Origin: a virus
Length of the DNA stretch: 64,000 bases
Direction: 5' to 3' (one strand)
Virus record (IMG/VR): IMGVR_UViG_3300027659_000009
Location: 1 to 64,000 of that record
This document shows, in pieces, positions 1 to 64,000 of the stretch. The translations under genes and the position numbers were made by a program. How positions within the stretch are numbered: position 1 is the first letter of the stretch; every line of letters starts with the position of its first letter. The notes beneath the pieces are model-generated. The model searched no databases and was not told where the DNA came from. It saw nothing but the letters and a program-made list of their open reading frames with translations.

Positions 1-9
1 ACTAAGTTT

Positions 10-225
10 GTGTCAAAAAATGGTGGTTGGAATCAATATAACAGATCATTAAACGCTTCTCTAAAAAAAGAAGAATATTTAGGAATAGTTTTTAAACCAG
101 AAGTTGATAGTGCAGTATTTATAAATAGAGGTATAGAAGATATATTTGAAAGACACGGAATATTATCTGAAATAAAAACAAGTAATGATATCGACACAAA
201 TAGAGGTGGATTTATAAGAATATAA
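10..225 (+). CDS. C-terminal part of a conserved jumbo-phage structural protein (probably starts upstream of the window)
   Basis: ORF at window edge, ends ...VFINRGIEDIFERHGILSEIKT..GGFIRI, co-oriented with the structural operon. Confidence 0.55.
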   Translation: MSKNGGWNQYNRSLNASLKKEEYLGIVFKPEVDSAVFINRGIEDIFERHGILSEIKTSNDIDTNRGGFIRI

Positions 226-235
226 AAATAAAGTT

Positions 236-1138
236 ATGGCTACAGGAAATTACGGAACTATAAGACCAGCGGATGTATCAATTGATGACGTTGAAATATT
301 TTACAGTTATACCCCCAATAGGGAATCATTAACAACAGTAGAATTACAATCATTGGATCCTGCAGAGGTATTAATTCCAGCAAATAACCCAAACAACGTC
401 AATGAGATTTTTGGTGGGTTATACACATTAAAATTACCTACTTCGGTATTTGGTTCTAAAGGGTTTTATAGTATTATTATAAGACCAAAACAAATTAGAA
501 CTACCATTCAAGATTGTGGACTATTAGTTGACAATCAAGATGTTACAGGTATTGTATTCAATATCAATCAAATACCACTTGAATTACAGAATAGATTTGA
601 AAATGGTAATTTAGTTGGTTATAGAGTGGAATATATAAAAGAACAAACAGGAACGGGTCAAGATAAAATCCAAAATCTATTTAGGATTATAACTTCAAAT
701 AATAGGGCATTGCCTGTATCACAAAATCAGGGTAATTCTAATGCGTCACAGGCATATACATTTAATGATAACTCAACAAGTGTATTCTGTACTGTATCAC
801 CCTCTTCTGCACCTTCAATTAAACCAAACGCAATACCTTTTATAGGTAATCCTTTACAGGATGTAATTATAACTAATACGTTTTTTAATCCAGTTATGTT
901 GGAGATAGAAATGGTGGAATTCGATGAAGAAACATTGGCTTACGCACTATTCTCTAACCAAACAAAATCTTTGGAAGATGGTATTTATACTATATACAAT
1001 TTCGGTAATCAGATTTACAGACAATACAATTTATATGAAGTTAAAGATCAGTTTACTGGTAAACCGTTGTATGAAGTTAGGGAACAGAAATTTACTATCG
1101 ACCCAACAAAAGATTTTGATGATATAACTAATTTCTAA
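236..1138 (+). CDS. Putative virion structural (baseplate-region) protein, 300 aa
   Basis: Long ORF, beta-rich composition, tightly packed in the structural operon. Confidence 0.6.
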   Translation: MATGNYGTIRPADVSIDDVEIFYSYTPNRESLTTVELQSLDPAEVLIPANNPNNVNEIFGGLYTLKLPTSVFGSKGFYSIIIRPKQIRTTIQDCGLLVDNQDVTGIVFNINQIPLELQNRFENGNLVGYRVEYIKEQTGTGQDKIQNLFRIITSNNRALPVSQNQGNSNASQAYTFNDNSTSVFCTVSPSSAPSIKPNAIPFIGNPLQDVIITNTFFNPVMLEIEMVEFDEETLAYALFSNQTKSLEDGIYTIYNFGNQIYRQYNLYEVKDQFTGKPLYEVREQKFTIDPTKDFDDITNF

Positions 1139-1145
1139 AACGTAA

Positions 1146-4100
1146 ATGGCAAAAAATAAAAGGATAAAAATTGCAGGATACGCTAAAAGGATATTTTTCA
1201 ATGACAACATTGAGTATAGGAATTTTAGTCCTGACTTAGTAGGGTTTCAACTTACTAGTGAAGGTGGTACAACGCTATTCACTAATGGTAATTTCTCAAT
1301 ATCAGTAAATTTAGATCCAAAGCCTAATGTATTATTTACTCAGGGAACTAAATCTAAATTTTTTACGTTAGATGATATTGTATCTGAAAATAGTCCACAA
1401 TTAGAAATACAAAAAAATTTAAAGACAAAACTTAATTTAGATTTAACAAATCCGATAAGTTATGTGTGGTATGGTTCGTCAAAAGAATTAATAAGAGCAT
1501 CCTTAATTGAAATACAAAATAATTATCCTGCTGCAATTTATGTAGACAATAAAGTTGGTAGTGTAAGTGGTAATAATATTACCGATTATGTTTATGATTT
1601 ATCGGCAGATGAATCTACATTTAAGGTAAATAGTAATTTCTTTGTTAATCCATATAATATAAAATATACTGTAGACGCTCAATTTACGCCTACGGAACAA
1701 ACGGAAAATCCTTTAAGAAATTTTACATTAAAACATACTTCTTATGTGATTGAACATAATGGTATTTTAAAAAATATAAAAAGTATAACACCTGCAACAC
1801 AAAAGACTAACTCTGAAATAGAATTAGTTGTTGATGGCAATCCTTTCCCAGAATTAACTGGATTAATATTACCACAAATATCTTTTTTAAGTGCACCAAT
1901 AGATGCACCAATACCGTATTTTATAAAACCGAATGAATCTGAAATAGAAAAATTCTTTTCAGGATTAAATGATTTACAATTAAATTTATTAGATAGGAAT
2001 ATATATCCAAAATATACATCTCAGTTTTATAGTACACAACCAACCGACAATGGTGTTTTACTAACAAGTAAGAAACTATTTAATTTCCCAATCTCAGAAG
2101 ATGGATATAACTTAAACTTTTTTGATAGTTACTATATTGCTTTCTTAGATAAAATGAATCAGTTAGGTGATGATTTAGATAATTCTAAAACTGACATAAT
2201 TGTAAGAAAATATACTACTGAGGCGGTAAATAGTTTTGATACCGTGCCAATGGCGGACGGTAATGATTATATTTTAAATGGTGAAAAGGCGACTAAATTA
2301 TTAAGAATATATGGTGTTGAATTTGATTATATTAAAAAATATATAAATGGAATTAAATTAGCACACGTTGTCACTTATGATAAGAAAAATAATGTACCTG
2401 ATGTATTAGTCAAAGATTTGGCGTATATGTTAGGTTTAGATCCTGTTACATTTATTACTGATAATTCGTTTAGTAAAATGTTTTTACCGAGTAATGGGGC
2501 TGGTGAATTTAGTGGTACTTCTACTAATATGACACAAAGTGAAATAGATATTGAACTTTACAGAAGATTGATATTGAATATTGCTTGGATATGGAAAAGT
2601 AAGGGTACTAGAAAAGCAGTAGAATTTTTGTTTAGATTTATTGGTGCACCAGAATCTTTAGTTAATTTTAACGAATACATTGTAATGGTAGATAAACCTT
2701 TAGATGTAGAAGAGATAAAAAGATTATTGTATATTTACACTGGTGAAGTAAATTTAGATATTATACCATACGATGAAAATGGATTTCCTTTACCACCGAT
2801 AAATGGTGATTTAGTTATTACAAATTATATTGATCAAACTACTGGACAATTAGTAGAAAATGATTATACTGAAATGTATTTCCAAAAAGCGGGAGGATGG
2901 TATAGAGAGACTTACGGTTCTAATGTAGTAACTAATTTGGACGGTAATAACCCACACGTTGGTCCATATGATGGTGGTAGTGAATACTTACAGTATTTTA
3001 GTAGGTGTTTTATACCTAACTTTAATTCAGAACCAACAGTCACTGTTACGGCAACAACTTTAGGTGAAAATTACTTTTTAAATTATAATCACGGTTTATT
3101 TAATAGTGTACCATCAGGTACCAGTGAATTTTATACTACTCAGTTAACATTTAATCCAGCGATTAATACATACCAATTCATAGAAGATTGTGTAGATGTT
3201 AATTATAGTATTATAGAAACACCATTACAGAACGATGGTAAAACAACATTTCAACAACAATTTGAGACTGCAGAACAAGCGTACTTAGATTATCAACAAC
3301 AAATACTACAAAATAGTTATTTGTCTTATTCACCTGAATGGTATGTAATTCAAAATAACTATATGGTGGCACAAAATAATGCGTTATTAGAAGTGTCATC
3401 AGAGAATTGTGATATTAACCAAACATTACAAATTTGTGTTAATGAAATCCCACGAGACAATTTTCAAATAGACTGTTCATCTTTAAGTGCGATAACTTGT
3501 GATCCGTATATATATTTTGTTAATTCTGGTGGTACTAAAGTATCATTTAATGAATTTGCTTCTTGTTGTACATCAGAAGGTGGTAAATATGTGACATATA
3601 CTAATGAAGAATGTAGAGTAGTAGAGTATTGTTCTAAGATAGCACCTTGTGTAGGGGAACCAGTGAATACATTACCTAACGGTATTATTGTATTTGATTT
3701 AACTAATAATACTATGCCTACTAACGTTTATTCATTTAATAATAGATGTTATCAACTAACATCTAATGGACAAACATACTTTTTTGGTTCAACATCATCA
3801 TCATCTGTAACGCCACAAAATTATTTAAATGCGTTAAACCCAAATGCGCCTGGAAGCCAATTTACAATATTATTTACACAAGTTTCGTGTCAGTTATCTA
3901 CTATAATTAGTAGTCCAGAATGTTGTGCGTGGTATGGATATAATTACCAAATAATAGAAGAAAACGATATAAGTTATATTGTTTGTACTTCAGGTAGTTC
4001 TTTAACTACAATACCACCAATAATAGATGATATTATTGGTTGGTTAGATGGGCAATTAAGTGGTACTACATCTACATCTGGAACCACAAGTCCTTCAGGA

Positions 4101-7100
4101 CCTACTCCAGTAGGTCCAGTAGGTCCAGCAGTAGGTCCAGTAGGTCCAGTATTACCTGTAGGCCCAGTAGGTCCAGTATTACCTGTAGGTCCAGTAGGTC
4201 CAGTATTACCTGTAGGTCCTGTAGGTCCTGCATTACCAGTAGGGATATCAACTGGTTCAGGGTTTTCTACATCCTCAACATTTTTACCTTTTACTCCTGT
4301 TATAGGTTTAGCTGGTACAACCTTACCAAATACAAATCCTATTGGTATTATAGGTTTGGGTGCAGAAACAATAGAGACACCTTTGGTTGGTACAACATTT
4401 GCAAATATTAATTCACAGATAAATCAAAGTACTATACAAGATCTAATTCAGACTTATAATGGCATAATAACATCTTATCAAAATCAAACTTTCGCAATAC
4501 CACCTTCATTATATAATACATCAATTGGGTATGTGGAATTACAAAACCCAATTGGTGAAGTACCACAATATTATTCTACTACAATTTTCGATGATTGTTT
4601 AGAAGAGGCTATTATAGTGATGGGTGTTGGTGAGGACTGTATAGATTGTTATGAGTCTATATTAAATTCGTTATTTGATGATCCTGACTTTATGAATCCT
4701 GAAAATTGGGTAGTTCATGTTATTGATGAATACGGTAGAGTTAGTTTTACGCCAGTAGAATATTATAATGATTTTATATTAGATTGGAATGCAACAGAAC
4801 AACTGGCACAATTGTACCAATCAGTAGGTGCGTTGTTCACACAATATACTTACGGTTCATTTTATATTGATACTACAACAAATAATCTAATACCTTATGT
4901 GGATAATGGTAACTTATATGTAGAAAATCCTAATTCCATATCAAATGCGGTGGTAGATCCAAACCATATCGGTTGTGGAAGTTTAGATAATGTATCAATA
5001 GTATTTGCAAGTGAGGCTTGGTCAGGATTTAAATTACCTGAAGTTACAGATTGTTCTTGTAAAGTTGACTTTTCTTTTGATTATATGATAAAATATCAAA
5101 CAGAAAATTTAAATGAATGTGTGACAAGAATTAATTGTTACCCTGCCATAATACATGATAATTCACTTAATAGTTTGTCTTGTATGAACTTTGTTTCATT
5201 TACAAATAGTGAAGAAGATAGTTCGTTATTAGAAAATAATTTTAACGATATTGAAGATGTTACTGAAGAGTATGTCATATGGCAAAACACACAACAAAAC
5301 GAACCTATCGTTGAGTGTTGTAATGCCGTTGGCGGTAACATCACCCCAATGGAAGTATGGTATTCCGTAAATTATGATCATGGTTTATTTAATAATATTA
5401 CTAACACATATTTAGAAATTACAACTACACCTAATAGTGAGTTATTAAATACATTAGATTTTGATTATAGTGAATTAATAACTTATGGTACTGATTTAAA
5501 TTCCATAAAAAATGAATTAAGTATTACTATTGGTGAATGTTATTTACTTAATATAGAAGAACCTGGTTGTTTTATAGATTTTAATCAATATATTACTACT
5601 ACAAATATTTGTATGTTACAAATACCATTAGAGTATGGACTTTGGACTAATTTATATCTGAATTATAAAAATACTATTGAAGGTATTAATGGGGTAATTT
5701 CACAATATGAGTCAAACTGTGTAGTAGAAGGAACTACCGAAAACCTACCAACTAAGTCGGTTTTAACAAATGAAATTATTAATTCGGAAAAACAAAAAAA
5801 TAAAGTAATATCGGAAAAAGACGTACAAGTTGATATATTAGTTACTGAAAATGGAAAGTTAAAAACTACTCTATCAATTGTTGAAACACAGATAAATCAA
5901 AAGAATAGTCAAATAGATGTAATTAATAAAGCATTATCAGATGTTACATTACCTTTAGACTGTAAAATTTATGAAGATAAAATTACTGAAATAGACTCTT
6001 TTAATGTAGATGGTTACTGTAAGGCTCAAGTTTATGGTGTTAAAAAAGAAATTAATTTAAGTGATGGAAATTTATATAAAAATTGTGTTAAACTTGAAAA
6101 TCAAAGATTACAGTCTGAAAAAAATATATATGTAGATTTATTAAATAATTGTAATGGAATTAATTTACTTGAACAAAAATTAGTTAATGCTAAATTCCAA
6201 AACAATCAAAAATCAATTAACTCATTAATTAAGGAAATAGGTGTTGGACAAAAAAATATTAATACTTTATCTAAAAAATATGAAGTTATTGGAAATGAAA
6301 CAACAAAAACATCTCAGTTGGATCAAAATGACTACATTAATACTATAAATGAGACTGCGAAGATATTGGGTGTTACACCTAAAGAAATTACTAATAGTGA
6401 AGGATATATAAATTTGACAGATAGTGAAAAAATAACTTTATCTATTGAATTACAAAAAAACAAAACACAGGTTAGTAGTTTAGAAAATCAAAAAAGTGAA
6501 TTAACATATGATATTACAGTAAATGATAATAATGTTTTAAAAACTACTTTTACTACGGAACAAGTGGTGGATGTCATAGTAGAAGATGTATCTACAGTAC
6601 CTAGTCCTTGTGATCCAGAAATACCGAACCCATGTTGTAATCAAGAATTATTAAATTATTTAAATAATACATTAGAGTTATTACAAACAAAACTTTTAGA
6701 GATTGAGAATGTTACAGAATCTCTTTATGATCAATGGTATTCTGAAATATTATCACAATATAATGATTATATTAATAGTACTGAAAGTTACCTAACATTA
6801 ATAGATAATTTAAAACTTAATTTTAAATTATTTGTAGATAATAATAATTTAGTATATACAAATCAAGTAGATTCAAACCTTACATATTTACCGTACACAC
6901 AATCAGTTAATCCTTTTTGGGAATTTAACCCTTCTGTTGGGTACAGTGGTATTATTTTAGAAGGTACAGAACAAGATATTGCGGTAATAGAAGATTCGAT
7001 ATATACGGAATTATCTAATTCTAATACCCCATATAATTCAAACTTATTTGAACCTAATTGGGGTACTTTTAATTTCACAATACCAAATTGTGTGTGTGAT

Positions 7101-9308
7101 GATTTAAGAAGACTATACCCTAACAAAGAATTTTTCTTCTCAGTAGAAATAGAAAATTATAACTGTTCAGTATGTCTATTAGTGGATAATATTATAATTA
7201 ATGTATCCGACTGTAAAACCGAAAGGTTGGTTTCGTTAAACAATTGTTTAATACCACAACTTAGTTGTGTGATAGACAATAAAAAATCTTGGGTTTATAC
7301 AGAACAAGGGATTATAAGAGAAACAATTTATCCTGATGGACCTTGTAATACTGCCTCCACAAGTAACTATCAAATAGTTAAAATGGGTACACCTGAAGAA
7401 AGGTTGTGGACTGATTTAGAGTATAGATATACAAATTATGACGTTAACCATTCTGATTTAATAATTAATGTTAAAAACACTACATTTAGTATTGATCCTG
7501 CAAAGGCAATTGAATGTGATGTATTTAATTATTGGAAGAATATAGATTGTAGTGGTAGTTGTCCTACTAGTTGTACATCAGCCAGTACGGTAGTGTACGA
7601 TGGACAAGTTTACAGTTCAACAACATTGGTAGATTATACATTAGACTTATCTGCATCTACAACTGGATTAACATTTAGTTGTTCAACAATTACTAATAGT
7701 TTAGAAACTATTGTCACTAATTTAAAAAATCAATATTATACATTAACTTCAGATTATATTAATTCTTTAAATGCAACATATTATGATTTACAGAATTTAG
7801 GATATCCTTTATCTAATTTTAATATACAAAATAATAATTGTGGTACAGATACTATAGTTATAAATAATAACCAATCGACAAACAATCTTTTCAGTTTAAT
7901 AACTGAAAACTATGATGGTACATTATCTGTTTATGAATCATATATCTTCTCAGGTAGTACACCATACACTGGTGGTACTTTAGTTGAGGTTTTAAGTGGT
8001 ATTACTGCCCAAACATTCAACCAAACAACATTTGTTAATGAGGATTGTTGTAACACATTAAATAATTTATTAAATAGTGAAGGTGTAAATGGTTTAGGTA
8101 TAGGAAAAAATTATCAGTGGGATAGTAACAATGGATATTGTGTGTGGAAACCTATTGATGGTTGTAGTGTTTGTGAAGGTGATTGTGAATACTGTGGGAC
8201 ATTAAACGAATGTTCAAACGGACATTACACTGGTAGTTCTTACAATATATGTATTAACCCATTAAATTATTTAGATATACAACCATCAGAAATTAATGTT
8301 AAAGACGTATTTGATCAATTAGTGCAATCAAATTTAATTGATGTAAAGAGTAGACAAACTATAAGTGACTATCCATTATTGAGATTATTCTATGAACTTT
8401 ACTTAAATGCAAATAATTGTGGTAAAGAATTGTCAGGTAAATTCACATATAATACTATGTTCGAATTTATGGATAAAATTGGTGACTATTGGTTAAATTT
8501 ATTAGAACAAGTAGTTCCCGCAACTACTATTTGGGAGGGATGTGATAATTCTGGTAAGGTTTATAGAAACACAATTTTTGATCAAAATAAATATCAATAT
8601 AAAAGATACAGTTTAAATCTTATTGAAACTACAACAACTTGTCTGTTAAGTGGATATACTGATTTTAGTATTGGTTCTGAAGATGTTTATTCGTTAGTAG
8701 AACAAATACCATTATTCCCAAGTAATAATGTTATTAATAATATTAAAAATCAAATAAAAATAAAAACTATTCAAATAGATATAGTTAAAGATAATATAGT
8801 TGCACAAAATAAGATATTGTGTTCACTTAATTTACAGGATTTTGATACTCCTAATTTACAGACACAGATTGATTTAGTTACCGCACAAATTACATTATTA
8901 ACAAACAATCTTAATAATTTAGAGACACAATTGAATGACTTATATACTAACTTAAGTAACGAAGAAACACAATATATATTACAACAACAAAATTATTATA
9001 GTAATTTTACTAGTTGTAGTGGAATTACAGAAACCTTAGTATTGGCAGAAAGTAATTTAAATAATTTCATACCAGGAACAACACTTTACGAAAGACAAAG
9101 AAATTATATTGCAATTTTGAGAAATAAGGTAAATAAATGTGTAAGAATTACTAATACTTTAATTAGCGATTATGATACAGTATTCATCACTCAAATTTAT
9201 GATACTAATGAGTATGAGGGTAATGTGACAATAATTGGGGATCCTGATTGGGAAGAAGGTGGTTATTTTTATAATCAAGAATTAATACATAATTGTACAA
9301 CAGAATAA
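1146..9308 (+). CDS. Giant (2720 aa) baseplate wedge/tail-associated protein with P2 gpI-like motif, Cys-rich modules, Pro-rich repeat and coiled coils
   Basis: [18 protein letters not shown] resembles the P2 gpI / baseplate wedge KGT motif; many CC/CxxC; (PVGPVGPVL)n; heptad-rich segments. Confidence 0.65.
4107..4243 (+). repeat. In-frame 9/27-nt tandem repeat encoding (PVG)n/(PVGPVGPVL)n
   Basis: Repeated gtaggtcca and gtaggtccagtaggtccagtattacct units seen directly. Confidence 0.95.
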
Positions 9309-9330
9309 AATTAAAAAGTATTTATAAATA

Positions 9331-12237
9331 ATGGCTAGTATAAGAGGTAAAATAGAAAATCCTGTATATCTTTCAGCAAATGTGATAAGTGAAATAGAAT
9401 CACCTGTGGATGTAAGAATATCTACTGATGTGCAATATAATGCCTCATCAGTATCCACATTCATTGAAACTAAGACGGCATTATTTTTACCAACAGACTT
9501 ATCTAACGCTAAAAACTTATATGTTTTGAGTAATCCTCAAAGTTATGGGAATACAATTTTTTCTAATCTTTTGACGGAAAAATTTTTATTATTTTCTTTA
9601 TCGGGTAATAGTAGTGATAGTAATATGACTATTTCGGTAGAACCTAATAATAATTTATTATATATAGATGGTGGTAAAAAATATAGTTTACTATCTAGTA
9701 GAAATGAAAGTAAGAATTTTGGTTGGGAACCTGTAAGTAATAGATACCAATACTCACACATAGAAAGATCAGACTTTGATAGTTTTGATTTTCCACAAGT
9801 TACTGTAAGTGGGACTAGGAAAATACCGACAACTACTGCAGACACTCTTTGTGGTCCAGTTACTTATACAGGATATACATATGATAGGTTAAATTATAAT
9901 TGGTTTTTTGGTACTAATGCGGGTATCACATTTAATCCCATACAATCTGGTGGTACACCCACATCTATTAGTGGGTCAGTAATTTCTCAGGAAGGGGTAT
10001 CTTCAATATCTAACATAGAGGGTAGATTATTATTCTATACAAATGGTGAAACGGTATATACTAGTGGTAATACTGTAATGGTTAATGGGACAGGACTAGC
10101 AAGTTCTGGTACATCAACACAGTCATCAATAATAGTACCTAGACCTAACACAAATAAGTACTATATATTTACAACAGACTATAATGGATCACCAAATGGT
10201 TTAGAGTATTCTATTGTTAATATGGACTTACAAAATGGAAATGGTGAGGTAGAAACAAAAAATATTAAATTAATTAATACACCTATAACAGAAAAAGTAA
10301 CATCTTGTCTTCATAGTAATGGCGTGGATTATTGGGTTATCGCACACACTAGTGGAAACACCAACTTCTATTCCTATTTAATTACTCAAAGTGGTTTAAG
10401 TGGACCAATAGTAACTAGTATTGGTAGTACACATAATACTGCTAGAGGGTATATGAAAACTTCACCAGATGGAAATAAATTAGTTTCCTTACTTTATGAT
10501 GAGGATATTGTCGATATTTTTGATTTTAATTCTTCTGCAGGTACATTAAGTAATTTAATAACACTTACAGGATTTTCATATAATGTTGGACCTTATGGTT
10601 TAGAATTTTCATCAGACTCTTCTAAATTTTATGTTTCTGAAGGTGCAGGTGAAGAAATTTATCAGTTTAATTTATCCTATACTTCTGCAACAGAAATAAC
10701 TGAAAATGTTATAGAAATCACATCTTTAAGTGGGGCAAGTTTAGGGGCATTACAAATGGGACCTGATGAAAAAATATATGTTGCCGATTATAATAAATCT
10801 TATTTACATATGATACATAGACCAGATGGTTTAGGAGTGTTATGTAATTTTGAAGAAAATGGGTTTAGTTTAACTACATCAGGTGTAACTGGTACAACAT
10901 CCAGTTGGGGGCTACCAAATATAGTTACGAATAAATCATTATCACCTGATAGGTTTGTATACCTTATTAATAGTGGTAGATTAGGTTATTTATTTAATGT
11001 TTTAGTTAATAACGTTAATGATGTTGTAGAACCTAAAAAATTATCATACTATGGCGAAGTATATAAATACGATCAAATAAATAGTGGATTTACTAGTTCA
11101 TCGTTATATAATTTTAGTATTGGTTATGAAAATTTAACAGGTAATACTGGTAATACAATTTTCTTACCTTCAATTAGTTTAGGTGAAGGTGAATTTCTAA
11201 TTAAATCATATTGGCAGTATGACGTAAATACTTTATTAGCGAAACAACAACAAATTAGAAAAAATAGTTTAGATACATATAAAAGAGGTATTCTTTATGG
11301 TTTATATTATCCTGAAACGGATTGGTATTTTATTAGTATGTTTGAGGCAGAAAAACCATTGTTTAATAATTCGGTGGCACCAGCCCCCCCTAGTATAGAT
11401 TCATTAGTAGTTCAAACCGTATTTACCGATAGTAGTACTACACAATATAGTGTGAATGGGTTATCTGACCCAATAGTTAGTTACAATGGTTCAGTTTTAG
11501 CCAAAGGTATAGAATATAGTGCAAATACAACGGCTTCAACACCTTATGTACAATTACTGTTCACACCATTAGATAAACAAATATTGACTTACGCGTATGT
11601 AGATAATGGTACATCTAATAATTTGTATGGAGATGTATATAGTATTAGTACTACAATAACTAGTGGTGCAACTGGTACTCAAACAACAAATGATAGAGTT
11701 TTTTATAACATAACAGAAAGTAAATATGAATTTTATCTACTATCGTCACCTGCAAGTGATATAGTCCTTTCAATTAATGGTTCAATTTTATCAAAAGGTA
11801 TAGAATATTTAGTGTCAAACTCTAATGATAGAAGAATTATTTTAGAAGAAACGTTAAATGTTACTGACATTATAGAAGCATTTTATGTACCTAATTCAAG
11901 TGTAAACGGACTAGTACCAACCAATACTCCTATAATAAGTTGGTCAATAAATTCCTCACCTTTAAGTGTAAATGGAAAGTTTACCATAGAATTTGCGGAT
12001 GTAAACGACACTAATTTCCAAAATATATTATATAGTGGTGTAACTGACTATATTTTGGGTGAAAAAACATATATAAGTTTAGTAACATTGACAAATGCGG
12101 TGGCTGGTGATAAATTTATATATAGGATAAAAAATGAAAAATTTTATACCCCTATTATGGGTGAAGTCATATATAGTTTTATATATAGTGATGTTAGTAA
12201 AATAGAAATACAATATAATAGTGGAAACGCATATTAA
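9331..12237 (+). CDS. Putative tail/receptor-binding protein with Bacteroidota-type beta-propeller domain
   Basis: NWFFGTNAGITF, QSSIIVP, DYWVIAH, GYMKTSPDG, YGLEFS, GALQMGPDEKIYV, GLPN motifs; two NGSxLxKGIEY repeats near the C-terminus. Confidence 0.6.
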   Translation: MASIRGKIENPVYLSANVISEIESPVDVRISTDVQYNASSVSTFIETKTALFLPTDLSNAKNLYVLSNPQSYGNTIFSNLLTEKFLLFSLSGNSSDSNMTISVEPNNNLLYIDGGKKYSLLSSRNESKNFGWEPVSNRYQYSHIERSDFDSFDFPQVTVSGTRKIPTTTADTLCGPVTYTGYTYDRLNYNWFFGTNAGITFNPIQSGGTPTSISGSVISQEGVSSISNIEGRLLFYTNGETVYTSGNTVMVNGTGLASSGTSTQSSIIVPRPNTNKYYIFTTDYNGSPNGLEYSIVNMDLQNGNGEVETKNIKLINTPITEKVTSCLHSNGVDYWVIAHTSGNTNFYSYLITQSGLSGPIVTSIGSTHNTARGYMKTSPDGNKLVSLLYDEDIVDIFDFNSSAGTLSNLITLTGFSYNVGPYGLEFSSDSSKFYVSEGAGEEIYQFNLSYTSATEITENVIEITSLSGASLGALQMGPDEKIYVADYNKSYLHMIHRPDGLGVLCNFEENGFSLTTSGVTGTTSSWGLPNIVTNKSLSPDRFVYLINSGRLGYLFNVLVNNVNDVVEPKKLSYYGEVYKYDQINSGFTSSSLYNFSIGYENLTGNTGNTIFLPSISLGEGEFLIKSYWQYDVNTLLAKQQQIRKNSLDTYKRGILYGLYYPETDWYFISMFEAEKPLFNNSVAPAPPSIDSLVVQTVFTDSSTTQYSVNGLSDPIVSYNGSVLAKGIEYSANTTASTPYVQLLFTPLDKQILTYAYVDNGTSNNLYGDVYSISTTITSGATGTQTTNDRVFYNITESKYEFYLLSSPASDIVLSINGSILSKGIEYLVSNSNDRRIILEETLNVTDIIEAFYVPNSSVNGLVPTNTPIISWSINSSPLSVNGKFTIEFADVNDTNFQNILYSGVTDYILGEKTYISLVTLTNAVAGDKFIYRIKNEKFYTPIMGEVIYSFIYSDVSKIEIQYNSGNAY

Positions 12238-12282
12238 AAATAATAACATTCAATATATTTATTAATAAATAAAAAAAGGAAA

Positions 12283-14511
12283 ATGAGTTATATAAATAAA
12301 CAAAGTACTACCTTAGTAAGAGTAAAATTAACTGATATTGGTAGAGAACAATTAGCAAAAGGACAATTAACTTTCGCCAACTATATGATTGGTGATTCGG
12401 AGGTCGACTACAATTATGTAAAAGGTTGGAGTGAGTTTGTACCTAGTATTGGTGCGGCGACTGGAGAATTTTGGTTTCCAGAGGCAGATGGGAATATAGT
12501 TAAAAACATATATTCTAAAGTTTTACGACCTAAAGACGATAACCCATTCTTTTCTTCCTTTTTACTTAATCAGTCTAATCAGTTCATATTTCCACTTAAC
12601 CAACAGAGTAACATACAGTTAATAAAAGGTATTGTCACAAATGAAGCGGATGATAGAGGATTTTTCTCTGGTTCTACAGTTGATAGTGGTTTAGTTGTAC
12701 AAACTAACTCTAATTTTATTTTAGAACAAGGTACTATTAATTTAAATAATTTTAGTGGTGCTACTGATTATACTACATTTACACAGGGTGTTTTAACATT
12801 AAACACTCCATTAACTGCAACAAGTGTAAACGATTATATTATTTTTAGATTTAGTAACCCTACATTGGGTAATGTTACTGGTTCAACAATGACATCTGCT
12901 ACAATAAATACGGTTTATAATATAACCAACATTTCAGGATCAACCATTAAAGTGGATAGGGTATTACCAACACTTAGTGCATACTCAGGAACTATCATAA
13001 CTTATTATACATTACCTGGTGGTGATGACCCTATGGATACATATTACGGTGCTAGTAGTTTATCTGCGTATTGGAATTCAGGTACACTATCATTCCAAAA
13101 TAGTTGTGATATATGTGTAGATAACATTCCAGTTTGGAATATGAATAATGTTTGGACTGAAAATCCTGCGGGATTATATAAAGACTCACCTGTAAATTAT
13201 CATGAAAACAATCTATTTGGTTCAGAACAATTTGTGGGTACAAAACAATATTTAGGATATAATAGGGAAATAACTGTTACAAATACCAACTCAATGATGG
13301 ATAGTAAGAGTTATATGGATACATATAATAAATCTATTTCTATATTACACTACACTAATAGTTGTATTTCCAATTTCTACGGAGAACAATTCTATATTGA
13401 TGAGGAAACGGGTAAACTACTTAATTTAGATATACCTGTAATGTGGCATAGAAGAAACAATATCGGAACTGGTAGTGGTACGACATTAGGTATGAGATTT
13501 ACTTCAGACACTATTAGAAAAACATTATCGAGTAATAATGATATAGAGTATTATGATTTGATAGAATTCAGTGGTATGTCAGTTAGTCCTACATTACCAT
13601 TGGTGGTTGGTAAGGTTTTTCCACAACTTAAGATAGTTGTCATTGATAACGAAGAGTTAATCGCTGGAATGTCTTATAAGTCTAATAGAAACTATACTTT
13701 ACCTGATTTAGCGGCAGAATTACTATCACCTGTTAATGGTAACTGTACTGGCGTTTTAAAGGCGGGAGAGTCACTTTATTTAACATATTGGTTAGAAAAT
13801 GTAGGTACAGGTACAACTGGTACTACTACAGTTACTACACCAATACTACCTTGTCAAAGATATACTGTTATTGATAACAAAACTAATACGGACAAAGATG
13901 TCCAATTCAGAATAGGTAATTTAAATGAATTACCATATATGAGAAAAAGAGAAAATGTAAATTACGATGGTTTTGGATTTTTTGCAGATACATTTAAAGT
14001 GTTAGCACAAGTTGTTGATAAAACAACACAAAATAGACCATTATCTTCTAATTGGAAAGTAATTGATTTTACATCTACTAATATTACAGTAACCTCTGGA
14101 CAAACAATAAGTCCCTCATTATTTGAAAATCAAAATCCGAATACTACTGGATTTATTTTAACTGGTTCTTTATACACAGGAGGTACTACATTTAACTTAG
14201 GGGATGAATTAGATATGTCTACCGCTAGTTATTATGGTAAGATGACATTAGGTGACGAAAGGTTATTCTATGGTAACTTAAGAACTCACATAGGGGCAAC
14301 AATATATAAAACTTTGTTTAATATAACTGTTGATGGGGCTAGTATCGCATCCACTAGTAATTCTACCTTTGAATTTGGTGATGATAGATATGTAAGTGAG
14401 ATTGGGATATTAGATAATAATCAGAATTTGGTTTTAGTAGGTAAATTGTCGAGACCAATAAGAATTTCTGACTCTACAACCGCATCCATAGAATTAACAA
14501 TAGACTTTTAA
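12283..14511 (+). CDS. Baseplate/tail-fibre attachment protein (split DUF3751/P2 gpH N-terminal-like motifs)
   Basis: N-term VKLTDIGREQLAKG and C-term VSEIGILDNNQNLVLVGKLSRP; paralogous to next gene. Confidence 0.6.
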   Translation: MSYINKQSTTLVRVKLTDIGREQLAKGQLTFANYMIGDSEVDYNYVKGWSEFVPSIGAATGEFWFPEADGNIVKNIYSKVLRPKDDNPFFSSFLLNQSNQFIFPLNQQSNIQLIKGIVTNEADDRGFFSGSTVDSGLVVQTNSNFILEQGTINLNNFSGATDYTTFTQGVLTLNTPLTATSVNDYIIFRFSNPTLGNVTGSTMTSATINTVYNITNISGSTIKVDRVLPTLSAYSGTIITYYTLPGGDDPMDTYYGASSLSAYWNSGTLSFQNSCDICVDNIPVWNMNNVWTENPAGLYKDSPVNYHENNLFGSEQFVGTKQYLGYNREITVTNTNSMMDSKSYMDTYNKSISILHYTNSCISNFYGEQFYIDEETGKLLNLDIPVMWHRRNNIGTGSGTTLGMRFTSDTIRKTLSSNNDIEYYDLIEFSGMSVSPTLPLVVGKVFPQLKIVVIDNEELIAGMSYKSNRNYTLPDLAAELLSPVNGNCTGVLKAGESLYLTYWLENVGTGTTGTTTVTTPILPCQRYTVIDNKTNTDKDVQFRIGNLNELPYMRKRENVNYDGFGFFADTFKVLAQVVDKTTQNRPLSSNWKVIDFTSTNITVTSGQTISPSLFENQNPNTTGFILTGSLYTGGTTFNLGDELDMSTASYYGKMTLGDERLFYGNLRTHIGATIYKTLFNITVDGASIASTSNSTFEFGDDRYVSEIGILDNNQNLVLVGKLSRPIRISDSTTASIELTIDF

Positions 14512-14522
14512 AAAAATAAAAA

Positions 14523-15818
14523 ATGGGATTTATAAATAGTGCATCAACAATAACTGTAAAGGCGAGACTAACTAAGGTAGGTAGAGAAAAAATATTATTG
14601 AACAATAATAAAATTTTTTCCCACTTTACATTAGGGGATTCTGACGCAAATTATAACACTAGTGAAAAATTAACGACAGGATTAATACCGACAAACAGTG
14701 GTGATATCGGATATAATTTAAATACTAATGACAATATTTCTGAAAATGTTTTCATAAATAGTAAATTATATGTAACTGTTTCACCAAATACTAAAAAACA
14801 AGTTGAGCCTAACTCATCTACTATTAGTATGAATTCATTTAATGTTGGTGAGACAATAGTTAGTGGGACTTATTTAACATATAAAACTTTAGATAAAAGT
14901 GACACATCAAGTAAATTTACAAATTTATTTAAGAGTTTATCACTACCTGTGAGAAGTGTTGATACTAATATCTATACTGGCACCACATCTAGAAACGGTG
15001 GTTGGTCAGATACACCATTTAGTGGTTTAGGTGTTACTAATGTATTAATAGGTGTAATAGATAATAGTCAGTATGGGGAAATAATTGATGGTAAAAGTAT
15101 TAAAATAAAATTACCAGTATATACTGGTTTTACTAGTGGTGGAACTCCTACAGGATTAACTACTTATGAAATTTATAGTACATTCCCTAAAACAACAATA
15201 CCAAAAGCAACTTTAGATAGTCAGTTTAGAGATATAAGTTCATACCCTAAAGCGTTATTCGCAAACGACATCAATGTTTCATATTTGGTGTCAGACAAAA
15301 TACAAAAACCAAACAACGACTCATCAAAAAGTTGGTCAACTGGATATGACACATTTAAACCATTTAGTTTAAACGGTAAAGAATTGATAAACGTACAGAC
15401 AGTTGCGGATACAAAAATCTATTCAGATAAAATTGCTGGTGTAATGTATTTAGATAAAGGTATATTTGCAATTACTGATCCATATATTGTTAACAACATT
15501 GCTTTAAATTTTAGTGGGGCTACGGCTACAAATACTTTGAATAATGGTTTAGGACTTTACTATTATAGTGCTAGTACATATAATACGACAATAGATAGTA
15601 TACAAAATGATTTTGTACAAAACATAGTGTGTATTGCGGCTAGAGGAGAATTCTATAACTCACAAAACCAAACATTGACAGTAACCGATGATGTTAGGGT
15701 AAGTGAAATCGCAATAACAGATGTGGCGGGAAATATTTTGGCTATCGGTAAAACAGATCGACAAATAGTAAAAAAGAAAAATGATTTTGTTGTATTTGAT
15801 GTACAGATAATTATATAA
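14523..15818 (+). CDS. Paralog of the preceding baseplate/tail-fibre attachment protein
   Basis: N-term ARLTKVGREKIL..FTLGDSDANYN and C-term VSEIAITDVAGNILAIGK match 12283..14511. Confidence 0.6.
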   Translation: MGFINSASTITVKARLTKVGREKILLNNNKIFSHFTLGDSDANYNTSEKLTTGLIPTNSGDIGYNLNTNDNISENVFINSKLYVTVSPNTKKQVEPNSSTISMNSFNVGETIVSGTYLTYKTLDKSDTSSKFTNLFKSLSLPVRSVDTNIYTGTTSRNGGWSDTPFSGLGVTNVLIGVIDNSQYGEIIDGKSIKIKLPVYTGFTSGGTPTGLTTYEIYSTFPKTTIPKATLDSQFRDISSYPKALFANDINVSYLVSDKIQKPNNDSSKSWSTGYDTFKPFSLNGKELINVQTVADTKIYSDKIAGVMYLDKGIFAITDPYIVNNIALNFSGATATNTLNNGLGLYYYSASTYNTTIDSIQNDFVQNIVCIAARGEFYNSQNQTLTVTDDVRVSEIAITDVAGNILAIGKTDRQIVKKKNDFVVFDVQIII

Positions 15819-15835
15819 GTTAAAAAAAGTTTTTT

Positions 15836-16468
15836 ATGAGTAGAGTATTAGGGTTAGATGTGTCTACCAAAACAATAGGTATTTCACTTTTCGAAGATTT
15901 TGGGGAAAGTGGTAAATTACAATTACTTACACACATCACACCCAAAGTGAAACCAAATCCTAAAGATAATATAGAATTACTAATCAAAAAGGCACAAATA
16001 TTTCAATTTGAGTTCTTAGAAAAATATAGTGATATTGATATTAAAAGAGTTATTATTGAGGAACCATTAGTTAGGTCTAATAATGTAAATACGGTAGCAA
16101 CATTACTTAGGTTTAATGGTATGATTTGTAGATCAGTTTATGAAGTTTTAAATATAATACCTGAATTTATATCATCATACGATGCAAGAAAATTTGCGTT
16201 TCCAGAACTTATGCAAATAAGAAAGACTAATAAAAAAGGTGAAAATTATACAGAAAAAGAAATAGATGGTAAACAACCAGTTCTTTTTGGTGACTATGAT
16301 TTTGAAATTGATAAGAAAGTAATTATTTGGGAAAAGGTGAATAATAGAGAACCACAAATTGTGTGGATGTACGACAAACACCAAAAGTTAGTTAAAGAAA
16401 ATTACGATATGACTGATGCCTATGCATGTGTTTTAGGACAGATGAGAAAAGAAGGTAAGTGGGATTAA
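15836..16468 (+). CDS. RuvC-like Holliday junction resolvase (RNase H fold)
   Basis: VLGLDVSTKTIG, IIEEP, C-terminal YDMTDAY acidic catalytic motifs. Confidence 0.8.
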   Translation: MSRVLGLDVSTKTIGISLFEDFGESGKLQLLTHITPKVKPNPKDNIELLIKKAQIFQFEFLEKYSDIDIKRVIIEEPLVRSNNVNTVATLLRFNGMICRSVYEVLNIIPEFISSYDARKFAFPELMQIRKTNKKGENYTEKEIDGKQPVLFGDYDFEIDKKVIIWEKVNNREPQIVWMYDKHQKLVKENYDMTDAYACVLGQMRKEGKWD

Positions 16469-16495
16469 TATCGTTTAATTTACCGATAATTTAAT

Positions 16496-16523
16496 ATATC
16501 GTCTTTTTAGACGATATTTTTTT
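16496..16523 (+). terminator. Intrinsic terminator
   Basis: ATATCGTCT-TTTT-AGACGATAT hairpin followed by T-run. Confidence 0.75.
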
Positions 16524-16532
16524 GCCTTTTTT

Positions 16533-16563
16533 TTTGTTTATGTTAAAAAAATTACTATATTTG
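16533..16563 (+). promoter_or_regulatory. Bacteroidota-type primary-sigma promoter (-33 TTTG / -7 TAnnTTTG)
   Basis: TTTG-N19-TATATTTG just upstream of the primase ATG. Confidence 0.75.
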
Positions 16564-16571
16564 TAAAAGTT

Positions 16572-17522
16572 ATGTCAGAACTAATAGTTGAAATATTAGA
16601 AGGTATTTTAGGGAAACCTAAAAATCATCACAAAAGTAAGGGACAAATGTCCTTTGACTGTCCTGTTTGTTCTTATGAAATTAAAGGTTTAAGTAAAGGT
16701 GACGGTAAAGGTAATTTAGAGATAAACTATGAACATAATGTGTTTAAATGTTGGGCTTGTTCAGAAACCAATGATACGCACGGTAGTTTATATAAGTTAA
16801 TTAAAAATTACGGTAACAAAAATGATTTAAAACAATATAAATTAATTAATCCTGAACCTATAAAGGATAAACAAGTAAAAGAAAAGGTTGTATTAAAAGG
16901 ATTACCTAAAGAATTTATACCATTAAGTTTAGAAGATAGTAGTCAGGACTATAAACTTGCAATGGATTATTTGGTTAAAAGAAATATTAGTTTAGATACT
17001 ATTATAAAATATAATATAGGATTTTGTAGAACTGGTGAATATTCTAATAGGGTAATATTCCCTTCATACGACATTCACGATGATATTAATTACTTTTTAG
17101 GGAGAAGTTATGATAAGTATACTAAACTAAAGTATAAGAACCCAGATATCCCTAAAAGTGAAATTGTTTTTAATGAAGGTAAGGTAAATTGGGATGCGAA
17201 TATATATATTGTTGAGGGTGTTTTTGATCACATAGTAGTACCCAATAGTATTCCTATGTTAGGTAAAGTTATAAGTGATGAACTATTCACTAAATTAGTA
17301 AAAAGGGCTGAATGTAAAGTAATAATACTATTAGATTCTGATGCATACAAAGATGCAATAAACCTTTATAAAAAATTAAACTCTACTAAATTACGTAATA
17401 GAGTTTTAATAATAAAATTGCCTGATGGGTATGACATATCGGACATAAATCAAAGAATTGGAAAGAAAGGTGTGATAGATATATTGTCAACCGCAAAAAA
17501 AATAAAAGAAAGTTTAATATAA
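16572..17522 (+). CDS. DNA primase (Zn finger + TOPRIM)
   Basis: CPVC...CWAC Zn finger; IVEGVFD and LDSD TOPRIM motifs. Confidence 0.9.
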   Translation: MSELIVEILEGILGKPKNHHKSKGQMSFDCPVCSYEIKGLSKGDGKGNLEINYEHNVFKCWACSETNDTHGSLYKLIKNYGNKNDLKQYKLINPEPIKDKQVKEKVVLKGLPKEFIPLSLEDSSQDYKLAMDYLVKRNISLDTIIKYNIGFCRTGEYSNRVIFPSYDIHDDINYFLGRSYDKYTKLKYKNPDIPKSEIVFNEGKVNWDANIYIVEGVFDHIVVPNSIPMLGKVISDELFTKLVKRAECKVIILLDSDAYKDAINLYKKLNSTKLRNRVLIIKLPDGYDISDINQRIGKKGVIDILSTAKKIKESLI

Positions 17523-17527
17523 AAAAT

Positions 17528-17935
17528 ATGAAAAGTAAAATCTATTTGGATGATGTAAGAACACCAATACAGGGTGATTGGGTTGTAGTTCGAAATTATG
17601 ATGAGTTTGTGAAAAAAGTAGAAGAAATCGGTTTAGATAACATTGAAATTATTTCATTAGATCATGATTTGGGGGATACTGCGATCAATGAATGGCATAA
17701 AAATGTTTATTATAATTACGAATTAAATTATGAAAACATTACAGAAAAAACTGGTATGGATTGTACTAAATGGTTAGTAGAACAATGGTTAGACGGAAAA
17801 ACTGTTGTTGAAGTTGTTATCCACTCTGCCAATGCAATCGGTAGTGCAAATATGATGGGTTATATTAATAACTACAGACATATAAATAGATTACCTCAAA
17901 ATTGTGTTAGAGTTCAGATAGAACACACTGTTTAA
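17528..17935 (+). CDS. Cyclic-phosphate-processing receiver-like domain protein
   Basis: IYLDDVR, ISLDHDLG, TGMD, IHSAN motifs typical of this RNA-repair-associated REC family. Confidence 0.7.
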   Translation: MKSKIYLDDVRTPIQGDWVVVRNYDEFVKKVEEIGLDNIEIISLDHDLGDTAINEWHKNVYYNYELNYENITEKTGMDCTKWLVEQWLDGKTVVEVVIHSANAIGSANMMGYINNYRHINRLPQNCVRVQIEHTV

Positions 17936-18514
17936 TTACATTTGTTGATAAGGATTCATAACAAAGGATCTTATCTTTACTTTATCCCAATTCTTTAAAT
18001 CCTCACCGTTATTACCTAATAAAAGAATTGACATTGCTCTATGCCAACCTTCAATTAATTCGTATTTACCTGTGCGACTTCTTTCTACAATTATTGGTTC
18101 ATTCATACCAGTAGATGTAGCGATTCTTTTTTGAGTTTGCATCCTTTCTTCATCGTTAGGTACTAAATATGCATCAACATTACCAAAGTCCCTTTCTATA
18201 AATCCATTAACAGTTCTATCATCAAAGTCTTCTGGACTAACATTAAGTATTTCTAATTTCCAAGGACCTTTTAAAAATCTATCCCAATAACCACCATCAA
18301 ATCTCGCTAAAAATAAAATAGGATCACCATAATAATTTTTATTAATGTCTTCCATAGCGTTAACTGCAACATTATTAAAAAATATATCTTTTAAAACATA
18401 TTCTGGTGTACTACTATAGTATTTCCTTAACCTATCGTACATTTTTTTGTTGGTAGATGGTTCGTATTCTTTGTAAATGGGAATACCTTCTTTTAATATA
18501 TCTGAGAATTTCAT
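17936..18514 (-). CDS. ParB/sulfiredoxin-like domain protein with N-terminal ILKE leader
   Basis: EPIIV...YELIEGWHR motif; N-term MKFSDILKE. Confidence 0.6.
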   Translation of the reverse strand: MKFSDILKEGIPIYKEYEPSTNKKMYDRLRKYYSSTPEYVLKDIFFNNVAVNAMEDINKNYYGDPILFLARFDGGYWDRFLKGPWKLEILNVSPEDFDDRTVNGFIERDFGNVDAYLVPNDEERMQTQKRIATSTGMNEPIIVERSRTGKYELIEGWHRAMSILLLGNNGEDLKNWDKVKIRSFVMNPYQQM

Positions 18515-18521
18515 AACTATT

Positions 18522-19037
18522 TTATCTACTTGATATTATTTCACCAACTATACGCAACCCATCCCAATGACATTCTAAAGTACTTTTGAATCCCATTGCC
18601 TTACAATTTCTTTTTGTTCCTGCCACATTATTACCTGTACAATTATCACTATTAGTAGTACCTAATATATTATTTTTATTGACACCTGAGTTTGTCACAC
18701 TATCAAATGTACCTGATGAACAAGTATAAGGATCAACTATATACATTTTAGATTTATCTGTTACTAAAGATGCAATTGAATTAGATTTACTACAACCAGC
18801 ACTAAACAATACAACATAACAATTAGGGTTTCTTATTATAGATTCTTTCGCAGCCTTTACTTCAGTATAACGATGAGGTATCACAGTAAAATTATTACCT
18901 AACCCACTTTTTAATATTCCCGTTTGTTCTTTAATAGGTTTGTATTTAGAATCATCTCGCCCACCAACAAAAACTACAACTGGTTTAGTTAAATCTAACT
19001 CTTCTTTTAAAATTTTTTTTATAATATTTTTTATCAT
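18522..19037 (-). CDS. Small alpha/beta-hydrolase-like protein with head-protein-like leader
   Basis: VVFVGG, nucleophile-elbow-like LFSAG, late His; N-term MIKNIIKKILKEE. Confidence 0.45.
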   Translation of the reverse strand: MIKNIIKKILKEELDLTKPVVVFVGGRDDSKYKPIKEQTGILKSGLGNNFTVIPHRYTEVKAAKESIIRNPNCYVVLFSAGCSKSNSIASLVTDKSKMYIVDPYTCSSGTFDSVTNSGVNKNNILGTTNSDNCTGNNVAGTKRNCKAMGFKSTLECHWDGLRIVGEIISSR

Positions 19038-19483
19038 TTTTTCTCATTTATTGTTATTTCATGATCCCAAGTATCTCGAATATCTGACTCAACATTATCT
19101 TCATCTATTTGATATTCAGTTATCGCATATTCAAGCATTATTGGTAAATATGTACTATGATGATAATATTCATTATATATTACAGTCGCACCGTAATTTC
19201 TAACACCCTCATACATTTTTATTTCAGGTCTAATAACCTCACCATATATTTCAGGAAATGAACTTGTATACATCTCCCAGTTAAGACTAAAACTCGCATA
19301 AATAAAGTCAACCTCATCATCCTCAGTATGAGACAATTTGTCATGTATAAACATAAAAATGTCTTCATAGATAGATGTTTCATGAAATAAATCGGTAATC
19401 TCAAAAGATGGGTCATATTCTTTTATATGGTTATAGATTATCTTAAATATTTTTTTTAAATAAGTGTCTGTTAAATGAGTCAT
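19034..19483 (-). CDS. Hypothetical acidic protein
   Basis: 149-aa ORF, first gene of the minus-strand trio, overlaps next gene by 4 nt. Confidence 0.6.
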   Translation of the reverse strand: MTHLTDTYLKKIFKIIYNHIKEYDPSFEITDLFHETSIYEDIFMFIHDKLSHTEDDEVDFIYASFSLNWEMYTSSFPEIYGEVIRPEIKMYEGVRNYGATVIYNEYYHHSTYLPIMLEYAITEYQIDEDNVESDIRDTWDHEITINEKK

Positions 19484-19486
19484 AAT

Positions 19487-19515
19487 TTGTCTTTCTAATT
19501 AAATTTCAGTATAAT
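19487..19515 (+). promoter_or_regulatory. TTGnnn-N17-TATAAT class promoter
   Basis: TTGTCT-N17-TATAAT upstream of the exonuclease. Confidence 0.55.
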
Positions 19516-19538
19516 TGTTAATAATAAATATTATGCTA

Positions 19539-20450
19539 ATGGATATAATTAAGGAATTATCAAAATTTAATCATATAAAATACTACGATGAACCCCATAA
19601 ATATTACATTGACGGTGTTCAAACACTATCTTGTACTGGGTTTATCGGTAAATTTGAACATCATTTTGAAGATAATGTAGGTAAGGCAGATAAATGGGCG
19701 GAGAGACAGGGACATATATATGATGCCAAAAGTATGGCAGATAAATATGCCCATAAACAAAACTTCCTTCCGATGGAAGACGATCCTTACGGTAGACCAG
19801 ACTATTCAAAACCAAAACCAGAATCTGAATGGGTTACTGAATCAGACATAGATAAACTATGGAAATACAAAAATCATCATGCAACTTATGAGGGTTCTAC
19901 ACTACACGACTACATTGAAAATTATTTGAGTAATAAAATAAAACCATACCCTCAGTTTAGTCCTGAAGGATTAAAATTTGATGAAATTAAAGATACATTT
20001 GAAGTTATGAAGGGACATTTTCATAATTTTTATGAAGATACTGTTATTAAGGGTAAATTAATCCCTGTTAAGTCTGAGTTAGTGGTTGGGGATAGTGATT
20101 TATTGTTATGTGGAATGGTAGATCAATTATTTTGGAACGAAAGATATCAGTGTTTACAGATATGGGATTGGAAAACTAATACCACTCTTAGAATGAAGAA
20201 TGACTTCGGTAATAAAATGAAGGACTGTCTTTGGATGTTAGATGAATGTGAGTTTAATACTTATTCATTACAGTTATCTATATATAAGAAAATAATTGAA
20301 CGTAACACCAACTTAAAAATTGGTAGTTGTCACTTAGTATGGTTCAATGAGGAAAATGATAACTATAAAGTAATAAATTGTGATGATTTTTCCCATCACG
20401 TTGATAATATGTTTGAGGTGTTAAAAACTAATAAAGCATTTTTCAACTAA
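19539..20450 (+). CDS. PD-(D/E)XK (RecB/Cas4-like) exonuclease
   Basis: GSTLH, SE, GMVDQL, IWDWKT, YSLQLSIY motifs; start placed at MDIIKE (19533 also possible). Confidence 0.85.
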   Translation: MDIIKELSKFNHIKYYDEPHKYYIDGVQTLSCTGFIGKFEHHFEDNVGKADKWAERQGHIYDAKSMADKYAHKQNFLPMEDDPYGRPDYSKPKPESEWVTESDIDKLWKYKNHHATYEGSTLHDYIENYLSNKIKPYPQFSPEGLKFDEIKDTFEVMKGHFHNFYEDTVIKGKLIPVKSELVVGDSDLLLCGMVDQLFWNERYQCLQIWDWKTNTTLRMKNDFGNKMKDCLWMLDECEFNTYSLQLSIYKKIIERNTNLKIGSCHLVWFNEENDNYKVINCDDFSHHVDNMFEVLKTNKAFFN

Positions 20451-20453
20451 CTC

Positions 20454-20484
20454 TTTGAAATAATAAAAAAATATATTATATTTG
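20454..20484 (+). promoter_or_regulatory. Bacteroidota-type promoter
   Basis: TTTG-N19-TATATTTG. Confidence 0.7.
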
Positions 20485-20488
20485 TAAA

Positions 20489-21310
20489 ATGGTAAAAAAG
20501 TTATTCCATATTGCGGACTTACACTTTAGGACGTATAAAAGATTGGATGAGTCAGAGATAGTCTGTCAAAAATTTTTAGAAGAGGTTTCTACTTATATTA
20601 AAGATAATGAATTGGAACATAGTGAGGCTAGGATAGTAATTGCGGGTGATATAGTACACCAAAAAATTACGATTTCTAATGAACTATCTGTTTTAGTGAC
20701 TTGGTTTTTAGATGAGTGTACTAAACTTTGCCCAGTTATTGTCATTGCAGGTAATCACGATTTATTAGAAAACAATAAAGAAAGAGTTGACTCACTTACA
20801 CCTGTAATTGAAAAGAGAACATTTAGTGAACACGTATCCTACTTTAGGGAAAGTAAGTGTTACTTAGATGTTAATATTGTGTGGTGTGTTTACTCTATTT
20901 TTGAGGAGAACGCCATACCAAACATTAAGGAGGCTAAAAAACTATATGGTAAGGATAAAAAATATATTGGGTTGTTTCACGCACCTGTTAACGGTGCAAT
21001 TACTTCTGTAGGTTTTGAATTTGAAGATCATTCGGAATTAGAACAATTTGATGGTTGTGATGCGGTACTGATGGGTGACATTCATCATAGACAAAATTTC
21101 GTTAGAAAAGGTAGTAACATAACATACTGTGGTAGTTTGATACAACAAGATTTTGGGGAAAGAGTTAGTGGACACGGATACCTTGTTTGGGATGTAGAAC
21201 ATTTAGATTATACTGAACACGATATAAAGACAGATTATGGGTATTATGTTTTTAAAATAAATTCATTGGAAGATATTGAAAATGGGAGAGAATACTTAAC
21301 AAATTCGTAA
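20489..21310 (+). CDS. Mre11/SbcD (gp47-like) nuclease, phosphoesterase domain only
   Basis: ADLH, AGD, AGNHD, FH, MGDIH, YCGS motifs. Confidence 0.9.
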   Translation: MVKKLFHIADLHFRTYKRLDESEIVCQKFLEEVSTYIKDNELEHSEARIVIAGDIVHQKITISNELSVLVTWFLDECTKLCPVIVIAGNHDLLENNKERVDSLTPVIEKRTFSEHVSYFRESKCYLDVNIVWCVYSIFEENAIPNIKEAKKLYGKDKKYIGLFHAPVNGAITSVGFEFEDHSELEQFDGCDAVLMGDIHHRQNFVRKGSNITYCGSLIQQDFGERVSGHGYLVWDVEHLDYTEHDIKTDYGYYVFKINSLEDIENGREYLTNS

Positions 21311-21825
21311 TGGAAATACCTAAAAATTTAAAAGATGAAATATGGGAATATTGTCGTTTGAACGACATATCAAACATAGATGAATTTATCATTAAAATGA
21401 TACGTCAAGGTTATACTATTGAAAAATTCGGTTCAACACCCTTAGGTGGTAATGAAGTAAAAGAAATCGAAAAGATAGTAGAAGTCATCAAAGAGGTACC
21501 TGTTGAGAAAATTATCGAAAAAGAAATTTTCATAACTGACGATATACAGATTACTGAGTTGACTAATAAACTAACACAGTTAGAGGAAGAGAAGAGAATA
21601 TTTTCCACTAAAACTACCGAAATCGGTACAATTAGACAAGAATTTTCCACTAAAATCAAAGAAATGGAAAATATTTTTCATGATAAGTTATCATTAAAGG
21701 ATAATGAATTGGAAAAACTTAAATCAGAATTAGAATCCGAAAAGAAAAAAATAAAAAATAAAACTGATTTATATGGTGACGAAAAAAAAGGTGGATGGTT
21801 TGGATCTAATATTTTAAGAAAATAA
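21310..21825 (+). CDS. Coiled-coil protein with VEKIVE-type repeats lying between Mre11 and Rad50
   Basis: KEIEKIVEVIKEVPVEKIIEKEI; heptad pattern. Confidence 0.65.
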   Translation: MEIPKNLKDEIWEYCRLNDISNIDEFIIKMIRQGYTIEKFGSTPLGGNEVKEIEKIVEVIKEVPVEKIIEKEIFITDDIQITELTNKLTQLEEEKRIFSTKTTEIGTIRQEFSTKIKEMENIFHDKLSLKDNELEKLKSELESEKKKIKNKTDLYGDEKKGGWFGSNILRK

Positions 21826-21828
21826 TAT

Positions 21829-24204
21829 ATGGAAAAGACAAAAGAGAAGAAAATTAAATTGGTGGAGGTGCCAGAAAGGGCACAAATTAGAGTTGATTGG
21901 CAAGACTATCCCGAAAATAGGTCAATAGAAACTGTTAACACTGTTAAAACTTATTTTTCAGAAAAGTATGGTGTCCATAAATCTGCGATTAAGATAAATT
22001 TTATACCTATTCTTAAAAATAGTGCGGGTAAAGTAATAGATATTAGTGAGGGGTTAATTGATAACATTATGGATACCGCCTACCAAAGGGGATTATTTGT
22101 TGAATGGTTAAAATTAAATGAGGTTACTATTGATTACGAAAGACTTTGTAGGTTAGACGATAAGATTAATGAGATATTAATCGACAATGAAGAAGAAGAC
22201 ATTAGATACCGTAGATGGAGTATTAAAAAGTTATGGTTAAATAACTTTCTTTCTTTTGGTGAGAATAATGAAATAGAATATAAAAATTTAGACGGATTAA
22301 CAGTAGTAAACTCAATACCTGCCAATCAAGGGGGTAAAACAATTTTCACTATTGATTCATTACTATTTTTGTTTTTTGGTAAGACAACTAAAACCGAAGT
22401 TAATACAGAAATATTTAACACGTTCTCAAATAAAGACGATGTATTGGTAGGTGGACATATTGAGATTGATGGTGATGAATACATAATTGAAAGGACACTT
22501 AATAGAAAGTTATCTAAAATTGGAGAATATAAGGTTACTACAACATTAGAGTTTTATAAAATTATGTCTGATGGTACTAAAGAAAATTTAGAAGGTGAAC
22601 AAAGAAGAGAGACTGATAAGTTGATTGAGGATACTATAGGTTCTTACGATGATTTTATGTTAACTATTGTTGCAACTGCAAAAAATTTAGAAGATCTTAT
22701 GGAAACTAAACCTACACAAAGAGGTAGGTTATTAACTAAATTTATTGGGTTAGAAATTATTGAAAAGAAGGAGGAAATCAATAAAAGTTTGATGTCTGAA
22801 TTTAAAAGTAAAATGAAGTCAAATCTTTATAACACTAAACAATTAGAATTAGATAATGAAGAATACAAAAAAAACATTAGTGATAATAGGATTACCAATA
22901 AAGAAAATGGTACTAAGTTAAATGAAGTTTTAGGTAAGATAAATACTGCAAAAGAAAAGAAAGAGGATTTACTAGGTAAGAGATATAGTATTGATGATGA
23001 AATAAAAAAAGTAAATCCCGATACATTAAAAAAGGAGATTGAAGGTTTAACTATTAAAGGTGTAACTCTTAAGAATACATTGGATGGTATTAACGATCAA
23101 ATAAAAGTTATTCCAAAGTTCTCATATGATGGGGATGTACATGAAGAATATCGTACAGAAGAGAAAACATTATTGGTTGAAAAGAATGGTATAGAATCTA
23201 CCATTAAAACTATAGGGAAATTAATAAAGGACTTAAAAGAAGGTGAAATATGCCCCACTTGTAAAAGGGCGTTAGATGAGGTTGATCATAGTTCTGAAAT
23301 TAAAGAAAATGAAAAACTTTTAAAAGTAAAAGAAAAAGAATTGAAAAGTATTGTCACAAAAATTGAAAAGATTTGTGACAAATTAACTAATATAAGTGAA
23401 CAAAAAAAGAACTCTGATTTAAATGATAGATTAAGTCTAACTAAAGATAAGACTGAAATTGAGATTGACAGAATGAGAGTTGACTACAGAGAAAAAACAT
23501 CATTACTTAAGGACTATGAGAGAAATTCAGATTTCATAGATGAAAATAGAAAGTTAGAAAGTAAAATCTTAGGTTATAATCAGTTGATTGATACGTTAGA
23601 GGTAGAAAAAGATAAAATTAAATCTAAGATTCAAAATATCGAAAACGATAGTAAAAACAAAAAAGAGAAAATTACTGAGAACAATTCTTTAATTGAACAG
23701 ATTAAGAAGGAAGAGGTGGTGTTGAAAATATTTGAAGTATATAATAGGATGATAGGTAAAAATGGTATCTCTAAATTAGTTCTTTCATCTGTTATACCGA
23801 TTATTAATCACGAACTTAGTAGATTATTGGATGAGGTTTGTGATTTTGAAATTCAGTTAGAGATTAATGATAAAAATGAAGTTGATTTCCTCCTTATAAA
23901 GAATGATATCATAAAGAAACTTAGGACAGGATCTGGGTTAGAAACTACATTGGCATCATTAGCATTGAGAAGTGTTTTAGGGAGAATATCGACATTACCA
24001 AAACCAAACGTAATAGTGTTTGATGAGGTTTTAGGTAAGGTGGCAAACACCAATTTAGATCATGTAAAGATATTTTTTGATAAAATAAAGAAGATGTATG
24101 AAATCATATTTTTGATTAGTCATAACCCTATTGTACAAGATTGGGGGGACAAAATTATTACTGTTGAAAAAAATAATGACATTTCTTCTTTGCAGATTAG
24201 ATAA
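21829..24204 (+). CDS. Rad50/SbcC (gp46-like) ATPase with ~125-aa N-terminal extension
   Basis: NFLSFG, atypical Walker A PANQGGKT, CPTC zinc hook, GSGLE signature, VFDE Walker B, ISH. Confidence 0.9.
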   Translation: MEKTKEKKIKLVEVPERAQIRVDWQDYPENRSIETVNTVKTYFSEKYGVHKSAIKINFIPILKNSAGKVIDISEGLIDNIMDTAYQRGLFVEWLKLNEVTIDYERLCRLDDKINEILIDNEEEDIRYRRWSIKKLWLNNFLSFGENNEIEYKNLDGLTVVNSIPANQGGKTIFTIDSLLFLFFGKTTKTEVNTEIFNTFSNKDDVLVGGHIEIDGDEYIIERTLNRKLSKIGEYKVTTTLEFYKIMSDGTKENLEGEQRRETDKLIEDTIGSYDDFMLTIVATAKNLEDLMETKPTQRGRLLTKFIGLEIIEKKEEINKSLMSEFKSKMKSNLYNTKQLELDNEEYKKNISDNRITNKENGTKLNEVLGKINTAKEKKEDLLGKRYSIDDEIKKVNPDTLKKEIEGLTIKGVTLKNTLDGINDQIKVIPKFSYDGDVHEEYRTEEKTLLVEKNGIESTIKTIGKLIKDLKEGEICPTCKRALDEVDHSSEIKENEKLLKVKEKELKSIVTKIEKICDKLTNISEQKKNSDLNDRLSLTKDKTEIEIDRMRVDYREKTSLLKDYERNSDFIDENRKLESKILGYNQLIDTLEVEKDKIKSKIQNIENDSKNKKEKITENNSLIEQIKKEEVVLKIFEVYNRMIGKNGISKLVLSSVIPIINHELSRLLDEVCDFEIQLEINDKNEVDFLLIKNDIIKKLRTGSGLETTLASLALRSVLGRISTLPKPNVIVFDEVLGKVANTNLDHVKIFFDKIKKMYEIIFLISHNPIVQDWGDKIITVEKNNDISSLQIR

Positions 24205-24270
24205 TTTTTACTATCTTTGTCACTATAATGAAAAAAGAACAATTTTTGGAGGTATTTATAATAAAATAAT

Positions 24271-24753
24271 ATGGAAAGTACATTTTTAAAAAAAGTATGT
24301 TTAATAGGATTGGGAGAGGTTGAAGGAGTTAAAGAAGACTTGACAGTGTTATCTGAAAGTAGTGTCAATTTTGTAAGTGGAGAAGGGTTAATAATTGCAA
24401 CATTCCAAACTGCATTCACAATAGGTGAGTTAGAGGAACTATTAAAGATGAATGGACGTTCTTTTATAATTTTTGAGATGACATTAGGTTTTTATTCTGC
24501 AAGTATTGCAGATAAAGAGTTTCAGATGGCATTATTTGGTGGTGAGATAGATAATAGTAAGACACCTTATAATCTTATTGAAGAATCACTAAAACAAGTT
24601 AAGGAAAAAATTTTTAATGGTGATTTTGGTGTAGATAAAACAAAAAAAATATCACCGAAGAGTGATGAGGAATTACTTAATGAGGCTTTGGAAAATGAAG
24701 ATTATGAGACGGCAGCCAAATTGAGAGACTTAATAAATAAAAAACAAAAATAA
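24271..24753 (+). CDS. Hypothetical protein with C-terminal UVR (UvrB/C) motif
   Basis: LNEALENEDYETAAKLRDLI. Confidence 0.7.
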   Translation: MESTFLKKVCLIGLGEVEGVKEDLTVLSESSVNFVSGEGLIIATFQTAFTIGELEELLKMNGRSFIIFEMTLGFYSASIADKEFQMALFGGEIDNSKTPYNLIEESLKQVKEKIFNGDFGVDKTKKISPKSDEELLNEALENEDYETAAKLRDLINKKQK

Positions 24754-24757
24754 ATAT

Positions 24758-25555
24758 ATGTCAAATAAGTATCTAAACCCAAATGAGGATTGCATCAGCA
24801 TTTATATGAGGGATGTAAGGAAATCAGATTTAATTACCGCTGAAAAAGAAGTGGAGTTGGCTAAAAAAATTCAAGATGGGGATAAAAGAGCCTTAGATGA
24901 ATTGGTAAAGGCAAACCTTAGATTTGTTATTAAGATTGCTAAAGAATATCAAAATCAGGGGTTGGCAGCTGCCGATTTAATATCTGAAGGTAATTACGGT
25001 TTAATTACTGCAGCAAAAAAATTCGATCACACTAAAGGTTTTCGATTTAACACATATGCGGTATGGTGGATTAAACAATCTATAATGCAATCATTGAATG
25101 ACAATTCTAGAACTGTTAGATTACCAGGAAGTGTAATCAATAAATTATCTAAAATCAGAAAAGAAGTTGATGTATTCGAAAAGGAAAACCAAAGATCCCC
25201 TTATGATGATGAGGTAGAACAAATATGCATACCATCATGTACATCACTTAATACTACTATTAATGAAGATGGTGATGAGTTGTTAACTTTGATTGAAGAT
25301 AAAACATTTACTCGTCCAGATCAAATGGGTGATGAAGACGATATGATGAGAAAAAATGAAATGAAAAGGGCATTAAATGGGTTAAGTCATAGAGAAATAG
25401 AAATAATTAACTGTTACTTCGGACTCAACGGGGAACCAATGACGTTAGAGATGATTGGTGAAGAAGTAGATTTAACTAAAGAAAGGGTTAGACAGATTAA
25501 AGAATCGGCAATTAGAAAAGTTAGGAATAATTTAGGTGGTATTTTTAACATATAA
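24758..25555 (+). CDS. Sigma-70 family (RpoD-like, lacking region 1.1) RNA polymerase sigma factor
   Basis: ANLRFVIKIAKEY, DLISEGNYGL, GFRFNTYAVWWIKQSI, TLEMIG..LTKERVRQI. Confidence 0.95.
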   Translation: MSNKYLNPNEDCISIYMRDVRKSDLITAEKEVELAKKIQDGDKRALDELVKANLRFVIKIAKEYQNQGLAAADLISEGNYGLITAAKKFDHTKGFRFNTYAVWWIKQSIMQSLNDNSRTVRLPGSVINKLSKIRKEVDVFEKENQRSPYDDEVEQICIPSCTSLNTTINEDGDELLTLIEDKTFTRPDQMGDEDDMMRKNEMKRALNGLSHREIEIINCYFGLNGEPMTLEMIGEEVDLTKERVRQIKESAIRKVRNNLGGIFNI

Positions 25556-25575
25556 ATTAGTATAAGTTAATATGT

Positions 25576-25607
25576 ATGGGGGAACATAAATTCCCCCATT
25601 ATTTTTT
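25576..25607 (+). terminator. Intrinsic terminator
   Basis: ATGGGGGAA-N6-TTCCCCCAT followed by T-rich tail. Confidence 0.8.
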
Positions 25608-25656
25608 CTATTTACTATAAATTAAAAAATTATTATATTTATTAAAAAAGTTAATT

Positions 25657-25986
25657 ATGAAAAATGTTATTGAATTCGTAAAAAAATATAAGGTATATGT
25701 CTTATCGACATTGTGTTTAATATTCTTTTTTAGATCCTGTCAAAAATCAGGTGAAATAAGAAAGATGGGTAAAAATAATACTGAAAATAGTACCGTTGTC
25801 GATAGTTTAGAAAACGTAATCAGTGTTCAGAAAAAAACAATCGACTATATACCTAATCTGATTATAGATGAAAAAATAAAAGTACATACTGAGTATGATA
25901 ATTATATTTCTGGAAAAAACAGAAGTGAACAGTTGATGGAGTTACATATGTTAGTGAAAGATAATATTAAAAAATTAAAAAAATAA
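25657..25986 (+). CDS. Membrane-anchored/possible lipoprotein coiled-coil protein
   Basis: Hydrophobic N-terminus ending FRSC. Confidence 0.55.
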   Translation: MKNVIEFVKKYKVYVLSTLCLIFFFRSCQKSGEIRKMGKNNTENSTVVDSLENVISVQKKTIDYIPNLIIDEKIKVHTEYDNYISGKNRSEQLMELHMLVKDNIKKLKK

Positions 25987-25987
25987 T

Positions 25988-26854
25988 ATGATGTCTATTT
26001 GGAAATGGGTTAGGAATAACCCTAATAGATCTATGTTCTTAGTACCGATTCTATTGGTTGCGGTAATTTCTATTTCACACGTTGTAACTTGGTACGACAT
26101 TGCGAACCCTATTAGTTGGGCAATTTATTTATCTATTGCAATTGAGGTGGGTGCTATGACGGCACTTGTTGCTGCTACTAATAAAATTAAGGGTGGTGTT
26201 TGGTTTATGTTTGGACTAATTACATTTATCCAAATGATAGGTAATATATTCTTCTCATATAAAGAAATTGATTCAAATGGGGATTTATTTAAGTCTTGGG
26301 TTGAGTTGACAGGACCTATATGGGAAATGATTGGATCTGACACATCGGACATACCAGCAATGAAGAGATGGTTGGCATTTTTGGAAGGTGGTTTACTACC
26401 GATTATATCATTAACATCATTACACTTCTTTGTGAAATATGAAAAAGTCAACCCCACAAAAGTTGGTGACCAAATAACCGACATACCTAAAACAGAATCA
26501 GAAAAAGTTGCAGATAGAGTTTGGGAAAAAGTTAACGAACTTAGAAAAGAAGGTAAATTACCTGAAATAAGTGAAGAAGATTTAATAGATGAACCATCTG
26601 CATTGGCTTTCACACCATATGAAGTAGAGGATGAAATCGAAGGTAGTATAGATGAAACAATTCCTCAAACAGATGAAGTAATTACTTTAAGTGAAAAAGA
26701 TAGTGAAATATTAATGGGAGAAATTGAAAATCCTAAAGAACCTAATGACATTATCAAAAATGCGATAGAAAAATATAAACAATCTAGAGGTGAAAATACA
26801 GTAATTAATCAACCATATAGACAAACTAAAACGAATATAAAGAGAATTGACTAA
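25988..26854 (+). CDS. Multi-pass membrane protein with acidic C-terminal tail
   Basis: About four hydrophobic segments in first 150 aa. Confidence 0.65.
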   Translation: MMSIWKWVRNNPNRSMFLVPILLVAVISISHVVTWYDIANPISWAIYLSIAIEVGAMTALVAATNKIKGGVWFMFGLITFIQMIGNIFFSYKEIDSNGDLFKSWVELTGPIWEMIGSDTSDIPAMKRWLAFLEGGLLPIISLTSLHFFVKYEKVNPTKVGDQITDIPKTESEKVADRVWEKVNELRKEGKLPEISEEDLIDEPSALAFTPYEVEDEIEGSIDETIPQTDEVITLSEKDSEILMGEIENPKEPNDIIKNAIEKYKQSRGENTVINQPYRQTKTNIKRID

Positions 26855-27463
26855 ATGCTAATTGATAGTGAGAAATATCTTTTAAATGAAAAAAATTATT
26901 ATAGTACCGAATTTGAAAAAAGACAAATCGTATTAGCAAATACTTTCTCTGAAAAAGACAAACATATTATTGGTTGGGGAAAAAGAATGGGTGGTGAATA
27001 TAAAAAAACCTCACCCTATACCGTTTTTAGGGACGGAAACATATCTCAACATTACGAACCAACCAAATACTCTGATTTTTTAGGTAATAAATCCGTAGAT
27101 AAAAAAATAATAGTGGTTTTATTAGAGAATCAAGGGTGGTTAGAAAAAGATTTAATAAATGAATTGTATTTTAATTGGGTTGGTAATATTTATAAGAGGA
27201 AGAAAAGTGTGTTTGAAAAAAGGTGGAGGGGTTTTACATTTTGGGACTCTTATACTAATAAACAAATGGAATCTTGTGTGGAATTAATAAAACACTTATG
27301 TGAAACATACAATATCCCTAAAAAATGTGTTGGACACAATACTTTTATAGACGGTATTGAATACTTTGAAGGTATAGTTTATAGAAGTAATTATTATAAA
27401 GAAAGTACTGATTTAAATCCTAGTTGGGATTTTAATAAGTTTAAAAAATTAATTGAAGAATAA
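26855..27463 (+). CDS. Amidase_2-like protein, apparently lacking the first Zn-binding His
   Basis: IVLANT in place of IVLHHT; YTNKQMESCVELIKHL, VGH, TDLNP. Confidence 0.6.
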   Translation: MLIDSEKYLLNEKNYYSTEFEKRQIVLANTFSEKDKHIIGWGKRMGGEYKKTSPYTVFRDGNISQHYEPTKYSDFLGNKSVDKKIIVVLLENQGWLEKDLINELYFNWVGNIYKRKKSVFEKRWRGFTFWDSYTNKQMESCVELIKHLCETYNIPKKCVGHNTFIDGIEYFEGIVYRSNYYKESTDLNPSWDFNKFKKLIEE

Positions 27464-27476
27464 AAACAAAAAAATT

Positions 27477-28016
27477 ATGAGTCAACACGATGTAACAAAA
27501 AAAATGTTAGAAATTATTAGAGAATCTAAAATTGTTTCTATTAGAGAATCTAAAATTGTTTCTAATAGGAACAGTAGATTGTTAAGAGAGGCAGATGAAA
27601 GAAATGCAGAAGATAAAGATTTAAGTGAGGATGATCCTGCAGCACTTTCTGAAGAAGAAAAGAAATTCAGAGATACAGTATCACCTAGAGTATCATTTAA
27701 TAGATTTAAATTATACCCTAAGGCACAAAATGTAGAATTTAGTGGTAAATTTACTGATAATAATGTAGAGTGGTTTTATTCTTTAGACGATTCTAGAGGT
27801 GTTTATATTACCGCAGATTTATTACAACTTAGTGATACTACATTAAAACAAATTCAAAAACTAGTTGCGTATTACGAAACTTGGTCGAATGAATGGGCAA
27901 CTAAAATCGCAGAAGAATATTCTAATGATTTAAAAGATGAGGAAAACGCAGAAGAAGGTCCTGAAAGTGTAGAATCAACAGAATTTGATATTGATCAAGA
28001 AGGTGGAGAACAATAA
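27477..28016 (+). CDS. Putative head/internal protein (IRE/LRE leader)
   Basis: MSQHDVTKKMLEIIRES...LLRE; acidic; start moved to ATG 27477. Confidence 0.6.
   Translation: MSQHDVTKKMLEIIRESKIVSIRESKIVSNRNSRLLREADERNAEDKDLSEDDPAALSEEEKKFRDTVSPRVSFNRFKLYPKAQNVEFSGKFTDNNVEWFYSLDDSRGVYITADLLQLSDTTLKQIQKLVAYYETWSNEWATKIAEEYSNDLKDEENAEEGPESVESTEFDIDQEGGEQ
27516..27563 (+). repeat. Perfect 24-nt tandem duplication (IRESKIVS x2)
   Basis: attagagaatctaaaattgtttct repeated twice. Confidence 0.95.
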
Positions 28017-28386
28017 AATTAATATACTTATAGATATTAAATCTATTGTGATAATTTTATTATCGTTATTAGTTGTTGGATTAATATTTTTTAAAAATAC
28101 CAATAAAGATATCGAAAATTATGGACAAGAAATAGATAACTTAAATAAAGTAAATAAAGTATTACTTTTAAGTAATGATAGTTTGAAAAATCTTAATTTG
28201 GAGTTATCAAAAGACATAATTAATTTAAACGATAAAATTGGGGATATAAATTTAATATTAGAATCCAACGAAAGTTTAATTAAAAGATTAAAAAAAAGAA
28301 AAAGTGAAATACCTACTAACGTTAATGTTATGGATGCTGATGGTGTTGCCAGTGGCATCTCAGACTATCTCAAAAGGAGAGATTAA
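28003..28386 (+). CDS. N-terminal TM + coiled-coil protein (i-spanin-like)
   Basis: TM IVIILLSLLVVGLIFF then heptads; GTG start 28003 preferred. Confidence 0.5.
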   Translation: MENNKINILIDIKSIVIILLSLLVVGLIFFKNTNKDIENYGQEIDNLNKVNKVLLLSNDSLKNLNLELSKDIINLNDKIGDINLILESNESLIKRLKKRKSEIPTNVNVMDADGVASGISDYLKRRD

Positions 28387-28762
28387 GGCTATAGTAAACC
28401 CTAAGGGTGATACATTAGTTGTGATGCACTTAAATGATGCAAAAAAAATACTTACCGATTTATTAAAATGTGAAGTTACGGATAGTTTACTGAATGTATA
28501 TGTCGAAAGGGATAGTTTAAATACAGAAAAAATTATTTTAAAAGACAATTTAATTGAAAAATTAAATTTACAGAATGAAAATTATGTAAAAATAGTTTCT
28601 AATTTAGAAACGGTAGTTAAGAACAAAGATGAAATTATCATCTATAAAGATAAAACAATCAAACAACAAAAAAAAGAGATAAGAAAACAAAAAATACTAA
28701 AGAATTTAGGTTTTGTTGGATGTGTAGTTCTACCAGTTATCACTTTAATTATCCTATTGTAA
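28304..28762 (+). CDS. Signal peptide + coiled coil + C-terminal TM protein overlapping previous gene (spanin-partner-like)
   Basis: MKYLLTLMLWMLMVLPVASQ signal; C-term GFVGCVVLPVITLIILL; 83-nt overlap. Confidence 0.5.
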   Translation: MKYLLTLMLWMLMVLPVASQTISKGEIKAIVNPKGDTLVVMHLNDAKKILTDLLKCEVTDSLLNVYVERDSLNTEKIILKDNLIEKLNLQNENYVKIVSNLETVVKNKDEIIIYKDKTIKQQKKEIRKQKILKNLGFVGCVVLPVITLIILL

Positions 28763-28805
28763 AATTTTTACCATAAACCTAATATTTATTATATATAATT
28801 AGGAT

Positions 28806-29066
28806 ATGGATAACCAAACACTTAAAAAAATAATCAGAGAATCATTAAACCAAACAGATGAAAATCAAATTGGTGCTATGATTAGAAAAGAAATTAAAAA
28901 GTCATTTGGCGAAGATTTGGAATCTAAAGTATTAAAAATTTTAGAAAAAGAACTTAAAAATTCTAAATTAAAAAAACATATCGTAGAAATTAATAAAGAC
29001 GTTCTCGTACAACTTTACAAAGAATTGTGGATGAGAAGAAATATGTGGTTAACTGCAATAAAATGA
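28806..29066 (+). CDS. Small putative head protein
   Basis: MDNQTLKKIIRES leader; TATTTAT motif upstream. Confidence 0.6.
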   Translation: MDNQTLKKIIRESLNQTDENQIGAMIRKEIKKSFGEDLESKVLKILEKELKNSKLKKHIVEINKDVLVQLYKELWMRRNMWLTAIK

Positions 29067-30319
29067 TGAGTAGAGAAAAAATGATGGGTGATTACGAAAG
29101 AACAAAAGATGTTATTCTTTCTTGTAAGACACCAGAACAACTAAACGTTGGGATAAAGATGTTCAGCCAACTAACTAAACTTCACAACCTACCTACCCAA
29201 CATGTAGATAAATTAGATAATGTAGTTGAGTTGATGAAAATAAAATGTGGTGTACATGATGTATACGAAGGTATTTCTAATGTTGGTAAAGAATTCAGAA
29301 AGGCTGCGTCCACATCTGGACAACCTGAACTACAAAAAATTATGTTTTCTGAAGAAGAAGACTTAGATGGTGGTGAAGGTGATGATATGACTGTAAAAGA
29401 TATTGCGAAATACCATAACGAAGACACAAAAAAAATAAAAAGGGAAATTGAGATAGGTACTAAAATAGAGATGGAACACACCGACTCAAAAAAAATTGCT
29501 AAAGAAATAGCCACTGATCATATATATGAAATTCCTGATTATTATACTAATTCAGAATATGGTATTTTAGCCATAGAAGATAATATGGGTAAGAAAAAAT
29601 CTATTAGAATTTCTAAAAAAGAAATGGATAGATTACACAAAACTGGAAAAATTGATTTAGATGGTGTTTCATTATCTTACAGAGAAGATTTAAGTGAAGA
29701 TTTGGATAGTAATGATATCGCACAAAAACTTAGAGATCAATTAAGAAATAGATCCACCAAAAGATTCTCAAAAGACGAAATCTTTGATGAGATAAGAAGA
29801 AGAAGAGAGGAAGAAATGGAACTTAGAAAAAAAGAGTCTGAGGAATATAGAAAATTTATTGATGATAATTTTACTGAAGAAGAAGATACTGATGAACCAG
29901 TTGAAGAGGCATCATCTGCTGGTTCAGTAGGTGGTTCGTATGTTGGGGCATTATCCCGTAATCCTATTAGAAGAAACATTAAAACAGATATACCTGTATC
30001 GGTTAATGGTATAAATAAACCTATTGGTAATATGACTATGTTAGGAGAAGAGGAATTAGTGGAGGCATCTTCTGTCGCAACTGTCGGTGGACAATATGCG
30101 ACACCTGGTTTTCCACCTAGTGCGTTTATGGGTACTGCAAATAAAAAAGGTAAGGCTAGAGTTAAAAAAGAACAACCATCATTAGACAACTTAGGTTATC
30201 AAAAAGTTAGGGTTAAAGAAAAATGTAAAACATTCCCATATTGTAATCAAAGTCCTGAAGCGATAGAATTTTATAGTGAAAGTAAAATAATAAAAAAAGG
30301 TAATTTAAAAATAAAGTAA
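29063..30319 (+). CDS. DUF5661-like domain-containing putative head/scaffold protein
   Basis: GTKIEMEHT..AKEIATDHIYEIPDYY; repeated VEEASS/LVEASS segments; start 29063 preferred. Confidence 0.6.
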   Translation: MMSREKMMGDYERTKDVILSCKTPEQLNVGIKMFSQLTKLHNLPTQHVDKLDNVVELMKIKCGVHDVYEGISNVGKEFRKAASTSGQPELQKIMFSEEEDLDGGEGDDMTVKDIAKYHNEDTKKIKREIEIGTKIEMEHTDSKKIAKEIATDHIYEIPDYYTNSEYGILAIEDNMGKKKSIRISKKEMDRLHKTGKIDLDGVSLSYREDLSEDLDSNDIAQKLRDQLRNRSTKRFSKDEIFDEIRRRREEEMELRKKESEEYRKFIDDNFTEEEDTDEPVEEASSAGSVGGSYVGALSRNPIRRNIKTDIPVSVNGINKPIGNMTMLGEEELVEASSVATVGGQYATPGFPPSAFMGTANKKGKARVKKEQPSLDNLGYQKVRVKEKCKTFPYCNQSPEAIEFYSESKIIKKGNLKIK

Positions 30320-30320
30320 A

Positions 30321-30995
30321 ATGGGTAGAATTAGTAAAATGAAAAGAGATTTGATAATGGAATCCAATAAGAAAATACTGAATGAGGTAGAGGGTGGTCC
30401 TGATTTAAATTGTGATTGGTTTTTAATGGATGTAACTTCTTTAGATGGTAGAATTGGTGAATTACAATTAAATCAGGAGAAACTAGGTTTTTGGCATTTA
30501 TATAAATATAGTAATCCAAATGACTTTACTGACTACACTGAAGATACAATAAAAGTACCACAAAAAGAAGAAATTCAAGTTATATGGGTTGAGGACAGTG
30601 AAGGAGAAGTGGATAAACAAAAAATAGAATTAGCTGGAAAAAGTTTGGATGGGTTAGCAGCATATAATAAAATTACAACATCTAATTCGGATAAGTATTC
30701 GGGTAATTTAATTTTTGCTAGTGATCAAATACCTTCAGAATGGGGTATAGTTAGAGATTATCAGTATTTATATTTTACAAAACTATTTTTAACTGAGTCT
30801 AAAACATTGCCGCCATGGTTAGAAAACGGTAAGGAAGTTAAAATGAAAAAAGGGGCCTCAATTGACCCCGATAGTTATTATATTAAAAAGAAATTATTTG
30901 GAAAACCAACATATTATTATATAGGATTTGATGATAATGAGACATATAAAAATAAGATTAATAAATGTGATAAATATGATCCTGGTAGATACTAA
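30321..30995 (+). CDS. Hypothetical protein with IME/ILNE leader
   Basis: MGRISKMKRDLIMESNKKILNE. Confidence 0.6.
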   Translation: MGRISKMKRDLIMESNKKILNEVEGGPDLNCDWFLMDVTSLDGRIGELQLNQEKLGFWHLYKYSNPNDFTDYTEDTIKVPQKEEIQVIWVEDSEGEVDKQKIELAGKSLDGLAAYNKITTSNSDKYSGNLIFASDQIPSEWGIVRDYQYLYFTKLFLTESKTLPPWLENGKEVKMKKGASIDPDSYYIKKKLFGKPTYYYIGFDDNETYKNKINKCDKYDPGRY

Positions 30996-31405
30996 TAATA
31001 TTCTACTAAAACCAAAGTTGTAACACCATCTCTATAAACATAACCCAAGTGAAATAGACTATGAGGTAATTTATTCTCACTGATATTCTTATCATAACAT
31101 TTGATTATTTTATCTCTATTATTAACAGAATAAACCCTTCTAGAATAATAGTCCCAACCTTTTTCGTGACATACATAAACTAAATCGGTAGGGTAAGACC
31201 ATTGGATACTATCTGTAGAAACACCTATCGATTGAAACATTTGATTGACAAGAGAGTCACTTACACCGTCCAATTTTTCGATGAACCATTCATATACACC
31301 TTCATTAGACTTTGCCCTTGCGGGGATATCAAAGTCATATTGTCTTTGAGAAAATACACTTAAAGTTGTAAGTGCTAATACTGAAGTTAAAATTAAATTT
31401 TTCAT
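30992..31405 (-). CDS. Secreted protein with Bacteroidota-type signal peptide
   Basis: MKNLILTSVLALTTLSVFS|Q; own TTTG-N20-TATATTTG promoter. Confidence 0.7.
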   Translation of the reverse strand: MKNLILTSVLALTTLSVFSQRQYDFDIPARAKSNEGVYEWFIEKLDGVSDSLVNQMFQSIGVSTDSIQWSYPTDLVYVCHEKGWDYYSRRVYSVNNRDKIIKCYDKNISENKLPHSLFHLGYVYRDGVTTLVLVEYY

Positions 31406-31424
31406 AGTATTTGTTTTTATAATA

Positions 31425-31456
31425 CAAATATAGAATAAATATTTCATTCCACCAAA
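31425..31456 (-). promoter_or_regulatory. Bacteroidota-type promoter
   Basis: Reverse strand TTTG-N20-TATATTTG; shares AAATTTGGTGGAATGAAA with the promoter at 60163. Confidence 0.75.
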
Positions 31457-31495
31457 TTTTTTTGGAAAAAATAGATATTTATAATAAAAAACAAA

Positions 31496-32329
31496 ATGGG
31501 AAATAGATTTTTAACTAAAAAAACAAAAGTAACTATCAAAGAAGATAAAGAACCTGTTGGTTTGAGAACTGCATTAGGTGCACGTACTAAAAGTGGTGAA
31601 TTCAATAAAGAGGCGACTACTGACTTTGAAAAAAGAATGTCTAAGTATTATGAATTTGATAATGATGAGGATTTCGACACACCAAAATATAATAGAAGTG
31701 ACTATGAAGAGGCATATGAAATAGAAGATTTAGGTGCGGGTAAAATGTACGGATTAAAATATGATAATGAAGATACAGAAGTTTTTAAATCTTTTTCTGA
31801 AAGAATGGATAATTTAAATGATACTTCAGAGTATGATGAAAATTTTGGTACAATTGATGGTTTTGGTGAAGGGAAGAAAAAAGATACTACCTATAAGAAA
31901 TTAAAAGATAATAGTGAAAAATATATAAAACATAAATACGATAAACCTGACGAGTATCATTTAACTCCTAAAGTTAGAGTAACAAACGAATCAAAAAATG
32001 GTAAAATGAAAAGACTAAATTATAAAAACGAATTCACTTCAGAAAAAGAAGTACTTAATTTGGTACCTGAAGGTTATAAATTTGATGGTAACGTATTTTT
32101 AATGACAGATGGTAATCAGACTTATAAAGTAAGATGGGATGAGTCAATTAATGAAGGTACCGTATTGGGTTATAGAAACAAATCTATGATAAATGAGGAT
32201 ATGGTTAAAATGAAAAAATTATTCAATTACAAACATTCAGATTCTATGAGTAAAACTAATGATTATGGTACAGAATCAAAAACATTTTCTAAATTATTTG
32301 AATCTGCAAAAGGTAAAAGATTAATATAA
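31496..32329 (+). CDS. Putative head-associated protein
   Basis: Several IKE/TNE/INE motifs; TATTTAT upstream. Confidence 0.55.
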   Translation: MGNRFLTKKTKVTIKEDKEPVGLRTALGARTKSGEFNKEATTDFEKRMSKYYEFDNDEDFDTPKYNRSDYEEAYEIEDLGAGKMYGLKYDNEDTEVFKSFSERMDNLNDTSEYDENFGTIDGFGEGKKKDTTYKKLKDNSEKYIKHKYDKPDEYHLTPKVRVTNESKNGKMKRLNYKNEFTSEKEVLNLVPEGYKFDGNVFLMTDGNQTYKVRWDESINEGTVLGYRNKSMINEDMVKMKKLFNYKHSDSMSKTNDYGTESKTFSKLFESAKGKRLI

Positions 32330-32356
32330 ACTAATTTGGTTGATAATAATTAATTT

Positions 32357-32384
32357 AAAAGGTACTTTATAGGTACCTTTTTTA
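32357..32384 (+). terminator. Intrinsic terminator
   Basis: AAAAGGTAC-N7-GTACCTTTT + T-run. Confidence 0.7.
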
Positions 32385-32403
32385 TTTTACATAATATTTA
32401 TTA

Positions 32404-33741
32404 GTGATGAAAATAATTATAACAGAACAACAATTAAGTAATATAGTCAATAAAAAAGAATGGGGCCGGAATGATGATGGGCCCAAAAAATTTAAAAAAA
32501 TTAAAAAAAAAATTTATTGTCTTTGTGATGATGGTACATATAGTATTGAATGTTGTGAGACATATAAACAAGTACCATCAACAGAAAAACATGTGTCCGA
32601 TTCTTTAAATGTTATTAAATATGCGTTAGACCAAGGATTAGATTTAAAACGTAGTGCTAGTGATAGTAAATATAGAACATCATGGTTTGATTTAATAGGT
32701 GGAACTCAAAATCAAAGAAATGATATTTTAAATATTATACCTTCAGAATATAGAAATTATATACCAGAAATAGTATCAGGTGTAGACAAAAATTTTAAAT
32801 TTGATGTTAGATTAATTGATATATTATCGGAAATTGAGAAAATAAGTGGGTTAGAATTAATTATTACAGGGGGTAGAGATTATTTCCATAAACCAAGAAA
32901 TCCAAGTTCAAAACATAATACTGGAAAAGCAGTCGATTTTGTACCAATAGATGGTATGAACGCTAAAAATGATAAGAAAATAGAGGAGGCAGTATTACAG
33001 ATAATTTTAAGTGGTAGATATGGTATGGAAATTGGTTTAATAAATGAAAGGGTATACCCTTCTGGTCACGCAAGCGGACCTCATTTTCATATAAGTTTAG
33101 ACACTAATGTAGAGTATAGTAATTTTGGGTTTATTGATATGAATGGTATTTCTTCTGATACTAAAGTAAGTAGTGGTTTAAACTTAAAATGGGGAAATGG
33201 TGGTCCGTACCCCACAAAAATATTGGATAGAATTCATAGTATACAAGTTCAAAAAACAAAAAATATTGAAAAAGAAAAAGAAAAAATATCATTAGAGAAG
33301 ATAAATGCCGAAAAAGAAAATAATATGAAGTTAGAAAAAATAAGATTAGATAATTTATTTTCCACATTAAAATCGGATAATTCATATACATCTTATTGTG
33401 AAAACTTAATTAAAATAAAAAATGAAAACCCTAATGACGTAAGTAAAATACCTACAGAATTGTTAATTAAAAAAGGTGATATAAATGAAACTTTAACTTT
33501 TTGTGAGATGTTACTAGAACCCTTAGTAAAATTGGATATTATGCCGGCACAAAATGTATTAAGACCAAGTGTTATTGGGGTAGAAAAAATAGAAAAAGAC
33601 ATAGAAGAGTATAATAATTTATTAAATTTAAGTACCGTACAATTGATTAGGAAAAAAATAGAATATAAAAACGATCCGACAAAATCAAATTTAATTTTTA
33701 AGATAAATCAAATTTTAAAAGAAAGAATAAAATTAAAATAA
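32404..33741 (+). CDS. Protein with peptidase M15-like (LAS Zn peptidase) domain and head-protein leader
   Basis: SKHNTGKAVDF and GPHFHIS; N-term MKIIITEQQL. Confidence 0.6.
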   Translation: MMKIIITEQQLSNIVNKKEWGRNDDGPKKFKKIKKKIYCLCDDGTYSIECCETYKQVPSTEKHVSDSLNVIKYALDQGLDLKRSASDSKYRTSWFDLIGGTQNQRNDILNIIPSEYRNYIPEIVSGVDKNFKFDVRLIDILSEIEKISGLELIITGGRDYFHKPRNPSSKHNTGKAVDFVPIDGMNAKNDKKIEEAVLQIILSGRYGMEIGLINERVYPSGHASGPHFHISLDTNVEYSNFGFIDMNGISSDTKVSSGLNLKWGNGGPYPTKILDRIHSIQVQKTKNIEKEKEKISLEKINAEKENNMKLEKIRLDNLFSTLKSDNSYTSYCENLIKIKNENPNDVSKIPTELLIKKGDINETLTFCEMLLEPLVKLDIMPAQNVLRPSVIGVEKIEKDIEEYNNLLNLSTVQLIRKKIEYKNDPTKSNLIFKINQILKERIKLK

Positions 33742-33811
33742 TTATAAATAATATACTGATTGAATCTACGTTTGTTCCTAAAGAACAGTAAATGATTAAA
33801 AATCACACTAT

Positions 33812-33838
33812 AAAAGGGTACCAAAAGGTACCTTTTTT
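33812..33838 (+). terminator. Intrinsic terminator
   Basis: AAAAGGGTACC-AAAA-GGTACCTTTTTT. Confidence 0.75.
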
Positions 33839-33860
33839 GTTTTATAACATATTTATTAAT

Positions 33861-34631
33861 ATGAAAATATCCTTTAATTCTTTATTAACTGAGACAGTAA
33901 TCGATAACTTAAATATAACTAAAATGGATAAGGCGATACTTAAGTCATTTCATTTACTAAGGAGTGAAAAAATTTATTCACCTAATGGTAAAGAATTTAA
34001 TTTAACTGTTGCAGATAAAATAGAGAAGGTAGAAGAAATGTTAAACACTGGTGACTACCAAAGACTATACACAGTATCTAAATTTTATGAAAAATACGGT
34101 AATTTTCTATTTAACGATATTCCAGATTTAATCGAGGATATAGATATAAATTTTTTAGAGGATCGTGAAGTGATAGAAGGTATTTTATATACATTCTTTT
34201 ATAAAAATTATAAAAATAAAGAAATCTATAGTTATAGGGGTAATTCTTGGGTTTCGGATACATTGATGCCACCTTATGAAGCATCGTTAGAGGAAACATT
34301 TGGTTTAACTATTTTTAATAATAGTGAGGTATATCCCCCTTGTTCATTATTTTTTGACACACTACCAAACAAAAATACTAATAAAATTGGGGTAGATTTT
34401 ATTATTCAGGATGATGAATTTGCGGTGTTTAATGGTGAAAAATATACATACAGTGGTGGTTATGATGAAATAATACATTCTGAATGGATTGACTTTAATT
34501 ACCCCAAAGATTTAAAGAATGAAACACTTAGAACATATTTCGATAAATTAATTAATAAAGTAGTTAACAAAATTATCAAACCAAACGACTATAAGTTTGA
34601 TGAATTTCTTAATTATATGAATCAACAATAA
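33861..34631 (+). CDS. Hypothetical protein with LLTE leader
   Basis: Start moved to MKISFNSLLTE after terminator and TATTTAT motif. Confidence 0.6.
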   Translation: MKISFNSLLTETVIDNLNITKMDKAILKSFHLLRSEKIYSPNGKEFNLTVADKIEKVEEMLNTGDYQRLYTVSKFYEKYGNFLFNDIPDLIEDIDINFLEDREVIEGILYTFFYKNYKNKEIYSYRGNSWVSDTLMPPYEASLEETFGLTIFNNSEVYPPCSLFFDTLPNKNTNKIGVDFIIQDDEFAVFNGEKYTYSGGYDEIIHSEWIDFNYPKDLKNETLRTYFDKLINKVVNKIIKPNDYKFDEFLNYMNQQ

Positions 34632-34642
34632 AAAAAAATAAA

Positions 34643-35248
34643 ATGTATACAAAAGAACAAATTGAAAAAGCAGTTAAATCAAAAGAATATGTATGGTTTG
34701 ACGGATCAAATGGAAAAGGATATGATGTAAATATAGTTGGTGTAAGAAATAACGCACCTAACATATACAAAAAAGTGACTAATGTATTTGATGATTATAT
34801 AACAATAACATTTAAAGACGAAAATGGTGTTCTACAATACTATTGTTGGTCCGCAACTACTGATCCAGGTAAAAAAGGTGTACAACAATTCCATAATAAA
34901 AATGGTGTTGCAAGATTAGTGCCGGGACAATATAGAGGAACATACGCATTATCATTACATCAAGGAAAATATGAGGCGGTTTGTCAAAGATTACAAGAAG
35001 TTACTGTGTGGAGAGATGGTAATAAAGATTTAACATTTGATGAAGTTAAACAAGATACAGGAATGTTTGGTATTAACATACATAAATCTGGTGTTGATTC
35101 TACTTGGGTGGAAAATTGGTCAGAAGGTTGTCAGGTTTTTAAAAAGGTAAAAGATTTTGATGTGTTTATAAAGATATGTAAGAAAGCCTCTAAAATTTGG
35201 GGTAATAAATTTACATACACATTAATAGAATCTAATGATATAAAATAA
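34643..35248 (+). CDS. Putative L,D-transpeptidase(YkuD)-like cell-wall enzyme
   Basis: GINIH...WSEGCQV (H-x12-S-x-GC pattern), TTDPG, PGQY. Confidence 0.55.
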   Translation: MYTKEQIEKAVKSKEYVWFDGSNGKGYDVNIVGVRNNAPNIYKKVTNVFDDYITITFKDENGVLQYYCWSATTDPGKKGVQQFHNKNGVARLVPGQYRGTYALSLHQGKYEAVCQRLQEVTVWRDGNKDLTFDEVKQDTGMFGINIHKSGVDSTWVENWSEGCQVFKKVKDFDVFIKICKKASKIWGNKFTYTLIESNDIK

Positions 35249-35268
35249 AATAAAATAAAATAATAAAA

Positions 35269-36153
35269 ATGGAAATATTAAAGTTAGGATCAAAAGGTAA
35301 ATTGGTAGAAGATTTACAGAAGTACTTAAAAATAAAAGTCGATGGCGACTTTGGTAGTAAAACTGAAACTGCAGTAAAGAATTGGCAAAAAACAAATAAA
35401 TTAATTGCGGATGGGGTTGTTGGACAAAAAACATGGAATGCTATGGGGTTCCAAACAACAACGGATTTATCTGAAACATACCAATCATCAGTAAATGTCA
35501 CCATCAACCAAAAGTTTATGGATAAGGATGAATATTTAGTTGGACCAACTAAAAAAGAATATTTGTTTTTACATCATACCGCTGGTGGTAATGATCCGTA
35601 TGGAGTTGTTAAAATGTGGAATAATGATACTAGAGGTAGAATCGGAACTGAATTTGTTTTAGGTGGACAATCAGTATTTACAGGAAACGATATATACGAT
35701 GGGACGATAGTTCAATCATTTCCTGAAGGATCATATGGGTGGCATTTGGGTGATAATGGTTCAGAATATATGCACTCTCATTCAGTAGGTATTGAGGTAT
35801 GTAATTTCGGACCGATTAAAGATGGTAAAACATACACAGGACAAAAGGCAAATTTAGAACAAATTGTAGAGTTGAATGAATCTTTTAGGGGACATAAAAC
35901 TTGGCATCGTTATTCTGATAAACAACTTTTAGTTTTAAAAGATTTAATATTACACATTGCAAATCGTGATGATATAGATATAAGAAAAGGTTTGATAAGT
36001 GAAATTAAAAAAAGTGGTGTTAAAGGATTTGATTTTAATTCAGACGCGTATTACGGTAAGGTTAAAGGTATGTGGACGCATACTAACACTAGAAAGGATA
36101 AATCCGATATGTTCCCACAACAAGGATTAATTGATATGTTATTATCTTTATAA
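35269..36153 (+). CDS. N-acetylmuramoyl-L-alanine amidase with N-terminal PG-binding domain (endolysin)
   Basis: DGDFGSKTETAVKNWQ..DGVVGQKTW; LHHTAG, SVGIE, THT..RKDKSD. Confidence 0.9.
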   Translation: MEILKLGSKGKLVEDLQKYLKIKVDGDFGSKTETAVKNWQKTNKLIADGVVGQKTWNAMGFQTTTDLSETYQSSVNVTINQKFMDKDEYLVGPTKKEYLFLHHTAGGNDPYGVVKMWNNDTRGRIGTEFVLGGQSVFTGNDIYDGTIVQSFPEGSYGWHLGDNGSEYMHSHSVGIEVCNFGPIKDGKTYTGQKANLEQIVELNESFRGHKTWHRYSDKQLLVLKDLILHIANRDDIDIRKGLISEIKKSGVKGFDFNSDAYYGKVKGMWTHTNTRKDKSDMFPQQGLIDMLLSL

Positions 36154-36182
36154 AATAGTATATAAAGTTTATAATTACGTTT

Positions 36183-36644
36183 ATGGAAAATTCAGAATTC
36201 GTGAACTATATCACAAATCCTTTGACTATTGATCAAATGAATTTATTATATAAGGCAAATGATGTAAAATTTGATAGATGTAATTTATACTATGATTTTA
36301 TTAAATCACTTAACAAAGTCATTGTAGACACTTATTTAGGATCAGAGTATATTACAACAGATAGAGAGGTTAATGAACATTATTTATGGTGTTTTAATAA
36401 TATAGTAGATAACTTCAAAGAAGAAAGTATTGTATTTGATGATGTAGTAAGACTAAAAGAATATTTCTTTTATTTTTATGATGAACTATTTTATAAAAAT
36501 AGTGATAAAGTTTTAAATAAATTAGATAATTTGGCAGAGTTATCATTTGATTTCCATAAGATAAAATCTAGATCAGACATAGATATTATGATAGAATTAT
36601 ATAAATTATTCGAAAAAAGTCTTTATTTTAAAACAAAAAAGTGA
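36183..36644 (+). CDS. Hypothetical protein
   Basis: 153-aa ORF in operon. Confidence 0.6.
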   Translation: MENSEFVNYITNPLTIDQMNLLYKANDVKFDRCNLYYDFIKSLNKVIVDTYLGSEYITTDREVNEHYLWCFNNIVDNFKEESIVFDDVVRLKEYFFYFYDELFYKNSDKVLNKLDNLAELSFDFHKIKSRSDIDIMIELYKLFEKSLYFKTKK

Positions 36645-36688
36645 CTTTACTATTGATTTTATAGTTTTTTTGTCTTATAGTTGTTTAT

Positions 36689-36925
36689 ATGAATAGTAGA
36701 TTAAAATTTTTACAGATAGTTTTATCGGACTTAATTTCTAAAAGAGATACATTAGAGTTAGATTTAAACAGAGTATTAAATGATGAAAAAACTCAAACTG
36801 ATAATAAAAAAACAGAGTTTGATTTTATATTATCAACTATAACCGTAACCAACAACAAAATACAAATGTTGAGTGAATATATGTCCGTATTTAACAATGT
36901 GGATATTAATAATAACAATGAATAA
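36689..36925 (+). CDS. Small coiled-coil hypothetical protein
   Basis: ORF preceded by TTGATT-N17-TATAGT at 36653-36681. Confidence 0.55.
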   Translation: MNSRLKFLQIVLSDLISKRDTLELDLNRVLNDEKTQTDNKKTEFDFILSTITVTNNKIQMLSEYMSVFNNVDINNNNE

Positions 36926-36937
36926 AAATAAATTAAA

Positions 36938-37111
36938 ATGGAATTGTACGAACAATTAAAAAATTTAGTAGCAGGATTAGAAGAAGATTTTTCTAAATTC
37001 TATGAAAAAAACAATAAGGCTGCTGGAACTAGAGTTAGAAAAGGTTGTCAAGATGTTAAAAACCTTTGTCAGGAAATTAGAGTTAGTGTCTCTGATAAAA
37101 AAAATGTCTAA
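36938..37111 (+). CDS. Histone H1-like (Hc1-type) nucleoid protein, 57 aa, missed by ORF track
   Basis: Manual translation MELYEQLKNLVAGLEEDFSKFYEKNNKAAGTRVRKGCQDVKNLCQEIRVSVSDKKNV; NKAAGTRxRK signature. Confidence 0.85.
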   Translation: MELYEQLKNLVAGLEEDFSKFYEKNNKAAGTRVRKGCQDVKNLCQEIRVSVSDKKNV

Positions 37112-37123
37112 TACAAAAAAGTT

Positions 37124-37315
37124 ATGATTGATATAGTAAAAGATGTATATTTATTTCTGTTCTTTTTATCACTATCAGTGATTGTGAGAAATACATTTTT
37201 CTTAATAAGAAGTGTAAGGATGAATGAACGTTTTAAAATTAATAATGTATCTTTGATAACATTAGGAATTTCTATATCATTCTTTATAACATCAATAATA
37301 TCGTTTTTAAGGTAA
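37124..37315 (+). CDS. Small two-TM membrane protein
   Basis: Two hydrophobic segments. Confidence 0.55.
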   Translation: MIDIVKDVYLFLFFLSLSVIVRNTFFLIRSVRMNERFKINNVSLITLGISISFFITSIISFLR

Positions 37316-37319
37316 AAAA

Positions 37320-37790
37320 ATGTTTCAAGAAAAATTAAGTGAATTAAGACCTTATGTAACTGGAATTAGATTTGTAAAAGACTTACCAGTTGTAGATGTT
37401 TTATTATTAGAAAATTGGGATATGTTCGAAACAGAATCTATAACATATAAACCTAGTAATAATAACAATAATTATTATATGGTTTTCCCCAAAAATTCTG
37501 AAGACTCTATTGATAATGTTTTAGAACACGTTGAATATGTAATAGATTTTAATATTGAAAAAGAAAATAAACTTTCTTTATTGAAGGCTAAAATTGAAGA
37601 ACTTAAGTTCTTATTTAGTGATAAACCGTTAAAGGAATTAGAAAGATTAAAGTTTGTTATCGAATCAATTGATGAACCAACTCTAAAGGACATTAAAACT
37701 GATGTTAATAAGAAAGTTCATAATGGAATCGAATTACCACCAACGAATAGTAATGGTAAATTAGTTGAAGATGAAAAAGAGGGAGTTTAA
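37320..37790 (+). CDS. Hypothetical protein
   Basis: 156-aa ORF. Confidence 0.6.
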   Translation: MFQEKLSELRPYVTGIRFVKDLPVVDVLLLENWDMFETESITYKPSNNNNNYYMVFPKNSEDSIDNVLEHVEYVIDFNIEKENKLSLLKAKIEELKFLFSDKPLKELERLKFVIESIDEPTLKDIKTDVNKKVHNGIELPPTNSNGKLVEDEKEGV

Positions 37791-37803
37791 TCCCTCTTTT
37801 TTT
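37775..37803. terminator. Bidirectional intrinsic terminator between convergent genes
   Basis: AAAAAGAGGGA-N6-TCCCTCTTTTT. Confidence 0.8.
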
Positions 37804-38125
37804 ATACTTCTATTTTTTCTTGAATTGTGTGTAGTAACCAAGTGGTACCTGATAAAAGACACGCATCTAAAAACAATGATAACGGAATAAACCCAACACC
37901 TAAGTAACTATACGTTGGTGATAGAAGTGTGTAACCAGTAATTTGTGCGGTAGTAGATATGAATAAACCAACCCACCACGGAGTACACATCATACAGTTA
38001 ACCAATTGTCCGAAAAAATTAGGACTGTAAACTTCGGCAGTTTTTCTTAAACCGTCAAATATAGAACCAAAAACAATAATGTTTGAAATTCCATAAGTTA
38101 GTAAAATAATTAATAATAATTCCAT
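37802..38125 (-). CDS. DUF1360-like membrane protein
   Basis: IFDGLR, LVNCMMCTPWWVG; start moved to MELLL. Confidence 0.65.
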   Translation of the reverse strand: MELLLIILLTYGISNIIVFGSIFDGLRKTAEVYSPNFFGQLVNCMMCTPWWVGLFISTTAQITGYTLLSPTYSYLGVGFIPLSLFLDACLLSGTTWLLHTIQEKIEV

Positions 38126-38153
38126 AATACTTTTTTTTTTAATTTTTTTTTTA

Positions 38154-38171
38154 ATATTTATTAATAAATAT
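38154..38171. promoter_or_regulatory. Palindromic back-to-back TATTTAT (putative late promoter) between divergent genes
   Basis: Perfect 18-bp palindrome ATATTTATTAATAAATAT. Confidence 0.5.
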
Positions 38172-38178
38172 AGGTACA

Positions 38179-39090
38179 ATGAAAGTTATTGTGAATAGAA
38201 AACAATATAATAAAGTGATTAGTGAGACTAGAGGTTACTCTAAAGTTGTTGAAAATTGGGCGGATTATGTCACTGATGAAATATTGGGTAAGATATTAAA
38301 ACAGGATGTTAAAGAAGATGTTTATACAATGACTAATTTATCTAATAAATTAAAAGGTAAAAGTTTTTATGAAGAGTTTCCTGTTGATAGTCTGATATTA
38401 ACGGTTATCATAAATGAAGTGGATGGAGATGACTCATCAATCGATATGGAGTACTCACCTTATTTTACACAAATAATTGAAAATGACGATAACACATATA
38501 ATATATTAGATGCGGAATTCGATGTTGTAATGACATTACCTAAAAATAGAGAAGATATAGATATTAACACTCTATATTATTATTTTTCTTCATTTTTATC
38601 ACATGAATTTATGCATTTATATGAGTGGGTTAATAGGTACTTAGAGACACCTAAAGAAATAAAAGGGTGTGAGGGTATATATACTAATGGTGATATTAAT
38701 GGTGATGCGGTAGATAGAATAGGGTATATGATATACGTCAGCCAATGGTATGAGTTAAACTCTTTTATACAACAAGCGGGTACTATGATAACTAAAAGAA
38801 ACCCACAGGATCATAACGAATTTATGGTATATTTAAAAGAATTACCATTTTATAATTTTGCAGAAATGATGATTAACTATAAAGCGGATATTTATATAAA
38901 AGAGATTGAGTCACTAACAAAAGACAGAACTAATGAATTATCTAAAATCATACTTTGTTTTTATAGTGAAGAAAATAAATTACCTAAAATGAAATCTATA
39001 GATAAGTTTTTAAGTGATGTGGAAAAAAGATTTAGAGTAAGGGGTGAATATTTTAAAAAGAAATTACTAAGATTAGTGACTATAATATGA
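38179..39090 (+). CDS. Zincin-like (HExxH) protein with head-protein leader
   Basis: LSHEFMHLYE, downstream E (YELNS); N-term ..YNKVISE. Confidence 0.6.
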   Translation: MKVIVNRKQYNKVISETRGYSKVVENWADYVTDEILGKILKQDVKEDVYTMTNLSNKLKGKSFYEEFPVDSLILTVIINEVDGDDSSIDMEYSPYFTQIIENDDNTYNILDAEFDVVMTLPKNREDIDINTLYYYFSSFLSHEFMHLYEWVNRYLETPKEIKGCEGIYTNGDINGDAVDRIGYMIYVSQWYELNSFIQQAGTMITKRNPQDHNEFMVYLKELPFYNFAEMMINYKADIYIKEIESLTKDRTNELSKIILCFYSEENKLPKMKSIDKFLSDVEKRFRVRGEYFKKKLLRLVTII

Positions 39091-42000
39091 AAAGAATAAT
39101 TTTAACAGAAAGTCAATATAAACGTTTAATCAAAAAAAACTTAAACGAACAAAAGATAGTATTCAGTAATCCAAAAGATGAATTTGATATTACAAATCAA
39201 ATGATGCAATTATTAATTCATTTGGAATTTTTTATAGATACTATTGCTAATAAATTTTTATATATTGATAAAGTAGAAAATGGTATAATATATATTGATT
39301 CTGCAAAATACACTAAAGAAGAAAAAGATTTAATAAATACAGAAATTGATAAATGGATTGTTTTCACAGACTCAACTAGAGATAAAAGAAGTGAAGATTT
39401 AACATATAACTTTGGTGTTGATAGTGATTGGGATGATCTTTACCCTGATGATGTTGTAGTTGTGGACAATGACAATAATAGTACAACTGATGACATTGAT
39501 TTAGATAATAGTGATGTAACTGATGATATTGACTTTGAAGATGATGGTACTACAGAAATAGATTATGATCCAACTAAAAAATATTCAAGAACAGAATATA
39601 TTGCTTTAGTTAAAGATAATGCTATTAAACAGATGAAAAAATATAAAATACCTGCGTCTATAACTATTGCTCAGGGAATAATTGAATCTGGTGATGGTAA
39701 TTCAGGTTTGGCTAGAAAGGGTAAAAATCATTTTGGTATAAAATGTCACAGTTGGACGGGTGAAAAAATATATTTAGATACTGGAGAAGTAAATAAAGAC
39801 GGGTCTAAACGTATAGACAAAAATGCTTGTTTTAGAAAATATGATAATATTTCACAATCATTTGATGATCACTCCAAATTCTTAGTAGATAATTCTAGAT
39901 ACGGTAGTTTATTTGGGTTAGGTACTACAGACTACAAAGGTTGGGCTGAGGGGTTACAAAAAGCGGGATATGCGACTAGTCCCACATACGCTAATCTTTT
40001 AATTAGTATTATTGAGAAACATAATTTAAATAAATTTGATAGTAATACTACTTCCCCTGTGGTTGGGTGTACTTTTACATCTGCAGAACTTAAATACGTC
40101 AGCGAAAACATAGTAACTAATGATGATAATCTAAATTTTAGATATTGGGTTAATCAAGACCCCAATCGATTAGAAAGGGTAAATAAAAAATTGTCGGACT
40201 GCGGATTAGTGAATCCAATATTAGATAAAAAAGGATCTATTAATGATTATTTAAGACATTCATTTGTTTTAATAGGTAAAGATTGGATTAATGCAAATAA
40301 ACCAAAAAGACCTGATGAGGAAGTAAAAGTTGAAAAGGATGAGGATAATAAAAGAGATTATAATAAAAACGGTAGATTAGATTTAAGTGAATTAACTAAA
40401 ATAATGAATGACACTAACGGGCGAACGGAATACCTATCTAAAGCAGCTGCAATCCAATTTAATAAAATGGTGGTAGATGCGAAGAAAGAAGGTGTAAATA
40501 TTACTATCTCTGACGCATATAGACTTTGTGGTTCCCCAAATGGTAAGGAAAACGTATTTACCCAATGGAAGGCATGGAAAATATATTTAGGAGGAGGTAA
40601 TGTTGCTGCAAAACCAAATCCAAGCAAAGCAGAAAAGTGGAATGAACTACCTGTTTACCCCAATGCCGGATGTGGTTATTGTACATCTAATCATGGATGG
40701 GGTAATGCAATAGATGTTGCGGACGGAAAGAAATGGATTAGGGAAAATGGTGAAAAATATGGTTGGTATTGGGGTGAGGCTCAATCAGAGTCATGGCACT
40801 TTACTTTTTGTGGGGAGGGTGTAGTTAACACACCAAAATACTGTAAAGGTAAAAAAAAGGTAGAAACTGAACTCCCTAAAAAAGTTGTAAAAACCGATTG
40901 TGAATTAACTACTGCAGAACTTAAATACGTCAGCGAAAACATACAAAACGATGATGATAATCTAAATTTTAGATATTGGGTTAATCAAGACCCCAATCGA
41001 TTAGAAAAGGTAAATAAAAAATTGTCGGACTGTGGTTTATCTGACCCTAATTTAAGTAAAAAAGGATCTATTAATGATTATTTAAAACATTCATTTGTTT
41101 TAATAGGTAAAGATTGGGTAAGAGCAAATAAACCAAAAAGACCTGATGAGGAGGAAGAGGTAGTTGTTGATGATGTGATATATGATAGTAGTGAACTATT
41201 AACTTGGAGTAAAAACGCTAAAAAAGACAGAGATGCCGGAATTATCAACCCAACATTAATTAGTGATATTATTAAAGCGTTGAAGGCTATTAATATGAGA
41301 GCACAGATAAGTTGGGCTAGAACTGGACATAATAAATATACGTCAGATGGGGATATTAGTAGACACTGGAGTGGTAATGCGGTAGATATATCTGTTATAG
41401 AAGGTATAGGTAACCCCAATGGAAATGGTAGCAATAAAGGTATTGGTAACGCCAATTTTATGAAAAATGGTGATAGATTGGTAACAGAATTAAAAAAATT
41501 AGGATACTCTTTTGGGGAATCAAATATTAAAGCATTTCTATGGAGAACAGATACAGGTGGTAATCACTGGAATCACGTACACGTATCCAACAAAAACAGA
41601 GTTAAAAAAAAAGTAGAAACTAAACTCCCTAAAAAAACTGAGGAACCTAAAAAATCTGAAGACGCACCAACAATTGTAGGTAATAGTGGATATATTTTGG
41701 GTAAACAAATAACTGTATCTAAAAATGGTCCAGCGGCTCATGCTACTAGGAAGTTAGGTAATTGGCAATCAGATAATGCGACTGACATATTCGGTAAACC
41801 TGGAACTACGGTGTATTCTATTACTAAGGGAACCGTATCTAAGATAGGTGGTAACGATAAGGATCATACTGGTAAAATATATGGTGGTAGTATTACAGTT
41901 AAAGGTAAAGATGGATACTGTGATATATTTTACACCCACTTACAAAAGATAAAGGTAGTAAAGGGGCAAGAAGTCACATTAGGTACACCATTGGCAGAAA

Positions 42001-42107
42001 TATCTTTGTGGCACACAAGCCCTACAGGGTCACACGTTCACGTTGGTTTGCCGTATAAGAAAAATTTAAATTCTCTTCTTAATTTAGATACCGGTAAAAT
42101 TAAATGA
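39087..42107 (+). CDS. Multi-catalytic peptidoglycan hydrolase: GH73 glucosaminidase + M15B(VanY-like) + M15-like + M23-like, with two repeated modules
   Basis: AQGIIESG/NHFGIK/GYATSPTY; SDAYR/SNHGWGNAIDV/ESWHF; SRHWSGNAVDI/HVHVS; YTHLQ/HVHVG. Confidence 0.85.
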   Translation: MKRIILTESQYKRLIKKNLNEQKIVFSNPKDEFDITNQMMQLLIHLEFFIDTIANKFLYIDKVENGIIYIDSAKYTKEEKDLINTEIDKWIVFTDSTRDKRSEDLTYNFGVDSDWDDLYPDDVVVVDNDNNSTTDDIDLDNSDVTDDIDFEDDGTTEIDYDPTKKYSRTEYIALVKDNAIKQMKKYKIPASITIAQGIIESGDGNSGLARKGKNHFGIKCHSWTGEKIYLDTGEVNKDGSKRIDKNACFRKYDNISQSFDDHSKFLVDNSRYGSLFGLGTTDYKGWAEGLQKAGYATSPTYANLLISIIEKHNLNKFDSNTTSPVVGCTFTSAELKYVSENIVTNDDNLNFRYWVNQDPNRLERVNKKLSDCGLVNPILDKKGSINDYLRHSFVLIGKDWINANKPKRPDEEVKVEKDEDNKRDYNKNGRLDLSELTKIMNDTNGRTEYLSKAAAIQFNKMVVDAKKEGVNITISDAYRLCGSPNGKENVFTQWKAWKIYLGGGNVAAKPNPSKAEKWNELPVYPNAGCGYCTSNHGWGNAIDVADGKKWIRENGEKYGWYWGEAQSESWHFTFCGEGVVNTPKYCKGKKKVETELPKKVVKTDCELTTAELKYVSENIQNDDDNLNFRYWVNQDPNRLEKVNKKLSDCGLSDPNLSKKGSINDYLKHSFVLIGKDWVRANKPKRPDEEEEVVVDDVIYDSSELLTWSKNAKKDRDAGIINPTLISDIIKALKAINMRAQISWARTGHNKYTSDGDISRHWSGNAVDISVIEGIGNPNGNGSNKGIGNANFMKNGDRLVTELKKLGYSFGESNIKAFLWRTDTGGNHWNHVHVSNKNRVKKKVETKLPKKTEEPKKSEDAPTIVGNSGYILGKQITVSKNGPAAHATRKLGNWQSDNATDIFGKPGTTVYSITKGTVSKIGGNDKDHTGKIYGGSITVKGKDGYCDIFYTHLQKIKVVKGQEVTLGTPLAEISLWHTSPTGSHVHVGLPYKKNLNSLLNLDTGKIK
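40081..41152 (+). repeat. Intragenic ~240-nt direct repeat (40081-40322 and 40912-41152)
   Basis: Near-identical DNA encoding AELKYVSENI..NLNFRYWVNQDPNRLE..KPKRPDEE. Confidence 0.9.
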
Positions 42108-42496
42108 TAAGAAATGAAAAAAAAAATTATGGTGGTGTACTACTTTTTTGTACCACTACTAATAGATTTTTATTAGGGCAAAGAGGTAAAACAATAACTT
42201 TCTCAAACTCATGGAGTCTTTTTGGTGGTAAAATAGAAAAGGGTGAGACAGTATTAGAAGGTATCAAAAGAGAGTTATATGAGGAAACTAATATAAATTC
42301 AGATGACATATTTTATAAATTATTTGAAACTCAATGGGGAATGGGTTATCCATATCATTTCTACATAGGATATTGTAATGAAGAATATGAGTGTAAATTA
42401 AATGAAGAAAATCAAGATTGGGGTTGGTTTGATATAAATGATTTACCTAAACCATTATTTCCTACGTTATTTTCTTCACTTGTTAGAATTTTATAG
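42104..42496 (+). CDS. NUDIX hydrolase
   Basis: GGKIEKGETVLEGIKRELYEETN Nudix box. Confidence 0.9.
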   Translation: MIRNEKKNYGGVLLFCTTTNRFLLGQRGKTITFSNSWSLFGGKIEKGETVLEGIKRELYEETNINSDDIFYKLFETQWGMGYPYHFYIGYCNEEYECKLNEENQDWGWFDINDLPKPLFPTLFSSLVRIL

Positions 42497-42510
42497 TTAT
42501 ATTTGTTAGT

Positions 42511-42702
42511 ATGGATGAGTTTATTAAAACAAATGGGGATATTGAAGCGGAAAAAATAAGAACCCAACTTAAGAAGGAACAATTTATAAAACAGATAAAG
42601 TCTGGTCTCGGTGATCATATCAAAAATAATGGTGGTAAAATAAAAAAAATTAGAAAATCTTTTTTAAGGAGATTTTGGGATAGATTGATAAATGTTTTTT
42701 AG
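42511..42702 (+). CDS. Small hypothetical protein
   Basis: ORF after TATATTTG motif. Confidence 0.5.
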   Translation: MDEFIKTNGDIEAEKIRTQLKKEQFIKQIKSGLGDHIKNNGGKIKKIRKSFLRRFWDRLINVF

Positions 42703-42703
42703 T

Positions 42704-42931
42704 ATGAATTTAGAAAAGTTATTAGAGATTGCGAATGAGTGTGTTGAAAATAAAGTAATAGAAACAGAAGGGTTAACTATTATGTATAAATTAGACGAAC
42801 CAACACATAAAAAATTAGATGAGGAATTATTTTATAATACCAATAACAATCTAAATAATTTTGTTCATAACGATTTGATAGAAATCAACATCGCAGGCAT
42901 TACATTTATTTTCGAAATAGTTAAAGTTTGA
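42704..42931 (+). CDS. Small hypothetical protein
   Basis: Start at MNLEK. Confidence 0.55.
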   Translation: MNLEKLLEIANECVENKVIETEGLTIMYKLDEPTHKKLDEELFYNTNNNLNNFVHNDLIEINIAGITFIFEIVKV

Positions 42932-42956
42932 CATTTTAATCTTTAAACCATATAAT
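42928..42956 (+). promoter_or_regulatory. Consensus TTGACA-N17-TATAAT promoter
   Basis: Exact canonical sigma-70 consensus. Confidence 0.75.
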
Positions 42957-42962
42957 TGTCAT

Positions 42963-43976
42963 ATGGAAAATAAAGATATACACAATGATTTTATTGATTT
43001 CATCTTAAATGATGAAAAAGAAGTTTACGACAATGGTTTAAGTCACCCTAGTGTCGAATTTGAGGAACAAGAAAGAAAGGTTGTAGATACAATACTGGAA
43101 GAAAGATTAATCGACTATTACTGTTGTGGTAGATTCTATGGTAACGAAAAACTTGTTTGTGATAACATTAAAAAATTAAGTTCTTGGGTTTGTGATAGAG
43201 ATGGTTTAAACATGAAAGATGTTATAAACAAAATCTTAGATGAAATTAGAGAATGTGAGGATTTGAATCCCGCCTATCAAGAACCATTATCCTATTTATA
43301 TAGAACTAAAAAAGTAGAAGACATCATTAAAAAAACTGATGGGACATACTTCAGTGACAAATTAAAAAATTGTTGTTTGGTTAAGGATGAAAACGGACAG
43401 TGGGATTATGTTAACAAATTAAATTCTAACTACAGTGACGTTTCCGAATTACTAACTACCTTATTTCTAAAAGGTGGACAAATAGAAATGTTATCTAAAC
43501 TTAATGTCACAGAAATTAAAAATTATCTATTATCACTTAAAAAAGGTAATACTATTTATAAATTACTCACTAAATACTTTACCATTGACGAGTATAAAGA
43601 TTTCACATATAATACCAAAAATAATACTAAGGTTGGTGACTTTGTTGAATCCTTAACTAAGGACTTATTCATAAAAGATGGGTTTACTATTATTTTTGAA
43701 GGACAAAATGGTAACTTCATTGATATGATGTACGGTATCGATTTCATCGTAGAAAAAGAAGGTGAAATATTTTTAGTACAAGTAAAGAGTAAATCTAATG
43801 CGGCGTTATTAAGTTCTACTAAAAGACAATACAGATACATCGACATATTCGTAGGACAGTCTAAAGATTTAAATGGTATTAACTTATATTATAGAGAAGA
43901 TGAATTCAAAGAAAGATTTTTTGGGAAAGATGTACTCAAAAGTAATTTGGAATATTTAAAAATAAGATATAAGTAA
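42963..43976 (+). CDS. Protein with C-terminal PD-(D/E)XK nuclease-like domain
   Basis: GDFVE...GIDFIV..LVQVKS. Confidence 0.55.
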   Translation: MENKDIHNDFIDFILNDEKEVYDNGLSHPSVEFEEQERKVVDTILEERLIDYYCCGRFYGNEKLVCDNIKKLSSWVCDRDGLNMKDVINKILDEIRECEDLNPAYQEPLSYLYRTKKVEDIIKKTDGTYFSDKLKNCCLVKDENGQWDYVNKLNSNYSDVSELLTTLFLKGGQIEMLSKLNVTEIKNYLLSLKKGNTIYKLLTKYFTIDEYKDFTYNTKNNTKVGDFVESLTKDLFIKDGFTIIFEGQNGNFIDMMYGIDFIVEKEGEIFLVQVKSKSNAALLSSTKRQYRYIDIFVGQSKDLNGINLYYREDEFKERFFGKDVLKSNLEYLKIRYK

Positions 43977-43980
43977 AAAA

Positions 43981-44012
43981 TTTGTATATTTATAAATAAA
44001 ATAATATATTTG
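43981..44012 (+). promoter_or_regulatory. Bacteroidota-type promoter
   Basis: TTTG-N20-TATATTTG. Confidence 0.65.
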
Positions 44013-44027
44013 TAAAAAAAAAAGATT

Positions 44028-44663
44028 ATGGGATGTGATGTTCATATGTTCGCAGAAAAATTTAACCCACAAAATAAAAAATGGGAAAAGGTGAGTAATA
44101 AGTTTTATGACTCATACGCACTAGACATTATAATAGAAAAAATAATACATAGTTTTGGTTTAACAGACAAAGAGGCAAAAGATATTATCTATAGATATTT
44201 GAGTGGTAAAAATAATCCTAAAAATAAAATGGAGGATTATATTATGAATAAATTTTTAAAACCATCAATTAGTGATGATCCAAATTTTCAATACTGGAAA
44301 GATGAAAGTAAATTCCCACACCCATATACGGATCAACCTTATAGTGGGAGAAATTATGATTTATTTGGTGCACTTGCAGGTGTTAGAAACCCATCTATGG
44401 AATTAATTGCGGATATGGATAGAGGTTTACCTGATGATGTTTCCGATGAACTATGTGATATATTTGATGAATGGGGTATGGATGCACATTCTGCAAACTA
44501 TCTTTATTTAGATGAGATAATGGGTAGTTCTTACTATAAGATGTCTGACAGTAAGTTAAATGACATTGGTGTGGGTACATATTTCTTTAGAGATGTTGTA
44601 GATGCATTGTTAAATATAGGTGATTCTAAGGATGTTAGATTAGTTTTTTGGTTTGATAATTAA
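44028..44663 (+). CDS. Conserved phage hypothetical protein (MGCDxH...RNY.LF..LAGVR...RLVFWFDN family)
   Basis: Recognisable terminal motifs of a widespread phage family. Confidence 0.65.
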   Translation: MGCDVHMFAEKFNPQNKKWEKVSNKFYDSYALDIIIEKIIHSFGLTDKEAKDIIYRYLSGKNNPKNKMEDYIMNKFLKPSISDDPNFQYWKDESKFPHPYTDQPYSGRNYDLFGALAGVRNPSMELIADMDRGLPDDVSDELCDIFDEWGMDAHSANYLYLDEIMGSSYYKMSDSKLNDIGVGTYFFRDVVDALLNIGDSKDVRLVFWFDN

Positions 44664-44687
44664 AAAAAATTATTTTTTCTAAAATAT

Positions 44688-44716
44688 TTGACTTTTTAGG
44701 AAATTGTAACTATAAT
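44688..44716 (+). promoter_or_regulatory. TTGACT-N17-TATAAT promoter of the DUF2828-ncRNA unit
   Basis: Seen directly 28 nt upstream of ATG. Confidence 0.7.
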
Positions 44717-44744
44717 TGTAGTCAGAAATTAAAAAAGTTTTATT

Positions 44745-46166
44745 ATGAGCGACTCTCAAACAATTTTGGTAGAAAATAAAGGTAACGTAACATTAACTGA
44801 TAATGGTATGGTTACAAACAACACCACATTGAATAAATGTGTAGATTTGTTTTTCTCTATTGGATCGATGAGAGGAAAATCAAAAGATAAAGTAGTTAAA
44901 GTTTTCGAAGAAGCCTTTAATGAAAATCCTTTGGTTGCGTCTAAAGTCTTATTTTGGGCTAGAGACGTTAGAGGTGGGTCAGGTGAAAGAAAAGTCTTTA
45001 GAGACGTTATCTCATCCTTAATCACCAACTCACCACAAACTATTAGAAAGAACATTGCTTTAATACCAGAATTTGGTAGATGGGATGATGTTTTAGTTTT
45101 ATTTGGTACAGAGTTAGAGGACGATATGTATTCACTTATTAGAACGGCTTTAACAAACGGAGACGGTCTATGTGCCAAATGGATGCCGAGAAAAGGTATC
45201 ATCGCTAACGGACTTAGAAAATTGTTTAAGGTTACACCGAAACAATATCGAAAGATGTTAGTGGAACTAACTAATGTTGTGGAGACTAAGATGTGTGCTA
45301 GAGATTGGGAGTCAATTGATTATTCTAAACTTCCTTCTCTCGCATCATCTAGATATCAGAAGTCCTTTAAAAGAAACGATTTGACAAGGTATGAAGAATA
45401 TAAAACTGCCTTAGTCGATGGAACTGCAAAAGTTAATGCTGGTGCACTATACCCATATGACATCATAAAATCTATGAATATGGGTGGTGACGATGTTGTT
45501 AATGAGAAACAATGGGAATCATTACCTAATTGGATGGAAGGTTCTGAAGAAAGAATTTTACCAGTTGTTGATGTTTCAGGATCTATGGTTTGTGAGGTAG
45601 CGGGTAATCCTAACCTAACTTGTATGGATATTGCAATATCGTTAGGTATGTATATTTCAGAAAGAAATACGGGTAACTTTAAAGATGCGTTCATCACATT
45701 CTCTGAAAATCCTGAATTACAATACCTAAGAGGAAGCCTAAATGCAAGACTACACCAATTGAGGAGAGCAGAATGGGGTATGAGTACTAATTTAGAAAAA
45801 GTGTTCAGTCTAATTCTAACACAGGCAAAAAATAATAATATTACGGAGGAATTTATGCCGACTAAGATATTAATTTTGTCAGATATGCAATTCAATCAGG
45901 CGAACAGAAGGGATAGTTTGGGGGCACAATCTATGATTGAAGAAATGTATAGTGAGGCAGGGTATAAAGTACCTGATATCGTATACTGGAATTTAAATGC
46001 GAAAGGTGGGAATTTCCCAGTTGAGTTTGATAAAAATGGTACTGCATTAGTATCGGGATTCAGTCCGTCAATTCTTAAATCTATATTAGGTGGAAAGAAT
46101 ATGTCGCCAGAATCAATACTGATGGAAACTATTAATGATATACGATATAGTTTAGTTACTATATAA
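44745..46166 (+). CDS. DUF2828 family TROVE/Ro60-like protein with C-terminal vWA (MIDAS) domain
   Basis: ARDVRGGSGER, IPEFGRWDD, CAKWMPR, VETKMC, VDVSGSM, ILSDMQF, VYWNL, SGFSP. Confidence 0.85.
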   Translation: MSDSQTILVENKGNVTLTDNGMVTNNTTLNKCVDLFFSIGSMRGKSKDKVVKVFEEAFNENPLVASKVLFWARDVRGGSGERKVFRDVISSLITNSPQTIRKNIALIPEFGRWDDVLVLFGTELEDDMYSLIRTALTNGDGLCAKWMPRKGIIANGLRKLFKVTPKQYRKMLVELTNVVETKMCARDWESIDYSKLPSLASSRYQKSFKRNDLTRYEEYKTALVDGTAKVNAGALYPYDIIKSMNMGGDDVVNEKQWESLPNWMEGSEERILPVVDVSGSMVCEVAGNPNLTCMDIAISLGMYISERNTGNFKDAFITFSENPELQYLRGSLNARLHQLRRAEWGMSTNLEKVFSLILTQAKNNNITEEFMPTKILILSDMQFNQANRRDSLGAQSMIEEMYSEAGYKVPDIVYWNLNAKGGNFPVEFDKNGTALVSGFSPSILKSILGGKNMSPESILMETINDIRYSLVTI

Positions 46167-46179
46167 AACGTTCTTTGAA
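46165..46179 (+). promoter_or_regulatory. boxA-like antitermination element
   Basis: AAAACGTTCTTTGAA, identical to 60690-60704 before the tRNA cluster. Confidence 0.6.
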
Positions 46180-46184
46180 GATAT

Positions 46185-46346
46185 TTGTGGTAGTAAACGA
46201 ATCATTGCAGCAAAATTTAAAACTATAAATTTAACTACAATAGATAGGGCTTTGATAACCCACATAACTACATGGGTGTAAACCGTGAAAGCGGAGGAAC
46301 CACTCAGGGTTATGAGAAAAAGTGTCAGACGATTCCGATACCACAA
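46185..46346 (+). ncRNA. Structured ncRNA 1 downstream of DUF2828 (Y-RNA-analogue candidate)
   Basis: Terminal stems TTGTGGTA/TACCACAA and GAATC/GATTC; CAGCAA motif; CCGT-GAAA-GCGG tetraloop hairpin; homologous to next element. Confidence 0.7.
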
Positions 46347-46354
46347 TGTTATTA

Positions 46355-46675
46355 GGTGTAAAGGGTTGGGGGTTATCGAACTCCCTTTAAGTCCAATAAA
46401 CGAATGGTTTCTGCAACTTTAAAAACTACAAAAACAAGTTCAGAAGGGGTTTTACCACTTTACTTCGATAAAAGTATAAAGTGGACGACCATAGGTGAGT
46501 TAAAGTGGGTGTACCCCACACTCTAGGTCGTAAAACATACCTCTTGTTTATCTCATGTGAAAAAGATAGTTGGATTTGTCTCAACTAAAAAAACAGACAC
46601 CCAAACCTATATGGGTTAAAAATGTGGGGGTGATACTATATCACTTAAAAAAAATAGGATCACCATTCCGACACC
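46355..46675 (+). ncRNA. Structured ncRNA 2 downstream of DUF2828
   Basis: Terminal stems GGTGT/ACACC and GAATGGT/ACCATTC; CTGCAA motif; many internal helices. Confidence 0.7.
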
Positions 46676-46681
46676 GAAATT

Positions 46682-46710
46682 AAAGAGGGAAGAGAAATCT
46701 TCCCTTTTTT
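46682..46710 (+). terminator. Intrinsic terminator closing the DUF2828-ncRNA unit
   Basis: AGGGAAGA-GAAA-TCTTCCCT + T-run. Confidence 0.85.
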
Positions 46711-46783
46711 ATTTTATAACGTTTACAGTTAAATATTTTTTTAGTAAAATTATGGAAATAATAAAAAAATAAAAATATGAATT

Positions 46784-47257
46784 ATGAAAATAATTACTAA
46801 AAATAATAAGTTAGAAAAAGGTATTAGACATTATTTAGTTTATTTAGTTGATGATAATAATAACCCTATTGAATGTATAGATGCAGTGGGTGAAGAAGAA
46901 AGAACTCAAAAGGAAAATGAACTCAGTGGGAAATATGAAATATCTACAGAAAATGTGGAATATGTTTCATTAGAAAAATTTAGAACACAAAATAGAGATT
47001 ATACTCCATTGATTTTGGTGTTTTACTTAGAAAAATCGTTGTTTAATAATACTGATATGATTAGAAGTTACGGTGAAAACGTTAGATCTTATTTAGAGAA
47101 TAGAGGGGATGACGTTAGAATATTCTTTATGCCAACAGAAGGTAAAGAAGAAATTAAATGTATTAACCCATTATACATTGATGAGGTTAGTGATATTGAA
47201 AAATTAAATGATTTAGTATCTGATTTAGAGAATAAATTTCAAGTAGGGGTTGAGTAA
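46784..47257 (+). CDS. Hypothetical protein
   Basis: 157-aa ORF; TTTACA-N17-TAAAAT at 46722-46750. Confidence 0.6.
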   Translation: MKIITKNNKLEKGIRHYLVYLVDDNNNPIECIDAVGEEERTQKENELSGKYEISTENVEYVSLEKFRTQNRDYTPLILVFYLEKSLFNNTDMIRSYGENVRSYLENRGDDVRIFFMPTEGKEEIKCINPLYIDEVSDIEKLNDLVSDLENKFQVGVE

Positions 47258-47908
47258 TTAAGGTCGGGTGGATGTACGATAAGTTTTATTCATACTCCAC
47301 CCAGTCTTTTCTGAAATTCTCTTATATAATTTAGTCCTACCCTTATCCCCAACTAACCCAGTGAATACTACATTATTAATTTTGTTATGATCACAAAATT
47401 CCTTTATAGTTAAATATAATCTTTTTGCGTCATTACTATTTTTACAAGTTATAATATCAAAGTCACCATTTTGGTGAATTAAAACTTTATTGATAACGTA
47501 GTTTACCATTTTAATGTTGTCTTCTTTAGACTTCTTCAGTAAAATCCGTTTTATTATTTCTTTGGTTTCTAATCTATAATCAAAACCAAATACGGTAAAT
47601 TTTTCTTCGTAAAAATATTCATCTTTGTGTACCATAGTCCAACTATCACTGTTAATTGTGATAGGTATAACTCTCCCTAAATCGTCTCTTTCAAAATAAT
47701 CACTATCCCTTTCTTCTTTCTCTTTAAGGAAAAGAATTTCGTATGTCACAGATTTAATTTTTTTATACGCGTTATTTTTTTTAGGGAATAATACTTTATT
47801 GTTATCCCTAATTTTATAATATTTTTCTTTTACAATATCTTCACTATTACCCTCATATAGTATTTTTTTCTTTTTACCATTTTGGGTGATAATAATTCTG
47901 TAGCGCAT
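47258..47908 (-). CDS. Basic hypothetical protein
   Basis: 216-aa ORF ending RTSTRP. Confidence 0.6.
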   Translation of the reverse strand: MRYRIIITQNGKKKKILYEGNSEDIVKEKYYKIRDNNKVLFPKKNNAYKKIKSVTYEILFLKEKEERDSDYFERDDLGRVIPITINSDSWTMVHKDEYFYEEKFTVFGFDYRLETKEIIKRILLKKSKEDNIKMVNYVINKVLIHQNGDFDIITCKNSNDAKRLYLTIKEFCDHNKINNVVFTGLVGDKGRTKLYKRISEKTGWSMNKTYRTSTRP

Positions 47909-47961
47909 ATCTTTATTTTTTATAAAAAATACTTATTATTTGTAATAAATAAATAGAAGTA

Positions 47962-48945
47962 ATGAATAAAGATTATTATAAAATATTAGAAATTGAAAGA
48001 AACTCCACTGAAAATGATATAAAAAAGTCATATAGGAGGTTATCTAAACAGTATCATCCCGATGTAAATCCTGATAATAAAGAGGCGGAAGAAAAGTTTA
48101 AAGATATTGCCGAAGCGTATTCTATATTATCAGACAAAGAAAAAAAAGTAAACTATGATAGGTTTGGAACTGCCGATGGTAGAACTAACCCTTTCAGTGG
48201 TATGAACGATTTTGCATCTTTTTTTAACGGACAAAACAGAAGAAGAAAAGGTACTGATATTAGATTAAACGTTAAAATAAGTTTAGAGGAGGTATTTGAG
48301 GGTGTCCATAAAAAAATAAAATACCGTAAGTCAAATGGGTGTAATACTTGTAATAATACAGGTGGTGAGACAACACATTGTAATTCTTGTGGTGGTAGTG
48401 GTATGGTTTCTCAGATACAAAACACTCCGTTTGGTACGATGTCTAATGTGACTACTTGTCCCACATGTTCTGGATTAGGAGAGATGGTTATAAAAAAATG
48501 TGAAACTTGTTTTGGTTTGGGTACTAATACTGGTGAGGTGGAATTTGAATTCGACATTCCCAAAGGGATAATGGACGGAGAATCATTTAAAGTTAACGGT
48601 ATGGGTAATTCCATTAGAAAGGGAATTGATGGTGACTTAATATTAAATATTATTGAAACTCCACACGATAAATACAGAAGAGTTGGTAACGACATACATC
48701 AAAGAGTTAGTTTAGATTATAAAGATTTAGTGTTGGGTAACGATGAAATACAAGTAGATACTTTGGAAGGTAAAATAAAGTTTAAAATTAAGGAAGGTAC
48801 TAAAGTAGGTAGTATGTTAAGAATACCGAATAGAGGTTTATTTAGAAAAAATGAAAAGGGTGATATGTTAATTGAGGTATGGTTAGATATACCAGAGAAT
48901 GTCAGTGAAGAAGAAAAAGAAAAAATAAAAGACTTAAAAATTTGA
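47962..48945 (+). CDS. dnaJ: DnaJ co-chaperone (class A, short G/F region)
   Basis: J-domain HPD, four CxxCxGxG-type repeats, C-terminal DnaJ domain. Confidence 0.95.
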
Positions 48946-48999
48946 TTTTTTTAAAAATAATGTCTATTATTAAACATCAATATAAAAAAAATATAATTT

Positions 49000-49425
49000 A
49001 TGGCAAAATTTGAAGAGGTCTACGAAGACACATTAACGTTGTTTCAGAAACACATTGATCAAACATCCATTCCTAGAATGGTGAAAATTAAAATTTTATC
49101 TAACGACGCAATTAAGAAAGAGTTCGGTAAGGTTTCAAAGACTAGTGACATTGTTAAGTTTATGACAGACTATGATGTAGTTATTCAAGTCAATGAACCA
49201 ATTTTCGATCAATTGGAGGACAAACAAAAAGAATACGTTGTAAGAGATTTGTTAGCACAAATTGTTTACGATATGGAAAAAGATAAAATCAGCATTGTGT
49301 CACACGATATCACTACGTTTAGTGGTGTTTTAAGAAACTTTGATATCGACACATACCTTTCTATTAAAGAAAGTATAATAACTCTTCTAGAACAAAAACA
49401 AATAGAAGCAGATTCAAAAAAATAA
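49000..49425 (+). CDS. Putative phage metallopeptidase-like protein (HExxH degenerate)
   Basis: IFDQLEDKQKEYVVRDLLAQI..HDITTFSGV pattern. Confidence 0.45.
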   Translation: MAKFEEVYEDTLTLFQKHIDQTSIPRMVKIKILSNDAIKKEFGKVSKTSDIVKFMTDYDVVIQVNEPIFDQLEDKQKEYVVRDLLAQIVYDMEKDKISIVSHDITTFSGVLRNFDIDTYLSIKESIITLLEQKQIEADSKK

Positions 49426-49428
49426 ATT

Positions 49429-49623
49429 ATGAGTATTAACAAAATTGCTACAGATCCTAGTTTAACGGATCAAGAAAAGAATTGGGAGTTAATGAGTGTT
49501 TTAGGTCTAAAATGGTCAGAAACTAAAGAACTTTCAGAAGAAGATAAATCTTTTCTTTTAGAAAAAGTAGAATTGATTAAGGTTCAGATGTCCCAACAGG
49601 CATCATACGAATCAAATCGATAA
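49429..49623 (+). CDS. Small hypothetical protein
   Basis: 64-aa ORF. Confidence 0.55.
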   Translation: MSINKIATDPSLTDQEKNWELMSVLGLKWSETKELSEEDKSFLLEKVELIKVQMSQQASYESNR

Positions 49624-49631
49624 GACTTATT

Positions 49632-49666
49632 TAAAGGGGTATCATTTGGTACCCCTTAATTTTTTA
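49632..49666 (+). terminator. Intrinsic terminator
   Basis: AAGGGGTATC-ATTT-GGTACCCCTT + T-rich tail. Confidence 0.75.
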
Positions 49667-49676
49667 AAAGATATTT

Positions 49677-50264
49677 ATGAACGGACGCATAAGAGTTAAT
49701 GCGGGCTATAGTTTTGAGAGGGATGTGAGAAAAAAATATAATTTTGAAAGGTATATTAAATCTCCTCGTATAAAATGGGCTGGTATCGGAAGAAATAATG
49801 TGGATAAGATAATGAGTCTAAGTAAAGATCCAGAATTATTTAAACCAATAATGGAAGAGTCTAGATTCATAAAGGCGGATGCTAAAGATAAGAAAGGTAA
49901 TCTTTATGAGATAAAGAAATACTCTAAAAAAGATTTAAAAAAATACAGACTTTATTCAGAACCTATTATAAAGGTAGCCCCAACTAGAAGTAAATGGGGT
50001 AAAGGAAATTCTTTTTTCGACAATTTTAATGGGTCGGATGATTATAATAATTTTATTGAGAGTATAATCAAATCAAAGTGGTGGAAGAAACTTAATAAAA
50101 AAATTTTAGAGAATATTTATAAATCTAATTGTGGGTTGTTTACTAAAGACGGTGCAATCCCAAATGAGTTGTTAGAATATAAATGGGTAATAAATAAAGG
50201 TGAATATGGGACTATATTCGATAATTATCATAGAATAAGTATTATAGTTAAACTTAGAGACTAG
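49677..50264 (+). CDS. Basic protein with possible PD-(D/E)XK nuclease motif
   Basis: GYSFE...KADA...YEIKK. Confidence 0.45.
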   Translation: MNGRIRVNAGYSFERDVRKKYNFERYIKSPRIKWAGIGRNNVDKIMSLSKDPELFKPIMEESRFIKADAKDKKGNLYEIKKYSKKDLKKYRLYSEPIIKVAPTRSKWGKGNSFFDNFNGSDDYNNFIESIIKSKWWKKLNKKILENIYKSNCGLFTKDGAIPNELLEYKWVINKGEYGTIFDNYHRISIIVKLRD

Positions 50265-50308
50265 GTTGACTATTCAAAAAAAAATAATTATTATTAAAGA
50301 AAAAATAG

Positions 50309-51220
50309 ATGATTAGTTATATTGGTGGTAAGGCTAGAATATCTAAATGGATAGTTCCGTACATACCGAGAGATATTGAAACATATGTTGAACCATTCAG
50401 TGGTATGTTTTGGGTATTTTTTAAAATGGATTTAAATCACTACCCTAATTTGAAAACGGTAGTCTATAATGATTTTAATGGACTTAACTCAAACTTATTT
50501 AGTTGTTGTAAAGAATATGATAGAATGTGGGACGAAATGTCAAAGTACCCCTGTCAACAATTAGGTATTGAGGACACACCAACCACATATGAAGAAATGT
50601 TCGATGAGTATCAGAAAGAAGTTTTTCATAGTGGTATAACAATTACTGAAGATAATAAATTTGAGGTTGCAGCAAAATATGTTTATGTATTAACTCAAAT
50701 ATTCTCTGGTTCTAAACCAGAAACATCGTCATATATGGACTATAAAGGTAAATACAGATGTAAGGTATTAATCTTTATGGATAAACTTAAGGATAGAAAA
50801 TATCGTTCACACTTTGATAAAATTACATTTGTTGAAAATATGGATTTTCAGGAAGTGATTGAGAAATATGATTCTGAGAAAACATATTTTTATGTTGATC
50901 CACCGTATTGGAAAACTGAAAATTATTATTCTAATCACGATTTTGATAGAAACGATCATGAAAGATTGGCAGATTCATTAAAATCTATTAGTGGTAAATT
51001 TTCTCTTAGTTATTATGATTTTCCTATATTAAGGGTTTGGTTTCCTAAACACGAATATGTTTGGGAAATGAAAGAATTTGCTAAAGCCGCATCAGCAAAA
51101 AGTGGTGTGAAGCAAAATATGGGTGAAGAACTGTTAGTTATGAACTACGGAGAAAACCAAAATATATTACCTGTTTTCGGAGAACAGTTAGATTTGTTTA
51201 AACATTCATTTTTATTATAA
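50309..51220 (+). CDS. Dam-like (D12, alpha-class) DNA adenine methyltransferase
   Basis: YIGGK, YVEPFSG, YND, YVDPPY. Confidence 0.92.
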   Translation: MISYIGGKARISKWIVPYIPRDIETYVEPFSGMFWVFFKMDLNHYPNLKTVVYNDFNGLNSNLFSCCKEYDRMWDEMSKYPCQQLGIEDTPTTYEEMFDEYQKEVFHSGITITEDNKFEVAAKYVYVLTQIFSGSKPETSSYMDYKGKYRCKVLIFMDKLKDRKYRSHFDKITFVENMDFQEVIEKYDSEKTYFYVDPPYWKTENYYSNHDFDRNDHERLADSLKSISGKFSLSYYDFPILRVWFPKHEYVWEMKEFAKAASAKSGVKQNMGEELLVMNYGENQNILPVFGEQLDLFKHSFLL

Positions 51221-51221
51221 T

Positions 51222-52136
51222 ATGGCAAAAAGACCAAAAAGAAAAGTAGATGTCGTTCAAGGAGTTTTGTTCGATCTAAAAGAGTACACAACTGGTGTTA
51301 CTGAGGTTGAAATAACTAAAGATGTCTTTAGTGATGTGGAAGAAATATATGGGGTAACAAATTCTACTGATGTAGGGTTACTCACAAATGAAATATATTG
51401 TGGTGATACAGTTGAGACTATGAAATTGATTAATGATAAATCTATAAGACTTATATTAACTTCACCACCATACTTGGCTTCTATTAGGAAAGACAATCAT
51501 AAGTATCCTGGTGCTAAGGATATCATTAAAGATAACCAACCAGTTAAAGAGTATTTAAGTTGGTTGGTGGAAGTATTTAAAGAATATGAGAGAATATTAA
51601 CTGACGATGGTGTTATTGTTTTTAATTATAGTTATACCACTTTTAATCCTTCGTTACCATACATTTTGATTAATGAAGTTTTTGAAAATACGGGATTAGA
51701 GATATATGATACTGCATCTTGGAAAAAGAAATCTTGTGTACCAATAAGTGGGCACCCAAATAGATTGACTAGAATTGTTGAGATGGTGTACATATTTGCA
51801 AAGACACCTAACTTCAATGCGAATAAAAAAGTTGTAACTATTTCTAAAACGGGTCAAAGATATTACAAAACCTACTTTAACTTTATTGAGGCAAAAAATA
51901 ATGATGGAAAGGTTGAGGGTCATGAGGCGACATTCTCATCTGAATTCGCTAAGTTCTTTATTGACTTATACTCTGAACCAAATGATATCGTTCTTGATAA
52001 TTTTTCAGGTACTGGTACCACACCATATGCGTCATCTAAAATGGGTAGACAGTTTATTGGTATTGATTTAGTTGAGGATTACTGTGATTATGCTAGAGAT
52101 CGTATGCAAAAACTTTATGAAGAAAGAAACAAATAA
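51222..52136 (+). CDS. Beta-class N4-cytosine/N6-adenine DNA methyltransferase
   Basis: TSPPY before LDNFSGTGTT (motif IV before motif I). Confidence 0.92.
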   Translation: MAKRPKRKVDVVQGVLFDLKEYTTGVTEVEITKDVFSDVEEIYGVTNSTDVGLLTNEIYCGDTVETMKLINDKSIRLILTSPPYLASIRKDNHKYPGAKDIIKDNQPVKEYLSWLVEVFKEYERILTDDGVIVFNYSYTTFNPSLPYILINEVFENTGLEIYDTASWKKKSCVPISGHPNRLTRIVEMVYIFAKTPNFNANKKVVTISKTGQRYYKTYFNFIEAKNNDGKVEGHEATFSSEFAKFFIDLYSEPNDIVLDNFSGTGTTPYASSKMGRQFIGIDLVEDYCDYARDRMQKLYEERNK

Positions 52137-52138
52137 AT

Positions 52139-52169
52139 TTTGTTTTTTATAAATATTTTATTAACTTCG
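52139..52169 (+). promoter_or_regulatory. Bacteroidota-type promoter
   Basis: TTTG-N19-TAACTTCG. Confidence 0.55.
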
Positions 52170-52185
52170 TACCAAACTATAATAA

Positions 52186-52587
52186 ATGAGTGAGACGTTA
52201 ATTAAGAAACTTAAAGATTATTTAGATGAAAAACCAAACTACGAAAAGTTTGTAATTCTTTATGATGAGATGTCATATGATTTAGATTTCATTAAAAATC
52301 TTTATCCAGATGAACTTAAAACGTTTCAGGATTTAAAATTTACCCCACACAAAAACAATTTTTATGACACCGATAAAGGAGTGCAAGCCCTTCTTAACTT
52401 TGATAACGGACATTACGTATCTGTTATTGGGGGAAGTGTTGGGTTTTATGGTGATGGTGTTAATACCTTTGAGGTAGGATATCCTTTACCTGATGATAGT
52501 ATTGATGTTGCTGGTTGGTTAGAACCTGAAGAGGTGACAGAAATGATGTTTAAAATACAAATGAGAAAACCTTTAAAAAATGAGTAG
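52186..52587 (+). CDS. Conserved phage hypothetical protein
   Basis: FDNGHYVSVI..YGDG..FEV..DVAGWL..EV motif. Confidence 0.6.
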   Translation: MSETLIKKLKDYLDEKPNYEKFVILYDEMSYDLDFIKNLYPDELKTFQDLKFTPHKNNFYDTDKGVQALLNFDNGHYVSVIGGSVGFYGDGVNTFEVGYPLPDDSIDVAGWLEPEEVTEMMFKIQMRKPLKNE

Positions 52588-52626
52588 TAAAAGTGAAATT
52601 ATCGGTATTTTAGAGGAAATGGTTTA

Positions 52627-52676
52627 ATAACGTCCGATGATAAACAATCGTTTTAATGTTGTTTATCATTTGTTAT
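52627..52676. repeat. attC-like imperfect inverted repeat (TAAC...GTTA)
   Basis: ATAAC-gtccg-ATGATAAACAA-N11-TTGTTTATCAT-tt-GTTAT. Confidence 0.55.
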
Positions 52677-52704
52677 ATTTTTAGTTATTAATTTGTTTTA
52701 TCCT

Positions 52705-53052
52705 ATGAATTATAGATATAAAAAAATAGATGAGAAATCAAAAATAATTACCGATGGATTGGGTTGTGGTATTGATGAAGGTATTAGAGAATTAATTGTT
52801 TTATTGAATTATAACAACATTGGGACAACACAATCTTGTTGGGGACATAAAAATTGGGGTGAAAATTTTCCTTGGTTTGATATTGATAGTAGTTATTATA
52901 AGAATATTGAAAATATTATTTTTGATTTGGAAATTGAAATTGAAAAACTCGGTGTTGATACAATACGATTTTATCCAAAGTGTAAAACATTAATAAAGGG
53001 TAGAAAAGAGTTCAACAAGTTAAAAGACAAACTAAAACAAATTAATAATTAA
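52705..53052 (+). CDS. Hypothetical protein with TYW3-like IDxxI...TTQSCxGH motif
   Basis: IDEGIRELIVLLN..GTTQSCWGH; ATG start 52705 preferred. Confidence 0.5.
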   Translation: MNYRYKKIDEKSKIITDGLGCGIDEGIRELIVLLNYNNIGTTQSCWGHKNWGENFPWFDIDSSYYKNIENIIFDLEIEIEKLGVDTIRFYPKCKTLIKGRKEFNKLKDKLKQINN

Positions 53053-53374
53053 ATATAACTATTGTATCACCGTCCACTTCGATTTTATATTTATCTGGAG
53101 ATAAGTTAGTGTAATAGATTTTTAAATATTCTAACATGTCTCCTTTTTTTTGTGGGACATCTAATTGTCTTATTTTAGATTTTTTATCTTTTGGTTTTAC
53201 CCACTCTTCTATATTAGATTTTTTTGAATTTTTTAAGAAGTCTATTTCGTCAGTAAATAACCATTTTTTACCCTTACCACATTTTTTATAATAAACGGAA
53301 CCACCGATATCTCTAACTTGAAATACACATCTTTCTTTTTCTTCGTTTAAAATATCTAATAATTTTAATGACAT
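53042..53374 (-). CDS. Hypothetical protein with ILNE leader
   Basis: MSLKLLDILNEE; reverse-strand TATTTAT at 53380-53386. Confidence 0.6.
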   Translation of the reverse strand: MSLKLLDILNEEKERCVFQVRDIGGSVYYKKCGKGKKWLFTDEIDFLKNSKKSNIEEWVKPKDKKSKIRQLDVPQKKGDMLEYLKIYYTNLSPDKYKIEVDGDTIVIFNY

Positions 53375-53387
53375 ATGTAATAAATAT

Positions 53388-53416
53388 TTGATTTTATAAA
53401 TAAGTATCAGTATACT
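53388..53416 (+). promoter_or_regulatory. TTGATT-N17-TATACT promoter of tmRNA unit
   Basis: Seen directly. Confidence 0.6.
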
Positions 53417-53533
53417 TATATATGAGTTTAACGAAACAGTTATTTGAAAAGAGTAAGATGTACGATGATCGTGAAATTGATCATTATGATATTATTTCTT
53501 ATAACAAAGGTTACGATAAATCATTAAAGAAAA

Positions 53534-53543
53534 GTTCTTTGAA
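53534..53543 (+). promoter_or_regulatory. boxA-like element
   Basis: GTTCTTTGAA 4 nt before tmRNA 5' end. Confidence 0.55.
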
Positions 53544-53547
53544 AAAT

Positions 53548-53915
53548 GGGGGTGTATTGGCTTTGACTTCTCGTAAGAAGAATAGGCGTAAGCGTGTCGT
53601 GGTAGAGCGTTAATCTAAAACAAACAATAGTCGGCAACGATACAAAAATGGGCTTAGCCCTAAACGAAAACATTCTTTTGAATGGTACTGTAGGTACAAT
53701 TGCAAAAGAAGAGGTTGTATTCGCCTAATCGAGTAATACATACAGGTTATTATCTTTTTGAACCTTTATAAATAAGAAGACTGAGGATTAGTTGTTAGTA
53801 AACCGAACAGTGTAATAAGGGAACTGTCTATTTTGTCAATTTAGAAAAATTGACTACACACGTAGAAATCCGTTTGGACATAAGAAGGACGGGGGTTCGA
53901 AACCCCCCACCTCCA
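53548..53915 (+). ncRNA. ssrA: tmRNA (one-piece, no encoded CCA), predicted tag (A)GNDTKMGLALNENILLNGTVGTIAKEEVVFA*
   Basis: 5' GGGGGTG-TATTGGCTTTGAC; 3' GAC-GGGGG-TTCGAAA-CCCCC-CACCTCC-A; G3:U70; AATAGTC|GGC resume context at 53633; stop 53726-53728. Confidence 0.93.
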
Positions 53916-53916
53916 C

Positions 53917-53980
53917 GCTATAGGTTTCTTTGTTCCTTAAAAACAAAGTGGTGGAACCGTCAGATAGAAATCCTATCGGC
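53917..53980 (+). ncRNA. Small structured element co-transcribed after tmRNA
   Basis: ATAGG/CCTAT, TTTCT/AGAAA, CTTTGTT/AACAAAG helices. Confidence 0.4.
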
Positions 53981-53991
53981 CCCAATTTTAT

Positions 53992-54023
53992 AATACCCCC
54001 ATATTTTTTGGGGGTATTTATTA
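53992..54023 (+). terminator. Intrinsic terminator
   Basis: AATACCCCCA-N7-TGGGGGTATT. Confidence 0.8.
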
Positions 54024-54048
54024 CTGAATATAAACTTTATTTATTGAT

Positions 54049-54076
54049 TTGACTTTCATTATAAAAACGTTATAAT
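54049..54076 (+). promoter_or_regulatory. TTGACT-N16-TATAAT promoter
   Basis: Seen directly. Confidence 0.6.
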
Positions 54077-54082
54077 TGTAAT

Positions 54083-54259
54083 ATGGGAAAGTTTTTTAAT
54101 TATCATAAAAGTAAAGATATTTTTTGGTTTAGGTTATTCGGTTACGGAATATCCTTAACAAAACGATTCACATTTAGCCAAAGATACGGTTTAAAAAAAT
54201 ATATTTATCTTTTTGGTTATGTTATAAGTTTTTTAAAACCATATAGTTATCATAGATGA
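54083..54259 (+). CDS. 58-aa hypothetical protein (not in ORF track)
   Basis: MGKFFNYHKSKDIFWFRLFGYG...; after promoter, ATGA overlap with next gene. Confidence 0.55.
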   Translation: MGKFFNYHKSKDIFWFRLFGYGISLTKRFTFSQRYGLKKYIYLFGYVISFLKPYSYHR

Positions 54260-54594
54260 AAAAGCGTTTAAAAAAAATAAGTTGGGAGACTAGAAAGTTT
54301 CATTTATTATTTAACTTAATTACTTTAAAGTTAAATGATCACTTTAGTAGTTGGGGTATTAATTTTTTTAATATTATTAAAAATCATAATTCATACTCAC
54401 TATTTTCTTTTGAGTTTAAATTACCAAACAAAACTAACATCCCTAAGTTTAGAGTAACTAAGTGGGATATATTATTTTTAAGGACTCCATTACTTTCAGT
54501 TTATGAGGACTTATGTGAAAAAAATATTTGGGGTGATGATTTATCTCGAATAGATAAAATAAATTTAAAAATTTTAGAAAGATTATTTAGATAA
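54256..54594 (+). CDS. Hypothetical protein
   Basis: 112-aa ORF. Confidence 0.55.
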   Translation: MKKRLKKISWETRKFHLLFNLITLKLNDHFSSWGINFFNIIKNHNSYSLFSFEFKLPNKTNIPKFRVTKWDILFLRTPLLSVYEDLCEKNIWGDDLSRIDKINLKILERLFR

Positions 54595-54595
54595 T

Positions 54596-55231
54596 ATGGA
54601 AATAAAATTCGCAGACACATTCAGTAAGAGTTTAAAAAAATTAATGTGGCATGAGAGTAAGATTTATAAATTTTATTCTTTTTTTAGACGTGATATTTGG
54701 CGTTTTATAAAAAACGTATGGAGATTTAGAAAACCATTGTCGAAACACTACTGGTGGGATCATCACGGGACATTAATGTTTATGGAGGTTGGTTTAACCC
54801 ATATGTCTGAAAACATAGAAAAAAAGGGAATAGAAATAGAAATATCAAGGTTGAAAAAGGTTGAGTCTATGAAACGTGCCGTACAGATAATTAAAAATTA
54901 TAATGAGGGTAACTACATTGAAATGGCAGAATCTGAGATTGGGTCATTACACCTTCACGATTGGGAGTTTGAGGAAGTGCCAGATAAACCTAAGTTATCT
55001 AGATTAGTAGAAAAGAATACTGAAGAAGAAGATAAACATAATAGTAAAGTTTTTGAACTGTCCCGTAAAATTGAGGAAAAAGAATGGAAAGAACTATTCA
55101 AAATTTTAAAAGGTCAGGATTATAAAGATTATAAAAAGTTTGAGAAAACTTTAACTGAGGAAGAGAAAAAAGAAACAGATCGATATTACAAATGGTTTAA
55201 TGGTTCAGGACTTAAGGGTTGGTGGGACTAA
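54596..55231 (+). CDS. Conserved phage hypothetical protein (ends GLKGWWD)
   Basis: 211-aa ORF with WWD motifs. Confidence 0.65.
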   Translation: MEIKFADTFSKSLKKLMWHESKIYKFYSFFRRDIWRFIKNVWRFRKPLSKHYWWDHHGTLMFMEVGLTHMSENIEKKGIEIEISRLKKVESMKRAVQIIKNYNEGNYIEMAESEIGSLHLHDWEFEEVPDKPKLSRLVEKNTEEEDKHNSKVFELSRKIEEKEWKELFKILKGQDYKDYKKFEKTLTEEEKKETDRYYKWFNGSGLKGWWD

Positions 55232-55382
55232 AATTTTAAAAAATAATATTATGAGTAATATTAAAGAAGATAATAAATTGGCTATGATAGTAATAGTATT
55301 GGTATGGTTTATTTTTATCGGAATTGTTACTTATGTTATAACTATTTAAAAAATAATATGTATATTTGTAAAAAAAAATACT

Positions 55383-55544
55383 ATGCCACCTAAAGATTAT
55401 TACAAAAGAAAGTTTGATAAGATAGTTGATTCTTATATAGAGATGATGTCAGATTTAGATAAAGTTAAAAAATTAGATAGGGAAAGGTTAATTAAATATT
55501 TGGCATTATCCGCATTAGATTATGTTAACAAATACCCCAACTAA
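55383..55544 (+). CDS. 53-aa hypothetical protein (not in ORF track)
   Basis: MPPKDYYKRKFDKIV...; after TATATTTG, abuts next ATG. Confidence 0.5.
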   Translation: MPPKDYYKRKFDKIVDSYIEMMSDLDKVKKLDRERLIKYLALSALDYVNKYPN

Positions 55545-55727
55545 ATGGTTAGAGTAATTTTCCCACATGAAACTTATTATGATGAAATACTTAATTTCAA
55601 TTGGGATGAATTTAAACCTGTTAAAATTTTAGGTGACTGTGTTTTTGGGTGGTATCAAGAAGTATATGTTTGTGTAAATAAAAATGATTATGAATCAAAA
55701 GACGATAGGACAAATGACGATAAGTGA
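55545..55727 (+). CDS. Small hypothetical protein
   Basis: 60-aa ORF. Confidence 0.5.
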   Translation: MVRVIFPHETYYDEILNFNWDEFKPVKILGDCVFGWYQEVYVCVNKNDYESKDDRTNDDK

Positions 55728-55845
55728 GGTATATCCTCATTTAAAGGTTATAGCACACGCATATGGTTTGCGTTTAAATAGGGTAAAAGAATTAAAATTC
55801 GCTAGATTAATTTTGTCAAACTTATACTGTAGAGATTTATGTTAA
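55690..55845 (+). CDS. 51-aa hypothetical protein (not in ORF track)
   Basis: MNQKTIGQMTISEVYPHLKVIAHAYGLRLNRV... Confidence 0.45.
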   Translation: MNQKTIGQMTISEVYPHLKVIAHAYGLRLNRVKELKFARLILSNLYCRDLC

Positions 55846-55969
55846 AAAGAATAAAAACAAAATTAAAGAGTTGGTGGAGAAAACACATTATTAATGTTTG
55901 TCCATCTGAATTAGAGGATATTGAGTTTTCCGAAAAATTTAGAAAATAAAAACAAAAAAACATAAAAAA

Positions 55970-56482
55970 ATGGGAATTAAAAAAAGTTTTATTGAGATGA
56001 TTAAAAGTGGGTATCCTGATTTTGATCCACAAAACGACACAGTTGAAATTGAATTTGAAGGTGGTGGAGACTCTTTTGGGTCTTTTTCATATATAGGAAT
56101 CTACCCTCACAAACACAATGAAGGTAGTTTAGATTTGAATGATCATTTGAATCTATTATTTCAAATTTTAGATGAGTCTGGTGTCGAATATAATTGGAAT
56201 AACGCAGGTACTTCTGGTAAGATAGAATACAATATGAATTCTGAACAAGAGATTACTGTTAGTACTATTGTTAGTGAAGAGTATTGGGGTGAAATTTATG
56301 AGGAAGACGAAGAAGATAATAAAATTTGGGATACAACATTAGGTGATGGTTTAGATGATGAAACGAATGAAACCAATCATCAAAACAATGATACCATCTA
56401 TTGGGATGGAACAGTAGAGGGTTCACCTATTGAAACTAATCAAGAAGATATTGATAAATCAAATACTGACACAAATGGCTAA
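55970..56482 (+). CDS. DUF6878-like protein with acidic tail
   Basis: VEIEFEGGGDS...WNNAGTSG; adjacent to DUF6915-like gene. Confidence 0.55.
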   Translation: MGIKKSFIEMIKSGYPDFDPQNDTVEIEFEGGGDSFGSFSYIGIYPHKHNEGSLDLNDHLNLLFQILDESGVEYNWNNAGTSGKIEYNMNSEQEITVSTIVSEEYWGEIYEEDEEDNKIWDTTLGDGLDDETNETNHQNNDTIYWDGTVEGSPIETNQEDIDKSNTDTNG

Positions 56483-56879
56483 CCCATTAGTACATTCCAA
56501 ATCTTCCGTAAGACTGTGGGGTGGTAATGTAGAAGATTACTTACCACTACATAATAAAATGGATGTCTCTAAAAAATACTTTAGTGATAATAGACATAGG
56601 GTGTTAACCCATAATATGTTTTTCATATTTGAAGTAATGATACCTATATTTGGGGAATATATAACAAACTCTGATGGTAAAACTGTATCAGTTAAAGATA
56701 TATGTGAATACCATATCTTAGAGGATTACGGTAAAAAGTTTATACCTAATGTATCCGATTTTTTACAGGAAATGGAGATTAAATCTTGGATGGCGAATGG
56801 TTTGGGTGAATCACCTTCTTCACAAAAAAAAGTTATCAGTGAAGTGGGGAGAATACATAAGATGGTTTTAAAAGATTAA
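56475..56879 (+). CDS. DUF6915-like His-rich protein
   Basis: MANPLVHSKSSVRLWGG..DYLPLH..RHRVLTH..EYHILED. Confidence 0.7.
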   Translation: MANPLVHSKSSVRLWGGNVEDYLPLHNKMDVSKKYFSDNRHRVLTHNMFFIFEVMIPIFGEYITNSDGKTVSVKDICEYHILEDYGKKFIPNVSDFLQEMEIKSWMANGLGESPSSQKKVISEVGRIHKMVLKD

Positions 56880-56881
56880 AT

Positions 56882-57187
56882 ATGTTTGAAGTAATTGGTA
56901 AGGTAACTGTATTGGTTTTATTTTTTTCGGTTATATTCCTCCAATACCTATTAATGATCACAGGTGTGGTAAGAAAAGATTTAAATAAAATAGAAAAAAC
57001 TATTGGTTGGATACCTTTATTACCATTTATATTAATGTTTTTAGTGTTTATTATTTTTATAATTGAAAATATGTGGTACAGTTTTAAAAAATGGTTTGAG
57101 ATTAATTTAGGATGGTTTTTTATTAATGGTAGAAAACAAAATCAGTGGGGTGAATATTTAAGAGACAAATATGGGAATGACAAATAA
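56882..57187 (+). CDS. Membrane protein
   Basis: Two TM segments; WFEINLGWFFINGRKQ tail. Confidence 0.6.
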   Translation: MFEVIGKVTVLVLFFSVIFLQYLLMITGVVRKDLNKIEKTIGWIPLLPFILMFLVFIIFIIENMWYSFKKWFEINLGWFFINGRKQNQWGEYLRDKYGNDK

Positions 57188-57201
57188 AAAAGGTTAAAAT
57201 A

Positions 57202-57233
57202 TTTGTTTTTATGGAAATTAATAACTATATTTG
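57202..57233 (+). promoter_or_regulatory. Bacteroidota-type promoter
   Basis: TTTG-N20-TATATTTG. Confidence 0.7.
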
Positions 57234-57258
57234 TTTACTAAATTAATATAAATATATT

Positions 57259-57423
57259 ATGGGAGTTCCACAAATTATCTTACTAAGTCTTATTGGACTT
57301 AACTTATTAATCTCTTCTTATTTACACGGTAAACCAAAGGAAGGGAATCACAGTGTCTTTGTTTCAATCGTAGGTGTAACAATATATCTAACATTGTTAT
57401 ATTTTGGAGGTTTTTTTGATTAA
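57259..57423 (+). CDS. 54-aa two-TM membrane protein (not in ORF track)
   Basis: MGVPQIILL...HGKPK...YFGGFFD. Confidence 0.6.
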   Translation: MGVPQIILLSLIGLNLLISSYLHGKPKEGNHSVFVSIVGVTIYLTLLYFGGFFD

Positions 57424-57425
57424 TT

Positions 57426-58118
57426 ATGAAAAAGAAGATATCATTTATTAGTGATACGCACACCAAACACGAAAAACTAAACGGTTTTTTACCTGGCGGA
57501 GATATCCTTATTTGTGCGGGTGACATATCTAGTAGAGGGTATATTACTGAGATTGAAAACTTTTTAAAGTGGTTTGATAGTATAGACAATTACGACTTTA
57601 AAGTTTTTATCGCAGGAAATCACGATTTTGGGTTTGAAACCGATTATGAAAAACTTATAGGTTTATTGACAGGGTATAAAAATATCGACTATCTTCAAGA
57701 TGAAAGAATGGAACTTTGGGATGGTGAAGATCAACAGTTAGTAATCTATGGAACACCTTGGCAACCAGAGTTTTTTGAATGGGCATTTAATTTACCTAGA
57801 GGTGAAAAGTTAAAAGAGAAATGGGATATGATTCCTGTGGATACGGATATACTTATCACTCACGGACCACCTTTTGGGAAGTTAGATTATGTTCGTTATG
57901 GAAATGAGAACGTTGGTTGTGAAGAACTTATAAAACGTGTTGAGGAAATTAAACCTAAAATTCATATTTTTGGACATATACATGAAGGTTATGGATATGT
58001 GTTTGATGGTAATACTCACTACATTAATGCGGCAGTATTAAATGGTAGATACGAATATCGTAACAAACCAGTTAATGTGATTTGGGATACTGAAACAAAT
58101 GAAATGGAATTCGTATGA
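57426..58118 (+). CDS. Calcineurin-like metallophosphoesterase (MPPED-like)
   Basis: SDTH, AGD, AGNHD, THGPP, FGHIHE. Confidence 0.92.
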   Translation: MKKKISFISDTHTKHEKLNGFLPGGDILICAGDISSRGYITEIENFLKWFDSIDNYDFKVFIAGNHDFGFETDYEKLIGLLTGYKNIDYLQDERMELWDGEDQQLVIYGTPWQPEFFEWAFNLPRGEKLKEKWDMIPVDTDILITHGPPFGKLDYVRYGNENVGCEELIKRVEEIKPKIHIFGHIHEGYGYVFDGNTHYINAAVLNGRYEYRNKPVNVIWDTETNEMEFV

Positions 58119-58693
58119 AAGTAATATTTTTAGATCATGATGGTGTTATTTGTCTATCCACAGAGTGGGGTGGAAGACATAAGAAACAAAAAAAATGGGA
58201 TGGACGTAAGTTATCTATGTCTATGAGGGATATTCCTTTGGAGTACCGATTTGATAATTTTAATAAGAAATCCATTAAAGTACTTAATGAAATTATTGAG
58301 GAGACAGGTGCGGAAATTGTTATTTCATCTGATTGGAAATTACATGGAACACTTGAAGAACTTAGTAACTACTACGAAAGTCAAGGGATTGTTAAAAAAC
58401 CAATTGCATTAACAACTAATTTAGGACAGTGTACTTGGTACAATGATATGGTATGGGTTTGGTCTCCGAGATGGGATTTAGAAATGACTAGAGTTATTGA
58501 GATAAAACAATTTTTATACGATCACCCTGAGATTACACATTGGGTTGCAGTCGATGACTTGAATATGGGTAAAAATGGTGAGGACTGGAAGGACTGGGGT
58601 TTAGATAATTTCGTATTAACACCTTCATCTGATCAAGGGATTAAACAATCGGGAATCAAAAATAAAATATTAAAATTATTAAAAGGTGAATAA
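58115..58693 (+). CDS. HAD phosphatase of the Swiss-Army-knife RNA-repair type
   Basis: IFLDHDGV, IVISSDWK, R..EI..FL, WVAVDDL. Confidence 0.8.
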   Translation: MKVIFLDHDGVICLSTEWGGRHKKQKKWDGRKLSMSMRDIPLEYRFDNFNKKSIKVLNEIIEETGAEIVISSDWKLHGTLEELSNYYESQGIVKKPIALTTNLGQCTWYNDMVWVWSPRWDLEMTRVIEIKQFLYDHPEITHWVAVDDLNMGKNGEDWKDWGLDNFVLTPSSDQGIKQSGIKNKILKLLKGE

Positions 58694-58717
58694 AGAAAAA
58701 ATAATGGATAAAAAAAT

Positions 58718-58978
58718 ATGAGTAAGGCAAAATTGGAATTTGATTTAACAGACTTTGATGATAAAATGGAATTTGAAAGATGTAATAAGTCTACTGATAT
58801 GTCTTTTGTTATTTTTGAAATGGTTTATAATATGAAAAAAAGATTATATTATGAATTTGAAGAGAGGGAAGAGAAAGGTGAGAAACTTACAGTATATGAT
58901 GGAATAGATTCAGTTTTTGAAAAATTAAGTGAACAATTATCGGAAAGAGGTATTAATATTGACAAACTTATAATTTAA
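58718..58978 (+). CDS. Hypothetical protein
   Basis: MSKAKLEFDL phage-type family. Confidence 0.6.
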   Translation: MSKAKLEFDLTDFDDKMEFERCNKSTDMSFVIFEMVYNMKKRLYYEFEEREEKGEKLTVYDGIDSVFEKLSEQLSERGINIDKLII

Positions 58979-58988
58979 AATAAAATAA

Positions 58989-59378
58989 ATGACAGAAGAA
59001 GAAATGAATGATTTTCTAATTTCTATTGGTGGATTAGAAAACGGTTGGAGAACTGATAGTCCACCAATTAAAGATTGTGGTTATTTTGTAGTGGACAATG
59101 GGTGGTTAAAACTTATAAAAGAACTTATAGAAGATTTAATTAAATTGGGTTGGGATAAACAAATAACTCAAGTTAAAGAAAAGTTCGGTGGGTTAAGGTT
59201 CTATATTAATGGTGGTAGTGATGAAATATTTGAAAGAATTACGGAGGCGGAAAATAAAAGTTATGAAATTTGTGAAGTGACTGGTGAACCTGGTACTTTG
59301 AGAACTGACATAGGTTGGTATAGAACTCTTTGTGATGTAGAATATGAAAAAATAAAAAATAGAAAAGATGGAATATAA
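58989..59378 (+). CDS. Conserved phage protein (QVKEKFGGLRFY family)
   Basis: GW..LI, QVKEKFGGLRFY, CEVTG, WYRTLC. Confidence 0.7.
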   Translation: MTEEEMNDFLISIGGLENGWRTDSPPIKDCGYFVVDNGWLKLIKELIEDLIKLGWDKQITQVKEKFGGLRFYINGGSDEIFERITEAENKSYEICEVTGEPGTLRTDIGWYRTLCDVEYEKIKNRKDGI

Positions 59379-59643
59379 TTTTAAAAATAGATACAATGAA
59401 AATATTAGTTTCATTGGTGAAGGTGAGACATTTGAAATGAACGGTGGTGAATATTACAGATACCTATTCAATGTGGATAAAGACGGTAATTTTGAAAGTT
59501 ATCACGCAGTTGATCCTTCTGGCGGACCATTCATTGGTGTGGGAATGGATATGGGTTATATACACGATGATTTAAAAGGTTTGATAGTAGAATCTATAAA
59601 TAGGGTGGAAGAAAAAATAATTTTAAATACTAAAAGAATATGA
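59368..59643 (+). CDS. Hypothetical protein
   Basis: VDPSGGPFIGVG motif. Confidence 0.6.
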   Translation: MEYNFKNRYNENISFIGEGETFEMNGGEYYRYLFNVDKDGNFESYHAVDPSGGPFIGVGMDMGYIHDDLKGLIVESINRVEEKIILNTKRI

Positions 59644-60029
59644 GTTACGAAGAATTTTTAAAGGTATTGATGTCTTATAAAAAAATTAATGAGGATATCA
59701 GTGAATTATATGATATAGGATTTGATTTTTTAGAAGGTAAGTATCGTGTGTCAGATAGTGTTAGTATAATGTTTGATGCGGTTTTAGATTCACACTTTAC
59801 TGATGAAGGTGTTGATTGGATAAATTGGTTTATTTTTGAAAATGATTGGGGACAAAAAGATTGGTCTTTGGTACCTACATTTGATAGTGTTACAGGGAAA
59901 ATGGAAGACAATACTGATCCAATGCGTAAATATGGTGCAAAAGATGAGAAAGGTGAACCGATATGTCATTCATTTGAATCAACATATGAATTCGTTAAAC
60001 AATATTTAAAATATAAAACAGATGAATAA
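59640..60029 (+). CDS. Conserved phage hypothetical protein
   Basis: DWINWFIFENDWG motif. Confidence 0.6.
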   Translation: MSYEEFLKVLMSYKKINEDISELYDIGFDFLEGKYRVSDSVSIMFDAVLDSHFTDEGVDWINWFIFENDWGQKDWSLVPTFDSVTGKMEDNTDPMRKYGAKDEKGEPICHSFESTYEFVKQYLKYKTDE

Positions 60030-60156
60030 ATTAGAATTAACAGATGAACAACTTTTGTTAGAAAGAATACTTAACGCTATGTCAGATAAATTTGATATGA
60101 ATTATGATAAATTGTCTGATGAAATAAAAAAAATGTTTAAAGAAGAAAAAATATAA
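60022..60156 (+). CDS. 44-aa hypothetical protein (not in ORF track)
   Basis: MNKLELTDEQLLLERIL... Confidence 0.4.
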   Translation: MNKLELTDEQLLLERILNAMSDKFDMNYDKLSDEIKKMFKEEKI

Positions 60157-60165
60157 TGAATAAAA

Positions 60166-60196
60166 TTTGGTGGAATGAAAATTATTCGTATCTTTG
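60166..60196 (+). promoter_or_regulatory. Bacteroidota-type promoter
   Basis: TTTG-N19-TATCTTTG. Confidence 0.75.
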
Positions 60197-60215
60197 TCTA
60201 AATAAATCAAAAACT

Positions 60216-60632
60216 ATGAAAAAATTTTTTAAGAGATTATGTAAAAGAATCTATGTGAAGTATACTTTATGGATACATTACAGAGCCTTAGCCCCAAAAG
60301 GGAAGAAGACTCAGAATGAGGCTATTTGTAATGCCATCTGTAGAAAGATGATATCACACAAAGATTCTAAATTTATGATTGCCCCTCTATCTGAGAAAAG
60401 GTACATTAAAAACGCAACACTTAATTTGTTTGTCGTATTTGAGGATCGTCAGGTTAGTATAACTAATCACGTTTACCATTATGATGTAAGATTATGTGAA
60501 AGAGATTGGTATAAACTTATTCGTAGTTATAACGAAAAGACTGAGGATCTTAGAATGGGTTATGAGAATGAGATTAAATCTCAGATAGTTCATTCTTTGT
60601 CTAAAATATTAGATAAAATATCGGAAAAATAA
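60216..60632 (+). CDS. Hypothetical protein
   Basis: Start moved downstream of promoter to MKKFF. Confidence 0.6.
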   Translation: MKKFFKRLCKRIYVKYTLWIHYRALAPKGKKTQNEAICNAICRKMISHKDSKFMIAPLSEKRYIKNATLNLFVVFEDRQVSITNHVYHYDVRLCERDWYKLIRSYNEKTEDLRMGYENEIKSQIVHSLSKILDKISEK

Positions 60633-60689
60633 TTATCAAACCTATTGTTTTTCTGAAAAATAGTAGTTATTATTGTAAAAGAAAAAAAG

Positions 60690-60704
60690 AAAACGTTCTT
60701 TGAA
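60690..60704 (+). promoter_or_regulatory. boxA-like element before tRNA cluster
   Basis: AAAACGTTCTTTGAA; weaker copy GTTCTTTG at 60888. Confidence 0.6.
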
Positions 60705-60727
60705 TAATATTTAAACCAACGCAAACT

Positions 60728-60799
60728 GCTGCCATCGTCTAACGGTTAGGACCTATGGTTTTCATCCATAAAATCGGAGTTCGATTCTCCGTGGCAGTA
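60728..60799 (+). tRNA. tRNA-Glu(TTC), no encoded CCA
   Basis: GCTGCCA/TGGCAGT acceptor; TATGG-TTTTCAT-CCATA; CGGAG-TTCGATT-CTCCG. Confidence 0.92.
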
Positions 60800-60806
60800 C
60801 AAACAT

Positions 60807-60879
60807 TGCGGGATAGGGAAGTTGGTAGCCCGCTAGGCTCATAACCTAGAGGTCGTAGGTTCGAATCCTGCTCCCGCTA
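60807..60879 (+). tRNA. tRNA-Met(CAT), initiator-like, no encoded CCA
   Basis: T1:T72 mismatch, purine11-pyrimidine24, CTAGG-CTCATAA-CCTAG, GTAGG-TTCGAAT-CCTGC. Confidence 0.9.
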
Positions 60880-60949
60880 CTAAAATAGTTCTTTGTTTTA
60901 TTGGTTATTACTTTTGATTAGATAAAGTTATATATCATCTTTTAAATTT

Positions 60950-61021
60950 GGCCCCATAGTTCAACGGATAGAACAGTGGTTTTCTAAACCTCTAATCCAA
61001 GTTCGATTCTTGGTGGGGCTA
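60950..61021 (+). tRNA. tRNA-Arg(TCT), no encoded CCA
   Basis: GGCCCCA/TGGGGCT; GTGGT-TTTCTAA-ACCTC (one mismatch); CCAAG-TTCGATT-CTTGG. Confidence 0.9.
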
Positions 61022-61113
61022 CTAATTACTATGACGAATCCTCCACTAATAATGGGGAATTTTTATTTATAAACATTATTATAATGTGTATACTTATAAA
61101 AAAAACAAAAACT

Positions 61114-61611
61114 ATGAAAAAATTAAAATTACTACTAGTGGTTCTACTACTATTGATCACAACTAAAACATTCTCACAAAATACTTACTTTACCCTTTAC
61201 ATTCTTGGTGCAACCGATTGCCAGTACTCCATTACAGGAAATTGGATTGATACGGTAGGACAACCACAACAAGGGTCTTTGTCCTTTGCTGCTGGAGACA
61301 CATCTTCAACCTTTCAAGATATATGGTATTGTCAAGTGGAGTCAACCAGTACTACGAGTATCTTATCAATTTGTGTTGAACCAGATACACTATGTAATTG
61401 CCCAACGGTTTGTATTCAACAATTACCAATTACACAAGGATCAATTACAATTCTGTTATGTGATAGTATTGTAGGAGTTGAAGAACAACAAATTTTGTCA
61501 TTAATGGATAACAAATACTATGATTTATTTGGAAGAGAAATTAAAGATATATCAAAATACCCAATTAATTCTTTTTATATTAAGAACGGTAGAAAATATA
61601 TTAAAGAATAA
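61114..61611 (+). CDS. Secreted Cys-containing protein with T9SS-like C-terminal sorting domain
   Basis: Signal MKKLKLLLVVLLLLITTKTFS|Q; C-term VGVEE..YYDLFGREI..FYIKNGRKYIK. Confidence 0.65.
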   Translation: MKKLKLLLVVLLLLITTKTFSQNTYFTLYILGATDCQYSITGNWIDTVGQPQQGSLSFAAGDTSSTFQDIWYCQVESTSTTSILSICVEPDTLCNCPTVCIQQLPITQGSITILLCDSIVGVEEQQILSLMDNKYYDLFGREIKDISKYPINSFYIKNGRKYIKE

Positions 61612-61671
61612 TACATTACACAAATAAAATAATAACTAATCCTACCTTGACAACAAAAAAATATTTTTTTG

Positions 61672-61700
61672 TTGACAATTAAAATAAATTTAGTTATAAT
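61672..61700 (+). promoter_or_regulatory. Consensus TTGACA-N17-TATAAT promoter
   Basis: Exact consensus. Confidence 0.75.
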
Positions 61701-61718
61701 TGAATAAAAAATAAACTT

Positions 61719-62348
61719 ATGGAATTATTAAAATCGTTAGAGTGGAGATACGCCACCAAAAAAATGAATGGGGAGAAAATCCCACAGGATAAATTAGAAA
61801 GAATCTTAGACGCAACAAGATTGGCACCAAGTTCATACGGACTTACACCATATAATGTTATTGTGGTAGAGGATCAAAAATTAAAAGAAGAGTTACAAGG
61901 GGCATGTTACGGACAAACACAATTAAGTGAGTCATCCGCAGTACTTGTATTTGCAACGTGGGATGAGGTTACAGAACATTCTGTAGAGAACTACATTAAT
62001 GAGATTGCAAAACAAAGAGAAATCCCTGTAGAGTCATTAAATGGTTTACAAGACATGATGAATGGATCATTAACCAACATGTCACATGAACAAAAGATTT
62101 CTTGGGCTCAGAGACAAGCATACATCGGATTAGGGTTCGCATTAACGGCAGCAGCAATAGAAGAAGTAGACTCAACACCAATGGAAGGATTTGTTCCTGA
62201 ATCAGTGGATACTGTTTTAGGTCTACAAGAATTAGGATTAAAATCGGTAGTAGTTCTTCCATTAGGATATAGAGATACAGAGAATGATTATTTATCAACA
62301 CTAAAGAAAGTGAGATGGGATAATGATAAGTTCTTTATTAGAAAATAA
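61719..62348 (+). CDS. NAD(P)H-dependent nitroreductase (NfsB-like)
   Basis: WRYATKKM, LAPSSYGL, QAYIGLG, DSTPMEGF, LPLGYR, KKVR. Confidence 0.93.
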   Translation: MELLKSLEWRYATKKMNGEKIPQDKLERILDATRLAPSSYGLTPYNVIVVEDQKLKEELQGACYGQTQLSESSAVLVFATWDEVTEHSVENYINEIAKQREIPVESLNGLQDMMNGSLTNMSHEQKISWAQRQAYIGLGFALTAAAIEEVDSTPMEGFVPESVDTVLGLQELGLKSVVVLPLGYRDTENDYLSTLKKVRWDNDKFFIRK

Positions 62349-62354
62349 AAATTT

Positions 62355-62428
62355 AGTTAGTTAGATGGCGTGTTGGCATACGCACCCGATCATAAGGGAG
62401 ATAATGGGTTCGATTCCTGTGCTGACTA
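62355..62428 (+). tRNA. tRNA-like element/pseudo-tRNA with defective anticodon arm (CAT in loop)
   Basis: AGTTAG../GCTGACT-A acceptor, GCGT/ACGC D-stem, ATGGG-TTCGATT-CCTGT T-arm, only 3-bp CCC/GGG anticodon stem. Confidence 0.55.
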
Positions 62429-62486
62429 CGCAAAAAACATTGAACTGAGTTTCCTTGCTGCAAAGTGGGTTTTACAAGTTCAACAT

Positions 62487-62640
62487 AGTCAGGTGGTGGA
62501 ATGGTAGACACATAGTGACACGCACGGCAGCCTTGAATAAGTGCATTTTGAAAAGGCAATGCGAATGATGAAGAACACTACCTCACGGTGCGTAGGTAAA
62601 ATTCAAAGTGTTCATACAGGTTCGATTCCTGTCCTGACTA
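62487..62640 (+). ncRNA. 154-nt tRNA mimic with greatly expanded anticodon/variable region
   Basis: AGTCAGG/CCTGACT-A acceptor, Leu-type D-arm GTGGAATGGTAGACAC, ACAGG-TTCGATT-CCTGT T-arm, ~100-nt structured middle. Confidence 0.7.
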
Positions 62641-62641
62641 C

Positions 62642-62734
62642 AAACACATAAACTTCGGTACCCGTACCGCTGACGATGGGCTAAGTAATATACAATTCCG
62701 TACTGCGGGGAGTAGAATGCCGAAGAGTGTGTTT
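62642..62734 (+). ncRNA. Unknown structured RNA
   Basis: AAACACAT/GTGTGTTT and CTTCGGTA/TGCCGAAG closing stems around a GC-rich core. Confidence 0.5.
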
Positions 62735-62758
62735 ATAAAAATAAATAAAAATAAAAAT

Positions 62759-62911
62759 ATGAGTGATAAAAAATTTGTAGAAGTTTGTGTAGGTATCGGA
62801 ATGAATCAGTTTTTTCCTGAATATACATTAATAGAAATACCTAATGATGTGGTAGTGGAAGTTAAAGAAAAAAAAGTTAGGAAAACTAAAAAGAAAGAAG
62901 AAAGTAAATAA
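62759..62911 (+). CDS. 50-aa hypothetical protein
   Basis: MSDKKFVEVCVGIGMNQFFPEY...; start moved downstream of the RNA element. Confidence 0.5.
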   Translation: MSDKKFVEVCVGIGMNQFFPEYTLIEIPNDVVVEVKEKKVRKTKKKEESK

Positions 62912-62921
62912 TTTTAAACAT

Positions 62922-62949
62922 AAGGTGATTTTTTATCACCTTTTTTTTT
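62922..62949 (+). terminator. Intrinsic terminator
   Basis: AAGGTGAT-TTTTT-ATCACCTT + T-run. Confidence 0.8.
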
Positions 62950-62977
62950 GTTATATGAAATATTTTACCTATATTTG
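62947..62977 (+). promoter_or_regulatory. Bacteroidota-type promoter
   Basis: TTTG-N19-TATATTTG. Confidence 0.7.
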
Positions 62978-62993
62978 TCTTAAATAAATTCAT

Positions 62994-63728
62994 ATGCCAA
63001 AGATATTTGAAGTAGGTGGTTGTGTCAGAGATGAATTGATGGGTGTGGAAACAAATGATATTGATTTCACATTTGTCTTAGACAATTTGGATAGAACCGT
63101 AGAAGAAGGATTCCAAATAATGACTGATTGGTTATTACATAAGGAATTTACTATTTTCTTAAGTACACCTGATTGTTTTACTATTAGGGCAAAGTTTCCT
63201 AAAGATCACATTCATTCTGGTTTGGTTGCAGATTTTGTTCTCGCAAGAAAAGAGGTGGGGTATGTTGAAGGAACAAGAAAACCTATTTTGGAATTGGGTA
63301 AGTTGGAAGATGATTTGGTTCGTAGAGACTTTACGTTGAACGCATTGGCGAAAGATGAAAACGGTTCTATTATAGATTTGTTCGATGGTATTTGGGCATT
63401 GGAAAATAAACTATTGTTAACTCCATTGGACGCAAAGGTAACTATGTTAGATGATCCATTAAGGCTGATTAGGGCATTTAGATTTTCTATCACTAAAGGT
63501 TTTGAGATATCACCTACGATTTGGGAGACTTGTTTAATGGATAGTGTTGTAGATAAATTAGAGTTGGTAGTATCAAAGGAAAGAATCAGAGAAGAACTTT
63601 TAAAGATGTTAAAACACGATACGTTAAAGTCTTTGGAATTGTTTTCAAGAATAAAAATACTTAACCCTAAAATTTTGGATATTATGTTTGGTGGGGATAT
63701 GTGGTTAAAACCAACATTTGAAAAATAA
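62994..63728 (+). CDS. Minimal class II tRNA nucleotidyltransferase (CCA-adding enzyme family)
   Basis: VGGCVRD, DIDF, RRDFTLNAL, DDPLRLIRAFRF, VSKERIREEL. Confidence 0.9.
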   Translation: MPKIFEVGGCVRDELMGVETNDIDFTFVLDNLDRTVEEGFQIMTDWLLHKEFTIFLSTPDCFTIRAKFPKDHIHSGLVADFVLARKEVGYVEGTRKPILELGKLEDDLVRRDFTLNALAKDENGSIIDLFDGIWALENKLLLTPLDAKVTMLDDPLRLIRAFRFSITKGFEISPTIWETCLMDSVVDKLELVVSKERIREELLKMLKHDTLKSLELFSRIKILNPKILDIMFGGDMWLKPTFEK

Positions 63729-63732
63729 TTAT

Positions 63733-64000
63733 ATGAAAGAGATACTTAAAAAATATGAAGAGGATGGATTGTTGTTCAGACAATTCTATCAGACATTGGA
63801 TTTAGAGATTTGGAATTATTCTGAAAAGGTTCAATACGAAGGACTATGGGATGACATCACATTAATGTGTCGTGGATTAGTCACAAACTCTAATGGTGAT
63901 ATTGTGGCAAGACCATTCCGTAAATTCTTTAACATCGAAGAGGGTAGACATACACCTACAGAACAGTTTAATGTCTACGAAAAAATGGATGGTTCTTTGG
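63733..64000 (+). CDS. T4 Rnl1-like RNA ligase (5' part, truncated by window end; not in ORF track)
   Basis: Manual translation ..WNYSEKVQY..MCRGLV..IVARPFRKFFN..YEKMDGSL (motif I KxDG). Confidence 0.88.
   Translation, partial: MKEILKKYEEDGLLFRQFYQTLDLEIWNYSEKVQYEGLWDDITLMCRGLVTNSNGDIVARPFRKFFNIEEGRHTPTEQFNVYEKMDGSL

Follow-up and report, generated by a model that had tools for sequence, protein, structure and literature searches.

Predicted tRNA-shaped RNAs of a large phage that carry other sequence in place of the anticodon arm

Why would a phage keep the acceptor stem, T arm and elbow of a leucine tRNA while giving up the part that reads codons? The question was raised by two elements near the end of the analysed window (64,000 nt, positions 1 to 64,000 of IMG/VR record IMGVR_UViG_3300027659_000009). 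A first-pass annotation had described them as a pair of tRNA mimics at 62355-62428 and 62487-62640, with a related acceptor but a broken or hugely expanded anticodon arm. Our analysis confirmed that observation, with a corrected start for the first element. The interpretation attached to it was only partly supported: the core inference held, but the four functions suggested fared differently. In addition, the two elements proved to be members of a family of hundreds. Homologous loci in related phage contigs are designated below by L and a number. The locus is organized as follows:

61672..61700 (+), a perfect sigma-70-type promoter-like site (TTGACA-17-TATAAT, 12 of 12 matches), the likely start of a unit holding the nitroreductase gene, both tRNA-shaped RNAs, the third RNA and a 50-aa ORF; this is a consensus match only.
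61719..62348 (+), a nitroreductase-family ORF (Pfam PF00881, E 1.7e-19), with its stop codon 10 nt before element 1; in L186 the same gene is followed directly by element 2.
62359..62428 (+), element 1, a 70-nt tRNA-shaped RNA: acceptor 62359-62365 with 62421-62427 and A73 at 62428, D arm 62368-62383, CCC/GGG stem 62385-62387 with 62396-62398, 8-nt loop 62388-62395, T arm 62404-62420.
62440..62483 (+), a trailer hairpin (TTGAACT, 62440-62446, with AGTTCAA, 62477-62483, and an inner stem), inherited as one unit with element 1.
62487..62640 (+), element 2, a 154-nt tRNA-shaped RNA: acceptor 62487-62493 with 62633-62639 and A73 at 62640, leucine-type D arm 62496-62511, middle 62512-62615, T arm 62616-62632.
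62642..62737 (+), a third structured RNA starting right after element 2 (MFE z -2.6), a separate module that also occurs before or apart from element 2 in other phages; it has 6 homologues with 3 compensatory pairs, and its outer stem is wholly replaced in L157.
62759..62911 (+), a 50-aa ORF of unknown family (no Pfam family; homologue in L002); its true start is at 62759, as the ATG at 62717 lies inside the third RNA.
62922..62950 (+), an intrinsic-terminator-like hairpin with a T run, the likely end of the unit.
62994..63728 (+), a gene of the CCA-adding enzyme family (PolyA_pol head domain, Pfam PF01743, E 4e-17), 354 nt downstream of element 2.
63733..64000 (+), the start of a T4 Rnl1-type RNA ligase gene (Pfam PF09511, E 2e-8), which runs off the window.

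Element 2 has a perfect 7-bp acceptor (AGTCAGG with CCTGACT), A73, a D arm identical to that of genuine phage tRNA-Leu genes, and a perfect T arm (ACAGG-TTCGATT-CCTGT) preceded by T at position 48, with 104 nt between the D and T arms. It is preceded by ACAT and followed by CAA. Element 1 is also real; however, the homologues, which read AGTCAGA/AGTYAGG-TG-GCGT, place its start at 62359 and not at 62355. In this register, its acceptor (AGTTAGA with GCTGACT) has 6 pairs plus an A7.G66 mismatch, its T arm (ATGGG-TTCGATT-CCTGT) has 5 pairs of which two are G.U, and its 3-bp CCC/GGG stem closes the 8-nt loop GATCATAA. It has a 4-bp type I D stem, T at -1, A at -4, and C74-G75. The homologues L122, L163/L079/L166, and L195-L197 fixed the register and showed that the short middle is conserved. 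The TTGAACT/AGTTCAA hairpin, described in the annotation as separating the two elements, is present and is conserved together with element 1 in L195/L196, with a compensatory U-A to C-G change in its inner stem. The unit formed by element 1 and the hairpin is absent from L186.

Neither element was called by default ARAGORN or by Rfam, and no Rfam tRNA match was obtained for them at E up to 10. ARAGORN with the intron option gave only a weak model of element 2, a tRNA-Val(cac) with a 67-nt intron (score 104.8), and the segment 62359-62429 was called only at a lowered threshold. Of the folds offered in the annotation for the middle of element 2, TAGTG/CACTA is broken in 3 of 10 homologues and the outer pair of GCCTT/AAGGC in 9 of 10, whereas the alternative pairing GAACACT/AGTGTTC fits all the variation. 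The latter pairing has no support from covariation, because the middle is invariant. A pseudoknot ACGCAC/GUGCGU is a further possible pairing.

The elements belong to a very large and uncatalogued RNA family in uncultured phages. The exact 22-base T-arm/acceptor end was found in more than 120 IMG/VR contigs, but in only 3 places in 185,579 prokaryote species genomes (596 Gb) and in no isolated phage, which excludes chance. A blastn search of 62300-62780 against 50,697 isolated-phage records gave no match, and the 33-nt end returned only generic T-arm matches. In 1.1 Mb of related loci, 302 copies (229 distinct) were counted, with constant ends, lengths forming a continuum of 61-233 nt, and arrays of up to 11 on one strand. 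The frame comprises the 5' strand AGTCAGG (variants AGTYAGR) pairing with CCTGACT, A73 (93% of the family), and the T arm RCAGG-TTCGAWT-CCTGT preceded by U48; the T stem also occurs as AGAGG/CCTCT or GTAGG/CCTAC. About 167 unrelated middle classes are present, of which 130 were seen once. What every member keeps is the acceptor/T-arm minihelix; a strict Leu-type D arm was retained by only 100 of the 229 distinct members (44%), and some have no D arm. Most members offer no anticodon stem-loop at all. A proper tRNA-Leu(UAA) exists on the same frame in L131/L132/L156/L172, which points to the origin of the family.

The flanks of the family members are of the tRNA type. The frequencies of U-1, A-2, A-4, C74, C75, and A76 were 85, 75, 67, 100, 3, and 78%, against 72, 58, 66, 90, 1, and 73% in 278 true tRNAs of the same loci. 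U-1/A-2, N-4, and the 73-75 contact are known RNase P contacts (PMC11143913). The tRNA fold was further supported by compensatory changes in acceptor pairs 1-72 and 7-66 and in D-stem pair 11-24. The R15-Y48 pair covaries, with A-U in 84 of the 100 members with a Leu-type D arm and G-C in 5 of 5 with G15. The 19-56 elbow pair is partly restored, since U19-A56 replaces G19-C56 in 2 of the 10 distinct element 2 sequences (3 loci).

The element 2 class occurs in 13 homologous loci with 10 distinct sequences. Its middle is invariant at about 95 of 103 positions, while its D loop, T loop, and acceptor vary, and this near-invariance is retained although the element sits in at least 8 unrelated flanks, at 93–99% identity. 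Compensatory pairs were observed in other middle classes. Homology to other phages ends within 2–5 nt of the RNA ends, and the RNAs are inherited as modules. However, the folding energy of the middles alone is barely below that of random segments of the same loci (mean z -0.56 against -0.38, p 0.04), and the idea of a structured payload therefore rests on a few classes with covariation.

Taken together, the best reading, which we hold with moderate confidence, is that elements 1 and 2 are genuine, expressed-type RNA genes of a phage family descended from a tRNA-Leu, that they do not decode, and that the tRNA top half serves as a processing and stability frame, with the middle as a payload of unknown function. 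In this view, the RNAs would be co-transcribed with neighbouring genes and other RNA modules, RNase P would cut at U-1/A+1, the 3' end would be trimmed to A73 or C74, and a CCA-adding enzyme, either of the host or the one encoded by the phage downstream, would complete the end. The folded top half would protect the RNA, and the middle would be displayed as a stable payload. Membership in the family, tRNA-type flanks, conservation, and modular inheritance were demonstrated by the sequence comparisons; the processing steps, deduced from the flanks only, the scaffold role, and any accumulation as discrete stable RNAs are inferred. In addition, RNase P, RNase Z, and the CCA enzyme read shape and not sequence, and the scaffold idea therefore does not explain why the acceptor and T stems are kept letter for letter in more than 160 classes. 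No within-genome homogenization of the frame was detected that could account for it.

Attempts to connect the middles with a target, partner protein, or known RNA family gave negative results. Rfam searches of the window and of 14 array-rich loci, at gathering and E-value thresholds, matched no known family to any middle; only tRNA, tmRNA, GOLLD, and freshwater-1 appeared nearby. Neither the middle of element 2 nor the third RNA showed complementarity to the 166-kb phage record beyond shuffled controls, which speaks against an antisense or guide role, and the 229 middles matched nothing outside the family in 1.5 Mb of loci. Coding of a peptide in element 2 was rejected, since the only long frame runs through the T arm without a stop and the variable site falls on a second codon position. 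No ORF cluster occurred in more than 15 of 128 loci, the commonest being terminase, DUF932, SPFH, and RNase H-like. Sigma-70 promoters were not enriched upstream of family members elsewhere. The CCA enzyme is not obligatory for the family: it was present in 3 of 5 records and missing from a complete 322-kb phage that carries family members, and few CCA-gene neighbourhoods hold an element. Literature searches for the family found no description, and a 2026 preprint on bacterial tRNA mimics concerned other motifs.

Among the alternatives, leucylation and transcript punctuation deserve the most attention, although we consider both unlikely. E. coli LeuRS needs A73, A15-U48, G18G19, and the D/T-loop contacts, but neither the anticodon arm nor the variable arm, and truncated tRNA-Leu without both arms is still charged (PMC9976931). 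Element 2 of this window has all of these elements together with G19-C56, so the RNAs might be charged and act as a LeuRS or EF-Tu sponge, as an amino-acid donor, or in delivery of the payload to the ribosome. However, half of the element 2 class has lost G19-C56 (A56, non-G19), which is essential for leucylation, while the middle stays invariant; the strict Leu-type D arm is absent from 56% of the family, element 1 has a type I D stem, and no LeuRS-family gene was found in the 166-kb record. Obligatory leucylation is thus unlikely. Punctuation, in which RNase P and RNase Z sites separate mRNAs and small RNAs, as tRNAs do in mitochondria or mascRNA does for MALAT1, agrees with the flanks, with the position of the elements between an ORF and further modules inside one promoter-terminator unit, with modules that abut within 0–5 nt, and with arrays interspersed with small same-strand ORFs. 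RNase P and 3'-end processing, as suggested in the first-pass annotation, therefore fits, but processing alone does not explain near-invariant middles, since an incidental middle would drift and a plain tRNA would do the same job at half the length. The suggestion of decoys or bait for tRNA-targeting defences (anticodon nucleases, acceptor-end toxins, tRNA-sensing systems) was neither supported nor excluded, and remains doubtful. The CCA-adding enzyme family gene and the ligase gene form a tRNA repair kit, the RNA island differs between phages whose CCA enzyme is 96% identical, as accessory arms-race loci do, and phage tRNAs are reported to counter such defences (PMC10264068, PMC11464382). On the other hand, the middles do not resemble anticodon stem-loops, the acceptor/T-arm end was found in no host genome as a tRNA (the 3 places noted above are odd ones) and so mimics no known host tRNA, and hundreds of different middles are hard to reconcile with a few nuclease targets.

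The remaining readings are less likely still. Spread between phages as selfish cassettes by means of the constant ends, with little or no benefit to the phage, would be in line with the occurrence of the same element in at least 8 unrelated flanks, with break points at the RNA ends, with the unit-sized gain or loss between this window and L186, and with frame variants that travel with the middle and not with the genome. However, no reverse transcriptase (RVT_1) was found in 5 records, including the complete 322-kb phage, no target-site duplications were detected, no transposase or integrase partner is recurrent, and strong purifying selection on whole middles suggests use. An intron-containing tRNA spliced with the phage ligase, also proposed in the annotation, was not supported. 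Oversized tRNAs of Lak megaphages were read as intron-bearing (Devoto et al., 2019; PMC6784885) and an Rnl1-type ligase gene is next door, but the ARAGORN model scores low, no U33/R37 loop is present, and no group I or other intron family matched. Moreover, G29 of the TAGTG/CACTA stem, which lies inside the intron of the ARAGORN model, varies without compensation in 3 of 10 homologues. A YrlA-like partnership with the Ro/TROVE-like (DUF2828) protein was likewise not supported and is very unlikely. Bacterial Y RNAs reportedly mimic tRNA (PMC4201824), and a putative TROVE-like gene lies at 44688-46710, but this is 16 kb away with adjacent RNAs of its own, no YrlA match (RF02553) was obtained at E up to 10 in 60500-63100, and the family occurs in many small contigs next to ordinary phage genes. 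YrlA is closed at the acceptor-like end and opens into the Ro-binding stem, the reverse of the topology here, where the ends form the acceptor stem itself. Finally, random decay of the arms in homologues had been named beforehand as the sign of simple pseudogenes. The A.G mismatch and G.U pairs of element 1 and the rejection of both elements by default tRNA finders would agree with decay, but this reading is contradicted by the conservation of each class across many phages, the compensatory changes, the tRNA-like flanks, and the co-inherited trailer hairpin.

A more speculative possibility, improbable on present evidence but of great interest if true, is that the family is a natural tRNA-scaffold display library, a pan-phage pool of hundreds of aptamer-like RNAs presented on one orthogonal, non-decoding tRNA-Leu frame. 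A dedicated reader would recognize that frame by sequence, which would explain the letter-for-letter acceptor, and the RNAs would be exchanged between phages as whole cassettes to manipulate host proteins or defences.

The closest known relatives are RNA1 (144 nt) and RNA2 (125 nt) of phage T5, annotated in NC_005859 (misc_RNA T5s03/T5s06) as tRNA-like stable RNAs with unknown functions. They are oversized and lie in the phage tRNA region among tRNAs, small ORFs, and other stable RNAs. RNA1 has an acceptor stem, a leucine-type D arm (GCCGGAAUUGGUAGACGG), and a T arm around a long middle, and RNA2 has a T arm (GCAGG-UUCGAAU-CCUGU) almost identical to that of this family. However, the acceptor sequences differ, the middles share no sequence similarity, and the T5 genes are single genes in one phage group and not a frame shared by hundreds of different middles; they are annotated as observed stable RNAs, whereas ours are predicted only. 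In phage T4 (NC_000866), species 1 RNA (rnaC, 139 nt) and species 2 RNA (rnaD) are stable RNAs of unknown function at the end of the tRNA cluster. The rnaC ends in a canonical T arm (CCGGG-UUCGAAU-CCCGG) plus an acceptor-like 3' strand, with two long hairpins in between, but its acceptor pairs only weakly and it has no D arm; rnaD is not tRNA-shaped in our reading. Neither a shared frame nor a family of swapped middles is present in T4. The "enigmatic" tRNAs of Lak megaphages, which come from gut Prevotella phages, are also oversized tRNA-like genes of huge uncultured phages that bacterial tRNA finders reject, and their inserted sequence is identical across cohorts. They were interpreted as introns within tRNAs that have assignable anticodons; in our elements, no decoding tRNA remains once the middle is removed. 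An engineered counterpart is the tRNA scaffold for recombinant RNA expression (Ponchon and Dardel; PMC3753655). In that man-made principle, the anticodon arm of a tRNA is replaced by an RNA of interest, so that cellular tRNA processing and the tRNA fold give a stable product.

Oversized tRNA-like stable RNAs have been known in T4 and T5 for about fifty years without a function. The present family shows that the theme is widespread and highly organized in uncultured phages, with one constant top half carrying well over a hundred unrelated middles that are kept under selection and moved between phages as units. If the frame is a processing and stability scaffold, phages invented the tRNA scaffold of RNA biotechnology long ago, the family would be its first large natural counterpart, which remains to be shown, and the middles would be a large untapped set of functional small RNAs, possibly host- or defence-directed. 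T5 RNA1, with the same leucine-type build, offers a cultivable model for its function. In practical terms, standard tRNA finders either miss these genes or give them bogus anticodons, which distorts tRNA counts and codon-usage arguments for phage genomes.

With class II tRNA-Leu (RF00005), the family shares the acceptor/T-arm minihelix, A73, the Leu-type D arm (element 2), and the A15-U48 pair, but element 1 has only a 3-bp stem with an 8-nt loop in place of a 5-bp anticodon stem with a 7-nt loop, and element 2 has no conserved anticodon hairpin. Like tmRNA, it joins a tRNA top half to a non-tRNA body; however, it has no resume codon and no in-frame stop inside the RNA, and thus is not tmRNA-like in coding. 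Genes for tRNA-Glu/Met/Arg lie 1.3 kb upstream of the elements, and the phage also has a normal tmRNA at 53548-53916.

The window is the first 64 kb of a 166-kb IMG/VR phage record (about 29% G+C, judged half complete). Default ARAGORN and Rfam searches detected a tmRNA and three tRNA genes in it, but found nothing at the coordinates of the two tRNA-shaped elements. The neighborhood of these elements was composed of a nitroreductase-family gene ending 10 nt before element 1, a 50-aa ORF, a gene of the CCA-adding enzyme family, and a T4 Rnl1-type RNA ligase gene. The nitroreductase gene, both elements, a third structured RNA, and the small ORF were bracketed by a perfect TTGACA-17-TATAAT site and a terminator-like hairpin. 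The features located by coordinates were as follows.

44688-46710, DUF2828/TROVE-like gene with two adjacent structured RNAs, as reported in the first-pass annotation
53548-53916, tmRNA
60728-61022, tRNA-Glu, tRNA-Met, and tRNA-Arg
61672-61700, TTGACA-17-TATAAT site
62359, start of element 1
62440-62483, hairpin TTGAACT/AGTTCAA between the elements
62487-62640, element 2
62642-62737, third structured RNA, starting 1-2 nt after element 2
62717-62911, ORF as listed mechanically from an ATG inside the third RNA; comparison with the related locus L002 puts the real start at 62759 (50 aa, no Pfam family)
62922-62942, terminator-like hairpin

The observation made in the first-pass annotation was confirmed by direct reading of the sequence. 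Element 2 has a perfect 7-bp acceptor (AGTCAGG with CCTGACT), A73, U8 and G9, a 3-bp D stem with the loop GAAUGGUAGA, and the T arm ACAGG-UUCGAUU-CCUGU, with 104 nt between the D and T arms. Its D arm is letter for letter that of genuine tRNA-Leu genes in loci of related phages (Leu-UAG in L103 and Leu-UAA in L105). Element 1 is also real; however, its start had been placed at 62355, where the duplicated AGTT was misleading. Homologs read AGTCAGA (or AGTYAGG), then TG, then GCGT, and the RNA therefore starts at 62359. In that register, element 1 has six acceptor pairs plus A7.G66, a 4-bp D stem, a CCC/GGG stem with the 8-nt loop GAUCAUAA, and a T stem with two G.U pairs. The hairpin TTGAACT/AGTTCAA noted between the elements is present.

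A subsequent search showed that the elements represent a family rather than a pair. The 22-base end of element 2, comprising the T arm, the acceptor 3' strand, and A73, occurred exactly in more than 120 IMG/VR contigs, which is a lower bound. In contrast, it occurred in only three places in a set of one genome for each of 185,579 prokaryote species and was complete in no isolated phage. In a chromosome contig of Hymenobacter montanus BT664 (L176, 6810-6881), the 5' three quarters of a tRNA-Arg(CCU)-like gene is joined to the T arm and acceptor 3' strand of the family, which cannot pair with its own 5' end. This may be the scar of an integration or recombination event and a hint that some hosts are Bacteroidota. 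Upstream of the matches to the 22-base end, the 5' strand AGTCAGG and a D arm recurred at distances of 65 to 170 nt from the 3' end, and the middles could not be aligned with one another. A looser structural scan of the loci fetched (1.1 Mb) revealed 302 copies, 229 of them distinct, with lengths of 61-233 nt (median 104), in arrays of up to 11 copies on one strand within about 5 kb. These comprised about 167 classes of middle, 130 of which were seen once. A well-formed tRNA-Leu(UAA) on the same frame was found in four loci, as were plausible Ile(UAU) and Lys(UUU) genes. The frame therefore most likely descends from a phage tRNA-Leu. The same phages also carry full sets of ordinary tRNAs with ordinary, diverse acceptor stems. 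In addition, ARAGORN at default settings called about a fifth of family members in the scanned loci as tRNAs with arbitrary anticodons (Pro, Val, Thr, Asp, or "???"), which would inflate and distort the tRNA inventories of such phages.

The flanks of family members were compared with those of the true tRNA genes of the same loci.

Flanking nucleotides of family members and of 278 true tRNAs of the same loci
U-1: family members, 85%; true tRNAs, 72%
A-2: family members, 75%; true tRNAs, 58%
A-4: family members, 67%; true tRNAs, 66%
C74: family members, 100%; true tRNAs, 90%
C75: family members, 3%; true tRNAs, 1%
A76: family members, 78%; true tRNAs, 73%

U-1/A-2, N-4, and nucleotides 73-75 are known contact points of bacterial RNase P (PMC11143913). 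The true tRNA genes in loci L002-L193 thus encode a partial, never complete CCA, so every phage tRNA must be finished by a CCA-adding enzyme.

The fold of the frame was likewise of the tRNA type. Within the element 2 class, pairs 1-72, 7-66, and 11-24 changed on both sides and stayed paired, and elsewhere in the family the T stem appeared as AGAGG/CCUCU or GUAGG/CCUAC. Among the 100 members with a Leu-type D arm, position 15 paired with 48 as A-U in 84, and all five members with G15 had C48. In the element 2 class, all five distinct sequences with G19 had C56, whereas all five without G19 had A56, two of them with U19, which restores a Watson-Crick elbow pair. However, these changes may stem from few events; therefore, this point is supporting rather than decisive. 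What every member keeps is the acceptor/T-arm minihelix, which is the minimal substrate of RNase P, RNase Z, and the CCA-adding enzyme. In some members, namely a class of about 92 nt in L089, L103, L153, L154, and L163 and the member at L175 3650-3758, the D arm is replaced by a second T-arm-like hairpin (UCGG-UUCGAGU-CCGA or CUGG-UUCGAUU-CCAG).

A search with an 18-mer from the middle of element 2 found 13 loci holding 10 distinct sequences. Six positions varied freely (29, 44, 60, 71, 101, and 115), and one relative (L188) replaced the tip of the hairpin at 45-70 and added a hairpin in the D loop. This variation speaks against two of the helices proposed in the first-pass annotation, since TAGTG/CACTA was broken in 3 of 10 sequences and the outer pair of GCCTT/AAGGC in 9 of 10. 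The set of GAACACT/AGTGTTC, ACCT/AGGT, GCA/TGC, CCTT/AAGG, and a possible pseudoknot ACGCAC/GTGCGT was paired in 99.5% of cells; however, because these positions are invariant, the set is not proven. Other classes did show compensatory changes, such as T-A to C-G in the class of loci L094/L062.

Against other phages, homology to the window ended within 2-5 nt of the ends of element 2, and the element had at least eight different neighbors. In locus L186, the nitroreductase gene is followed directly by element 2, so that exactly the unit of element 1 plus the trailer hairpin is missing. That unit is conserved in two other loci, L195 (hairpin at about 1770-1815) and L196 (about 9380-9430), with a U-A to C-G compensatory change in the hairpin, whose role might lie in 3' processing or in protection of the trailer. 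The third structured RNA is a module of its own, recurring at 87-96% identity in loci L157, L183, L187, L190, and L193, before, after, or apart from element 2. It shows three compensatory pairs in the CUUCGG/CCGAAG helix, and its outer stem is wholly replaced in L157. No Rfam family matched it, and although it contains CUGACGA, a hammerhead could not be fitted. The RNA island also turns over between close relatives: in L002, from a phage whose CCA enzyme is 96% identical, the syntenic slot before the small ORF (3244-3477) holds five tRNAs, a roughly 150-nt RNA closed by GATAGTG/CACTATC, and a 78-nt family member with the T stem GTAGG/CCTAC and no D arm. The variable frame positions 9, 48, and 59 agreed between copies of one middle class in different phages (0.90, 0.71, and 0.70), but not between different classes in one phage (0.69, 0.59, and 0.45), which is close to background. 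Whole RNAs are therefore the units of inheritance, and the constant frame is not kept uniform by conversion within a genome.

The interpretation offered in the first-pass annotation was supported only in part. The loss of decoding was borne out, as no anticodon hairpin is present and no Rfam match was obtained even at E 10. However, an intron-bearing tRNA was not supported: the ARAGORN intron model is weak, homologs do not support a conserved anticodon stem, and the length continuum of the family offers no common exon structure. A YrlA-like RNA was not supported either, because there was no model match, the topology is reversed, and the TROVE-like gene lies 16 kb away. The conservation, the compensatory changes, and the co-inherited trailer speak against decaying pseudogenes. 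The frame of element 2 carries every element that E. coli LeuRS needs and lacks only the arms that it ignores (PMC9976931). Nevertheless, obligatory leucylation is unlikely, since 56% of the family lack a strict Leu-type D arm, and half of the element 2 class has lost G19-C56 while keeping the middle. Searches for complementarity and matches gave no support for a guide-like or antisense function, and retroposition was at odds with the absence of a reverse transcriptase and target duplications in the material examined. A phage CCA enzyme is not required, as it is absent from a complete 322-kb carrier.

We read these elements as RNAs matured by the tRNA machinery. In this view, RNase P would cut at U-1/A+1, the 3' end would be trimmed, and a CCA enzyme would complete the end; the tRNA top half would act as a processing and stability frame and the middle as the payload. 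The membership of the family, the tRNA-type flanks, the tRNA-type fold of the frame, the selection on the middles, and the modular inheritance were demonstrated by the analysis, whereas the processing steps and the scaffold role are inferred from sequence alone, without transcript data. In addition, the middles as a class folded only marginally better than random segments (mean z -0.56 against -0.38). Shape-reading enzymes also do not explain why the acceptor and T stems are kept letter for letter in more than 160 classes, which points to a sequence-specific reader, to selection for an inert "orthogonal" acceptor, or to a young and fast-spreading family.

The closest described objects are located in the tRNA region of phage T5, which mixes tRNAs, small ORFs, and several stable RNAs. 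T5 RNA1 is 144 nt long and has an acceptor, a Leu-type D arm, and a T arm around a long middle, and T5 RNA2 is 125 nt long, with a T arm almost that of this family; both are annotated as "tRNA-like stable RNA with unknown functions." The species 1 RNA of phage T4 (rnaC, 139 nt) ends in a canonical T arm and an acceptor-like strand. Devoto et al. (PMC6784885) reported oversized tRNAs with "enigmatic," perfectly conserved inserts in Lak megaphages and read them as introns. Rfam has no model for the family, and literature searches on it found no description. Thus, RNAs of this general kind are known but unexplained, and what is new is the single shared frame, the number of unrelated middles, and the cassette-like inheritance.

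Loci with arrays of the family also carried GOLLD RNA, the freshwater-1 motif, and a tmRNA (L153 8832-9239 and L101 11836-12243; L101 3348-3409 and L140 1006-1067; L101 13561-13958). This points to lake phages with unusually rich non-coding RNA islands.
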